DNA of 64,000 nucleotides, from assembly GCA_002269645.1 (NCBI GenBank), contig NIVC01000041.1:434001-498000 (forward strand), written 5' to 3'. Source of the stretch: Macrostomum lignano. Taxonomy: Eukaryota. The notes under the pieces are model-generated. The model was not told the DNA's origin. It was given only the letters and a program-made list of their open reading frames with translations, and searched no databases. Shown in pieces: positions 1-64,000 of the stretch; the stretch's first letter is position 1; every line of letters starts with the position of its first letter. A program made the translations under genes and the position numbers.

Positions 1-411
1 CAAGGACCACTATATACAGCTATATACAGTGGTCCTTGAGTTGAATTCCGTACAATATTATTCATTCTCGTAACACGCGCCGATAAACAGTTAAAACAGC
101 GCACTTCCTGTCCGACCTGCATGCAATTCGAGCGAGGTAAATTAGCATTAGCTAATCATTATTCTCATGCTGACTGACAAGTGTTTTTGTTTAAGTCACA
201 TGACTCTCCAGGGTCCAAGCAGTGCAGGTACACCACAGCCATTTTTACGCCTGCAAAATTTACTAACGAGCAAAATTTGACCCACATTTTCCAAGTTCGA
301 GTGCACTTTTACTTTTTAGGTCACACCGATTCGAGCTGAGACTCAGAGAGGCTTAGTTATGCAGGGAGACTGCGACTGGGGCTGGGCGCCACCCTCGCAG
401 TTTAGTGGCGC

Positions 412-633
412 TGGCGCCCAACCTCAAATGAGCTGAAATGGCGCCCAACCTCAAATGAGCTGAAATGGCACCCAACCTCAAATGAGCTGAAATGGCGCCA
501 CATCAAATGAGCTGAAATGGCGCCACATCAAATGAGCTGAAATGGCGCCCAACCTCAAATGAGCTGAAATGGCGCCCAACCTCAAATGAGCTGAAATGGC
601 GCCCAACCTCAAATGAGCTGAAATGGCGCCCAA
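412..633. repeat. 27-bp minisatellite, about 8 copies
   Basis: Tandem unit TGGCGCCCAACCTCAAATGAGCTGAAA. Confidence 0.95.
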
Positions 634-1513
634 CCAAGAAAAGAAAAGAATGCACTAAGAAATGAATGAAACTGAAATCACTTTACAAGCTAATTATTTA
701 TCAAGGCAAATATTATAACCAACGATTTATAAACTACAAAACATTTTGGCATATTTATTACATACAAAAGAATATAATTACACATAATTTCAGAGAGTCA
801 CAAACGATAACGAACGAAAAAATGAAAAAAACAATGAATTATATTCGACATGAAGATGGAGCATAAGCATATTTGTTTAACGAAATTGTTGCAAGTTGCA
901 ATATGAGCAGGAACAGGAATTTATTACTACTATAGCTCGCACTAATAATTACAATTTACACCAAAACAAAAATAGCTAAAAGTACACTATAACTAAACCA
1001 AAGCGATGAAGCTTATCACAGATACAAACTTTTCCGAATGACTCGTAATTTTTCTACGAACATTAGGGGCCTAGGGCAGGTGAGAAGAGACACTGAGTCA
1101 GCCCCGCAGCTGACTTTGTTTAAATCCTTTGCCCGCAAGCACAAGATGGGGCGCGCGTGGGGGGAAGAGACACGCGATGACGTCACCCAGCCGAACTCCC
1201 TCGGGGCGAGCAAACAAAGAATTGCATAAAGGCCAAGGGCGGCTATTGGGAAGCGGGGAATATCGAGTGGGGGTGCTATTGGAGATATAGAGGCCGGGGC
1301 CCTCCTTTGTAAGGGTTAAGAGGGGGATGAAGCATATAGCAGGCTGCGGGAGGGGGTGACTCATCACCCAGGTCTTATTCTCACCACAGATCGGTATCAT
1401 ATTTAGCAGATTTTAACAATATGCTAGTTTCATAGACTTGAGTCATATGTATAATTATAAGACCTAGATTTTTAGCTAGCATAATAACTGATAAACCGCA
1501 GGAAATTTTCAGT

Positions 1514-2674
1514 TCAGTTGGAGTTTTTGCTCTTCGTCGTGTTAGCCAGTTGCTGGGACGCCTGCAGACGGACTCGTTTCTTAATGGGAAACATATCTGA
1601 AATTGGGAAAAAGTTTAAGGAAATTGAACTCGGGGAATTGGGGATTTGATCTGAGAGGGGGAATTAGGGATCTGAGAGGAGGGAATTGGGGATCTGAGAG
1701 GGGGAATTGGGGATCTGAGAGAGGGAATTGGGGATCTGAGAGGGGGATTGGGGATCTGAGAGGTGGAATTGGGATCTCAGAGGGGAATTAGGATCTGAGA
1801 GGGAGAATTGGGGATCTGAGAGGGAGAATTGGGGATCTGAGAGGGAGAATTGGTGATCTGAGAGGGGGAATTGGGGATCTGAGAGGGGGAATTGGGGATC
1901 TGAGAGGTGGAATTGGGGATCTGAGAGGTGGAATTGGGATCTGAGAGGTGGAATTGGGATCTGAGAGGGGGAATTGGGGATCTGAGAGGTGGAATTGGGG
2001 ATCTGAGAGGTGGAATTGGGATCTGAGAGGTGGAATTGGGATCTGAGAGGTGGAATTGGGATCTGAGAGAATTAGGGGTCTGAGGGGGTGGGTATATCTG
2101 ATAGGGGAATTAAGTATTTTGAATCCTGATGACAGAACACAGAACTAATATTGCGGATAAAAAATCGCAAATTCGGAAACTTACCGCAAATCTTAGTCTG
2201 CACCAAAGGCTGCTGCTTTCGCTTGCCAATACCGCCAACCGTCGACGTAGAGTTGACAGTCTTGAAGTCTCGCCTAACTTCTCTGGCTCCAGAATTGGCC
2301 TCGTCATCGAAAGCGCTCTTGCAGCTGCAGTGGCGTCGGCTGTAGAATCCGGGCAGTCGAGATGCCGGCACGGCGGTCAGTCGCCAAGCCCTGGCGATGG
2401 TCGCAGAGTCCGCTTTGGTCATACAGTCGAGTAGGTCGATGAAACGCTTCCTCTGCTGGGCCTTGCGATCGTAATCGTTATTGTCGGCGATTCTGCATAG
2501 CGACAATTTCTGTTCGGTTTCCAGGCATTCGGCACTGATAGCGATGGAGCTTTTGTTGTTCTTGCTGCTGCTACTGCTGGCGCCGGCTTGGGCGAAACGG
2601 ATTCCGCGAACAGCTCCGGATTTGCCAATAAAGCCGCTCTTGCTAGACGAAGCAGTGCTGCTAGCTGATGGCAT
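1514..2674 (-). CDS. Cip/Kip-family CDK inhibitor with C-terminal PIP degron, about 190 aa, 2 exons
   Basis: Exons 2674-2185 and 1596-1514 (G|gtaag...tttcag|AT, phase 1; 573 nt in frame). CDI-like QQRKRFIDL...AWRLTAVPASRLPGFYSR (cf. p27 QRKWNFDF...W..V....LPEFYYR). Splicing creates QTKICDMFPIKKR, a PIP-degron like p21 QTSMTDFYHSKRR. Confidence 0.75.
1630..2070. repeat. 20-21-bp minisatellite in the CKI gene intron
   Basis: Unit GGGATCTGAGAGGGGAATTG. Confidence 0.95.
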
Positions 2675-4044
2675 TGTTTGATTGTTGCTTGCTTTCGATT
2701 TAAAGTTTGAACTTTTAGTTAAATTCTCTGGCGAGTAGTAGTTGCACAATATGGCTGTCGAGTTAGCGGACTGTCTGTAGCCAGAGGGGCGTTAAAATTG
2801 AAGAGCTTGGGCGGGGCAAGAATAACTGGAAAATATGGAGGAAAAGCCGGGACTGGAGTCGCGTGATATAAAACCCTGAGGGGGTTGGGGTCCCTTGCCT
2901 GGCAAGCCAGTCTTATTGGCTGCTGCTGACTCAGCCCTCCACCGTTCATCCACCACTAACCCCCCAGCCGGCCCAACCCCCTCAGTGCGTGGGCCCTGGA
3001 CAGAGCGGTCGATGAGTCACGTGCTCACTGGGCCTAATTTTTAGAATTAAACCACGCTAGTCAGACAAGCCCAGTCATTCCCAGTAAAACAAAAAGCCGG
3101 CCGGCACGCGCTCTGGTTGGCTCGGGGGGTTGGTTGTGTTCAGAGTTGGGGGGCGGGGGGTAATTGCCCAATTGGTGGGTGTAAAGCTGGAGCAGATTGT
3201 AAATAGGAGGGCCCTCCCTGCATGAATGAAATTAAAGCCAAAACGGGGACTATAATTTTAGTAAAAAATCGTCCGATTAATTACAATACGACTTTTACCG
3301 TACCATATGCCACTGGAGAGGCTAGTATCCAAATTCGTGTCTCGACTACTGTAAACCAACTTTTAGTTGGTACGATTAAGTTAAAATTATGTAAATAAAT
3401 ATGATTCACTAAGGCTAGTTGTTAGTTCTAACGGCAGTAAATGGTGGTGATAACGTTATCAGTAATAGGCTTAGCTAGCTCAACCAGTAACAAGTTTTAT
3501 TGCTCTTCTCTGTCGCACAGATAAATCGGGATGAATCAGCAGTTCGTTTTGCCGCCCAGTCCCAACAACCCCTCCTGGCCTGGCCCCCTTCCATGCGGAG
3601 AGGGCCCTGTTGTATCCAAGGCCCCTTCCTTCAGACTTCCACAGCGGGGGTTTAGCGATAGCGAAAAACAAAATGGCCTTGCCATAGCAACCGAGTCAGT
3701 GCTGCGGCTGTTTGAATATAAATTTTAGGCCGCCTTAGCAAATGCAAGCCTTAGCAGCATCAGCATGCTTCATCCTGTCTAAATAACAAAGACTTGCGTG
3801 GATTGGTGTAATGGATTGATTGAAAGGGCTTATGTAAGCTAAGACGACTAATACAATTGTTGCCAACCATGAAAATAAAGACGTGCATAGGGTCGGCATA
3901 GAGACAAGATAGCACCATATACAATATACAAGGCCAGGCATAAGACAGAAGACAGCAGAAGTTTCATAATTGTCTGATTGCCGTGCTGTCTGTCCGGGGC
4001 TTGCATGGGTGCAGCAAAACAATGGAAATCGGGTGCTCGGGTGA

Positions 4045-5050
4045 AGGGGTGAGAGAAACGGAGCGAAAGGGTGAGAGAAATCAAGAGGAATAAGAAAAAC
4101 TAAGAGAAGGGGTGAGAGAAAGCAATTGAGAAGGGTGAGAGAAAGCAAGAGAAGGGTGAGAGAAAGCAAGAGAAGGGTGAGAGAAAGCAAGAGAAAGGTG
4201 AGAGAAAGCAAAAAAGGTGAGAGAAAGCAAGAGGAATGGGAAAAACTAAGAGAAGGGGTGAGAGAAAGCAAGAGAAGGGTGAGAGAAAGCAATTGAGAAG
4301 GGTGAGAGAAAGCAAGAGAAGGGTGAGAGAAAGCAATTGAGAAGGGTGAGAGAAAGCAATTGAGAAGGGTGAGAGAAAGCAAGAGAAGGGTGAGAGAAAG
4401 CAATTGAGAAGGGTGAGAGAAAGCAATTGAGAAGGGTGAGAGAAATCAAGAGAAGGGTGAGAGAAAGCAATTGAGAAGGGTGAGAGAAAGCAAGAGAAGG
4501 GTGAGAGAAAGCAATTGAGAAGGGTGAGAGAAATCAAGAGAAGGGTGAGAGAAAGCAATTGAGAAGGGTGAGAGAAAGCAATTGAGAAAGGTGAGAGAAA
4601 TCAAGAGAAGGGTGAGAGAAAGCAATTGAGAAGGGTGAGAGAAAGCAAGAGAAGGGTGAGAGAAAGCAATTGAGAAGGGTGAGAGAAATCAAGAGAAGGG
4701 TGAGAGAAAGCAATTGAGAAGGGTGAGAGAAAGCAAGAGAAGGGTGAGAGAAAGCAATTGAGAAGGGTGAGAGAAAGCAAGAGAAGGGTGAGATAAAGCA
4801 AGAGAAGGGTGAGAGAAAGCAAGAGAAGGGTGAGATAAAGCAATTGAGAAATGTGAGAGAAAGCAAGAGAAGGGTGAGCGAAAGCAAGAGAAGGGTGTGC
4901 GAAAGCAAGAGAAGGGTGAGAGAAAGCAAGAGAAGGGTGTGCGAAAGCAAGAGAAGGGTGAGAGAAAGCAAGAGAAGGGTGAGAGAAAGCAATTGAGAAG
5001 GGTGAGAGAAAGCAAGAGAAGGGTGAGAGAAAGCAAGAGAAGGGGTGAGA
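4045..5050. repeat. 21/23-bp minisatellite
   Basis: Unit GAGAAGGGTGAGAGAAAGCAA(TT). Confidence 0.95.
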
Positions 5051-5914
5051 AACTGAACCAATTAAGGGGTGAGAACGTAAGACCAGGTGTGAGAGAATCG
5101 TTAATCCTGCAAAGCTAATCCGGTCATTTTATCAATTTTTTACTATAGTAATTAAACAAATGATAACAGATCAAATTCAACATGAAAGTAGAATTAGGAA
5201 ATTCTATAAGAAAGAAAACCCACATATGTATACACAGTTATAACATTTTAAAATAGGGCTATAAAATGTCATTGCAGTCGCAAGATTGTTAATTCACCCC
5301 GCTGCTGGTATTTGTGCGGGCTGGGGCTTAGCTCAGCATGCAACGTTACATGATCATTGGTTGAATTGCGCAATACGATCCGTAGCGTATACGAGAAGCA
5401 AGCCTGCAGGCCCCCGCATCCAGATCCAGATGGAATTCGGAGCGAGTGCATGCCCCGATGATTACACCTATATGCGGGTTGAGTGTGTCCGCGGGGACAG
5501 TGCCAGCAGCAGCATTACGTCATCATGGGTAGGAGTCCTCTCCTCGATGAACACCTGCCACAGTTTGCTGGAGCTGCTGCGCACCTGCCTCCAGAGTCCA
5601 ACTTGGCTTGGGGTCAGGGGGTGTTATAAATGTTTAAAACTGTCAGTCTGCAACTGCAACCAATGGCAGCTATGTATTAGAAATTCTATTTAGACACTCG
5701 TGATCCCGATTATTGAATTCTCACTTTATTGCTGACCTTCTCTCATTTCTACTGTTATCCATCCCAGTCCCGTCCCTATCTCCGTTTCAAACCTTCGCGA
5801 GTCCACTTCTTTACTCTGCTCTAGTCTAAGCTTTACTTAATTTAGCTGTTTTATAATCCTATACCAGTCCTCTCCCCCTCCCTCCTCCCTCTCCCTGCAC
5901 CTCTGCGTCACTCG

Positions 5915-7040
5915 CCTCTCCATCTCCTTCTCCCTCTCCCTCTCCTTCTCCCTCTCCATCTCCTTCTCCCTCTCCTTCTCCCTCTCCTTCTTCTCCCTCT
6001 CCTTCTCCCTCTCCTTCTCCTTCTCCCTCTCCTTCTCATTCTCCCTCTCCTTCTCATTCTCCCTCTCCTTCTCCTTCTCCCTCTCCTTCTCCCTCTCTAT
6101 CTCCTTCTCCCTCTCCTTCTCCCTCTCCTTCTTCTCCCTCTCCTTCTCCCTCTCCTTCTCCTTCTCCCTCTTCTTCTCCCTCTCCATCTCCTTCTCCCTC
6201 TCCTTCTCCCTCTCCTTCTTCTCCCTCTCCTTCTCCCTCTCCTTCTTCTCCCTCTCCTTCTCCCTCTCCCTCTCCTTCTCCCTCTCCATCTCCTTCTCCC
6301 TCTCCTTCTCCCTCTCCTTCTTCTCCCTCTCCTTCTCCCTCTCCTTCTCCCTCTCCTTCTCATTCTCCCTCTCCTTCTCATTCTCCCTCTCCTTTTCTCT
6401 CTCCCTCTCTTTCTCCCTCTCCCTCTCCATCGCCCTCTCCTTCTCCTTCTCCCTCTCCATCTCCCTCTCCATCTCCCTCTCCTTCTCCCTCTCCCTCTCC
6501 TTCTCCCTCTCCTTCTCATTCTCCCTCTCCTTTTCTCTCTCCCTCTCCCTCTCCTTCTCCTTCTCCCTCTCCTTCTCATTCTCCCTCTCCTTCTCATTCT
6601 CCCTCTCCATCGCCCTCTCCTTCTCCTTCTCCCTCTCCCTCTCCATCGCCCTCTCCTTCTCCTTCTCCCTCTCCCTCTCCATCGCCCTCTTCTTCTCCTT
6701 CTCCCTCTCCATCTCCCTCTCCATCTCCCTCTCCTTCTCCCTCTCCCTCTCCCTCTCCTTCTCCCTCTCCTTCTTCTCCCTCTCCTTCTCCCTCTCCTTC
6801 TCCCTCTCCTTCTCATTCTCCCTCTCCTTCTCATTCTCCCTCTCCTTTTCTCTCTCCCTCTCTTTCTCCCTCTCCCTCTCCATCGCCCTCTCCTTCTCCT
6901 TCTCCCTCTCCATCTCCCTCTCCATCTCCCTCTCCTTCTCCCTCTCCCTCTCCTTCTCCCTCTCCTTCTCATTCTCCCTCTCCTTTTCTCTCTCCCTCTC
7001 CCTCTCCTTCTCCTTCTCCCTCTCCTTCTCATTCTCCCTC
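5915..7040. repeat. Complex CT-rich satellite directly upstream of the Penelope-like ORFs
   Basis: (CTCCCT/CTCCTT/CTCCAT)n mosaic. Confidence 0.95.
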
Positions 7041-7046
7041 TGAAGA

Positions 7047-7418
7047 ATGCGAGAGAATGCGAGTCCCGACACGGGCCGCGTCATCGTCTGGGCCGGCAAC
7101 AACGACCTCCACCGTGAGAGCTTCGACTTCTCCATCGCCAAGCTCTGGAAGATGAGCCTGACCAACATCAGGAAGGCTTTCCCCGGCGCGTCAATCTGGG
7201 TGGTGCAGACCGTGTGCCCCCCCGATGCGCCGGCGCTCCAGAAGAGTAACTGTCGCAAGACGAACCAGCTCCTGAGCAGCTACCGGTCTGTCAGCCTGAT
7301 CTCGCTGGACACCAAGGACCTGGCATTCCGACGGGACCAGATCAGCCTGGAGCGACAGTCTGCTGATGGGGCGTTCGCCGTCGCCCTGGAGACGGCGGGC
7401 GACCTTCCAAAAAACTGA
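7047..7418 (+). CDS. SGNH/GDSL-hydrolase-like ORF1 (C-terminal half of the fold)
   Basis: VIVWAGNND (block III GxND), [21 protein letters not shown] (block V DxxH position, His replaced by Ser); no GDS block I visible. Confidence 0.6.
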
Positions 7419-7456
7419 GCGGGCCGGGGGCGAGCCATGGGCCCCCCCAACTGAGG

Positions 7457-9661
7457 GTGACGAACCTTTCCAGCCGCGCTCTCGCACCGACTGAACTGCA
7501 ACTGCTGGAGCGCGGCCAGTCCTTCGTAGTGGCTCCTCGGTGCACCTCGGCGGAGTCTCTGGCGTCCGGCGTCCGCAACTTTGGCGAGCGTCTGGCCGTG
7601 TCGGCGGCTCGCGGCTTCAAGCGCGAACTGACGGTGGACGACGGTCCGCCGCTTCCCCGCCGCCCAACGGCCAGCATCGATCCGAGCCGCCTCCGGCCCG
7701 AAATTAAAGCCGCTCTGGCGGAGCTGGACGACGTCAGGGAGAACATCCGGGACTGCAGGAACGCTCCAAACGTCAGCCAGGCGGAGGCAAAGGCACTGCG
7801 AGATCTGCGGGCAGACAAGTCCATCGTCATCAAGCCGGCCGACAAGGGCAGCCAGCTGGTCATCCTGGACCGGCAGGACTATGTCCGTGAATGCCTGCGT
7901 CAGCTGGAAGACCCGCTGTTTTACCGACCTCTGAGCGCACCGATCAGCCGCTTCACAGCCCAGATGATCCGCGGCGTCTTCAGATCGCTGCTGGACCGAA
8001 GGATCATCGATCGGCGCCAGTTCAACGCCTTCTGCCCGAAGGAGGAGTTCCGCACGCGGTGCTTCTACATCCTGCCGAAGATCCACAAGCCCGTCGAGTC
8101 GTGGCCGCTCGGCGACATTCCTCCGGGCCGGCCCATCGTGTCTGACGTGGACAGCGAGTCTTACGCCAGCGGCCGCTTCATCGACAGCTTCCTGCAGCCG
8201 ATCGTCATCCAGCTGCCCAGCTTCATCAGGGACACTGACCACTTCCAAGCCGCCATCCGCGGGATCGCCTGTGCGGCGTCCGAGGAGTCCTTCCTGTTCA
8301 CCATGGACGTCGCCAGCCTTTACACCAACATCCCGACCGCGGCCGGACTCGAGTGCGTACAGAGGGCCTTCAGGGAGCACCCGGATGCCAGGCGCCCAGA
8401 CGCGAGTCTCCTCAGTCTGCTCAAGCTTAACCTGGAGCGCAACGACTTCGAATTCGACGGCAAATTTTTCCTGCAAGTGAAAGGCACGGCCATGGGGAAG
8501 TCGTTTGCACCCAGCTACAGCAACATCTACATGGGCTACTGGGAGCAGCGGGGCCTGGAGCTCAGCCCGCAGAAGCCCGCCCTGTGGCTGCGCTACATTG
8601 ACGACATCTTCGGCGTCTGGCACGGAACGAGAGACGAGCTGGTCCGCTTCCACGAGCTCCTGGATGGCCTCGACCCGAACATCAGGTTGCAGCTGAGCTA
8701 CAGCAGCACCGAGGTCAACTTCCTGGACACCACCGTCTTCTGGGACCGCGAGGGGGACTCCAAGCGTCTGGCGACTAGAGTCTTCTTCAAGCCCACGGAC
8801 AGCCGAGCTCTTATCCACCGCGACTCATTCCACCCGAGGCGGACGTTCAAGGGTGTGGTCAAGTCCCAGCTCATCAGATACGCCCGCAGGTGCTCCCGGA
8901 TGGTCGACTTCGACGCGGCCTGCACCGAGCTGCTGTCGAATCTGGTGCAGCACCAGGGCTACAACAGGCGTTTTCTACGCAATATCAAATACGAGGTGCT
9001 GGCGGAGCTGGGTTTCTACCCGACAAGGCGGTGGGAGTTCGGCTTCCTGCCGTGCAACCCGGCCCGGCTGTGCAAGTGCTGCCAGGCGCACGCCAGATTC
9101 ACCTCCGTCTGCCCGGGATCTGCGTCCACGACCGTCAAGATCACCATCAGCCAGAGGATCGACTGCAACTCGGTCAACGCTGTCTACACCGTGTTCTGCC
9201 GCCGCTGCAGCTGCACGGTCTACGTCGGCGAGACGGTCAACAGCATCCGGGCCCGCATGCTAGCGCACGTCGGCGACATCAGGCACGCACGCGACACTCC
9301 GGTGGCCCGCCACTTCAGCAACGATGGCCATAGTCTCGAGGACTTTGCCTTCACCGGAGTGTGGACGCGGGACGGCTCTGGACCCAAGGCCAATGAACGA
9401 CGTCAACGCCAGGAGGCCAAACTCATCGCGGTCCTGAAAACTCTGGTCCCACATGGCGCCAACGAGCTGGCCGGGGTGCTGCACAATCCGGCGATCCCAC
9501 TGATTGTGCCGCACTGCGCTGGGTCAGACACCCTGGTTGCCAAGGTGAGGGACGGCGTGGCACAGCACTGCGATGCCCCTGTACTGCCGGCCTTCACTAA
9601 AGGGAGGAGCCTTCGGGATCTACTCTGCCACAGCCAGCTCGAACCAGCTTCTGCCAATTGA
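7457..9661 (+). CDS. Penelope-like reverse transcriptase plus GIY-YIG endonuclease
   Basis: VTNLS..L...E..LLERG, YILPKIHK, GRPIVS, TMDVASLYTNIP, QVKGTAMG, RYIDDIFGVW, VNFLD; PCN..RLCKCC linker; VYTVFC..CS..VYVGET...IRARM..H. The frame is open from 7367 with no ATG before the RT N-terminus. Confidence 0.95.
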   Translation: MTNLSSRALAPTELQLLERGQSFVVAPRCTSAESLASGVRNFGERLAVSAARGFKRELTVDDGPPLPRRPTASIDPSRLRPEIKAALAELDDVRENIRDCRNAPNVSQAEAKALRDLRADKSIVIKPADKGSQLVILDRQDYVRECLRQLEDPLFYRPLSAPISRFTAQMIRGVFRSLLDRRIIDRRQFNAFCPKEEFRTRCFYILPKIHKPVESWPLGDIPPGRPIVSDVDSESYASGRFIDSFLQPIVIQLPSFIRDTDHFQAAIRGIACAASEESFLFTMDVASLYTNIPTAAGLECVQRAFREHPDARRPDASLLSLLKLNLERNDFEFDGKFFLQVKGTAMGKSFAPSYSNIYMGYWEQRGLELSPQKPALWLRYIDDIFGVWHGTRDELVRFHELLDGLDPNIRLQLSYSSTEVNFLDTTVFWDREGDSKRLATRVFFKPTDSRALIHRDSFHPRRTFKGVVKSQLIRYARRCSRMVDFDAACTELLSNLVQHQGYNRRFLRNIKYEVLAELGFYPTRRWEFGFLPCNPARLCKCCQAHARFTSVCPGSASTTVKITISQRIDCNSVNAVYTVFCRRCSCTVYVGETVNSIRARMLAHVGDIRHARDTPVARHFSNDGHSLEDFAFTGVWTRDGSGPKANERRQRQEAKLIAVLKTLVPHGANELAGVLHNPAIPLIVPHCAGSDTLVAKVRDGVAQHCDAPVLPAFTKGRSLRDLLCHSQLEPASAN

Positions 9662-10075
9662 GATCAGCTGTACAAAGGCTCCTTTACTGCTATTTTCCCC
9701 TCTGTGATTTTTTCATTGACTTTATTTCGATTTATTCAGATTATTTATTTTCTGCTTTTTATTCATTTTTCTGACACTGTGTACGGTGCACCTGCATTTT
9801 GCTCTGAGCATTTAATAATTATTTTTATTTACCTTACCTATTTATTTCGCCATTTATTTTTACAATTTTTATTCTACACTTAAAGGTCGTCTATAGGCCC
9901 AATTGTACAGTTTTAGCCACCCCCCGCTTTTCTCATAGTCTCCGACTCGTTTTAATGTACTGACCATGCGCACTGTTTTAAGTGCTTGAGCACATCAATT
10001 TATCGATCGTCTCTCCCTGGCGATATCGCCTTTATATTTTGACGGCAATTCGCGCCAAATAAACTTCACTCGCTT

Positions 10076-10116
10076 GCAGCCCTGACGAAGAAATTTAATT
10101 TCGAAATATCGGCTAC
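10076..10116 (+). ncRNA. Minimal type I hammerhead ribozyme in the PLE 3' region
   Basis: GCAGCC-CTGACGA-A-GAAAT-TTA-ATTTC-GAAA-TATC-GGCTAC: stem I (AGCC/GGCT), CUGANGA box, stem II, GAAA box, palindromic ATAT stem III, predicted cleavage after C10110. Confidence 0.85.
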
Positions 10117-10187
10117 TCAATTTAAATTGACTTTTTTCAGTCCTTTCTGACTTTCTACCGTGTCAGTGCCCGAGATTGGAGGCGCCC

Positions 10188-10189
<2 letters not shown>

Positions 10190-10247
<58 letters not shown>

Positions 10248-10500
10248 CTCTCCTTCTCCTTCTCCCTCTCCCTCTCCATCGCCCTCTCCTTCTCCTTCTC
10301 CCTCTCCATCTCCCTCTCCATCTCCCTCTCCTTCTCCCTCTCCCTCTCCCTCTCCTCCCTCTCCTTCTCCCTCTCCTTCTCCCTCTCCTTCTTCCTCTCC
10401 CTCTCCATCTCCCTCTCCTCTTCCCTCTATCGTCCCCCTTTTACCTCTCCTCATCCCCTCTCCCTCTCCTCTCTCCCTCTCCATCTCGTACTCCCTCTGA
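10190..10500. repeat. Second copy of the complex CT-rich satellite, downstream of the PLE
   Basis: Shares CCCTCTCCATCGCCCTCTCCTTCTCCTTCTCCCTCTCC with 5915-7040. Confidence 0.9.
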
Positions 10501-11114
10501 CTGCTCTCAGATTCAGCATTCACCGCGCGTATATCAATTTTATTTTAGTAATTAGCTACAATACTTCAAAGCAACTTGAATTGCGTAAAGGCTGCCTCAT
10601 GCAAAAAAAACTGAGTGTAAAATATTGATAATTTGATATTTACCCTCTCGGTTGCCTATACCAGTGTCCAAATACCAGTTCGTTCGCACGCAAATTGCCC
10701 ATTCTCTATATTATTGTACTATAACAGCGATAACAGCGTGTGAAGTATCAAAATGTACTGGGGAGACATGCTGAATAGCCAGATTGGATTGACAGGTCTG
10801 AAATCCGATATACCAGTCAGTTGGTGTTATTTATACGTACCGGTATATATGGTAGCAATCTTGGGAAATTCTACACTTCAAAGCAGGCAAGTTATATACC
10901 TAGCCTAAAAACTTTTTATACAGCCTGAAGCGGGGGATCTGGCAGGACAGACTTTCACATTGCTTCTTTGATTGATTGATTTATTTATTAATTACGGAAG
11001 CTATTTTTTCTTATGTAAATGTAGGTTGGGAGGTTATAGGCAAGGTCTTGTAACTGAGAGTTAAAAAACATCAGTCAAGCGACGTGAGGTTAACGGGCAA
11101 AAAAGTAGGTAAGC

Positions 11115-11710
11115 GGTGAGAGAAGGGGAGAGAAAGAGAGAGGGGGAGAGAAGGGGGAGAGAAGGGGGAGAGAGGGGAAGGGGGAGAGAAGAGACAGAGG
11201 GGGAGAGAGGGGAGAGAGGGGAGAGAAGGGGATAGGGGGAGAGAAGGGGATAGGGGGAGAGAAGGGAGAGAAGGGAGAGGGGGAGATAGGGGGAGAGAAG
11301 GGGAGAGAAGGGAGAGAAGGGGAGAGAAGGGAGAGAAAGGGAGAGAAGGGGAGAGAAAGAGAGAGGGGGAGAGAGGGGGAAAGGGGAGAGAAGGGGACAG
11401 AGGGGGAGAGAAGAGAGAGAGGGGGAGAGGGGGAGAGAAGGAGAGAGAGAAGGGAGAGAAAGGGAGAGAAGGGGAGAGAAAGGGAGAGAAGGGGAGAGAA
11501 AGGGAGAGAAGGGGAGAGAAGGGAGAGAAGAAGAGAGAAAGGGAGAGAAGGGGAGAGAAAGGGAGAAGGCAATTACTTGGGAACGGACGAAATTATATGT
11601 CGCCCTGGCGGACAAAATTACCTATATTAGGGAGAGAAGGGAGAGAGGGGGAGAGAAAGGGAGAGAAAGGGAGAGAAAGGGAGAGAAGGGGAGAGAAGGG
11701 GAGAGAAGGG
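11115..11710. repeat. AG-rich low-complexity satellite
   Basis: GGAGAGAA(A/G)G-type units, with one short unique island near 11570-11630. Confidence 0.9.
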
Positions 11711-12000
11711 AGAGAATGGGTTGATTAAATGGAAAGCCCACTCAAGTTAGATTTACAATATTATAATTTCACAACAATATGCCGTCGAATTACTCACGCT
11801 AATCATACTGCTAACAGTAGAGTACTACGAGTCCCGATTTATTTTTAGCAAGAGCAGAAGTTTACGAATTTTATATTTCTTGTACAAAATAGCAATTTTT
11901 TACATAAGATAAGCATAAACGGAAAAAGAATTTCAAACGGACACTGGACGCCGTTTTCGATGCGTTACTTGTCTGTTCTTTCGTTTATTCGTGCAGCATA

Positions 12001-13706
12001 CTACTTTCTTCTGCGGCTGGCTTTGGTCTGCGGGAGATTTGTGAGATCTAAAATTGCAGTAAGGTTCACAAACACAGACCGGTAGTACGGTGGATGAAGG
12101 GAGGAGCAGCTGATAGATGAAGGGAACAGCAGCTGATAGATGAAGGGAACAGCAGCTGATAGATGAAGGGGACAGCAGCTGATAGATGAAGGGAACAGCA
12201 GCTGATAGATGAAGGGAACAGCAGCTGATAGATGAAGGGAACAGCAGCTGATAGATGAAGGGAACAGCAGCTGATAGATGAAGGGAACAGCAGCTGATAG
12301 ATGAAGGGAACAGCAGCTCATAGATGAAGGGAACAGCAGCTGATAGATGAAGGGAGGAGCAGCTGATAGATCAAGGGAACAGCAGCTCATAGATGAAGGG
12401 AACAGCAGCTGATAGATGAAGGGAACAGCAGCTCATAGATGAAGGGGACAGCAGCTGATAGATGAAGGGGACAGCAGCTGATAGATGAAGGGAACAGCAG
12501 CTGATAGATGAAGGGAACAGCAGCTGATAGATGAAAGGAACAGCAGCTGATAGATGAAGGGGACAGCAGCTGATAGATGAAGGGAACAGCAGCTGATAGA
12601 TGAAGGGAGGAGCAGCTGATAGATGAAGGGAGGAGCAGCTGATAGATGAAGGGAACAGCAGCTGATAGATGAAGGGAACAGCAGCTGATAGATGAAGGGA
12701 ACAGCAGCTGATAGATGAAGGGGACAGCAGCTGATAGATGAAGGGAACAGCAGCTGATAGATGAAGGGGACAGCAGCTGATAGATGAAGGGAACAGCAGC
12801 TGATAGATGAAGGGAACAGCAGCTGATAGATGAAGGGAACAGCAGCTGATAGATGAAGGGAACAGCAGCTGATAGATGAAGGGAACAGCAGCTGATAGAT
12901 GAAGGGGACAGCAGCTGATAGATGAAGGGAACAGCAGCTGATAGATGAAGGGAACAGCAGCTGATAGATGAAGGGAACAGCAGCTGATAGATGAAGGGAA
13001 CAGCAGCTGATAGATGAAGGGAACAGCAGCTGATAGATGAAGGGAACAGCAGCTGATAGATGAAGGGAACAGCAGCTGATAGATGAAGGGAACAGCAGCT
13101 GATAGATGAAGGGAACAGCAGCTGATAGATGAAGGGAACAGCAGCTGATAGATGAAGGGAACAGCAGCTGATAGATGAAGGGAACAGCAGCTGATAGATG
13201 AAGGGAAAAGCAGCTGATAGATGAAGGGAACAGCAGCTGATAGATGAAGGGAACAGCAGCTGATAGATGAAGGGAACAGCAGCTGATAGATGAAAGCAGA
13301 TTAAAGACTCACCGTTCACTCTGCCAGCCTGCCACCACCGCATGCCGCGCTGTCGCTTTGTCGCCGCCGCCGCCGCTGCCGAACGGACGCGCAGGCCGAC
13401 CTGACGCGAATAAAACTCCGGCAGGCAGACGGCGGGCAGTGGACGCGGCCGGAGGGCAGCCAGTCGTCCCGACGATGCCTCAGCGTTAACAACGGAGGCG
13501 GCGGCCGCGGCGGCTGCCACGGTGGATCGCTGGGTGGATTGTACCGAGAATTCGATGCGACGCCGAGCACTCCTGCCTTCTGGCCCAGCCGGTCTGGCTG
13601 CGGTTTCTTGGAAAACGACAGTTCGAGAATTCGGCGCTGCCGGATTAGCGTCGGTTTCTTGGAAAGTATGTTTTCGCCGCGAGATTGGGAGTGTTTGGTC
13701 CTTCAT
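12001..13706 (-). CDS. Second, divergent Cip/Kip-like protein, about 146 aa, 2 exons
   Basis: Exons 13706-13313 and 12047-12001 (G|gtgag...ttttag|AT; 441 nt in frame). Motifs RRRIEF and LPEFYSR, basic C-terminus, and a phase-1 intron inside an Asp codon as in the first CKI. Confidence 0.5.
12090..13295. repeat. 23-bp minisatellite filling the intron of the second CKI-like gene
   Basis: Unit GAAGGGAACAGCAGCTGATAGAT. Confidence 0.95.
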
Positions 13707-13999
13707 GCTGGGATATTTTCAAAATGAGCAGTTAATCTCAATTGCCAAGCCAGCCCCACTCGAGTTCGGCCCCACCTTATATTCTCAGGGCCATCATGGC
13801 AGCGGCTGGCCGTCCTGGCTGCTCAGTTTTCCATCTCTCCTCCTCTCTGACCCCCCGCTGTCAAGTTTTCTCACTTTCAATTGGTCCGCGCGGCGTGAAT
13901 GAATCTCTGGGTGAAAAAAATGAATGAGGCAAGGAGTTCTGGAATTAGATTTTTGGAGTAGCAGCTGGACCCCCTCACCCGTGCCTGGCTGCACTATAA

Positions 14000-14161
14000 T
14001 AACAACAAAAAGAAAACAAAAACAACAATAACGACAACGGCAATAACAACAAGAAAGACAACAACAAAAGTAACAAAAACAATAACAGCCGCAATAAAAA
14101 CAACAACAGCACCAGCAATAGAAACAACAATAACAGCAACAACAGCAACAATAACAGCAAT

Positions 14162-14195
<34 letters not shown>

Positions 14196-14261
14196 GCAGC
14201 AGCAGCAACAACAACAGCAGCAGCAGCAACAACAACAACAGCAATAACAACAAAAAACAGC

Positions 14262-14293
<32 letters not shown>

Positions 14294-14336
14294 AAACAGC
14301 AGCAACAACAACAACAGCAATAACAACAAAAACATC

Positions 14337-14403
<67 letters not shown>

Positions 14404-14425
14404 GCAGCAACAACAACAACAACAA

Positions 14426-14456
<31 letters not shown>

Positions 14457-14533
14457 AGCAACAACAACAACAACAACAGCAGCAGCAACAACAACAACAG
14501 CAGCAGCAACAACAACAACAGCAGCAGCAACAA

Positions 14534-14601
<68 letters not shown>

Positions 14602-14731
14602 GCAACAACAACAACAACAACAGCAGCAGCAACAATAACAACAACAACAGCAGCAGCAACAACAACAACAACAACAGCAGCAGCAACAACAACAACAGCA
14701 GCAGCAACAACAACAACAGCAGCAGCAACAA

Positions 14732-14762
<31 letters not shown>

Positions 14763-14799
14763 AACAACAACAGCAGCAGCAACAACAACAACAACAGCA
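14000..14799. repeat. (CAA/CAG)n trinucleotide expansion, about 800 bp
   Basis: Direct reading. Confidence 0.95.
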
Positions 14800-14988
14800 C
14801 TAACACCCACGTAGCGCTGGAGTGCGCCAAGATGGAAAAGACCCGCCGCACCCTCGGTATCACGTGCCTCGCAGACCTGTGCAGCAGCCCCAACGCCGGT
14901 CGAAAACTTTGGGCGGAGTTTACGAGCTAAGGAAAGAGTTAGAGAGGTGGATGGAGCGACTTCCCAGTTTGCTAAAAACTAAACTAAA
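14800..14988 (+). mobile_element. Probable 5'-truncated 3' end of a non-LTR retrotransposon
   Basis: Encodes THVALECAKMEKTRRTLGI...* (H-x4-C end typical of LINE ORF2 C-termini), followed by a (CTAAA)n-like tail; flanked by ACAACAACAGCA on both sides (possible TSD, but inside a repeat). Confidence 0.45.
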
Positions 14989-15701
14989 ACAACAACAGCA
15001 ACAACTCCGGCTGTTGGGCAGTACGGACTCGGTGCGATTAATGCGGCCTGCAATCTGGAGTGGCCGACGGTGCTACAGGCCTCTTAAACGGGTCCGTCTC
15101 GAGCAGGCCAACAGGTTTGAACCGAAAAAAAAATTGAACTAAGTGTAATCATTTGAAAAATTCAAAACGTTTTTGCTTTCAAGAAAACTACTGACGCAGT
15201 TGAGCAGCGGCATTGAGAATGAGTTTTTCCAACTCCATATCCTGGATCAAGATCTCCTTGAATGGGTTTGGGTCAGCTTTCAATTGGCGCTAATTGGGGA
15301 ACAAAGAGTGCGGCGCAATATGTTTCACCTATGAGTTTTTATATTAAGCTTTCGAAAGTAGTTGCAGCTAACAGAATTTTTGACTATAGAGATCATTAGC
15401 TCCCGCTGTTGCCCCTCTAAGTAGGAAATACTCCCAGGAGGCCACAGCTGCTAGTGTAGGACAATCATAATATGAAGCTTGCAATAAAATCCTTTGTAAC
15501 TAATTTTAAGGGCCCTTAATTTCAGCAATATATTTCTGCACAGGTGTTTCTGGCTTTCAATTTCAACTTCTACTGTATTTCGTCACCAACGTTAATTAAT
15601 TAAAAATCTCTGTTCTCTTCTCTCCCATCTCCCATCCCACCTCATATCTCATATATCGCTTATCATCTCCTCTCTATTCCTTCTCCTTTCCTCTTCTATC
15701 T

Positions 15702-16024
15702 GGGGCTGTAGCCTAGTAGTCAGAGCGTCGAACTCACGACTTAAAGGTCGGGGGTTCGATTCCTCATCCCACTAGGAACAATTTGTGTCCTTGAGCAAGA
15801 CGCTTAACTCTGCATTGCTTCAGTTCACCCAGCTGTAAAATGGGTGCCAGCATTAGCTGGGGTAATGGAGGGTAATTGAGGATGTGTGTCGACCCCCCCC
15901 CCCCCCCCAGTCCTTGGACTGAACAGCCGTACGCAGCCTTCAGATGCGCCTCTCAATAGCTGCGGCTGAGCTGTCGGTTGCACATCTGCCTATTAGGGCA
16001 GGTGTAATCAATTATTATTATTAT
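15702..16024 (+). mobile_element. tRNA-derived SINE with a conserved central domain
   Basis: GGGGCTGTAGCCTAGTAGTCAGAGCG (A box), GGTTCGATTCC (B box), GTGTCCTTGAGCAAGACGCTTAAC...CACCCAGCTGTAAAATGGGT body, (ATT)n tail. Confidence 0.8.
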
Positions 16025-17174
16025 ATTAATTATTCAATTACGAGTAATTAATCATGGCTACAATTGCACTAATTTGTAATTTAGATTGATTCAAATGGTA
16101 AACGAGGTACTCGTACCCATATTTATAATGAGATTTTAATAAATAAGCTTTTAATATAAAATATTATTTTATGAAAGAAAAATAAAATATGTTGGGTGAC
16201 CTCACGTAGCCTCCAAATATCCGGAATGAAACAATCTGCCGACTGCACACCAACACTATGCTAATCCCCTAGCAACTCCGCCGCGACAGCCGCCACATGC
16301 AGGCAAACAAACCAATTTTAATAAGCGCGAAATTCTTCCCCTCTCAACAAAAAACTCCTCCACAGTCTCCGCAACACGCGCGCGCGCGGTCGGATTTTTG
16401 AGTATAAATAAATTAAGCAAAAATTCAATATCACGAGATCACTTGAGCAGGCGCCCCGACACCCCAACCGGAAAACTATAAAAGACTGTATACAAAGGTG
16501 TACGTGTGGGGTCATCTATCCAACATACACAATGTATAGATAATCTTGCACTTTGACCTTTAGGAATCCAAACTTGCCTCTCCCTTTCTCTCAACCAGGT
16601 TCATCAAAATTTACCCACAGATTTGCCACCTGGTTCTACGCAGACACCCAGCCAGACAAAATAGAAATTTCTAGGAAAGCTCTAGGGTTTTTGATGGAGC
16701 TGGTAACAAAACCCACAGATTTGCTGAAGGAATCTGCTGTGTAGATTTTCAATTAAAAAGTGAGCACAACCGTTTGTTCTCTGCGGCTTGATGTAAAAAA
16801 GATTAAGGCCGCCTCCGCTTTTAGCAAACTTTTTTTTCTGGAACCAGAGTGCAGACCGCCTCCGCATCTAAAGGTCGGTCTGTAGCCTCATCTCGGCAAG
16901 ACTGCTCCGCTTTCCCATCGCTCGCTCGATCAACAGCCGACGCTGTTCTCATGGCCTCTCTTTAAAAAAGCACGCAGAAGATTTACGAGACAGCGCTTCC
17001 AACTTCTGGGATTGTGGGAACCGTGGGAATTAAGCCCGGGATCCCCCAAGTCACCTGGCCAACAAGATTATGTGAGCAATCTAAATTAGCAATATTTTGC
17101 ATAGCCTAACTTTCACAATGCTTGAAATTACTATGCCAAACATTTTCTTATAAAATTGACTGTTTGACGTTAGG

Positions 17175-17705
17175 GGTTGGTGATTTTGGAGCTTGTGAAG
17201 TTTGGGGTTTGTGATTTTGTGGTTTGTGAAGTTTGGGGTTTGTGATTTTGTGGTTTGTGAAGTTTGGGGTTTGTGATTTTGTGGTTTGTGAAGTTTGGGG
17301 TTTGTGATTTAGGTGTTTTTGAAGCTGTGGTTTGTGAAGCTGTGCTTGGTGATTTTGGTGATTTTAAAGCTGTGGTTTGTGAAGCTGTGCTTGGTGATTT
17401 TGGTGATTTTAAAGCTGTGGTTTGTGAAGTTTGGGGTTTGTGATTTAGGTGTTTTTGAAGCTGTGGTTTGTGAAGCTGTGCTTGGTGATTTTGGTGTTTT
17501 TGAAGCTGTGGTTTGTGAAGCTGTGCTTGGTGATTTTGGTGATTTTGAAGCTGTGGTTTGTGAAGCTGTGCTTGGTGATTTTGGTGATTTTAAAGCTGTG
17601 GTTTGTGAAGTTTGGGGTTTGCGAAGTTTGGCGTTTGTGATTTAGGTGATTTTGAAGCTGTGGTTTGTGAAGATTGGGATCTGTGAAGTTTGGGGTTTGT
17701 GAAGT
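17175..17705. repeat. Compound 29/45-bp GT-rich minisatellite
   Basis: GTGGTTTGTGAAGCTGTGCTTGGTGATTTTGGTGATTTT... units. Confidence 0.9.
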
Positions 17706-18245
17706 TTAGGACATGAAAAGATTTGTTCAGTTTAACAAAGAATAACAAAAAAACAATTAAAAAGCTTCCAGTTTAATCTACGAATTCAAAAGGCCAGGCT
17801 GCTAAAAGCAGAAACTCTTCACAATCCAGGGTTGTATATCTTTTCGAGAATATTTATTTTACAAATAAAAACCCAACTATTAAATAAATAAAGGCACAGA
17901 ATGTGCAGCCGAAATTGTGTTATTAAATTACAGTGTGTACCGAGATCAGCTTTTAAATTAATTTTTGCATACTAGCTAAATTTACCGAATGATAAAAGTT
18001 GAAGAGTTTGAGCAGTACGTTTTGTAAGATGCTTATTATAATCTCATGCATACATCTAGATAGTGTATCTACATACAATACTTCTCAGGTTCACATACGC
18101 TAAGTTATACTATTAGTAGTGACCACAGACTTTTTGAAATGTTTTATTTCGACAAAAAACAAGAGCAAAAGCGCAATATCGGGGCAGCAGTGACAGCTGA
18201 TAAAAAATGATTCATAACGGGCCATGATTATTATGGGTTACATAA

Positions 18246-18876
18246 GCTATAGGAGTGCCATTTTCAGCTATAGGAGTGCCATTTTCAGCTATAGGAGTGC
18301 CATTTTCAGCTATAGGAGTGCCATTTTCAGCTATAGGAGTGCCATTTTCAGCTATAGGAGTGCCATTTTCAGCTATAGGAGTGCCATTTTCAGCTATAGG
18401 AGTGCCATTTTCAGCTATAGGAGTGCCATTTTCAGCTACAGTATAGGAGTGCCATTTCCAGCTATAGGAGTGCCATTTCCAGCTATAGGAGTGCCATTTC
18501 CAGCTATAGGAGTGCCATTTCCAGCTATAGGAGTGCCATTTCCAGCTATAGGAGTGCCATTTCCAGCTATAGGAGTGCCATTTCCAGCTATAGGAGTGCC
18601 ATTTCCAGCTATAGGAGGGCCATTTCCAGCTATAGGAGTGCCATTATCAGCTATAGGAGTGCCATTTTCAGCTATAGGAATGCCATTTTCAGATATAGGA
18701 ATGCCATTTTCAGCTATAGGAGTGCCACTTTCAGATATAGGAATGCCATTTTCAGCTATTGGAGTGCCATTTTCAGCTATTGGAGTGCCATTTTCAGCTA
18801 TAGGAGTGCCATTTTCAGCTATAGGAGTGCCATTATCAGCTATAGGAGTGCCATTTTCAGCTATAGGAGTGCCATT
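18246..18876. repeat. 21-bp minisatellite
   Basis: Unit CTATAGGAGTGCCATTTTCAG. Confidence 0.95.
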
Positions 18877-19039
18877 TAGCCTAGCTAGTACCATTAAAAA
18901 CCCCAACTACTAACGTCACACATCGTGGCACATTAGGAGTGGTAGTTAGAAAAAGATGAATAGCTAAATAAATAAATTTCTAAATGTAAGTTCATCACAA
19001 CAATCCCATAGCAAGAGAAACCTGAAGGATACATAGCGA

Positions 19040-21385
19040 TCAGTTCTTGCAGAAGCAGAAATCAACGCTCAGACAGAAATGATCAGACGGGAACGCAGCG
19101 CAGGGCAGACCGTTGGACTCGACGCTGTCCCTAGGCGGAATCTCCAGCAGGGCTAGCGGTCGCAGGCGCCGGTACCAGATATAGTCTATGCCCCTGGCCT
19201 GCGGCTCGGCCGATTTGCCAACGTATTTAAACGTAGTGAAAGGAGGCTCCTCAGGCTGCTTGTAGGCCGAGGCGATGTCGAGACCGGATTGAACGATCAC
19301 GTTGTAAAATGGTTCGAAGCTTTCGCCGTTGAAATCGCCGCATAGCAACAGGGGCGAGTTGGCTGGCACGCGCTCTTTTAGGGCAGTGATTAGCGCCTGT
19401 AGGAGTTTTCATATACGGTCGTAATTATTAGCTTGTATTGTATATTTCCGCTTTAAAAAGTTAATTTTCGAAACATATCGGTTAGGAAAACAGACTTTAT
19501 ATCAGCCTAGGAGCTCTTTTTGGTATGAGGATTAAGGGAGTTTTTAGGGGAGATTTTAGCATGGGGGGATTGGGGAGATTTTAGCGTGGGAGGATTAGGG
19601 GAGACTTGAGCGTGTGAGGATTAAGGGAGATTTATGCGTGGGGGATCAGGGATGATTTTAGCGTGTGAGGATTAAGGGAGATTTATGCGTGGGGGATCAG
19701 GGATGATTTTAGCGTGTGAGGATTAAGGGAGATTTATGCGTGGGGGATCAGGGATGATTTTAGCGTGTGAGGATTAAGGGAGATTTATGCGTGGGGGATC
19801 AGGGATGATTTTAGCGTGTGAGGATTAAGGGAGATTTATGCGTGGGGATCAGGGATGATTTTAGCGTGGGAGGATTAAGGGAGATTTATGCGTGGGGGAT
19901 CAGGGATGATTTTAGCGTGGGAGGATTAAGGGAGATTTATGCGTGGGGGATCAGGGATGATTTTAGCGTAGGAGGATTAGGGGAGATTTTAGCGTAGGAG
20001 GATTAGGGGAGATTTTAGCGTGTGAGGATTAAGGGAGATTTTAGCGTGTAAGGATTAGGGGAGATTTAAGCGTGGGGGATCAGGGAAGATTTTAGCGTGG
20101 GAGGATTAGGGGGGATATTAGCTTGGGAGGATTAGCCCAGTTGGTTTTAAAATCCGAATACTCACCTTCGTCTGCAACAGGCGCAGATTAGAGAAGGTCA
20201 CCTTAGCTTTGAGATGCGTGGCTGCAACCCACAGCTCGCCGCCGCCGTCGCTGTCGTCAGTAGCCGGAGGGTTCAGCAGTCTTAGTCGGAGCAGAACAAA
20301 GACTTGAGAGCCGGCGCCGCTGGGGCGTCTAGAAATTCCGTGCCGTCCTCATTGGGCTCGATGAGCAGCCCGGTCTCCGACTGCAGGCACTCGAACCGGT
20401 GCGTGTTGTACAGGATCTGCACAGGTGCGCATGGCCCGGGGGATGGTGCAACTACGGCTAGACTGCATAATCATAGCACATTCACAGAATATTTATAGTA
20501 CATACGGAGTGCCGGTCACTGAAATGTCAGTCACACTATTGGAGTGCCAGTCACTGAAATGTCAGTCACACTATTGGAGTGCCAGTCACTGAAATGTCAG
20601 TCACACTATTGGAGTGCCGGTCACTGAAATGTCAGTCACACTATTGGAGTGCCGGTCACTGAAATGACCCTCCGTGACACTATTGGAGTGCCGGTCACTG
20701 AAATGTCAGTCACACTATTGGAGTGCCGGTCACTGAAATGTCAGTCACACTATTGGAGTGCCGGTCACTGAAATGTCAGTCACACTATTGTAGTGCCAGT
20801 CACTGAAATGCCAGAAAATCCCCCAAAATCTAGTGACTGACTCACCGCGGTGCCGTCCGGTCCAAAGTTTCCAGGAAAGGAGAGGCAGGGAGAGCGCGGC
20901 TTCGCCCGAAAGCAGCCCCTGTAGCCAAGAGGAGCGAGATTCTCCAACAAATAATCGTAAATGTCAACCTCATTGAGGCACAGGATATCCGGTTGAAATC
21001 TCAGCAGCTCCCTGAGCAGATACCAGCGCCTCCGCTCCCAGCTGGTGACGCCAGGTTCAACCCGGTCGAAATGACTGCCGCCTTCGGCGCCGGTGAGCGC
21101 CTGGGCCAGTATGTTCCAGTGGAGTACGCGGAACTGGCCAGACTGCATCACTGAGTCGGATGGGATGAGCTGTCTGAACTGGCGAGATAGCGGCCCGGCG
21201 GGACAGGGACTGTTTGAGCAATGCTGCTCAACTGCCGCTAAGAGCTGCTGGCGAGCGGCCGTTGCGGCCCCGGCTGAGCTGCCGTCTTCACCTTGGCTGG
21301 TGGACATGCGGCGCATGGAATGTTTTTTGTGGGAAAATATTCTCTTAGAAATCCATTTTGCTCTACTTAAAGTAGAGTAATGCAT
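19040..21385 (-). CDS. NOCT: Nocturnin (CCR4-family EEP phosphatase), 3 exons, apparent frameshift in exon 2
   Basis: Exons 21385-20846, 20416-20166, 19396-19040. Motifs FRVLHWNILAQAL, PDILCLNEVD, PCL...NFGPDG, THLKAK, LLCGDFNG, IDYIWY, FPSDHF. Confidence 0.88.
19545..20125. repeat. About 51-bp (dimeric 25-bp) minisatellite in NOCT intron 2
   Basis: GCGTGTGAGGATTAAGGGAGATTTATGCGTGGGGGATCAGGGATGATTTTA. Confidence 0.9.
20505..20815. repeat. 35-bp minisatellite in NOCT intron 1
   Basis: ATTGGAGTGCCGGTCACTGAAATGTCAGTCACACT. Confidence 0.95.
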
Positions 21386-21408
21386 TTTTATTTTTAAAAA
21401 AATCTTGT

Positions 21409-22555
21409 GGAGGATTTGGAAGCGATTCTCATAGCGGATTTGGAGACGATTCTCATAGAGGATTTGGAGGCGATTCTCATGGAGGATTTGGAGACGATTC
21501 TCATGGAGGATTTGGAGGCGATTCTCATGGAGGATTTGGAGGCGATTCTCATGGAGGATTTGGAGACGATTCTCATTGAGGATTTGGAGGCGATTCTCAC
21601 TGAGGATTTGGAGGCGATTCTCATTGAGGATTTGGAGGCGATTCTCATTGAGGATTTGGAGGCGATTCTCACTGAGGATTTGGAGCCGATTCTCATTGAG
21701 GATTTGGAGACGATTCTCATGGAGGATTTGGAGGCGATTCTCATGGAGGATTTGGAGGCGATTCTCATGGAGGATTTGGAGGCGATTCTCATGGAGGATT
21801 TGGAAGCGATTCTCATGGAGGATTTGGAGGCGATTCTCATGGAGGATTTGGAGGCGATTCTCTCATTGAGGATTTGGAGGCGATTCTCATTGAGGATTTG
21901 GAGGCGATTCTCTCATTGAGGATTTGGAGGCGATTTTCATGGAGGATTTGGAGGCGATTTTCATGGAGGATTTGGAGGCGATTCTCATTGAGGATTTGGA
22001 GGCGATTCTCATTGAGGATTTGGAGGCGATTCTCATTGAGGATTTGGAGGCGATTCTCATTGAGGATTTGGAGATGATTCTCATGGAGGATTTGGAGGCG
22101 ATTCTCATTGAGGATTTGGAGGCGATTCTCATTGAGGATTTGGAGATGATTCTCATGGAGGATTTGGAGGCGATTCTCATTGAGGATTTGGAGGCGATTC
22201 TCATTGAGGATTTGGAGACGATTCTCATTGAGGATTTGGAGGCGATTCTCATAGAGGATTTGGAGACGATTCTCATTGAGGATTTGGAGACGATTCTCAT
22301 TGAGGATTTGGAGGCGATTCTCATGGAGGATTTGGAGACGATTCTCATTGAGGATTTGGAGGCGATTCTCATAGAGGATTTGGAGACGATTCTCATTGAG
22401 GATTTGGAGGCGATTCTCATAGAGGATTTGGAGACGATTCTCATAGAGGATTTGGAGACGATTCTCATAGAGGATTTGGAGACGATTCTCATTGAGGATT
22501 TGGAGGCGATTCTCATGGAGGATTTGGAGACGATTCTCATGGAGGATTTGGAGAC
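21409..22555. repeat. 24-bp minisatellite
   Basis: GAGGATTTGGAGGCGATTCTCAT(T/G). Confidence 0.95.
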
Positions 22556-22867
22556 AATTCCCAAAGTCAATCAGTAACTAATGAAGGTATAAAAATAGAA
22601 TTAAAAAACAAAAAAAACCAAACCAGTAGCATCCAGCAATGGTTCAATTTAATTATCCTGTACTTATCCTGAAAAGCATTACTAACAGTTTTGCTATCTT
22701 AGCACTAGATTATCAAATTTTAAAAATGCTGATGAATTAGGCCAGTGCCAACAACGCGCGCAATAAACACAAACATAAACTATTTGTACTTTTATTGCGT
22801 CGAAAAAAATGCTGGAATTCGGGAAGAATGTCTTGGCCGTAAGAGTGCTTAGGTGTCTGGAGAGTAC

Positions 22868-23755
22868 TCGGATCTTAGAAATGGGGATTTTATTAGGGAT
22901 CTGAGGGGCTTGATGATGGGATCTTAGAAATGGGGATTCTATTAGGGATCTGAGGGGCTTGGCGATGGGATCTTAGAAATGGGGATTCTATTAGGGATCT
23001 GAGGAGGGGTTTGGCGATGGGATCTTAGACATGGGGATTTTATTAGGGATCTGAGGGGCTTGATGATGGGATCTTAGAAATGGAGATTTTATAAGGGATC
23101 TGAGGGGTTTGGCGATGGGATCTTAGAAATGGAGATTTTATAAGGGATCTGAGGGGCTTGATGATGGGATCTTAGAAATGGAGATTTTATAAGGGATCTG
23201 AGGGGTTTGGCGATGGGATCTTAGAAATGGGGATTTTATAAGGGATCTGAGGGGTTTGGCGATGGGATCTTAGAAATGGGTATTCTATTAGGGATCTGAG
23301 GGGCTTGATGATGGGATCTTAGAAATGGGTATTCTATTAGGGATCTGAGGGGCTTGATGATGGGATCTTAGAAATGGGTATTCTATTAGGGATCTGAGGG
23401 GCTTGATGATGGGATCTTAGAAATGGGGATTCTATTAGGGATCTGAGGGGCTTGATGATGGGATCTTAGAAATGGGTATTCTATTAGGGATCTGAGGGGC
23501 TTGATGATGGGATCTTAGAAATGGGGATTCTATTAGGGATCTGAGGGGCTTGATGATGGGATCTTAGAAATGGGTATTCTATTAGGGATCTGAGGGGCTT
23601 GATGATGGGATCTTAGAAATGGGGATTCTATTAGGGACCTGAGGGGTTTGGCGATGGGATCTTAAAAATGGGTATTCTATAAGGGATCTGGGGGGCTTGA
23701 TGATGGGATCTTAGAAATGGGGATTCTATTAGGGATCTGAAGTCTATGATGGGAT
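22868..23755. repeat. 49-bp minisatellite
   Basis: GGGATCTGAGGGGCTTGATGATGGGATCTTAGAAATGGGGATTCTATTA. Confidence 0.95.
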
Positions 23756-23803
23756 ATTTAAGAAAGAAAGTTTTAGTTCTTTTTAAGCGCCATCGTAAAT
23801 CAA

Positions 23804-26800
23804 TCAAGTCCTCCGATTCCGCCGCGGTTTCCTCCCAATCGCCGCGCTACCGGAAGGAGATGAAGAAGCGAAAGAAGCTTTGTTGCCAAGTAACTCGGTG
23901 CCCCGACTAGTGGTGATGGCAGGGCACAGCATTGGGTAGCGAAGCGACCGAGGCAAACCGCCAGCCGCTGTAGCGGCGCCACAGGCAGAATTGGAACTAT
24001 TATTATTATTCGTTGAGTCCAGCTCGTTTAAAAGTTGATTGAGCCGCGACCTTGCCGAGTCCAGCCACTTCCTAGTTGGCTTATCCAGCTTAGCCAGGTG
24101 ATTGGACAGTTCAACGCCTTCGTCGTCGGCCCGGCGATCGACCAGTTCGGGCAGGTCGGGATCGAGCTCGAGCTCTTGAGCTGTCCGTTCGAACCACAGC
24201 CGTTTAGCGTGCTGCCGGAGCAGGCGGTGCTCCTCGGACTCGATGGAGTGAGCGGCCGTCACGGCCGGCCTGAGCCGGGCCAGCTGCTCTTGGCTGGGCG
24301 GCGCCGACATCGCTGCCAGATTGTCGCTTTCGCCGGCGTCGTCGACGTCGCCATCGCTGCCGCGGCCGAGTCCGCGCAGCAGTCGGCGCAGCGGGCCGGC
24401 CTCCTCAGGCGACACCAGGGCGACTGCGGTGCCGCTGCGGCTGGCCCGAGCGGTTCGGCCGCACCTGTGCAGGTAGAGCTCCGACACCTTCGGCACCTTC
24501 GGAGGTTGGAGGGGAGGCACGCGACTAGTTGCTAATAAGTGTAGCGTATCTGACTTGTCTACTGTTCACCCTACTCTACCAGCTTGTCTACTATCTACCC
24601 TACTCTACCAGCTTGTCTACTATCTACCCTACTCTAGCAGCTTGTCTCACTATCTACCCTACTCAACCAGCTTGTCTACTATCTAACCTACTCTACCAGC
24701 TTGTCTACTATCTAACCTACTCTACCAGCTTGTCTACTATCTAACCTACTCAACCAGCTTGTCTACTATCTAACCTACTCTACCAGCTTGTCTACTATCT
24801 ACCCTACTCTAGCAGCTTGTCTCACTATCTACCCTACTCTAGCAGCTTATCTACTATCTACCCTACTCTACCAGCTTGTCTACTATCTACCCTACTCTAC
24901 CAGCTTGTCTCACTATCTAACCTACTCTACCAGCTTGTCTACTGTCTACTCTACTATACCAGCATGTCTACTATTAACCCTACTCTACCAGCTTGGCTAC
25001 TGTCTACTCTACTCCACCAGCTTGTCTACTATCTACATCTACCCTACTACTCCACCAGCTTGTCTACTATCTACCCTACTATACCAACTTGTCTCTACTG
25101 TCTACCCTACTCTACCAACTTGTCTACTGTCTACTCTACCCTTCTCTATGAACTTAACTACTGTCTACTCTACTTTACTGTCTACTTTCTACCCTACCCT
25201 ATCAACTTGACTACTATCTGATTTGCAATATACTCTACAAGCCTATGAACACACTACCAGTCATTAAGCCAATCGCACACACCTGATAGTGCACCACGTG
25301 CTCCACTCCGGGGATGTCCAATCCGCGAGCGGCCACATCAGTCGCCAGCAGCACCGAGTCGGGATTGGCCGAGAATCTATCCAAGCTTTTCAATCGCTGT
25401 CGCTGCTGCATATCTGAATGCAAAGGCCGACAGTTGGGACAGCGGAGCAAAGTTAGCAGCCGGTGCAGCCGCCTGACCGTGTCTTTGCTGGCGCAGAACA
25501 CCAGCGTGCGGCCTCGGCGACTGCGGAGCAGCCACCACAGGTAGCTGACAGGGCGGGCGGAGGGAGATTATCGGGATTTGATTCGGATCAGGATAGTAAA
25601 TTCCCATCTAACAGCTAATCTGAGAGCTAACATCTAGCATCTGACGTCTAGCAGCTAACTGAGAGCTTCCAATCTCTAACTGACAGGCTTCCAATCTCTA
25701 ACTGAGAGCTTCCAATCTCTAACTGAGAGCTTTCAATCTCTAACTGACAGCTTCCAACCTCTAACTGACAGGCTTCCAATCTCTAACTGAGAGCTTCCAA
25801 TCTCTAACTGAGAGCTTCCAATCTCTAACTGACAGCTTCCAATCTCTAACTGAGAGCTTCCAATCTCTAACTGAGAGCTTTCAATCTCTAACTGAGAGCT
25901 TCCAATCTCTAACTGACAGCTTCCAACCTCTAACTGACAGGCTTCCAATCTCTAACTGAGAGCTTCCAATCTCTAACTGAGAGCTTCCAATCTCTAACTG
26001 ACAGCTTCCAACCTCTAACTGACAGGCTTCCAATCTCTAACTGAGAGCTTCCAATCTCTAACTGAGACCTTCCGATCTCTAACTGACAGGCTTCCAATCT
26101 CTAACTGACAGGCTTCCAATCTCTAACTGAGAGCTTCCAATCTCTAACTGACAGCTTCCAACCTCTAACTGACAGGCTTCCAATCTCTAACTGAGAGCTT
26201 CCAATCTCTAACTGAGAGCTTCCAATCTCTAACTGACAGCTTCCAATCTCTAACTGAGAGCTTCCAATCTCTAACTGAGAGCTTCCAATCTCTAACTGAG
26301 AGCTTCCAATCTCTAACTGACAGCTTCCAACCTCTAACTGACAGGCTTCCAATCTCTAACTGAGAGCTTCCAATCTCTAACTGAGAGCTTCCGATCTCTA
26401 ACTGACAGGCTTCCAATCTCTAACTGACAGGCTTCCAATCTCTAACTGAGAGCTTCCAATCTCTAACTGACAGCTTCCAACCTCTAACTGACAGGCTTCC
26501 AATCTCTAACTGAGAGCTTCCAATCTCTAACTGACAGGCTTCCAATCTCTAAATGAGAGCTTCCAATCTCTAACTGACAGGCTTCCAATCTTTAACTGAC
26601 AGGCTTCCAATCTCTAACTGACAGGCTTCCAATCTCTAACTGACAGGCTTCCAATCTCTAACTGACAGGCTTCCAATCTCGAACTGACAAGCTTCCAATC
26701 TCTAAATGACAGCTTCCAATCTCTAACTGAGAGCTTCCAACCTCTAACTGACAGGCTTCCAATCTCGAACTGACAAGCTTCCAATCTCTAAATGACAGCT

Positions 26801-29800
26801 TCCAATCTCTAACTGAGAGCTTCCAATCTCTAACTGACAGGCTTCCAATCTCTAACTGAGAGCTTCCAATCTCTAACTGACAGCTTCCAATCTCTAACTG
26901 ACAGCTTCCAATCTCTAACTGAGAGCTTCCAATCTCTAACTGACAGGCTTCCAATCTCTAACTGAGAGCTTCCAATCTCTAAATGACAGGCTTCCAATCT
27001 CTAACTGACAGGCTTCCAATCTCTAACTGACAGGCTTCCAATCTCGAACTGACAAGCTTCCAATCTCTAAATGACAGCTTCCAATCTCTAACTGAGAGCT
27101 TCCAACCTCTAACTGACAGGCTTCCAATCTCTAACTGAGAGCTTCCAATCTCTAACTGACAGCTTCCAATCTCTAACTGACAGCTTCCTATCTCTAACTG
27201 AGAGCTTCCAATCTCTAACTGACAGGCTTCCAATCTCTAACTGAGAGCGTCCAATCTCTAACTGAGAGCTTCCAATCTCTAACTGAGAGCTTCCAATCTC
27301 TAACTGACAGCTTCCAATCTCTAACTGAGAGCTTCCGATCTCTAACTGAGAGCTTCCAATCTCTAACTGAGAGCTTCCAATCTCTAACTGAGAGCGTCCA
27401 ATCTCTAACTGAGAGCTTCCAATCTCTAACTGAGAGCGTCCAATCTCTAACTGACAGCTTCCAATCTCTAACTGAGAGCTTCCAATCTCTAACTGAGAGC
27501 TTCCGATCTCTAACTGAGAGCTTCCAATCTCTAACTGAGAGCTTCCAATCTCTAAATGACAGGCTTCCAATCTCTAACTGAGAGCTTCCAATCTCTAACT
27601 GACAGGCTTCCGATCATTAACTGAGAGCTTCCGATCTCTAACTGACAGCTTCCAATCTCTAACTGAAAGCTTCCAATCTCTAACTGAGAGCTTCCGATCT
27701 CTAACTGAGAGCTTCCAATCTCTAACTGAGAGCTTCCAATCTCTAACTGACAGCTTCCGATCTCTAACTGAGAGCTTCCAATCTCTAACTGACAGGCTTC
27801 CAATCTCTAACTGACAGGCTTCCAATCATTAACTGACAGGCTTCCAATCTTTAACTGACAGCTTCCAATCTTTAACTGACAGCTTCCAATCTTTAACTGA
27901 CAGGCTTCCAATCTTTAACTGACAGCTTTCAATCTCTAACTGAAAAGCTTCAATTTTGCATACTAGTCAATGCCACACAAACTCACAGATCTTTGTCCTT
28001 GGCCTCGCAGTCCAGCCGGAACTCTGTGAGGCCGCCAACCCGCCTAGTCGTGTCCACTAATTTCGGCTTGCCAGACATTCCGACCAGTTCGGCCAGCGCA
28101 GCGGCCCGATCGTCCGGGCCCAGCTGGCGCATTCGTTTCAGCTTGGATCGGCGCTGGTCCGGCCGCTCGGGCGGTCGGTGGACAAAAGTTAGCGTGGCCG
28201 AGAATAGCAACGTCTGCCGGCGACAAGGAGGCCGCTCAGCTGAAGTCGCCTTTGAATCGTCGTCGTTGGCATTGGCGTTGATTCGTTCCAGCAGTGCTCG
28301 CATCTCGGCAAAGTGTCCGGGCTCGGCCAGCCGGTCGGCCTCGTCCAGCACCAGCATCGGTAGGCTGGCCAGACCGCCGGATAGATGGGGCTGGCCAGAT
28401 TGGATCAGATCCCACAGCCGGCCGGGCGTGCCGACAACTATGTCCGGCCGGCCAGCCAGGAGACGCTCCTGACGTTGGGCGGACAGGCCGCCAAGGACAG
28501 CGGCCACGGTGACGCCGGTATGGACGGCAACTCGCTGCAGGTGAGCGGCCACCTGGCGGTTGTACCATTTTTTGCAATTATAAAGTACATAGCTAAGAAT
28601 CCTAAAGTACACAGAGAGCTTTGAAAAGTACAGGGCTGAGAATCTAAAAGTACACGGAACTTTTAAAAGTACTTAGTTAAGAATCTAAAAGTACACCGAG
28701 CTAAGAGCTAAGAATATAAAAGTACATAGGGAGCTTCTAAAAGTACAGGACTAAGAACCTAAAAGTACACAGAAGTTTTTTAAAGTACAGACGATCCTCT
28801 AAAAGTTCTAGGAAAGTAGCAAATTCGATGGACAATTTTAAGAGAAACAGAAAGCTAAGAATCTAAAGTACACAGGAAACTATATAAAAGTACAGATGAT
28901 CTAAAAGTACATAGGAATCATAGCGCACCTGCTTAGCCAGCTCCCTAGTAGGTGTCAGCACTAAGCAGTACAGCCTGCCGCCGCGTTTTTTAGCGCTGCC
29001 GTCATCTTCGAAGACGTTCTCGGCCGAATAGGCCAGAGTCTGCGGCGCTCCCACGGGCTGCCCGTCTGGGCCAAGCTCGGTCAGGCTGCCGGCCAGCAGG
29101 CCCAGATCCTCTTCGATATCGCCGTCGGCCCAGCCACATTCGGCCAGTTCCGCTTCGTCCGGCGACTGGTCGGCGTCTTCGTCGGCAGATTCGATGGCGT
29201 CGGCTTGGTCCCCGACATCGTCGTTGTCGTCATCGTCGATGTCGGCGAGCTGCTTGACCGCGGCAGCTCTAGTAGCCGAAGCTGATTTCATAGTCATAAT
29301 GCGCTGTATAACCGGTATGCCGAATGCCAGGGTCTTGCCGCTGCCCTGGGGGTTAGTTTATGCGGTTGTAAGGAGTATCTTCATAGTGTGCGGCTGTATG
29401 GTTAAGCTATGGACACAGACAGGGGAACTGAGACAGACACGATGGACACAGACAGGGGAACTGAGACAGACACGATGGACACAGACAGGGGAACTGAGAC
29501 AGACACGATGGACACAGACAGGGGAACTGAGACAGACACGATGGACACAGACAGGGGAACTGAGACAGACACGATGGACACAGACAGGGGAACTGAGACA
29601 GACACGATGGACACAGACAGGGGAACTGAGACAGACACGATGGACACAGACAAGATGGACACAGACAGGATGGAAACAGACAAGATGGACACAGACAGGA
29701 TGGACACAGACAAGATAGACACAGACAGGATGGACACAGACAGGATGGAAACAGACAAGATGGACACAGACAGGATGGACACAGACAAGATGGACACAGA

Positions 29801-30581
29801 CAGGATGGACACAGACAGGATGGACACAGACAAGATGGACACAGACAAGATGGACACAGACAGGATGGAAACAGACAAGATGGACACAGACAGGATGGAC
29901 ACAGACAGGATGGACACAGACAAGATGGACACAGACAGGATGGACACAGACAGGATGGACACAGACAAGATGGACACAGACAGGATGGAAACAGACAAGA
30001 TGGACACAGACAGGATGGACACAGACAAAATGGACACAGACAAGATAGACACAGACAGGATGGACACAGACAAGATGGACACAGACAGGATGGACACAGA
30101 CAAGATGGACACAGACAGGATGGACACAGACAAGATAGACACAGACAGGATGGAGACAGACACGATGGACATGGACACTTACAGTCTCGGCAGCGCCAAG
30201 GACGTCCCGCCGGTCGCGCAGCGCGGCAGGAATGGCCTCCCGTTGAATAGCGGTGGGCTCCGCAAAGCCCAAATCGCGCAGTGCCGCAACAATCTGTTGG
30301 CAGACGCCCAAAGACTCCCACATGGACATGTCCAGACTGGAATTGGCGCTCTGTTCCGGTTTGGTTTCTTCAGCTGCTGGCTTTTGAATTTCCTGACTCG
30401 CAAGATTTCTGCTTTTAGAAGCGGCAGCTGCTTTCTTTGCCTTCTTGCGCTTTAATTTTAATTTTCTTCGATTTTTATTCTTCTTTGCCTTCTCAATCCC
30501 GCCCGGCCGCTGAGGACCTCGAGGCGCAGGTGCTGCGGCACCCTCAATCTCTTTGACCGGCTTTGATGCCTTCTGCTTCAT
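23804..30581 (-). CDS. DDX24: DEAD-box RNA helicase DDX24/MAK5, about 778 aa, 5 exons
   Basis: Exons 30581-30183, 29345-28929, 28552-27987, 25544-25283, 24496-23804 (2337 nt in frame). GFAEPTAIQ, AET|GSGKT, PTRELA, TPGRL, DEAD, FSAT, TDVAARGLDIP, HRCGRTAR (DDX24-type motif VI). Confidence 0.92.
24555..25220. repeat. Degenerate 29-bp minisatellite in DDX24 intron 4
   Basis: CTACTCTACCAGCTTGTCTACTATCTACC. Confidence 0.9.
25660..27950. repeat. 21/22-bp minisatellite in DDX24 intron 3, about 2.3 kb
   Basis: CTTCCAATCTCTAACTGA(G/C)AG(G). Confidence 0.95.
29410..30175. repeat. 15-bp plus 39-bp compound minisatellite in DDX24 intron 1
   Basis: ATGGACACAGACA(A/G)G units. Confidence 0.95.
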
Positions 30582-30689
30582 TAAAGTTGATTCGGCAGTT
30601 ATGCATGCAATTAAATTGCTCTTGAAAATTAAATAGACGATAAATGAACCTGACTGCTATTAGTAGCACTTAGTATTGGCAACCCACTA

Positions 30690-31440
30690 ACAGATCATGG
30701 AGGTAGCAGAAACCCACTAACGGATCAGGGAGGGGTAGCGACAACCCACAAAAGGATCAGGGCGAGGGTAGCGACAACCCACAAAAGGATCAGGGCGAGG
30801 GTAGCGACAACCCACAAAAGGATCAGGAGGGGTAGCGACAACCCACAAAAGGATCAGGGCGAGGGTAGCGACAACCCACAAAAGGACCAGGGCGAGGGTA
30901 GCGACAACCCACAAAAGGATACGGATCAGGGAGGGATAGCAGAAACCCACTAACGGAACAGGGAGGGGTAGCGGAAACCCACTAACGGATCAGGGAGGGG
31001 TAGCGGAAACCCACTAACGGATCAGGGAGGAGGTAGCGGAAACCCACTAAAGGATCAGGGAGGGGTAGCGGCAACCCACTAAAGGATCAGGGAGGGGTAG
31101 CGGCAACCCACAAAAGGACCAGGGCGAGGGTAACGGCAACCCACTAAAGGATCAGGGAGGGGGTAGCGGCAACCCACTAAAGGATCAGGGAGGGGGTAGC
31201 GGCAACCCACTAAAGGATCAGGGAGAAGGTAGCGGCAACCCACTAAAGGATCAGGGAGGGGGTAGCGGCAACCCACTAAAGGATCAGGGAGGGGGTAGCG
31301 GCAACCCACTAAAGGATCAGGGAGGGGGTAGCGGCAACCCACTAAAGGATCAGAGAGGGGGTAGCGGCAACCCACTAAAGGATCAGGGAGGGGGTAGCGG
31401 CAACCCACTAAAGGATCAGGGAGGGGTAGCGGCAACCCAC
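30690..31440. repeat. About 33-bp minisatellite
   Basis: GGGTAGCGGCAACCCACTAAAGGATCAGGGAGG. Confidence 0.95.
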
Positions 31441-31944
31441 TAATTGACTTAACGAATCAACGTACTAAATATATCTATTAAAAAGCATGACTTGCTTACA
31501 AAAGACCGTTTCAAAGAGAAGCTCTCAACTCCAAATCCGATTGTGTATTTATGAAAGAGCAAAAAATGAAATGAAATGTATGCTACCATTGCTGCAAACA
31601 CACTACCGGTTTAATTAATAGAAACCGACTACAACTGAATATAAATTAACGATACAAAATATTCAAACTGAATGCAACTATCGGTGTCTAAGTGTCAATA
31701 GATGGATTACAACTATTTAATGAGTTTTCCAAGATAAATTAGGCGAGATGTGAGTCTCAGAGTCAGCTTATCAAACTAATTTGTAGCAAAATAATGCTTA
31801 CTTCAGGGGTAGGCTTGCTTTGCAATTAACAACAAAACCTGAAGTACCGCCTCAAATGTATTTTCAAAGCATTGTACACTTGTGTTACTTGGTCCGCCCT
31901 CCTTGGTGTCCGGCCTCCTGCACTTTATTACTTTTTTCTTCCGC

Positions 31945-33200
31945 TGTCTCATCTCCTCTCTGTCTTCCTTCTCCCCCTGTTTATCCCCCTCTCTCTCCTC
32001 TGCCTTCTCCCCCTGTTTCATCCCCTCTCTCTCATCTTCCTTTCCCCCTGTCTCATCCCCTCTCTCTCATCTTCCTTTCCCCCTGTCTCATCCCCTCTCT
32101 CTCATCTTCCTTTCCCCCTGTCTCATCCCCTCTCTCTCATCTTCCTTTCCCCTGTCTCATCCCCTCTCTCTCCTCTTCCTTTCCTCTGTCTCATCCCCTC
32201 TCTCTCCTCTTCCTTTCCCCCTGTCTCATCCCCTCTCTCTCATCTTCCTTTCCCCCTGTCTCATCCCCTCTCTCTCATCTTCCTTTCCCCCTGTCTCATC
32301 CCCTCTCTCTCATCTTCCTTTCCTCTGTCTCATCCCCTCTCTCTCCTCTTCCTTTCCCCTGTCTCATCCCTCTCTCTCCTCTTCCTTTCCCCCTGTCTCA
32401 TCCCCTCTCTCTCATCTTCCTTTCCCCCTGTCTCATCCCCTCTCTCTCATCTTCCTTTTCCCCTGTCTCATCCCCTCTCTCTCATCTTCCTTTCCTCTGT
32501 CTCATCCCCTCTCTCTCTCCTCTTCCTTTCCTCTGTCTCATCCCCTCTCTCTCCTCTTCCTTTCCTCTGTCTCATCCCCTCTCTCTCCTCTTCCTTTCCC
32601 TCTGTCTCATCCCCTCTCTCTCCTCTTCCTTTCCTCTGTCTCATCCCCTCTCTCTCCTCTTCCTTTCCCTCTGTCTCATCCCCTCTCTCTCATCTTCCTT
32701 TCCTCTGTCTCATCCCCTCTCTCTCCTCTTCCTTTCCTCTGTCTCATCCCCTCTCTCTCCTCTTCCTTTCCCCCTGTCTCATCCCCTCTCTCTCCTCTTC
32801 CTTTCCCTCTGTCTCATCCCCTCTCTCTCCTCTTCCTTTCCTCTGTCTCATCCCCTCTCTCTCCTCTTCCTTTCCCCCTGTCTCATCCCCTCTCTCTCCT
32901 CTTCCTTTCCCCCTGTCTCATCCCCTCTCTCCTCTTTCTTCTCCCGTGTCTCATCCCCTCTCTCTCCTCTTTCTTCTCCATGTGTCCCATCCCCTCTCTC
33001 CTCTTCCTTCTCCATGTGTCCCATCCCCTCTCTCCTCTTCCTTCTCCATGTGTCTCATCCCCTCTCTTCTCTTCCTTCTCCCCTGTCTTATCTCCTCTCT
33101 CTCCTCTTCTTTCTCCTGTCTCATCTCCTCTCTCTCCTTCTGTCCTATCGTTTCTCACCTATTCTCCTCACTGTTTATCCCTATCTCCCTCATCTCCCTC
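31945..33200. repeat. About 32-bp pyrimidine-rich minisatellite
   Basis: CTGTCTCATCCCCTCTCTCTCCTCTTCCTTTCCC. Confidence 0.95.
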
Positions 33201-33391
33201 CCTCTGCAGCACCAAATGCACTGAAGAGAAGTCAAAGCTTTTGGTCAATAGGCTTTCAAAATACAAGATTTTGTATCTGGCCCTTACATTATAAAAGGCC
33301 GCCGACCCCTGACATAATTGGTGAACCACAATTCCAAAAGCTTGCATAAACAATTCTGCTACAAACAAGAAACAGGCTGGCCTAAAATGTC

Positions 33392-33670
33392 TTAGAACTG
33401 CTTGAGTCCTTGCTCAATCACCAAGCGCTGAGTTGAGAACATCTGATTAATAGCCGTCTGACGTCGGAGCAACTCTAAGCCTCGCCGAGCTTCATCAAGG
33501 AGGCTGCGCACCTGAGCCGGATCTGACACCTCTTTGTTACGGCGAAATTCGTGCCGAACTTTTTCGCGAGCGTAGACTCGAAAATTGTACAGATTGAACT
33601 TCTGACTGCAGCGGAGAAGCTGCTTGTAGAGGGACAGAACCTCGGATCTGGGGACTGCTGGCATGCTCAT
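33392..33670 (-). CDS. LYRM4: LYR-motif protein 4 (ISD11), Fe-S cluster assembly factor, 92 aa
   Basis: VLSLYKQLLR...FNLYNFRVYA..KVRHEFRRNK...LELLRRQTAINQMF..QRLVIE. Confidence 0.92.
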   Translation of the reverse strand: MSMPAVPRSEVLSLYKQLLRCSQKFNLYNFRVYAREKVRHEFRRNKEVSDPAQVRSLLDEARRGLELLRRQTAINQMFSTQRLVIEQGLKQF

Positions 33671-33796
33671 GAATAGCGATAGGGTGACGGGTAATGACTG
33701 GGAAATTCGCTATGCGGTAATCTTATCACCTCAAGGACCAGATAGAGAATCCAGCTCATGGCTGCGGCCCAGATGAGAGGAAAGGAGAGAATAGAA

Positions 33797-34805
33797 GAGT
33801 CCTGATAAACCAACTGATTAAACACACAGTCCTGATAAACCAACTGATTAAACACACAGTCCTGATAAACCAACTGATTAAACACACAGTCCTGATAAAC
33901 CAACTGATTAAACACACAGTCCTGATAAACCAACTGATTAAACACATAGTCCTGATAAACCAACTGTTAAACACACAGTCCTGATAAACCAACTGATTAA
34001 ACACACAGTCCTGATAAACCAACTGATTAAACACACAGTCCTGATAAACCAACTGATTAAACACACAGTCCTGATAAACCAACTGATTAAACACACAGTC
34101 CTGATAAACCAACTGATTAAACACACAGTCCTGATAAACCAACTGATTAAACACATAGTCCTGATAAACCAACTGATTAAACACACAGTCCTGATAAACC
34201 AACTGTTAAACACACAGTCCTGATAAACCAACTGATTAAACACACAGTCCTGATAAACCAACTGATTAAACACACAGTCCTGATAAACCAACTGATTAAA
34301 CACATAGTCCTGATAAACCAACTGATTAAACACACAGTCCTGATAAACCAACTGTTAAACACACAGTCCTGATAAACCAACTGATTAAACACATAGTCCT
34401 GATAAACCAACTGATTAAACACACAGTCCTGATAAACCAACTGTTAAACACACAGTCCTGATAAACCAACTGATTAAACACATAGTCCTGATAAACCAAC
34501 TGATTAAACACACAGTCCTGATAAACCAACTGATTAAACACACAGTCCTGATAAACCAACTGATTAAACACATAGTCCTGATAAACCAACTGATTAAACA
34601 CACAGTCCTGATAAACCAACTGATTAAACACACAGTCCTGATAAACCAACTGATTAAACACATAGTCCTGATAAACCAACTGATTAAACACACAGTCCTG
34701 ATAAACCAACTGATTAAACACACAGTCCTGATAAACCAACTGATTAAACACACAGTCCTGATAAACCAACTGATTAAACACACAGTCCTGATAAACCAAC
34801 TGTTA
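33797..34805. repeat. 30-bp minisatellite
   Basis: AGTCCTGATAAACCAACTGATTAAACACAC. Confidence 0.95.
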
Positions 34806-35442
34806 AAACACGAAATAAATTTAGTAGGCAATGAAAAGGAAAGACAACTAAAAAATTATAACTGACACAAGCATCATAGTGTATTTAAATATAAATCATG
34901 CATAACGGTAAAATATAAATGCCCTCTCTATATATCCCTAAACAGTGAAAGCTTTCGAGCTGACATGCATGACACAAAATATGTAATAGTTTAATCGCCA
35001 GCACACACAAATGAAAAGATGCAGGTAAGATTAACGAGACAATCTAAATGTATATTTTAGAATTAAACAGTGTAACTAATTTGCTATACAACTCAAGTCT
35101 TCAGAGATAATTTTCTAAAAAGAAGAAAAATTTTACGAGCATAAAACCTTGTTCACACTGCACTAATTTGGTTGCCAAGCAGTGTTTTTCATTCGGTTTC
35201 TATGCAGCTGTTACGCAGTTGCTGTGTGACGCTAATACGCTAAAACACAACGACTCTTGGTAGATTTTTTTTATAGACTCTTGTGATTCTACAACTCAAC
35301 GTGATGCGCCTCTCCGTCAGTCGTTTTGAGTCGTTTAACAGTCACAAGAGTCGGCCCCAGAGTCGCCAGAGTCACAAGTGACGTGTTGGCAATGACTCTT
35401 TAGCGATTCTTGTCACGTTAAAGTTTTCAATGAGAAGCTGTT

Positions 35443-35815
35443 ACTATGCTATTCACCCGTGGTTGCTATGCGGTTGCTATACCTTTTTTCATGTGGTGAC
35501 TATGCTATTCACCCGTGGTTGCTATGCGGTTGCTATACCTTTTTCCATGTGGTTACTATGCTATTCACCCGTGGTTGCTATGCGGTTGCTATACCTTTTT
35601 TCATGTGGTTACTATGCTATTCACCCGTGGTTGCTATGCGGTTGCTATACCTTTTTTCATGTGGTTACTATGCTATTCACCCGTGGTTGCTATGCGGTTG
35701 CTATACCATCTTTTCATGTGGTTACTATGCTATTCACCCGTGGTTGCTATGCGGTTGCTATACCATTTTTCATGTGGTTACTATGCTATTCACCCGTGGC
35801 TGCTATGCGGTTGCT
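35443..35815. repeat. 56-bp minisatellite, about 7 copies
   Basis: CTATGCTATTCACCCGTGGTTGCTATGCGGTTGCTATACCTTTTTTCATGTGGTTA. Confidence 0.95.
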
Positions 35816-35915
35816 ATCTGGAATTTATACGGTTGCTAAGCGGTTTCAATGCAGTTGCTATGAAAGTATTAACTAGTTACATGTACTTCCTATAAAGATG
35901 AAGCCAGTCAGCTTC

Positions 35916-38900
35916 CTAGTCGTCAAACATAGAGTAGTATTTCTGTCCAACAGCGGCGTAATTTGCCTTCTCCTCCGGGTTCATCTGCTGCACCATCTGC
36001 TCGGTCACCTCGTCGTATGGTATCCTCTTGCCTTGGAAGGTCACCGATAGATCGTCATCGTCGCTATCGTCATCTCCGTCGTCATCGTCATCCTCGTCGT
36101 CGTCTTCGGAATCGTCGGAGACGTCGGCGCGGAATCGTTTAGCCGCCGAGGGACCAGCGCTGGCGGCAGCGCCGGCATCAACTATAGCGACATCCGAATC
36201 CGACGTGGACGGCGAGGTCGACGAATTCGCCCGATTATCGTCGTCGTCTTCGTCGTCCTCATCGTCGCTTGATTTGGCCGGTTTCTTCTTTTTCTTTGAC
36301 TTTGCTGAAGCCGCAGCCTGTTGCTGCTGTTGTTGCTGCTTTTGCTGCTGTTCTTGAAGCTTCTTTTGGCGCACCTCGTTCTGTATGAGCAGGTCTTGAA
36401 TCTCCACTTTGCGCGCCGAGTCCAGCCCAGAGCCGCCAGCCGACGCCGTGCCGCCACCACCGCCGCCGCCGTCCAATGAGAACCGACTATTTGAATCCTC
36501 GTCTAAAGCGATGGTGCTACCCAGCATCCACTGCGGAACCTCTTTGACGCCGGTTTTGCCGGCGGACTCGTCTCCGCCAGTGGACATGTCCACGGTGATC
36601 GTAGCAGATGAGCCGCCGCCGCCGCCAAGCAGCGAAGCGGAAGACGAGGAGCCGGCAAGATCTGGTCGGTCGCCCGCGGCGCCGGGAGGGCCGCCTCCGC
36701 TGGCCAATTCTGTCAGGGGCGGCTCCAGCAGGCTGGGCCCAAATCGGAAACGCTCGATCTCTTTTAATAAGGCGTCTAATGGGTCGCGCACCTGTGAATT
36801 AGCCAGGTTTTGAAATAGGGGCGCAAGTTATTGATAGCGCGTACATTTGGACAGGCTAGGATGGATCAATGGGGTGTACATTGGGACAGGCTGGGGTGGA
36901 TCAATGGGGTGTACATTTGGACAGGCTAGGATGGATCAATGGGGTGTACATTGGGACAGGCTGGGGTGGATCAATGGGGTGTACATTTGGACAGGCTAGG
37001 ATGGATCAATGGGTGTACATTGGGACAGGCTGGGGTGGATCAATGGGGTGTACATTTGGACAGGCTAGGATGGATCAATGGGGTGTACATTGGGACAGGC
37101 TAGGGTGGATCAATGGGGTGTACATTGGGACAGGCTAGGGTGGATCAATGGGGTGTACATTGGGACAGGCTAGGGTGGATCAATGGGGTGTACATTGGAG
37201 CAGGCTAGGGTGGATCAATGGGGTGTACATTTGGGCAGGCTGGGGTGGATCAATGGGGTGTACATTGGAGCAGGCTAGGGTGGATCAATGGGGTGTACAT
37301 TTGGGCAGGCTGGGGTGGATCAATGGGGTGTACATTGGGACAGGCTGGGGTGGATCAATGGGGTGTACATTTGGGCAGGCTGGGGTGGATCAATGGGGTG
37401 TATATTGGGACAGGCTGGGGTGGATCAATGGGGTGTACATTGGGACAGGCTGGGGTGGATCAATGGGGTGTACATTGGGACAGGCTGGGGTGGATCAATG
37501 GGGTGTACATTGGGACAGGCTGGGGTGGATCAATGGGGTGTACATTGGGACAGGCTGGGGTGGATCAATGGGGTGTACATTGGGACAGGCTGGGGTGGAT
37601 CAATGGGGTGTACATTGGGACAGGCTGGGGTGGATCAATGGGGTGTACATTGGGACAGGCTGGGGTGGATCAATGGGGTGTACATTGGGACAGGCTGGGG
37701 TGGATCAATGGGGTGTACATTGGGGCAGGCTAGGTGGATCGATAGTGTCAATTGGGCCAGGCTGGGGGTAGATCGATATAGTGTACATTGAAGCAGTCTG
37801 GAGGTGGATCGATAGATTGAACATTGGAGCAGGTTTGACCTAATTGAAAAATTGAAATCGAGTTCAGCTGGCATCAGATAAACTTTAAAATCAAATATAA
37901 TACCAACATCTCTCCCTACTCTTTGCTCTTACACTGCTGAGCGCTTCTGATCCAACAGAAGTTGCAGAAGTCTGCAGACTCCATTTTTACAGATTACCTT
38001 ACCTTTGATACGCTCGTACTTCAAATGCAATATGAATCACAAAAGCAAAATCTATTTAAAAAAAAAACAATAAAATTTTGTTCGCACCTGTTCGTGAAAC
38101 CGAGCCATATTAAGGCGCAAGTCTTGCCTAGTTGCCATATTCTCTTCTTCGACCACTTCGGCGTTACAGAAGGAGCACTTCAATTCGCCTGTGCTAAAGT
38201 CCATTAGTTCGTTCACCTGTGTAGAAAGATGAGTTTGTTCAAATTATAAGTCACTGAAATAAAAGATAACAAAAACAGTTTCAATGCTCACCTCCAAATC
38301 TGTGAACGTCTTTGCGCAGGCGGTACAGTGAAAAGCCGCTCTGGCCGTGAATTCCCTCTGTTCGCGTTCCAGCCTGTGCTGCATTGTGTCCAGTTTGTAC
38401 TTGACAACGTTAACAAAGACTTCGTAATTAATGTAGAAATAATCGTATTTGCTAACGCGACCGTCTGCGCTAGTCTCCATTCGCTTCTTGCTGCGAATCA
38501 GCTGGTCCTTCAATTCGGGAATTTTCATATCGATTTAAAACGGGTTCGATTGAAGGACTGGATAAAGACCACTGGATGGACAAAGACCGAGTGAAAAACC
38601 CAGTAGAAAGGAAAATGAAGAAGCAAAAAACACCGACTGAAGTTGCGGACAAAGACCAACGGAATGATACAGAAAAGGACAAACTGAAAAATCTGACTAA
38701 GACCGACTGAAACAGTGGACAAAGACTAAAACAGTGGACAAAAGACTGACCGAAACAGTAGACAAAAACCGACTGAAACAGTGGACAAAGACCGACTGAA
38801 ACAGTAGACAAAGACCGACTGAAACAGTAGACAAAGACCGACTGAAACAATAGACAAAGACCGACTGAAACAGTAGACAAAGACCGACTGAAACAGTAGA

Positions 38901-39642
38901 CAAAGACCGACTGAAACAGTAGACAAAAACCGACTGAAACAGTAGACAAAAACCGACTGAAACAGTAGACAAAGACCGACTGAAACAGTAGACAAAGACC
39001 GACTGAAACAGTGGACAAAGACCGACTGAAACAGTAGACAAAGACCGACTGAAACAGTAGACAAAGACCGACTGAAACAATAGACAAAGACCGACTGAAA
39101 CAGTAGACAAAGACCGACTGAAACAGTAGACAAAGACCGACTGAAACAGTAGACAAAAACCGACTGAAACAGTAGACAAAGACCGACTGAAACAGTAGAC
39201 AAAAACCGACTGAAACAGTAGACAAAGACCGACTGAAACAGTAGACAAAGACCGACTGAAACAGTAGACAAAGACCGACTGAAACAGTAGACAAAGACCG
39301 ACTGAAACAGTAGACAAAGACCGACTGAAACAGTAGACAAAGACCGACTGAAACAGTGGACAAAGACTGACTGAAAGACACACAGAAACAATTTAAATGA
39401 TAAAAGCACACCTGTTTAAGAGCTACAAGCAACTGCCTAAGCTGTTTCATATCCAATCGAAACAATTGCGCCATATCTTCTTCTTTAACAATAGTCCGCT
39501 TGCACAGATAGTCAACAATAACAGCCTGTTCGCCAGTATAGAACGCCCTGGCCACCATTCTAACTAAACGGGTTAGAGGCACTGGCGGACTGTCTACCAG
39601 CTGCCTGCCAGACTGCATGGCTTGGTCCGATGCTGACTGCAT
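35916..39642 (-). CDS. GTF2E1: General transcription factor IIE subunit alpha, about 483 aa, 4 exons
   Basis: Exons 39642-39412, 38507-38292, 38216-38088, 36791-35916 (all phase 0, 1452 nt). LVRMVARAFY, YFYINYEVFVNVVKYKLD, zinc ribbon CTAC...CSFC, KEVPQWM, acidic C-terminus ending YYSMFDD. Confidence 0.92.
36842..37790. repeat. 35-bp minisatellite in GTF2E1 intron 3
   Basis: GGGTGTACATTGGGACAGGCTGGGGTGGATCAATG. Confidence 0.95.
38700..39375. repeat. 23-bp minisatellite in GTF2E1 intron 1
   Basis: GACCGACTGAAACAGTAGACAAA. Confidence 0.95.
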
Positions 39643-39822
39643 TTGCTGGTACTGGCAGTTGATGTCATTAACAGATTGTAAATATATGAATAGTAGTAAT
39701 TCTTCTACAAATTATATTCTAAAAAGCCTTGACGATAAAACCTAAGACCCACTAGAGGTTCCTAATGAGAACTCCTAATAACTCCTAATGAGAACTTTCT
39801 TAATAAAATAACTAAGAATCTG

Positions 39823-40198
39823 TTTAAGGCTCATAACGAGACCCTTCAACTATTCTCATTGAGGCTCATAACGAGACCCTTCAACTATTCTCATTGAGGC
39901 TCATAACGAGACCCTTCAACTATTCTCATTGAGGCTCATAACGAGACCCTTCAACTATTCTCATTGAGGCTCATAACGAGACCCTTCAACTATTCTCATT
40001 GAGGCTCATAACGAGACCCTTCAACTATTCTCATTGAGGCTCATAACGAGACCCTTCAACTATTCTCATTGAGGCTCATAACGAGACCCTTCAACTATTC
40101 TCATTGAGGCTCATAACGAGACCCTTCAACTATTCTCATTGAGGCTCATAACGAGACCCTTCAACTATTCTCATTGAGGCTCATAACGAGACCCTTCA
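39823..40198. repeat. Near-perfect 35-bp minisatellite, about 10 copies
   Basis: GAGGCTCATAACGAGACCCTTCAACTATTCTCATT. Confidence 0.95.
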
Positions 40199-40904
40199 AT
40201 TAATCAGTTTTTAAGCTACTGGCAAAGGCCTAGTTAATCGTAGGGGCCAATTAACTGATTATTAAAAATCTACAAACAAAACTGAGAAAACCCCAAGAAA
40301 CCAAGCAAGAAAAAGTATTTTGATGCCAATATTAAAGCAAGAAAATATATATTTGATCTCAAAGGTCATCATCGCGTCGATGTAAGAATTCGATCAATAT
40401 ACATTAAATAATAAACCAAGGTATAATTTGATTCTTGAGTAAAACAAGCAAACCATATACATTATTATATTTCATAAATATAAATGGTTCGCATACGTTT
40501 GCATGGCGGTTATTTCAAAACTCAAGGACAAAAGAAATTACACACATAGTGTAGAAAAAAGAAAACACTCGCAATGAGCGATAAAGCAGAAATTAAAAGG
40601 TGCAATGCAATAAATATACTTGTGGATCAGGTACAATTCAAGCAGATGCAGAAATACAGGCCCGTATAAACAATACATGTATATATTTAAAACTAAGCAG
40701 CAGCATAGATTAGATATAGTACACCACATCTTAGCTGGCATTCTCCCTACTCTACTACAAGTAGCAAAATAATATTTTCGTAGTTCTCTAAGCAACTATT
40801 TTCATTTGTAATTATATATTTTAATGCAACAGGTGAACGGATACAAAAGCTTGGGAGGGAAAAGTAGTAAACAGAATGCAGACAAAGCTTGCATATATAG
40901 CAGG

Positions 40905-41390
40905 TTTGGTTGATGGATGTACATTGTGAGTGGAGTGACGTTAGTCGGAGGATGTACATTGGAAGTGAAGTGAGGTTGGACGATGGATGCACATTGTAAG
41001 TGGAGTAAGGTTGGTCGATTGATGTACATTGGGATTGGAGTGAGGTTGGTCGATGGATGTACATTAGGATTGGAGTGAGGTTGGTAGATGGATGTACATT
41101 AGGATTGGAGTGAGGTTGGTAGATGGATGTACATAGGGAATGGGGTGAGGTTGGTGAATGGATGTACATAGGGAATGCGGTGAGGTTGGTGGATGGATGT
41201 ACATAGGGAATGGGGTGAGGTTGGTGGATGGATGTACATAGGGAGTGGAGCGAGGTTGGTGGATAAATGTACATAGGGAGTGGGGTGAGGTTGGTGGATG
41301 GATGTACATAGGGAGTGGAGCGAGGTTGGTTGTGTATGGATGTACATTGGGAGTGGAGTGAGGTTGGTCAACGGATAATACATTGGGAGC
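40905..41390. repeat. Degenerate 35-bp minisatellite
   Basis: GGATGTACATAGGGAGTGGAGTGAGGTTGGTGGAT. Confidence 0.9.
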
Positions 41391-42599
41391 AAGTTCATTT
41401 CGATTGGGTAGCAATTGCTTTGTTAATCTGGTCTTAAAGTAAGAGTCATAAAGGTCATAAAGTAAGATTCTTAAAAATAATTTGATCAGAAATTCAAGAT
41501 CCGTTTAAATACTTCTTTTAATACGACAAGCATTAAAATTACAAATACTTTACTCATGGTTGCCAATCTACTATGAAAAAACATTGTTTTTGAACAAAAT
41601 CTGCAAAAGCTACTTTAAGTAGTGTTTAAGAACAAAAGAAGGCTGACCGATTATGACAGTAAACTGATAGTAAAAGACATAACACAAACCATAACACGAT
41701 AAATAAATAGCAGAATATTAGTACGCATATTAATTGGATAGCCTTAAAGGTTAAATTCGCTCAATGATTAGAATGCACGCGATGCGTGGAAAGACTTACC
41801 TTATTCAGGTAGTAGATAATGTGTTTATGATGTGGGCATAACTAGTATATGATAATAGATTCAACATTTTTAAACATGCTTTTAATTATTTAAAAATTCA
41901 AAACGATTCTCATAGTGAAACAAAAAGCACAAAGCAAAGGAAATATGACAGATATTTTACTTTCAGCATTATAATAAGATTTACGCATGCTAATCTAACT
42001 GAGCTCATCTGGCTACTTATATTTAAGTAATATATGCGCATAAATAAACCTTATCATAGAGTGCAGCAGTGCAGTTAAGAAGAAAAATATTTAAGTAAAC
42101 ACATTCGAAATACAAGTTTAGAAATTCATTCAAGACACTTACTTGAATATCGAGACATGCTTTATAAGCGACTGACCAAAACTATTATCACAATTCACAA
42201 ATAGTAAAACTATTGAAAAATATAGTTGCGTTACTTTATTCGATGTAAAAGTTCACGTTGTTTAATCTAGAATGGAATATTTTAATGAGAAACTATAGAT
42301 TGTGTGGAATATGACAATGATAACCTCGCCTTTAATGGCGTCAGGGCCAGAAAAGCAATGCTATTATTATAGGCATTGTACCATAGACATTTAATGCCGG
42401 AGTTATTCTACCATTGCGACATTCGGTGTGAGGCTGGAATGGGGATTGCGACCATAGACTAATTAATTCTTGAATGAATCAAATTAGGCCAATAACTTAT
42501 ACATTCATGTATCGTTTAATTGTAAAGTGTCGCAATCGTCTATGGTAACTGACAGTCTGTCTCTTATTAGGACATCTTTGGAAGAATTCAGAGTTGATT

Positions 42600-43430
42600 C
42601 TGGGGGATGTGAGGGCGATTCTGGGGGGTGAGGGCGATTCTGGGGGGGTGAGGGCGATTCTGGGGGGGTGAGGGCGATTCTAGGGGGGGGGTGAGGGCGA
42701 TTCTAGGGGGTGAGGGCGATTCTGGGGGGGTGAGGGCGATTCTGGGGGATGTGAGGGCGATTCTGGGGGATTCGAGGGCGATTCTGGGGGGGGTGAGGGC
42801 GATTCTGGGGGGGGTGAGGGCGATTCTGGGGGGGGGTGAGGGCGATTCTGGGGGGGGGGGGAGGGCGATTCAGGGGGGGTGAGGGAGATTCTGGGGGATG
42901 TGAGGGCGATTCTGGGGGATTCGAGGGCGATTCTGGGGGTGAGGGCGATTCTGGGGGATTTGAGGGCGATTCTGGGGGATGTGAGGGCGATTCTGGGGGA
43001 TTCGAGGGCGATTCTGGGGGATAAGAGGGCGATATTCTGGGGGTGAGGGCGATTCTGGGGAATTCGAGGGCGATTCTGAGGGATTCGAGGGCGATTCTGG
43101 GGGATAAGAGGGCGATATTCTGGGGGTGAGGGCGATTCTGGGGAATTCGAGGGCGATTCTGAGGGATTCGAGGGCGATTCTGGGAGGGGGGGGGTTGAGG
43201 GCGATTCTGGGAAGGGGGGGTTGAGGGCGATTCTGGGAAGGGGTGGGGGTGAGGGCGATTCTGGGAAGGGGTGGGGGTGAGGGCGATTCTGGGAAGGGGT
43301 GGGGGTGAGGGCGATTCTGGGAAGGGGTGGGGGTGAGGGCGATTCTGGGGAATTCGAGGGCGAATCTGAGGGCTTCGAGGGCGATTCTGGGAGCTTCGAG
43401 GGTAATTCTGGGGGATTCAAGGGCGATTCT
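42600..43430. repeat. About 21-bp G-rich minisatellite
   Basis: GAGGGCGATTCTGGGGG(GT) units. Confidence 0.9.
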
Positions 43431-43665
43431 TTCAATCAAGGCGAGAGATTCAATATTGTTGTGAGATATGAGGACTAATATTTTGAGAAATTTTGCATTT
43501 CTCGACACTCGCACCATTGCAAAGCACTTCAAATAAAATGAACCGAGTTGCAGCCCTAAAAAACGAATGACAATACATGACAGACTAGAGGGCAAAGCTA
43601 AGGAAAAAAGATCAAGCGGGGCGGTCCGAAGCCTATAGGCATGCATATTGCTTGGACGCTGGCAT

Positions 43666-44367
43666 TCAGACAGGCGGAGAAGCGGGTGCTGGCGAGGACG
43701 CCGTTGCAGCGCCGCCGCTGCCACCACCAGCACCAGTCGCAGAGTCGGCCTCCGGAATCGGGCATAGCAACAACACCCGACGCCCATTCCGATCGCTAGG
43801 AGGAGTCAACCGACGCTGAGCTGGCGGTGTTTTTGTCTTCTTCTGCAACAGAAGCAGCTGTTGCTGTTGCGCTTGAGTCGACGGCATTTCCGGCGGTATT
43901 TCCGGCACTTCCGGGACGCTGTCAAGCAGGCCAAGTGCTGGAAGACTCAACCGACGAAGTCGCTGTTGTTCAATCGGCTGCTGGTTCTGTTTACGACGCC
44001 GCTGTTGCAGCGACGGAGAAGAAACTGAAACAGAAGAAGCAGAAGCAGCAACATCGGCGGAAGAAGAAGACGAAGACATTGAAGAAACGGAAGCCGACTC
44101 GTCAATTGACGGCAATAGTCGACAGAGCTCGCCGCCGCAAAGCGTTCTCCTGCGAGTGTCGCGAGAGTCGCCCTTCCGATGTCTGACACTGCGCAGCACA
44201 ACAGGCTGGGGCAGCGCTGGCTCTGGCCAAGCCTCCTGACAGTTAATGCTAGATGCCAGCGCCTTACCACTATTACTATTAGTAGCAGAGTTATTATAGA
44301 TGCCTAATAGGATTGCTGGCGATCCGGAGTGGCTGCTGGCTGCTTTAAACTTGGCGCCGGCCATCAT
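43666..44367 (-). CDS. Hypothetical low-complexity protein, 233 aa
   Basis: GC-rich island with composition like the neighbouring host exons, good ATG context, no recognisable domain. Confidence 0.45.
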   Translation of the reverse strand: MMAGAKFKAASSHSGSPAILLGIYNNSATNSNSGKALASSINCQEAWPEPALPQPVVLRSVRHRKGDSRDTRRRTLCGGELCRLLPSIDESASVSSMSSSSSSADVAASASSVSVSSPSLQQRRRKQNQQPIEQQRLRRLSLPALGLLDSVPEVPEIPPEMPSTQAQQQQLLLLQKKTKTPPAQRRLTPPSDRNGRRVLLLCPIPEADSATGAGGGSGGAATASSPAPASPPV

Positions 44368-47300
44368 GCCGCCGCACTGTCTGACAGCTGGCTGTAAGAG
44401 ATAAGCAAAGCCAAGAGAGGGCCGTTAGAAAGTATGCGGGCTTTATGCGAAAATATGCTTTCTAGATGGCGAGGCATTATAGAATTTAAATGAAGCCATA
44501 GTTGCTTCCGCCGGTTACCCATATCTAGAGTCTTGAACAGAGTATATTTTGCATAATAGAATTGTTCATATCATATTGATATAGTAAATATGCCTTTTAA
44601 GTAACCTCTAAATTGGCTAAAATGGTTAACAATGCTTTCCATACTAAGATTGGCCATTTCTTAGCTGACTTAAATTCAGTTCTACCTTTCACCCTCAAGA
44701 TAGGCATTGTCTATAAATTGCATTGCTCTGTTTATTGCAGCATATCTACATACGGAAAACCAAGCAATACCAAGACACAAGGGCAAGAAAGCATTGGCTC
44801 AAAGGTTTTACAATCAAAGACCACTTGTTAGACTTTTGCATGGCATGTGATGACACAAATCCAATATAGTTATTTACAAACAAGTTTAAACAAAGAACTA
44901 TTGAAGATTTGTAAAAACAAATTGCACAAGTCTCTATAGTTAGAATGTACAGCTTGCAAGTAGTAAGATAGAGTACTAATATTTCTGTGAGTAGTCACTG
45001 AAGGTGACTTCTCTTCATTTTGTTTATTTAGGGATCATTTAATTTAATTCCACTATACAGACTCATCCTTTGGACTAATGTACTTATTCATTCTTTATCT
45101 CATATATTTTGTAGATTTTTTGAAATATATATGCCCTACAGATATTAGTATAACAAAGACACAATTTGTGTTGACATTTACCTGTCCTTACATATATAGT
45201 TATACTTATATATATATATATTATTTACTTATATAATTATATAGATAATACCTACATACTTCACACTAGTGAAATATTTTAAAATATATATATATATTAT
45301 TGTTCTTCTGGTCTCTCACTTCTATGGCTCTATGTCTATTTCGAATATCAATGTGAGAGCCAAATAACTGAGCCGGCAGATTCAACTGACTTTTCCTGAT
45401 AATGCAAACACTTGATGGTAACTTACAGACTGTTGTATTTGATGGTCACAAGCTCGAGATGTTATCTTACAAAATATAATGTCTAAGATGGAATTCCAAA
45501 TAAGAAGCTTGTTTTGTTTGAGTTCCAAGGGGTTTCTAAGTTTTCAGGTGAACTGAAGGTTCAGTCTATTGTGGAATGTGAGTTGGTTGTTGTTTTGGTT
45601 TTAGTGAGTCAATATATCAGTTTTAGTATTTGGGTTAGGACCCTAACTGTGTCAATCAAAAGTAGTCAGAGGAGGTAAGCTAGAATGGCAAGGGAGGAAA
45701 AGAGAGGTGGAAGAGAAGGCAAGGCCAGGCGAGCTTCTTGCTTGGTTAACATGGGTTTTTATAGTACTTTTCAGTCTTGATTGCATTGGATGGTACATAG
45801 CTGCTTTTCATTGGTTGAGGTTGGGATCGTGTCCTCAGCTTTTGCTAGTTGGAGTGCATTCATTGGTTAGAATACATTCAATCTGAATGGGAACTTTATA
45901 GAGCCAAAATGTGTCACTTCACTAATATATATACATAAGTGCTAAAATTATACTAGTGGCCACATGAATAATTATACAATTAATTTAGTTTTAAATGAAA
46001 ATGCAACTTAGTTTTACAAATTACCTAAAAACAAAATAAAAATCTTAAATCCATTATCAGACTTTGGCTAAAATCATCTAGAATAGTCTAAGTTATTAAT
46101 CTTCTTCTTAAGTTTATATAAGCAATGTGACAGTAATTAGTTATGGCAAAAATAACTTTGGCCTAGTTGGCTCTAAATATGACCTAATAAAGTCATACCA
46201 TACACAATTAGGCCATGATATTCTATTGGATATATAAAAGAACAAAGGAAAAAAGCCACATTGACAAAGACTTTCTCTAAGGGCTGCATTCCTTTGATTA
46301 GCACTCCTTGTCTTTCTGAAGGTTATCTTCCAGTTAATACTCTTCCTAGTCCTGAAATCCATTCAATTGTATTGAATGATATATACATCATTTGAAATGC
46401 TTAAAAGTTTGGAATTAGACTAATTTGACAAACAAATTAACAATTCAACACTTTTACTTGAACTGGAACTCAAAACAAAGTATATCCAACAAATTGGACT
46501 ACAATTGAAAATTATTTCTTATACTTATACTTTCTCTAGATAAAATACTAATAGTGCAATCTGTAATACAATGCAAAAAATTATACATGTTGTCTTTGAA
46601 TGACAAGTTACAATAATAACATAAACTTGGTCTTCTCATAAGAAAAAGTCATGCTTTTGGAAAAGCTATTCTTTTTGCAAGATTGAGGAATGCATGTATT
46701 ACAATTGTAAATTATTAAATATATTGAAAATAAATTTTACATAAATAATTTATGATTGACCTATCAGTTCTGCAGGAAAGATTTGTCAAAGAATATTCAT
46801 ATACATTTTGCTTGATCTCATTAAAGAGCAGTTCCTGGATCTGATTTGAATTGTGTTGTCTTCTACAAGATAATTGGAACTACTTGTCTATTTAGCTATA
46901 TTCTGAATTGAAATCTACTGGCATTCCTTTACATTGATGCTATGGGCTCAATAATTAATCCAATTTATACATCTGGACAACTCATATTATATAGAATTAT
47001 AACCATAGCAACCAGTGCAACAAATCTAGTTCTAGTAAAACTATTGTTTCTTACTAATTCATATTCTTTGGCTTCCATTTTCTATTCACTAAAATTTTTT
47101 ATCATGGGTTGCTCAAAGTAAAATCAAATTCGCATTGGCATTTAGATCTTCCTATTGTTTTTATTATTGATTTTTATGGGCTAACATATATTAATTTGCA
47201 CTTTAATTACTTTGAAAAAGTAAAAGAGCCCTGTTTGCAAAATGGTATTTTTCTCAGTGCAAATCATTTGATTAAATCATTAAATAAGCAAGCAAAGTGA

Positions 47301-48589
47301 TTGAAAGTTTGTGATTAGACAAGGATAGTCTTTATAAAACTTTATTAAAAGGCTGAGGCTTTGATATAGCTCATAGCAAATATCCTTGTCAAAAATGTCA
47401 ACATCTCCTAATGAAGCTAGGCAAAAAATTGATTGATGTATAGGAAGGAAAATCAACTATCCTTTTCTTCCTTCTTGATCAATCTGATTGAAGCCTAGAT
47501 TGATGAAGCAATGAAACAAACTAATAAAAAGGTAAAGATTCAACAACAGAAAAAATTGAAAACAGAGTATTATTAAACAGTTCTCTATTTTATGACAATT
47601 TTAAACAGTTATTTGATAGTACTTTAGCTTATGAGAACTTATCCTATGAAGTCAGTTATCTTTTTTATTTTCTTGTGATAATGGAAATATTATTTGTCTG
47701 CTACTTGTCCCTGCTACCACTTTGGGCTTTGTTTTTTTTAGACTACAGCATCATTAGTCAGCAGTACAAATGCAAAATCCTGTTATTCTAATGCATGTAT
47801 AGAGAGTTGGTTTGGAATAGTAAAAAGCAAGGGCCATACTAGTTTGATATTCTTGAATTTTTTTGTTCCTATATTATATTCTCTAGAAAAAAGTGGATAA
47901 AGCTTTCATATTCCTTAGAGTTCCTCAACCTAAATTTATAACAAAGTAAACTGGCACAACAATAATAGAGAATTGTGCAATAGAAAGATGGAGGAAAAAG
48001 AAATAATATAGCAGGGGATATGTCAACAACATCTACGCAAAAAATCCTATATACTAAAAATGAGTTGCTTGTTTGTACGCAATCGATTAGAGAAAAAATG
48101 GCTGGACCGATTTTCTTCGAACTTGCACTGTTCGATCAGAAATTTTCCTGTGACGGTACATGCATCTTGGCTAAGAAATTGCTCCATTTTAAAGTGATTA
48201 AATATTCGAAAAACATGCTTTTTTGCAAAGGTCAAGCAAACTTTTCGACTTGAAATGCATTGTAAGAATGCTAGAGAAAAAACTGACTGGTTGAATTCTG
48301 ATTCTGAAATAGATTGCATCATAACTGAATTGTAACTCCGACTTGAATTGCGTCACAGTATTGAAAATGCAGCGTGGAAGCGTAGCACCAGACTTGATTT
48401 AGATTGCGTAACCATATTGTTAACTGATACTGACTGACTGAGAAATTGATTATGTCATAACTGCCTCGTGTGATTTACTCTATGCTTGGAGTAAACAGAC
48501 TGAACTGCTAAATGCAGGGACGATGGTTCGAATTTTGAAAGAGTGGAGTTTTTTAATTAAAGCTTTTTAACGCCAAGAAAACTAAAAAA

Positions 48590-49790
48590 TCATGGAAGCG
48601 TCATGTAAAAAATCATAAAAGTGTCATGTAAAAAATCATAAAAGCGTCATGTAAAAAATCTTAGAAGCGTCATGTAAAAAATCATAGAAGCGTCATGTGA
48701 AAATCATAGAAGCGTCATGTAAACAATCATAGAAGCGTCATCTAAAAAGTCATAGAAGCGTCATGTAAAAAATCATAGAAGCGTCATATAAAAAATCATA
48801 GAAGCGTCATGTGAAAAATCATAAAAGCGTCATATAAACAATCATAGAAGCGTCATGAAACAATCATAGAAGCGTCATCTAAAAAGTCATAGAAGCGTCA
48901 TGAAAAAAATAATGGAAGCGTCATGTAAAAAGCATAGAAGCGTCATGTAAAAATCATAGAAGCGTCATGTAAACAATCATAGAAGCGTCATATAAGAAGC
49001 ATATAAGCGTCATATAAACAATCATCGAAGCGTCATCTAAAAAGTCATAGAAGCGTCATATAAGAAGCATATAAGCGTCATATAAACAATCATCGAAGCG
49101 TCATCTAAAAAGTCATAGAAGCGTCATGAAAAAATCATAGGAGCGTCTATGCTTCTATGCTTTTTACATGACGCTTTTATGATTGTTTACATGACGCTTC
49201 TATGACTTCTATGAAAAAATCATAGGAGCATCATGAAACAATCATAGAAGCGTCATATAAACAATCATAGAAGCGTCATGTAAACAATCATAAAAGCGTC
49301 ATGTAAAAATCATAGAAGCGTCATGTAAAAATCATTGAAGCGTCCTGTAGAAATCGTAGAAGCGTCATGAAATAATCATAGAAGCGTCATGTAAAAAGCA
49401 TAGAAGCGTCATGTAAACAATCATAGAAGCGTCATATAAACAATCATAGAAGCGTCATATAAAAAATCATAGAAGTGTCATGTAAAAATCATAGAAGCGT
49501 CATGTAAAAATCATTGAAGCGTCCTGCAGAAATCGTAGAAGTGTCATGAAATAATCATAGAAGCGTCATGTAAACAATCATAGAAGCGTCATGTAAAAAA
49601 TCATAGAAGCGTCATGTAAAAAGCATAGAAGCATCATATAAACAATCATAGAAGCGTCATATAAAAAATCATAGAAGCATCATGTAAAAATCATAGAAGC
49701 GTCATAAAAAATCATAGGAGCCTCATTTAAAAACTAATGAAAGTGTCTTCTAAAAAATCAAAAAGCATCATGGTAGAATAAAAGAAGCGT
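48590..49790. repeat. About 22-bp minisatellite with an internal inverted segment
   Basis: ATCATAGAAGCGTCATGTAAAAA units. Confidence 0.92.
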
Positions 49791-49799
49791 CATGTCAGA

Positions 49800-50883
49800 C
49801 ATGAAGGGTGTCATGTAAAAATTAAATGCAGCTATAATGCTGTGCTGGGGAGAATAACTGAGACGTAAAGGCTCTCAGAGAATAACTGAGATTACGGGGG
49901 GGGGTTTCTGAGATGTCAAAGCAAAAGTCAGAAGCTACTTCAAAGTTCATGTACTTTACTCAATTTTTTTATTGCATTATTTGTTGGCTCGCCACGGGGG
50001 GCGCTGATAGAAGAAGAGTCATGTAAAAAATAAAAGTAGCACTATGTATACATAAAATAAAAGTCATGTCAAAGTTAAAAGATTTATTTGGGAATTGCAA
50101 CGATGTCAAAGCTTGGTGGAAATCGTTATAGTGCTATGATTCTTAAAGAAGGAATCACTAAAATGTCAAGGCTTAGGGGAGAAGAATTGCTGAGATTTCA
50201 AGGCTTTAGGTTGGGTTAAAGTTAGGTTTAGGTCAGGTGTGGGTTGAGGGTTAGATTTTAGCGGGTTTCAAGGTTAACAGGGGATTTTTTAGATTTCAAG
50301 GTTTATGGGGGCCATCGCTGACATGTCAAGGCTTACGGGGGGAATAGCTTAGATGTCAAGGCTCACGGGGGTATAAATGAGATTTCAAGGCTAAAGTCAG
50401 AAGCTACATGTAGTTTATTGAAAACTTTTTATTACATTATTTGATGCCTCCTCAGGGGAGGGATCGCTGATAAAAAAAGTGTAATGTAAAAAATAAAAGA
50501 AGCTTCATGTCGAAGTTAAGATATTCATTTTATAATCGCTATAATGCTGTAGTAGTGCTATGATGACTCTTAGAGAGAATTACTGAAATTTCAATGCTTT
50601 AGGGTTGGGTTAGGGTTAGGGTTAGGCTATAGGGTTAGGGTTAGGCTAGCGTTAGGGTTAGAAGGTTGACAGATATTTTTTATATTTCCAAGGCTTATTG
50701 GGGGCATTGCTGAGATGTCAAGGGGGGAAGTTGATATGTTAATGCTTGTGGGGGAATTAATGACATGTCAAGGCTTACAAGGTTTCACAGGAGATTTTTT
50801 AAGATTTCAAGGATACATGTAGCTTATTAAAAAAATGTGTATTGCATTTCTTTGGCTCCCCAACGGGGGGCGTAGATTGCTAG
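49800..50883 (+). mobile_element. Possible non-autonomous Helitron-like element (3' end seen, 5' end not located)
   Basis: Hairpin CTCCCC-AAC-GGGGGG (50856-50870) 9 nt before CTAG|T (50880-50883); internal repeated modules and TTAGGG tracts. Confidence 0.4.
50598..50661 (+). repeat. Interstitial (TTAGGG)n telomere-like tract
   Basis: TTAGGGTTGGGTTAGGGTTAGGGTTAGGCTATAGGGTTAGGGTTAGGCTAGCGTTAGGGTTAG. Confidence 0.85.
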
Positions 50884-50977
50884 TTCTTTTCTAAACTTCT
50901 AAACTTAGACCAAGCTTAGACAACTATGCTAGATTGAGATTTTATCTCACTATGGTATACTTACTGCACTGGTAAGC

Positions 50978-51420
50978 ATGGTGATGGCCCTCCACTATGA
51001 CTTTAAAGCTTTTATCATGTCAAGCGACAGCCCTACAGAAGAGTTTGCCACTAGTTCAGGCATCTTTCAGGGCAACATTCTGGCTCCTCTGCTCTTCCTT
51101 GTGGTTATAGACTATATGCTTTGTTGGTCCCTCTCCGAGGATAATAGCTACTTGCTAGTCTCACACTGAAGCTCTAGATACCATACTGTTTTGTTTCCTA
51201 CTTTGGAATATGCTGATGACATTGCGCTGCTCTGCTATAATCTAGCTGCTACCCAACATGCTCTCACTAAGCTCTGCAATGAGGGTGCCCATGTTGGGCT
51301 GCTAGTAAATGCTCACAAGACAGGTGCTGCACATAGGCACAAATACCATCCCAACTCTAATGCCACCTAATGGAGACCACATTGCAGTGTGCAAGAACTT
51401 CCAGTACCTTGGCACCCTAT
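50978..51420 (+). pseudogene. Decayed non-LTR retrotransposon reverse transcriptase fragment
   Basis: GIFQGNILAPLLF, LEYADDIALL, GLLVNAHKT, FQYLG, broken by stops and frameshifts. Confidence 0.85.
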
Positions 51421-53603
51421 AGGAAGAAGTTGTAAAACCACAGATGGCATCCAGTGCACAAAAGAAAATTTTCTAAAGTGCAGTGCATGCATAGGCGTGC
51501 AGCCTCTTATGAAAAAGGCCTAAACACTTGTCATTTATAATGCTTAGAGATGTTTCAAGATATTGATTTTGATTTTCCTAAATTCTGAATTTTTACAAGT
51601 AAATAACAAATTAAAAAAAATTGAAAGTCAAAATTTTGTTGTGCCTAAAAAGTGACTAAAAATAAACTAATTTCTGCTACATATATATGCATTTTGTTTT
51701 GAACAAAGTTTGAACAAGTTTGAACAAAGTTTTAACAATTTGATACTATTTAGTATTCAGGACAATAGTTTTTTTGGAAATTGGAAGATTTATAAAACAG
51801 TGAAAACAAAAAGACCATTTTTGAACAGATTCATTTTAAAGTTCTTTATTCCAATAAGCTGCCATGGAGACAAGCTAGAAATTATCAACATGGATCTATA
51901 TGGATAAAATTAGAATTATTAGCATAGGACCATGGGCATGAGGATAAACATTTCCTTTAGAATTATATCTTGTCTCATCTCATCCTATCTTTAGTTCCTT
52001 TGCTTGACTTATAACCCTTTTTGTCTCAAAAATATATCAAATTTTTAATAGCTCTAAAAGTTATATCAAAAATACTAATTAAAAAGTTTTTTGGCAAAAA
52101 TGGTCATAGCCCCTGCCCTAATACTTAATACTAGCCTTATATTAGGCCTAATAATAGGCAAAATACATTACAAAAAGTTAAATAAAAAGTTTAACAATTT
52201 TTTTAACTAGTATCAGGCCTAGTAAGAAATAAGTTGTCTTTTTATTCAAGCAAATGAGATTAGGCCCTAATAAAATTGAATAAATTGTAAAAACTTTTAA
52301 ATCTCACTGGAGTCCATACAGCTAGGGTTATAGCCTAGGCAAGGTCTGGAATAAAATGATATAAATCTACTACTAGGGTAGGCCCTAACGCCTTAAACTG
52401 AAACTAGGCTAAGGACAAGACAAGGCTCGATGTTAAGTAGGCCCTAACCTAATGAATCTAGGCCTAATCTAACTAAAAAAAACGATATATTTGAAAAGCC
52501 ATTTAAAAATAGATCAAGCACTAGCTGGATATACGAGGGCTGATAATTGACAGTTGAAGCCATAAGCTTCAACGTGAACTGGAACGTGAACTGGTCCAAT
52601 CCTTGCGAATAGGCTTAAATTGAAAAGTTGACTTCCATAGTCCAAATATAGAGCTAGGTTCAATGAACGTACGTGCGTGTGTGTTACCGGGTGTTAGTAA
52701 AACAAATTCTTGACTTTGAAAAACTCCTGAAATCGTACATGTCGTAAAAAAATAATCTTATTTAATTTAATAAGATAATTAGATTTTCTAATATTTCCGG
52801 ACTTTACTTTCAAAGCTTCACTAGAAACTATGCTGTTTTAACTATTTTTTTTCTTCTTTTTGATCACAATCAGAGCTGAGCGCCAAATATAGTACTAATT
52901 TCATAATCCGCAATAGTGAAGAGATTTGAATTAAAAGAAGTTATTGATATTTACTAGAGCAGAACCGTGTCATCATCCAATGCCTGAAAAAAGTGAGTAT
53001 TTTCAACAGATTGGTTCAGATTGTAAATTGAACGTTTTGTATAAATCCACGTATACAAATGACCAGCTCTATATCCCTATCCAAAGCACAGAGATTATTT
53101 AAATTTTTGCTTAAGATGTTCGCCAGCTGTAATAGTGTCTGAATTTCACTTTATTTATTAAATTTGGGTTTTAAGTGGATAAAAATCGAAATAATCCTGG
53201 TTTACCACCTCACTTACCGTATTTTCTGTGGTTCCTAGACACTTCGATTGTCATCTTACCACTTCCAAGCATCCTAAAACCATGGTCCCTTCGTCAGCTG
53301 GATGACGAAGTGGTAAGATGACGAAGTGTCCAGGAACCATTTGCTATTGCCCAAACGAGTATGTTATATTGTAACTTAACCCCGTCCATAGTCTTTAACT
53401 CCTAGTCAGTGATTTGTAACTGCTGTAGAGAAAATTCAGCCACTATCATGCCAAAAACAAAATTGAGTTCTTCGACAGTGCTTTGAATTTTTTCGGACTT
53501 GCCATTTGTATTAATATTATATGTTACCGAAACGAGCGAAACAGAAAAAAAGTAAAGTGTTTACTTTTTGAGTTAATTACTGGAGGAATAAGAAAAAAAT
53601 GAT

Positions 53604-54298
53604 ACTACTAAGGGATTCCGAATCCGCCCTTTTTGGAGGTGGGGTGGGTGTCAACCCTCCTCGCCTCTCATTGGCTAGCGCGCGCGCCGCAGGCGCGTGG
53701 CGCCAAGCGCCATCCAGGCGCCAATTAGGCGCCCATGCCGCAGGCGCACCTACCGATATGTATGCCCACCCTCCCGATATGTACCCCGATATGTATGCCC
53801 TCCCTCCCGATATGTACCCCGATATGTATGCCCTCCCTCCCGGTATGTATGCCGCAGGCGCACCCTCCCTCCAGAGCAGCAGGCGCCCATGCTGCAGGCG
53901 CCCCATGCCGCAAGCACCCCGAGTGTACACTCTCCCATGCCGCTGGCGCCCCGAGTGTACACTCTCCCGAGCCGCAGGCACCCCGAGTGTACACTCTCCC
54001 CAGTACGGGTGTACACTCTACCACTCTCCCGATATGTATGCATACACAGATATCTAGTCAGCGATATTAGGCTAGTGAAAACTACTTATAGTAGATGAAA
54101 TTGCGTATATTTACATAAAAAGTAGATAAAACATATTGGTAGGTGTGAATAATGACGCATAATGCATATTAAAATGTACATATTGGAGCATAATAGGAAT
54201 ATGAGCAGCAAAATACACACAATGTAGGCGCATCAATATATTGACAGAAATAGACAAAGCAGGTACTGTAGGCGCTACATAGGTGGAAATACACACAG
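53604..54298 (+). repeat. Left terminal inverted repeat, about 695 bp
   Basis: Reverse-complement match, with indels, to 62716-63376. Confidence 0.9.
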
Positions 54299-55245
54299 TA
54301 TATTGCACACACTCTAGATTCCAATTATGTAGGTGCATAGGCTAAAATACACACACTGTAGGTGCAAATTGAGTATAATACACTAAAATTATAATACATA
54401 GCATATAATGTAGGCGCATTTTAAACAATACATTTTTGCATAATAACCCGCAGGTACAAATTTCAGTGCATAGGCTAAAATACACACACTGCAAATTGAG
54501 TATAATGCAGGAAAATTGTGACATATACAACATATGTATGCAAATTAAGCATATAATGTAGGTGTAAAATACAAGCAACCGGCTCCCTAGTAAACAGACA
54601 CGCCCCCAGAGCCAGGGCCGGGGGATCCCAAGTACAGTGCGGTCAGAGAGGAGTAACATAGAGAAATTCCTCCCCAAGCCCCAAATAAGGTTTTTTCATG
54701 GGGATCCCAAGTACAGTTCAGGCAGAGAGCATTCCAATCCTCCCCAAATGGGGGTTATCAAGGACCCCTCACATTGCACAGGGCGGGCAGAATAACAGAC
54801 CGCATACAAATAGGGGTTTTAGCGGATCCCAAGTACAGTGCGCTCCCAGGTGTCAAATGATGCCCCAATGTACAGTGGAGGTAGAGTAACAGACCGCATA
54901 CAAAGAGAATTCCAGTCAAACTTTACAGCACCTCCCACCCCAAATGAGGGTTTTAGTGGATCCCCAGAGGGTAGCTCTCCAAGTTGAGGGATCCCCCCAG
55001 TGTGTTGCGAGGCCCAAGTACAGTGCAGGCAGAGAGTAATAGAGACCGCCCCGAGGGAATAGGTGTCAAATGGGAGTTTTAACACTTGAGGGGATCCCGC
55101 TCAATGTACAGTGGAGGCGCCAAATGAGTAAGGACCCCTAAGTACAGTGCGGGCGTAAAACCATTTTCATCCCCACGAGTCAAGGGATCCCAAGTGGGCA
55201 CATAGGGGAATCCCAGGCGTGCAAAGACAGATCCTTATCTTTCAC

Positions 55246-58200
55246 TCACTCCCGAAAGCCATACGGGCGGCTAGCGGCCCCATACACTCTCTTAGTCATT
55301 ACGCGCTGGAATGTCTTGTCCATCTCGAGGGTCCGGATTGTACAGCTAGCCTTATCGCGCCTGAACTGGGCCTGGGGCAGCCGTACAGTCCCGCCGTGAC
55401 GCAGAATTTCCTGCAGCTCGTCCTCGCGCTCGGAAATCTCGGGCGTGACTCTGATGCCCTTGCACTTGAGCACCGAGTACAGCGACCCGTCGGGCTTCTC
55501 CACCACGTACCGGTAGAGCTTGGGGCCTCCCGTGGTGAACTGTACCATGCGGCAGCCAGCAGGTACCTCGTCAGTCCACTGCCCCAAACTCGAACCGCCC
55601 GGAGGCTCGTACTCGCCCGGAGAGCAGCGGTATACGACCCTGGGAGGAGGAGAAGGATAAAGTGTTAAGGGGAGAAAGAGAGACAGAGACAGTTGAAAAA
55701 ATTACTCACGAATCAGTATCGGCGTAAATGACGCGGGTTCCTAGACCCTCCAGAGCCTCGTAGAGTCGCAGCCGGGCGTGGGAGGTGGTGAAAACGCCAA
55801 TAGGTACATTAGCGTACTTGAACGCCCGCTCGCCAGCACCGCCAAATCGGGGCTTGTACTCGAGCATCATGAAGCTCTCCCCAATTGGCTCGCACGACTT
55901 GACCTTGATCGAGGGGTCGGTCAGGCGCTGCAGCCACGCCTCGTAGCTGTCCACAATCTCTGTGGAGGTCAGGTCGTCGCGCTGGCAGAATTTGCCCCAG
56001 AGCCTGCAGGGAAAAATAATTTTTTTTGTAAGTAGAAAAACACGGCCCCCACTGCAAGTAGAAAAAACTTACGAGTTTAGAAAAATCTTGGCCACAAAGC
56101 GCAAGCCAGGATTCTCCTCCACCTTTTCCAGCCGGACGCCTTCGCGCTCGAAAAAGCTGGCCATGTAGGCAGCCTTGGCGTCCTCAGCCATCCCCGGCGA
56201 ACCGCTAGACTCGGCTTTGAGCTTCAAAAAAGTGTTTACATAATCTGCAAACAGGCCCGTGCGAGTCTCGGTCCAATAGGCCAGGGCATGAACTGACTGC
56301 AGCTTGTAACCCAACTGCAGGGCTTTGTGGAGCTCTGGGGTCGACCACGTGCCGCGGAGCATTCTCTCAGCGTCAGTGTGTGTACACTCGCTGCTGCACT
56401 GGGTCTCCATGCAGACGCGGCAGAGGCCGAAAACCAACTTCTTGTTAATCTTGGAGGGCAGTAGCGGGATGTGGAGATTGGTTGGCGGCAGAATCGACAC
56501 CTCGGCGATGCCAAAATACCGGGCCAGCTGCAGCTCATCCAGTAGATGAGGCTCGGGGTGGTGTACCGGGTGCCCGACCGGGTACTTGTCAAACTTGTTG
56601 ACAGTCGGGTAGAGCGACACCTAGGGGATAAGGATAAGATAAACTCAAACGCATGTCAACTGTGTGTGTACAAGTGTACAAACTTACCACATCCCGATAG
56701 CGCAGCTCTACAGTCTCGGTGGCCTCGGCGTGCGGGACAAAAGCCTCGGTACGGCCGCCAAACAGGGCATCCTCCAGGTGAATAGGCTGCTGGACTGGCG
56801 CTCCCTCGTCCTGATAGTCGTGCTCCCACAGAACACGCACATTGTATGCAGTGGAGAGCAACCGGGTGAAGCGCTCAGTCTCCTCATAAATCGCCCGCAT
56901 TGGCTGGTTCTTGAGCGGGTGCAGCACGTCGCCGTTGGGGAAGCACTTGGGACAGCCATGGTAGAAACAGCCATGAAACTGCAGCACTGTCCTGGTCTCT
57001 GGGTCGAAGCCGTCGACCTTACGGCCCATGGCGAAAGCCTCGCCGCCAGAATCGGCTGTCCGCAACCGGCCGCCAAACTCGGTTGCATTCAAATGCGCAA
57101 GCCAGCACCGCGCCTTGTGCGACTGTACATCGGACCGGCGGGAAATCACCCCAAGAGTGTTGGGCTCCATAAACTTGGTGGTGAAAACAGCCATAGCCAA
57201 GCCCGCAATGGTGTTGGATTGAACAAATGCGTCCAGTCCGCAAATGTCCTTAATCAGGCGGGTGTACTTTAGACAGCCTTCCCGCAAAATTAACGTGTCC
57301 TGCAGGCAGTAGTCCAGGTACTCCTTATTGAAATTAAACACCTGTCCCTCCTGCTTGGCCAGCCAGTCTGCGATGGAGTCATGCTGCTTGTTTTTCTTTC
57401 CTCCATACATATCAATTGAGCAGTAGGGACCGACGTACCCCCAATTTTCCGGCTGGTTAAACACGTGCGGGAAATCTCCTTTGGTCAGTTGGGTGCCCAA
57501 ACCAAGCGCCTTTGGGAATTGCGCCAGACCAATAGGGATGAAATTGAGGCTGTCCTTGAAGGTGATCTTGTCGCACTTCATATACATTAGGCGGCTGTTC
57601 TGGAAGATCACTTGCGGCTTCTTCTTGGCCAGTCCGTTGAGTAGGGCGCCGAGCAGGAGGAATGCGTCATACGCAGAGCCATTGTGCGCAATAGCAATTG
57701 CCCCCTGCTTGAACACACTAGTCAGCCAGCAGTAAAAGGCATCGATAGAGTGCGGCCCGACAGATACAAACTCTCGCATCCCACAGGCACAGTCATTGTG
57801 CGAGACACAGCTCGTGAAATCGAGTGCCAAATCGCGTCCCGCAATGCAATTGGCTGAGCTGTGTAGTCCCCCGCACACGCTGCAGCGGGGCCTGGGGAAG
57901 AGTTTGGGACACGCCTCGCAGGAGGTGGCAGCCGTAACCAAGTGTACCCGGTGCTGCTTGCCAGAGTCCACGTACGTCTCGAAATCATAGTAAACATACG
58001 GGGCGCTAGACTCTTTGGCTTTAGGGGGGGTGACAAAGCACTCGTGGGTGGCAGTTTCGTCGTACTGCTTGCAGACTGGGCACTTGGCGTAACCACACTG
58101 ATGCTCAGGGGGCTGGCCTACTTTTAGTTCTTCTAGATAGCCACACGTGTCGCAAACGTGGACCGAATCACAGCGCGATCTGCCGGCCTTATTCTTGCGC

Positions 58201-60256
58201 TTGTGATTTTCTAGGCACTGAGCATTATAGCAATTTAGCCCGCAATCATGGCATCTTACATATGCGCGGTTTGCCTTACAGTTGGAGCCCGGAGTCTTGC
58301 ATGTGCTGCAGGCATCAGCGCACTTGTGCTTCTCATTATTGCAGTCGTGGGCCATCTCGCACTTGTCGCAGTAGTGGTGGCTGCCGAAAAACGCAGGCAG
58401 CTTGGTGACCACATTAAAGTGCTGCTCGACCAGGTGTAGGTGCAAAATCTCGGTGCCAGGCAGGTTGAAGATGCACCTGTTGGCCTCCTCTGCGCGGTAC
58501 ACGCGTACACCAAAATCGCGCCCCGGATGCAGCCGGTTCAGGGCACGGATCGCTTCGGGCAGTGCATCCACGCCGAAAGGACCAGCCTGCGAGACGGTTT
58601 GAAGAGTCTGTGTGGAGGGTAAAATATTTCTTTTAGTATTCCTTATCGTAAAATTTCTTATCAGAAAATTTTAGTATTCCATGATACTGTGTAAAAATCT
58701 TATCAGAAAATTTTAGTATTCCATGATACTGTGTAAAAATTCTTATCGGAAAAATACTAGAAACTTACCGAGTAGAGACCCGCTTCGATTTGTAGCTCAG
58801 CCACCAGCTTAGTCTGCGTGGGCGAATTGGCCTTGATTGTGTGCCACACCTGCTTGGTGATGGACTTGGCCACGAATTGCAGGTAGGCGCAGGCCACGAC
58901 CAGAGCGCGCAGCAGGCATCTCTTGTCCGAGTTGGTGATGCGGACATAGTGCCTGGAGAAGGCATGCCGCTCTTCTAGATGCTTGTTCTCGAGAGCACAT
59001 CCACCTCGAGGCACCCAGGCCTTTAGCAGACGGACAGAAAAGTTGCCTGACAATACAGTGGCATCCGACTGCACAATCTTGTCAATGTGCTTAAACAACA
59101 ATTCAGCCGTCATGCGGGCTGCACGCACCGGGGGAGTATGGGCTGCTTTGAGCATATTGTCGCTCTCGAATTTCGCAGCCATGAAATCCTCGCCGGCCAA
59201 ATCTTGCTTGAAAACTTCGAGCATGTCGGCAAACACCTCCCGCAAATCTTCGGTGTTGGTAATATGCACCACATACTCGACACCCTTTGCCCTAAACTTG
59301 GGCAGGTCACGCTGATTATCCAGCCGGGCCGTAAAACCTGCATGGGGGGGATGGGGGTGTGTGAGTCAGCTAGGGTCTGTGTGGGAAATGGGGGGCGGGA
59401 TAACTCACCCGGTCCGGTAACAGATTCCGGCTGTGTTGGCGGGACAAACGCGTCTGAAAAAACACAAGGAGATAAAAAACCAGAAGAATCTGTCATTTTC
59501 CTGGCCCCAGCGTGTTTCCCCGCCCTAGCCCCAGCAATTTCTTAACAGAGTTTACTCTGCTGTCCCCGCAGCAACTCTCTGCAATTTCTTATCTGCACCC
59601 CCGCTGCAGCCTGTCGCAGCAGTCTTTGTTTACTCACCCCTGCAACTCTCTGTCGCAGCAATTTGCACCCCAGCTGCAGCCTGTCTGGGTAGCGCCCTAT
59701 CTGCAGCCCCAGTCTGTCCCAGCAACTCTCTGCCCCCACCCGGCTGTAACTTGTCTAGCCTGCCCCAACGATTCTGCAGCAATTTCTTATCTGCCGCAGC
59801 ACCCTAGCAACTGTCTGTTTTTGCAGCAATTTCTTATCAGCACACCCCTCCCTGTCTAGACAACACCCCACCCCAGTCTTTGTTTACTCACCCCTGCAAC
59901 TCTCTGTCGCAGCAATTTGCACCCCAGCTGCAGCCTGTCTGGACAACACCCCCTAGCAGCAATTTCTTATCAGCACACACCCGGCTGAAACTTGTCTAGC
60001 CCTCCCCTGCAACTCTCTGTTACAGACCCTGCCGCAGCACCCTACCCTAGCAACTCCAGTCTAGACCCCTGCAGCTGTCGCAGCAGTCTTTGTTGTTTAC
60101 TCTGCGGTCCCACAGACCCTGCAGCTGCTGCTGCTGCTCAGCCCCTACCCCCACCCTAGCAACTACAGTCTAGACAGAAATTAATTAAAACTTACCATAA
60201 AGACGTTGCCTCTTGTCAGCCAGGAAAGCAGTTGCGGTGGCGCTGCGTTTAGCCAT
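55246..60256 (-). CDS. polB: Protein-primed family B DNA polymerase (terminal-protein region, vOTU-like, Zn-rich, 3'-5' exo, endonuclease-like insert, polymerase), 1269 aa, 7 exons
   Basis: Exons 60256-60196, 59453-59409, 59337-58769, 58586-56688, 56620-56073, 56003-55710, 55639-55246 (3810 nt, all GT-AG, phases consistent; exons 1-2 less certain). ExoI YYDFET, ExoII HNGSAYD, ExoIII YCLQD, GGRTE, motif A YRDV|VSLYP, motif B KIFLNS|LWGKF, motif C YADTDS|VVY, GPKLY, KCKG. Confidence 0.93.
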
Positions 60257-60327
60257 TTTGCAAACAGAGAGCGTGAGAGAGCGAGCGGAGAGAAGGATTA
60301 TCTCTCTACCCTGGCTCTGGGGGTCTG

Positions 60328-60452
60328 TATATATACTAAAAAATCTGCTCAGCTCGCCTGTTATTGGATAAATCGCCAAAAACCAACCAAAATCATCAAA
60401 AATCACCCCCAAAATCATCACCCACCCCACCCTCCATCCGGGGGTATATAAG
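60328..60452. promoter_or_regulatory. Candidate bidirectional promoter between polB and the PC4-like gene
   Basis: TATATATA at 60328-60335 (about 70 nt from the polB ATG), ATTGG at 60363, TATATAAG at 60445-60452 (46 nt from ATG 60498). Confidence 0.55.
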
Positions 60453-60497
60453 GCGCTGCACGGCTGTCAGAGAGCTCTCTGCTGCTGCTGCTAAATC

Positions 60498-61031
60498 ATG
60501 TCTTCTATCTCTCTATACGAAAACTTTGTGGCGCGGAAGCCCACATTTGAAACTGAACACAACTTGATTGAAATTCGGCGTCTCTACACCAACGAGGCTG
60601 GAGTGTGGAAGGACGGCTTCCCTGCAATCTACTTGGCCGAGCCAGAGTGGAAGAAGCTCGAAGCTGCGCGCCCTGACCTGGAGGCTGCTGCCCGCCTTCA
60701 CGTGAACAAGCGGGTCCTGTTGGGCAATTTCAAGGCAGTTGAAGCTTCGCGAGGGAGGATCCGTTTGCTGCGCAATTGGCTCAATCAGGACCCAAAGTTT
60801 AATTGGCGCTACACGATCGAATTCACGCCTGAACTGTGGCGCCGGATGTTTGCCGCCCGTTTGGACAAGCTCTTCAAGCCGGCACCTGAGGCACCCCCTC
60901 CAGCCAAGCGAGTCAAGACAGACACGCCTCCGGTAGCCGGGACTGAGGTGGATGTTCTTCAGCTCATGGGTCTCAAACCCTACCAATCTCCACCCTGGGA
61001 AAATCTGTTTAACGAGGGTTGGGACTGCTAG
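60498..61031 (+). CDS. Tandem PC4-like ssDNA-binding protein, 177 aa
   Basis: LIEIRRLYTNEAGVWKDGFPAIYLAEPEWKKL aligns by eye with PC4 [32 protein letters not shown]; weaker second unit IRLLRNW...TIEFTPELWRRM; NLS-like PPAKRVK. Confidence 0.7.
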   Translation: MSSISLYENFVARKPTFETEHNLIEIRRLYTNEAGVWKDGFPAIYLAEPEWKKLEAARPDLEAAARLHVNKRVLLGNFKAVEASRGRIRLLRNWLNQDPKFNWRYTIEFTPELWRRMFAARLDKLFKPAPEAPPPAKRVKTDTPPVAGTEVDVLQLMGLKPYQSPPWENLFNEGWDC

Positions 61032-61146
61032 TTTCCTATTGGTTCGCACCGCCTCACTCGATCCGTCTATATAATTAGTGTTTCCCCCTCTCCAGAGAGT
61101 CAAACCCTATCTCAGCTCTAATACTTTACTCTCTGTTGATTCTAGC

Positions 61147-62161
61147 ATGTCCCGCCGAGCTCTATCCAACCTCTGGGATAATAATCGCCCGACTGAAGAG
61201 TTAACCAGCCTCGACGGGGATATCCCTGAACACATAGTTCCCCTAGGCACTGAAAACAACGGAAGTGATAATTGGGAGGCTGATCAATATCTAGCTTGGG
61301 CTATGTCCTATGATAGCGACACCGAGTCTGAAGTTTTTGACCTCCCGCTGCTGGCTATCGGCGGGGTTGTGAACGGTGCCCCTGCTGCTACTGCCTCCGA
61401 TTTGACTACCGCCTCAGCCGCCCTCTTTGACGTCTCTGTTGAGGAGCTGACCACAACCGGCCCTGCCTCTGCTGCGCCCGTCTCTGCTGCTGCCGCCTCT
61501 ACTACGCCCGTCTCTGCTGCTGCTTCAACTACCTCCCACCGGGCCTCAATATCATCAGCCGCTACGCTCCTTCTCTTCGACGACGAGGACGAGGATATGT
61601 CTGAGGAGATCGCCGTGGTTCGTGAGCGCTTTCCTCGCATTGTGGCCTCATTTTTCCGCGGGGACATTGACTGGCTGAGGTCTCGGCATCCTGGCGGGCT
61701 GCCCTCCCAAGCTACCTTTGTCAGAGCCTTTAATCGGGTTCTTGATACTTTGGTTGCGAGGGGTGCCGGCCTACGGGAGGTGTTGGAGGCTGAGACTCTG
61801 CACCAGGACTGGTTGATGGGGCGCAATTCGTATGCCCCCGACTCTGAGGCGTACCTGGCCGGTCCGGGAGCGCGGCCAACTGCGTGGGATGAGCCCGTCG
61901 CATGGCCCTCCAACTGGGAGGAGCACCTTTCGTTGGTGCGCTATACAGCGTCTCTACGTCTGTGGCGGCTGGAGGACGATTTAGATTTGGTAAGATATTA
62001 CATTATATACACAACTCATCTAATCATATACCTTGCATATATTCTATCTACATTGACTGTTATAATTTCCACATTGCCAGTCATCCGACTACTGCTTCGA
62101 GAGCGTGGAGGAAGAGGCCGCGTACGAGACAGCCCTGAGGGAGCGTATGGAGATTGACTGA
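61147..62161 (+). CDS. Orphan acidic protein of the element, about 307 aa, 2 exons
   Basis: Exons 61147-61989 and 62081-62161 (TTG|gtaag...ccag|TCA, phase 0); ATTGG at 61038 and TATATAA at 61068 upstream; disordered A/S/T-rich N-half, helical Trp-containing C-half. Confidence 0.7.
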
Positions 62162-62715
62162 TAAGGGTATTTCTCTTTGTACGCGGTTTGGGGAACCCAA
62201 CACTGTACACTGGGTAGGTTAGAATGGGCGCTAGCTGGGGGGCCTCTATGTGTGTATACACGGGGGTTAAAAGACCAATTCTGATAGCTCGCTCCTAGGG
62301 AGGAAATTGGCAGAGGGGCCGGCCCAAAAAACTGTAATGGGCTGGCCCCGGGCTCGAGTCCACCCACCTAAAATATGGAGGTCATTACAACCTAATGACC
62401 CGAAATACTTTCAACGCAATTGTACCCATAAGAGGGTTAGGGCGGCGGCGGCGGTGGCGAAAACGGGCGGCTAAAACCTCCCTTTTGGGATTTCCCCGAA
62501 CCGCTTTTGGTTAAAATTTTTATGCACCTGCGGGTTAGACAATATTTACTCTTTAGTCGGTGTGACATTATTTACGCGTCTGTTGCACCTGGGCGTTTGC
62601 CTATAATCTGATTATACATGCGTGCCTGTATTATACAACTACACCTTATGCATGCCTTGTAAACCTGCTTTATACATTAATCCGATATGTATCGAAAGTA
62701 CACTTTGTAAACCTG

Positions 62716-63376
62716 CTGTGTGTATTTCCACCTATGTAGCGCCTACAGTACCTGCTTTGTCTATTTCTGCCCATACACCTACATTGTGTGTTTTTGCTGC
62801 TCATATGCTCCAATATGTACATTTTAATATGCAATATGCGTCATTATTCACCTACCAATATGTTTTATCTACATTTTTATGTAAATATACTCAATTTCAC
62901 CTACTATAAGTAGTTTTCACTAGCCTAATATCGTTGACTACATATCGGGAGAGTGGTAGAGTGTACCTTTGGCTCGGTAGAGTGTACACTCGGGGTGCCT
63001 GCGGCTCGGTAGAGTGTACACTCGGGGTGCCTGCGGCATGGGCGTCTGCGGCATGGGCGTCTGCGGCATGGGCGCCTACGGCTCGGGAGGGTGCGCCTGC
63101 GGCTCGGGAGGGTGTACATATCGGGGTACATGTCGGTAGGGTGAGCATACATATCGGTAGGTGCGCCTGCGGCTGGGGAGGGTCGCCGGTGGCTCGGGAG
63201 GGTCGCCTGCGGCTGGACGGCGCTTGGCGCCACGCGCCTGCGGCGCGCGCGCGCCGAGCGCCGATATCGATACGGGTATCGATCACCTAGTGATCGGGGC
63301 GCCAGCCAATGAGAGGCGAGGAGGGTTGACACCCACCCCACCTCCAAAATCAAGCCATACGGAATCCCTTAGTAGT
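62716..63376 (-). repeat. Right terminal inverted repeat, about 661 bp
   Basis: Reverse-complement match, with indels, to 53604-54298. Confidence 0.9.
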
Positions 63377-64000
63377 AATGATTTTTTGCTGTAATAGATA
63401 TAGAGATGTCAAATATTTGGCAAAATTTATATTATAACTTTTACTGTACTTACAAAGACAGCATTACATTAGCGCACACAAGGCGACGCTGCATGTACCT
63501 CGTTTGACTTTTCGGGTGCATTATTGTCTACTTATAGTAGGGTATGAGCACTCGAAATGTACTTTGTTGATAAGCTATTTCACTGTATTTAAAAATATCG
63601 TTCTTCAATATCGTCTGAGATCCTGTAGCCTGCAGCTGCCCGCTGGTGCACTTCTGAAAGTGACAGTAATTTTTATCCGTCTAAACATGCTCCATTTTTT
63701 TCAAATGGCAATTATTGCTTTCCAGTTATATTTAACGTTTTTGGAATATTTTCCATTCGTCAGCTGTTAGTATAGATCATTATAGTCAATATTAAGGTCA
63801 CAAAAATGAAGCTTTAGCTATATTCATCTTTGGGTTTTATACAAAAACATGTATTGGATTCCTAAACTGCCGAATGGTCTGGCAAAGCCACATTCGTCAT
63901 TAGCTGACTCAATTAGCTAGCTGGCAGTTTGCACTTTAAAAAGCTTTCCACGCGACTGATGGTGCCAATTCCATTTTTCCAACTTTGTGGAGTCTGCTGC

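Follow-up and report, generated by a model that had tools for sequence, protein, structure and literature searches.

The defining genes of a Polinton are those for a polymerase and an integrase, and there is no agreement on whether these elements behave as viruses or as transposons when they spread. A locus in Macrostomum lignano raises the question of how a small Polinton-like element with a polymerase but without integrase or virion genes came to be inserted there, and whether it is a single defective copy or a member of a family of its own. We analyzed a window of 64,000 nt of contig NIVC01000041.1, and all element coordinates given here are positions in that stretch. An initial annotation had proposed a three-gene, self-replicating satellite that borrows its integrase from a helper Polinton.

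Architecture of the small element

The element occupies positions 53604-63376 and is bounded by ends of the form 5'-ACTACT...AGTAGT-3'. The annotated 9,773-bp unit with a 6-bp TSD was confirmed, with AATGAT on both flanks (53598..53603 and 63377..63382). The left TIR (53604..54298, plus strand) begins ACTACTA and the right TIR (62716..63376, minus strand) terminates TAGTAGT; their lengths, ~695 and ~660 bp, agree with the annotated ~0.7 kb, and in this copy their identity is only 74-81%. The polymerase gene and the remaining two genes cover 54% of the element, and the rest, including a repeat-rich segment at 54299..55245 and a non-coding segment at 62162..62715, has no conserved long ORF.

The pPolB gene (55246..60256, minus strand) comprises seven exons (60256-60196, 59453-59409, 59337-58769, 58607-56688, 56620-56073, 56003-55710, and 55639-55246) separated by six GT-AG introns, the first of which is repeat-rich and 742 nt long (59454..60195). 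The uninterrupted spliced pPolB that had been annotated was borne out: the 3,831-nt coding sequence encodes 1,276 aa, its sole stop is terminal, all core motifs were found (YDFE, AHNGSAYD, YRDVVSLYP, KIFLNSLWGK, and YADTDS), and PF03175 matched two exon ORFs in Pfam (E 7.8e-18 and 6e-13). The element thus has the protein-primed family B polymerase of a Polinton; its six introns depart from the core genes of intact Polintons, which are reported to be intronless (PMC8097293). Using domain names taken from PMC11161782 and PMC10748475 and assigned by motif, we recognized a putative TP domain, a vOTU domain (Cys in RCLLRAL, His in EQHFN), a Cys-rich region, an exonuclease, a VSR-type insert (FHGCFYHGC), and a palm. 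Sequence similarity in the putative TP domain was weak (7/150 relatives at E<0.01). Since a VSR-like motif occurs in 110/150 outside relatives, it represents no special adaptation here. The predicted fold of window positions 58190-58601 was of too low confidence to use (pLDDT 39). A FastTree pPolB tree of 46 rows carried long-branch warnings, was rooted for drawing only, and included no clade test.

A spacer at 60257..60497, a putative shared promoter region, lies between the pPolB gene and a divergently oriented PC4-like gene (60498..61031, plus strand, 177 aa). The Pfam PC4 match was weak (E 0.19), but the PC4-like assignment was upheld by the top Atlas match, a PC4 cluster (0.90), and by similarity to the PC4-like gene of a co-resident complete Polinton (28%, E about 1e-5). 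From its family, the protein would be expected to bind ssDNA. The orphan gene (61147..62161, plus strand; exons 61147-61989 and 62081-62161) encodes 307 aa with an acidic, low-complexity N-half and a C-half predicted to be helical. It had no usable match in Atlas, and the all-helical, low-confidence model of its C-half (pLDDT 57) gave only generic helical matches in a fold search (best Z 8.0, rmsd 3.5, 87 residues).

Public contigs contain the exon joints of all six pPolB introns and of the orphan's 91-nt intron. Every joint was recovered from at least three of the four runs, whose types were guessed and whose contigs may derive from any copy of the family. The joints also occurred in one run guessed to be DNA, and the stretch was not found in any run recorded as RNA. 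Judging from these joints, the element is likely transcribed.

No integrase or virion gene was found, as the initial annotation had stated. Among 30 spare ORFs of the element, 0/30 matched Pfam at E<=0.05, under conditions in which a control integrase matched rve (2.5e-16). Pfam alone cannot detect capsid, ATPase, or protease genes in the Polintons studied here, having overlooked the ATPases and capsid-like ORFs of complete Polintons; a genome-wide absence of Pox_A32 matches (0) was accordingly discarded as evidence, ATPases having been read directly in two complete Polintons. We also compared 19 proteins of co-resident complete Polintons with 17 small elements in six frames (tblastn), and only PC4 matched, although cross-family ATPase and capsid controls did match. 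By this comparison none of the 17 copies contains an rve integrase, major or minor capsid protein, packaging ATPase, or adenain protease, and no spliced integrase or capsid gene emerged inside the annotated interval.

A family of small copies and its sister family

The genome contains at least 16 other copies with 95-98% identity over the core (best 17 of 401 candidates), 8,455-9,705 bp long and each with a perfect 6-bp TSD (16/16); including the window copy, the family spans 8.5-9.8 kb with perfect TSDs in 17/17. The TIR core occurred 251 times in the genome, against 1 occurrence for a reversed control. Among 100 listed matches to it, 38 end pairs could be formed, of which 31 span 8-10.7 kb, five are shorter, and two are longer; in a second set of 23 end pairs, 20 are 8-10.7 kb apart and no pair exceeds that range. 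This substantiates the prediction of a family of ~9.8-kb copies with their own TSDs and rules out a one-off internal deletion; a longer parent carrying integrase or capsid genes was not found. The predicted three-gene content held for nine of the 17 copies, while seven have two genes and one is internally rearranged. The minimal unit is therefore two genes, with the orphan optional.

The TIRs of the window copy are divergent because its two ends are mismatched. The first 740 bp of the segment at 54299..55245 have counterparts at the ends of two-gene copies (84% in three cases) and are absent from the other three-gene copies, and the sequence from 62475 onward is part of the ~0.9-kb TIR of three-gene copies. 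TIRs in 13/16 other copies are 0.87-1.32 kb long with 93-100% identity. All 34/34 ends start with ACTACTA, and these seven terminal bases are the only ones invariant across the family; the 17 terminal bp suggested as a common end are not family-wide.

The polymerase is under purifying selection: against 15 copies its dN/dS, for which the initial annotation had called, was 0.085-0.161 (the pairs are not independent), with no point nonsense codon. Pooled pN/pS was 0.31 for the PC4-like gene and 0.13 for the orphan, based on few changes.

A sister family encodes a pPolB with 64-65% amino acid identity that has five intron positions in common with that of the main family. It has ACTAC ends and a 6-bp TSD in 4/4 copies, and three copies that carry a polymerase span 9.5-9.7 kb; its remaining arm was sampled in one copy (964 of about 3,350 bp). 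When an external VSR-type pPolB served as the query, only the main and sister families matched (best 36 of 461 candidates). No relative of the element was found in viral_contigs, nor was the family found in the literature searched.

Candidate sources of the integrase

We propose that the family is probably a self-replicating, integration-dependent Polinton derivative that uses an rve integrase in trans. A long-lived Polinton-derived lineage would have kept the replication module (pPolB and the PC4-like protein) and lost the integrase and the entire virion module. The host would transcribe and splice an integrated copy, pPolB, using its terminal-protein domain as primer, would start at the ACTACT ends and copy a linear molecule, and the rve-type integrase of a complete Polinton, acting in trans, would insert that copy, producing the 6-bp TSD. 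In the assembled contigs analyzed, neither an extrachromosomal form nor a fresh insertion was seen. The family would be mobile, and gene-poor derivatives with the same ends may exploit the element in turn.

Potential donors co-reside with the family: Polinton integrase had at least 151 matches in the genome (best 150 of 718 candidates). Ends were read in two complete Polintons, the right end at C114 and the inner element at C106, the latter with its own 6-bp TSD. Both end in AGTAGT, their TIRs do not resemble those of the small families, and in BLAST their polymerases matched the small-element pPolB barely or not at all. The annotated satellite was sustained by its many copies, selected polymerase, and lack of a longer parent, but a helper with matching ends, or sharing the terminal 17 bp, was not found among these two Polintons. 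A difference in ends between the element and its helpers, whose polymerases are only distantly related, may be the reason why it retains a polymerase. Its ends are AC-type and do not have the 5'-AG...CT-3' motif, (AGT)2 or (AG)3, of Polintons/Mavericks. AC-type ends are a known minority form: swamp eel has intact Mavericks that end in 5'-AC...GT-3' (PMC8097293), which shows that an integrase can act on ends of this kind.

Three longer loci were considered. The only long span read, the 21-kb C106, was ruled out as a full-length parent, being a complete AGTAGT-ended Polinton nested in a shell with family TIRs. C271 (40.6 kb), with family pPolB and PC4 matches near both ends and another family's pPolB between them, is probably a nested insertion. 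At C1023, an integrase match lies 20 kb from an unpaired family end at the contig start.

It is unlikely that insertion proceeds without any Polinton, through the integrase of an LTR retrotransposon, through some other DDE integrase, or because the VSR-type insert or the orphan has a cryptic activity. The mismatch between the family's ends and those of resident complete Polintons would suit such a route, as would the automatic UniRef name 'DDE_Tnp_1_7' of one orphan homolog and an integrated polinton-like virus reported without a detectable integrase (PMC11296320). However, the automatic names of the six orphan homologs all differ and none of these proteins has a Pfam domain, the orphan's C-half is predicted at low confidence to be all-helical, the seven orphan-less copies still have perfect TSDs, the VSR-like motif is common to most outside relatives, and a TSD fixed at 6 bp in 21/21 cases is more readily explained by an rve integrase than by nicking.

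We consider it about as unlikely that the family is one half of a bipartite Polinton, complemented by an ACTAC-ended partner with integrase and virion genes and no polymerase. Only about eight of the integrase matches could be tied to a nearby pPolB, C3189 and C2301 have inverted PC4-integrase pairs ~10-13 kb apart, C664 has a PC4 pair in inverted orientation, and polymerase-less mobile Polintons are reported in butterflies (bioRxiv 10.1101/2025.02.07.637071). Yet only one of the 38 listed TIR-core pairs, the nested C106, has an integrase match (compared by eye), the two members of the integrase group that were read each encode a pPolB and end in AGTAGT, and the low pPolB count near integrases may only reflect its scope (best 91 of 974 candidates).

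Passive deletion derivatives of a complete Polinton, with the intact polymerase a parental relic, are a reading already largely refuted and highly improbable: short derivatives with family ends exist (spans of 1.4-8 kb) and 11/15 other copies have small indels in pPolB exons, but these are nearly all single-base deletions without a nonsense codon, as would be expected from sequencing error, synonymous divergence reaches 0.10 at dN/dS near 0.12 with all copies in the small layout, two families ~36% apart in protein have a common layout and introns unlike the intronless core genes of intact Polintons, and the VSR-type query recovered no parent among the best 36 of 461 candidates.

Comparison with known mobile elements

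Without an integrase or a capsid of its own, this lineage has reached on the order of 100 copies with its polymerase under selection. This suggests that protein-primed copying and integration are separable in the animal nucleus and that spread within a genome requires no self-encoded virion. Published surveys demand integrase and capsid genes or AG-type ends and would therefore overlook such elements. As the host, Macrostomum lignano could serve as a laboratory animal in which to follow protein-primed replication of Polintons.

The family resembles Polintons/Mavericks (adintoviruses), especially those of molluscs and marine nematodes with a VSR-bearing pPolB2 (PMC10748475): its pPolB has vOTU and VSR-type motifs, its TIRs are long, its ends are trinucleotide repeats, its TSD is 6 bp, and it has the PC4-like gene in common with co-resident Polintons. 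Unlike them, it lacks integrase, ATPase, protease, and capsid genes, is 8.5-10 kb rather than 13-25 kb long, has six spliceosomal introns in its polymerase, and begins with (ACT)2 instead of (AGT)2. The polymerase-less butterfly Polintons of that preprint are likewise incomplete yet mobile, presumably helped in trans; they are the mirror case, having lost polB and kept the other core genes, whereas here only the replication module is kept. The polinton-like viruses AHEV_PLV1 and Ca_PLV1 have PolB and no detectable integrase, one of them is integrated, and help in trans has been suggested for them (PMC11296320); they are single, capsid-encoding examples, in contrast to the many dated, TSD-flanked copies without a capsid gene described here.

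Cytoplasmic linear plasmids, transpovirons (PMC11161782), and capsid-less fungal pPolB elements (PMC13215967) are also capsid-less, TIR-bounded replicons of Polinton-like ancestry with a TP-vOTU-pPolB core protein. The small family differs in that it resides in the nuclear genome of an animal, its TSDs are of the integrase type, and its introns are spliced by the host, whereas the linear plasmids are cytoplasmic. Cytoplasmic linear plasmids carry their own transcription genes, and transpovirons, unlike the small family, rely on giant viruses and have pPolB fused to a helicase; neither a pPolB-SF1 helicase fusion nor transcription genes were found among the domains and ORFs of the element. On an evenly balanced judgement, the family could constitute an undescribed class of nuclear satellite replicon, replication-autonomous and integration-dependent, that gained introns and split into two families, either as a parasite of unrelated Polintons' integrase or as the polymerase segment of a bipartite Polinton. 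Such a class would connect Polinton viruses to linear replicons without a capsid, as an intermediate that still exists today.

Structure and gene content of the element

The Polinton-derived element occupies window positions 53604–63376 (9,773 bp), begins with ACTACT, ends with AGTAGT and is flanked on both sides by AATGAT. Three genes, which together make up 54% of the element, were recognized: a protein-primed family B polymerase (pPolB) on the minus strand, with seven exons encoding 1,276 aa without an internal stop and with every core motif present, and, on the plus strand, a PC4-like gene (177 aa) and an orphan gene (307 aa). Splice joints for all six pPolB introns and the 91-nt orphan intron were each found in three or four of the four public runs compared; splicing thus appears well supported, while transcription falls short of proof because the runs consist of contigs whose type had to be guessed (DNA, for one of them) and which could derive from any copy. 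The nearest database proteins are 55–99% identical and labelled Macrostomum lignano, which makes this flatworm, or one closely related to it, the most likely host. Relatives of pPolB outside that label are mostly 29–40% identical, and those that carry a name belong to a sea anemone, to a beetle and to bivalves. The catalytic Cys and His motifs of vOTU, a motif-assigned domain, are present in pPolB. Homologs of the orphan carry the same species label only; their six automatic names conflict and no domain was recognized in them. The C-terminal half of the orphan is all-helical in a low-confidence predicted fold.

Searches of 17 elements of the family with 19 proteins from three complete Polintons of the same genome matched with PC4 alone; as a control, ATPase and capsid-like queries matched each other across complete-Polinton families. 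No Pfam match was found in 30 spare ORFs, and a control integrase matched rve at 2.5e-16. The element encodes nothing for integration or packaging, in agreement with the initial annotation. Control proteins were presumed to be capsid or ATPase from position, size, Walker A motif and the usual Polinton layout, and those confirmed by Pfam were only integrase, chromodomain, a weak adenain match and TBP.

Elsewhere in the window, an open 764-aa ORF (7367–9661) with RT (YIDD) and GIY-YIG-like motifs resembles a Penelope-type retroelement. Positions 1–50700 presumably hold DEAD-box helicase-like, nocturnin-like and TFIIE-alpha-like host genes, whose introns are filled with minisatellites. The window has 91 tandem-repeat rows and a TTAGGG tract at 50599–50661.

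Copies, selection and a sister family

The family is real and probably recently active. A DNA search (best 17 of 401 candidates) recovered the element and 16 further copies at 95–98% identity over the core, all 16 with a perfect 6-bp TSD and lengths of 8,455–9,705 bp; two of them (on contigs C1573 and C1640) could be duplicate assemblies of a single site. Multiple copies with their own 6-bp TSDs, named in the initial annotation as support for a family, were recovered; all three genes are present in 9/17 copies, 7/17 lack the orphan and one is internally rearranged. The orphan is dispensable for insertion. In the genome, an 18-base core of the TIR was counted 251 times, versus once for a reversed control; among 100 of these matches listed there were 38 pairs, 31 spanning 8–10.7 kb, five shorter and two longer, and 20 of 23 pairs of the terminal 17-mer span 8–10.7 kb, none being longer. 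That 17-mer, which the initial annotation suggested looking for in a helper, is not common to the whole family, with only the first seven bases (ACTACTA) invariant over 34 ends and positions 8–17 falling into nine variants, possibly of origin specificity. This hypervariable 10-base tract (window 53611–53620) immediately follows ACTACTA in ends that are otherwise near-identical.

The study element is chimeric: its left end resembles that of two-gene copies and its right end that of three-gene copies, which explains why its ~0.7-kb TIRs are just 74–81% identical; TIRs in 13/16 other copies are 0.87–1.32 kb at 93–100%. Because the chimera sits inside a perfect TSD, its structure suggests that recombination preceded insertion.

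A dN/dS comparison, proposed in the initial annotation, gave 0.085–0.161 for pPolB against 15 copies (dS 0.044–0.099; a copy without some pPolB exons was excluded), with zero point nonsense codons and a median of 0.126 over 116 non-independent copy pairs. The reading is uninterrupted in 4/15 other copies; the small indels in 11/15 are nearly all single-base deletions, which suggests sequencing error. As judged from these sequences, the polymerase is maintained in the family.

A sister family, likewise small and polymerase-bearing, with ends ACTACGTAG, has a polymerase 64–65% identical in amino acids, sharing five intron positions, and a divergent PC4-like gene (45%) at four loci. All 4/4 copies checked have a 6-bp TSD, and three polymerase-bearing copies span 9.5–9.7 kb, among 13 end pairs of 0.25–18 kb. 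Four slices of one arm of a single sister copy (964 of ~3,350 bp; controls worked) gave no integrase or virion match, a coverage that leaves room for a spliced integrase. Both polymerases form one long-branched group (support 100; FastTree only, with long-branch warnings) among VSR-type polymerases, apart from three complete Polintons, and an outside VSR-type query matched only these two families in the genome (best 36 of 461 candidates). The small layout is old.

The 13.8-kb span of the sister copy on C2286 is due in part to a 1,094-aa LINE-type ORF inside it (slice L037:2-3283), and sister copies on G000:C3085, C4430 and C2786 have palindromic polymerase 3' halves. Ends of the two families bound 1.4-kb and 247-bp elements (G000:C1483:67319-68736; C1368:57955-58201; C4195:41473-41719), too short to hold a polymerase. 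In a 40.6-kb span (G000:C271:276978-317519), pPolB and PC4 of the study family lie close to the ends, and a pPolB from another family lies inside. A third PC4-like group (38–42% identity) lies at G000:C1753, C1176:237401 and C157:88061.

Candidate helpers and the route of integration

The genome holds several further pPolB families (best 91 of 974 candidates), at least 151 Polinton integrase matches and, in three regions read, Polinton gene sets. A 21-kb span (G000:C106:353964-375020; slices L045-L056, L058) contains a complete Polinton of 12.1 kb that ends in AGTAGT and has its own TSD, CTAGCA. This span was rejected as a long copy of the study family: the complete Polinton is nested in a shell with that family's TIRs and with internal inverted repeats, and no slice read matched the family's polymerase.

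From the observed anatomy, copy number, TSDs, selection and presence of helpers, we consider the family probably a self-replicating Polinton derivative whose rve integrase is supplied in trans. The host would transcribe and splice the integrated copy, and copying primed by the terminal protein would start at the ACTACT ends, where a jump-back start, as used in adenovirus replication, is conceivable. The vOTU domain would cleave the terminal protein, as proposed for Polintons in PMC11161782, and an rve integrase acting in trans would insert the element. The helper Polintons envisaged in the initial annotation do co-reside, but those ends that were read are AGTAGT rather than ACTACT, no TIR similarity to the study family was found at them and the helpers' polymerases are barely alignable to its pPolB, which speaks against a simple helper model; the fixed 6-bp TSD in 21/21 cases and the AC-type ends of intact swamp-eel Mavericks (PMC8097293) favour it. 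An unrelated or cryptic integration route is unlikely, and a bipartite Polinton about equally so. Passive relics are very improbable.

In another Polinton family, the region at the left end (L039:4538-4840) forms an inverted repeat that runs from AGTAGT to ACTACTACT. A GC-rich motif of 14 bases comes next and recurs in the study element's TIR; this arrangement may offer a lead to the origin of ACTACT ends, or the match may be due to chance. Among the genes of complete Polintons in this genome are ones for deoxynucleoside kinase, dUTPase and a TBP-like protein (L043:5450-6046, L044:939-1760, L041:5768-6397). At three places (G000:C3189:42057-55467, C2301:56787-68609, C664:26387-38306), matches to PC4 and/or integrase form inverted pairs 10–13 kb apart, which may be palindromic, polymerase-less Polintons.

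Comparison with known elements

Non-autonomous Polintons are reportedly named in the founding Polinton paper. A full-text literature search found no description of such a family; Repbase and Dfam may list its repeats unanalysed. The comparison drew on PMC10748475, PMC8097293, PMC13215967, PMC11296320, PMC11161782, PMC8502044, bioRxiv 2022.07.12.499685, bioRxiv 2025.02.07.637071, PMC6431247, PMC3014272 and PMC10175614; elements of a similar kind may appear in the supplementary lists of PMC13215967 and PMC8502044. The study family resembles Polintons in its replication and insertion footprint but departs from them in integrase, virion genes, end motif and the intronless state of Polinton genes, and there is an even chance that it deserves a class of its own.
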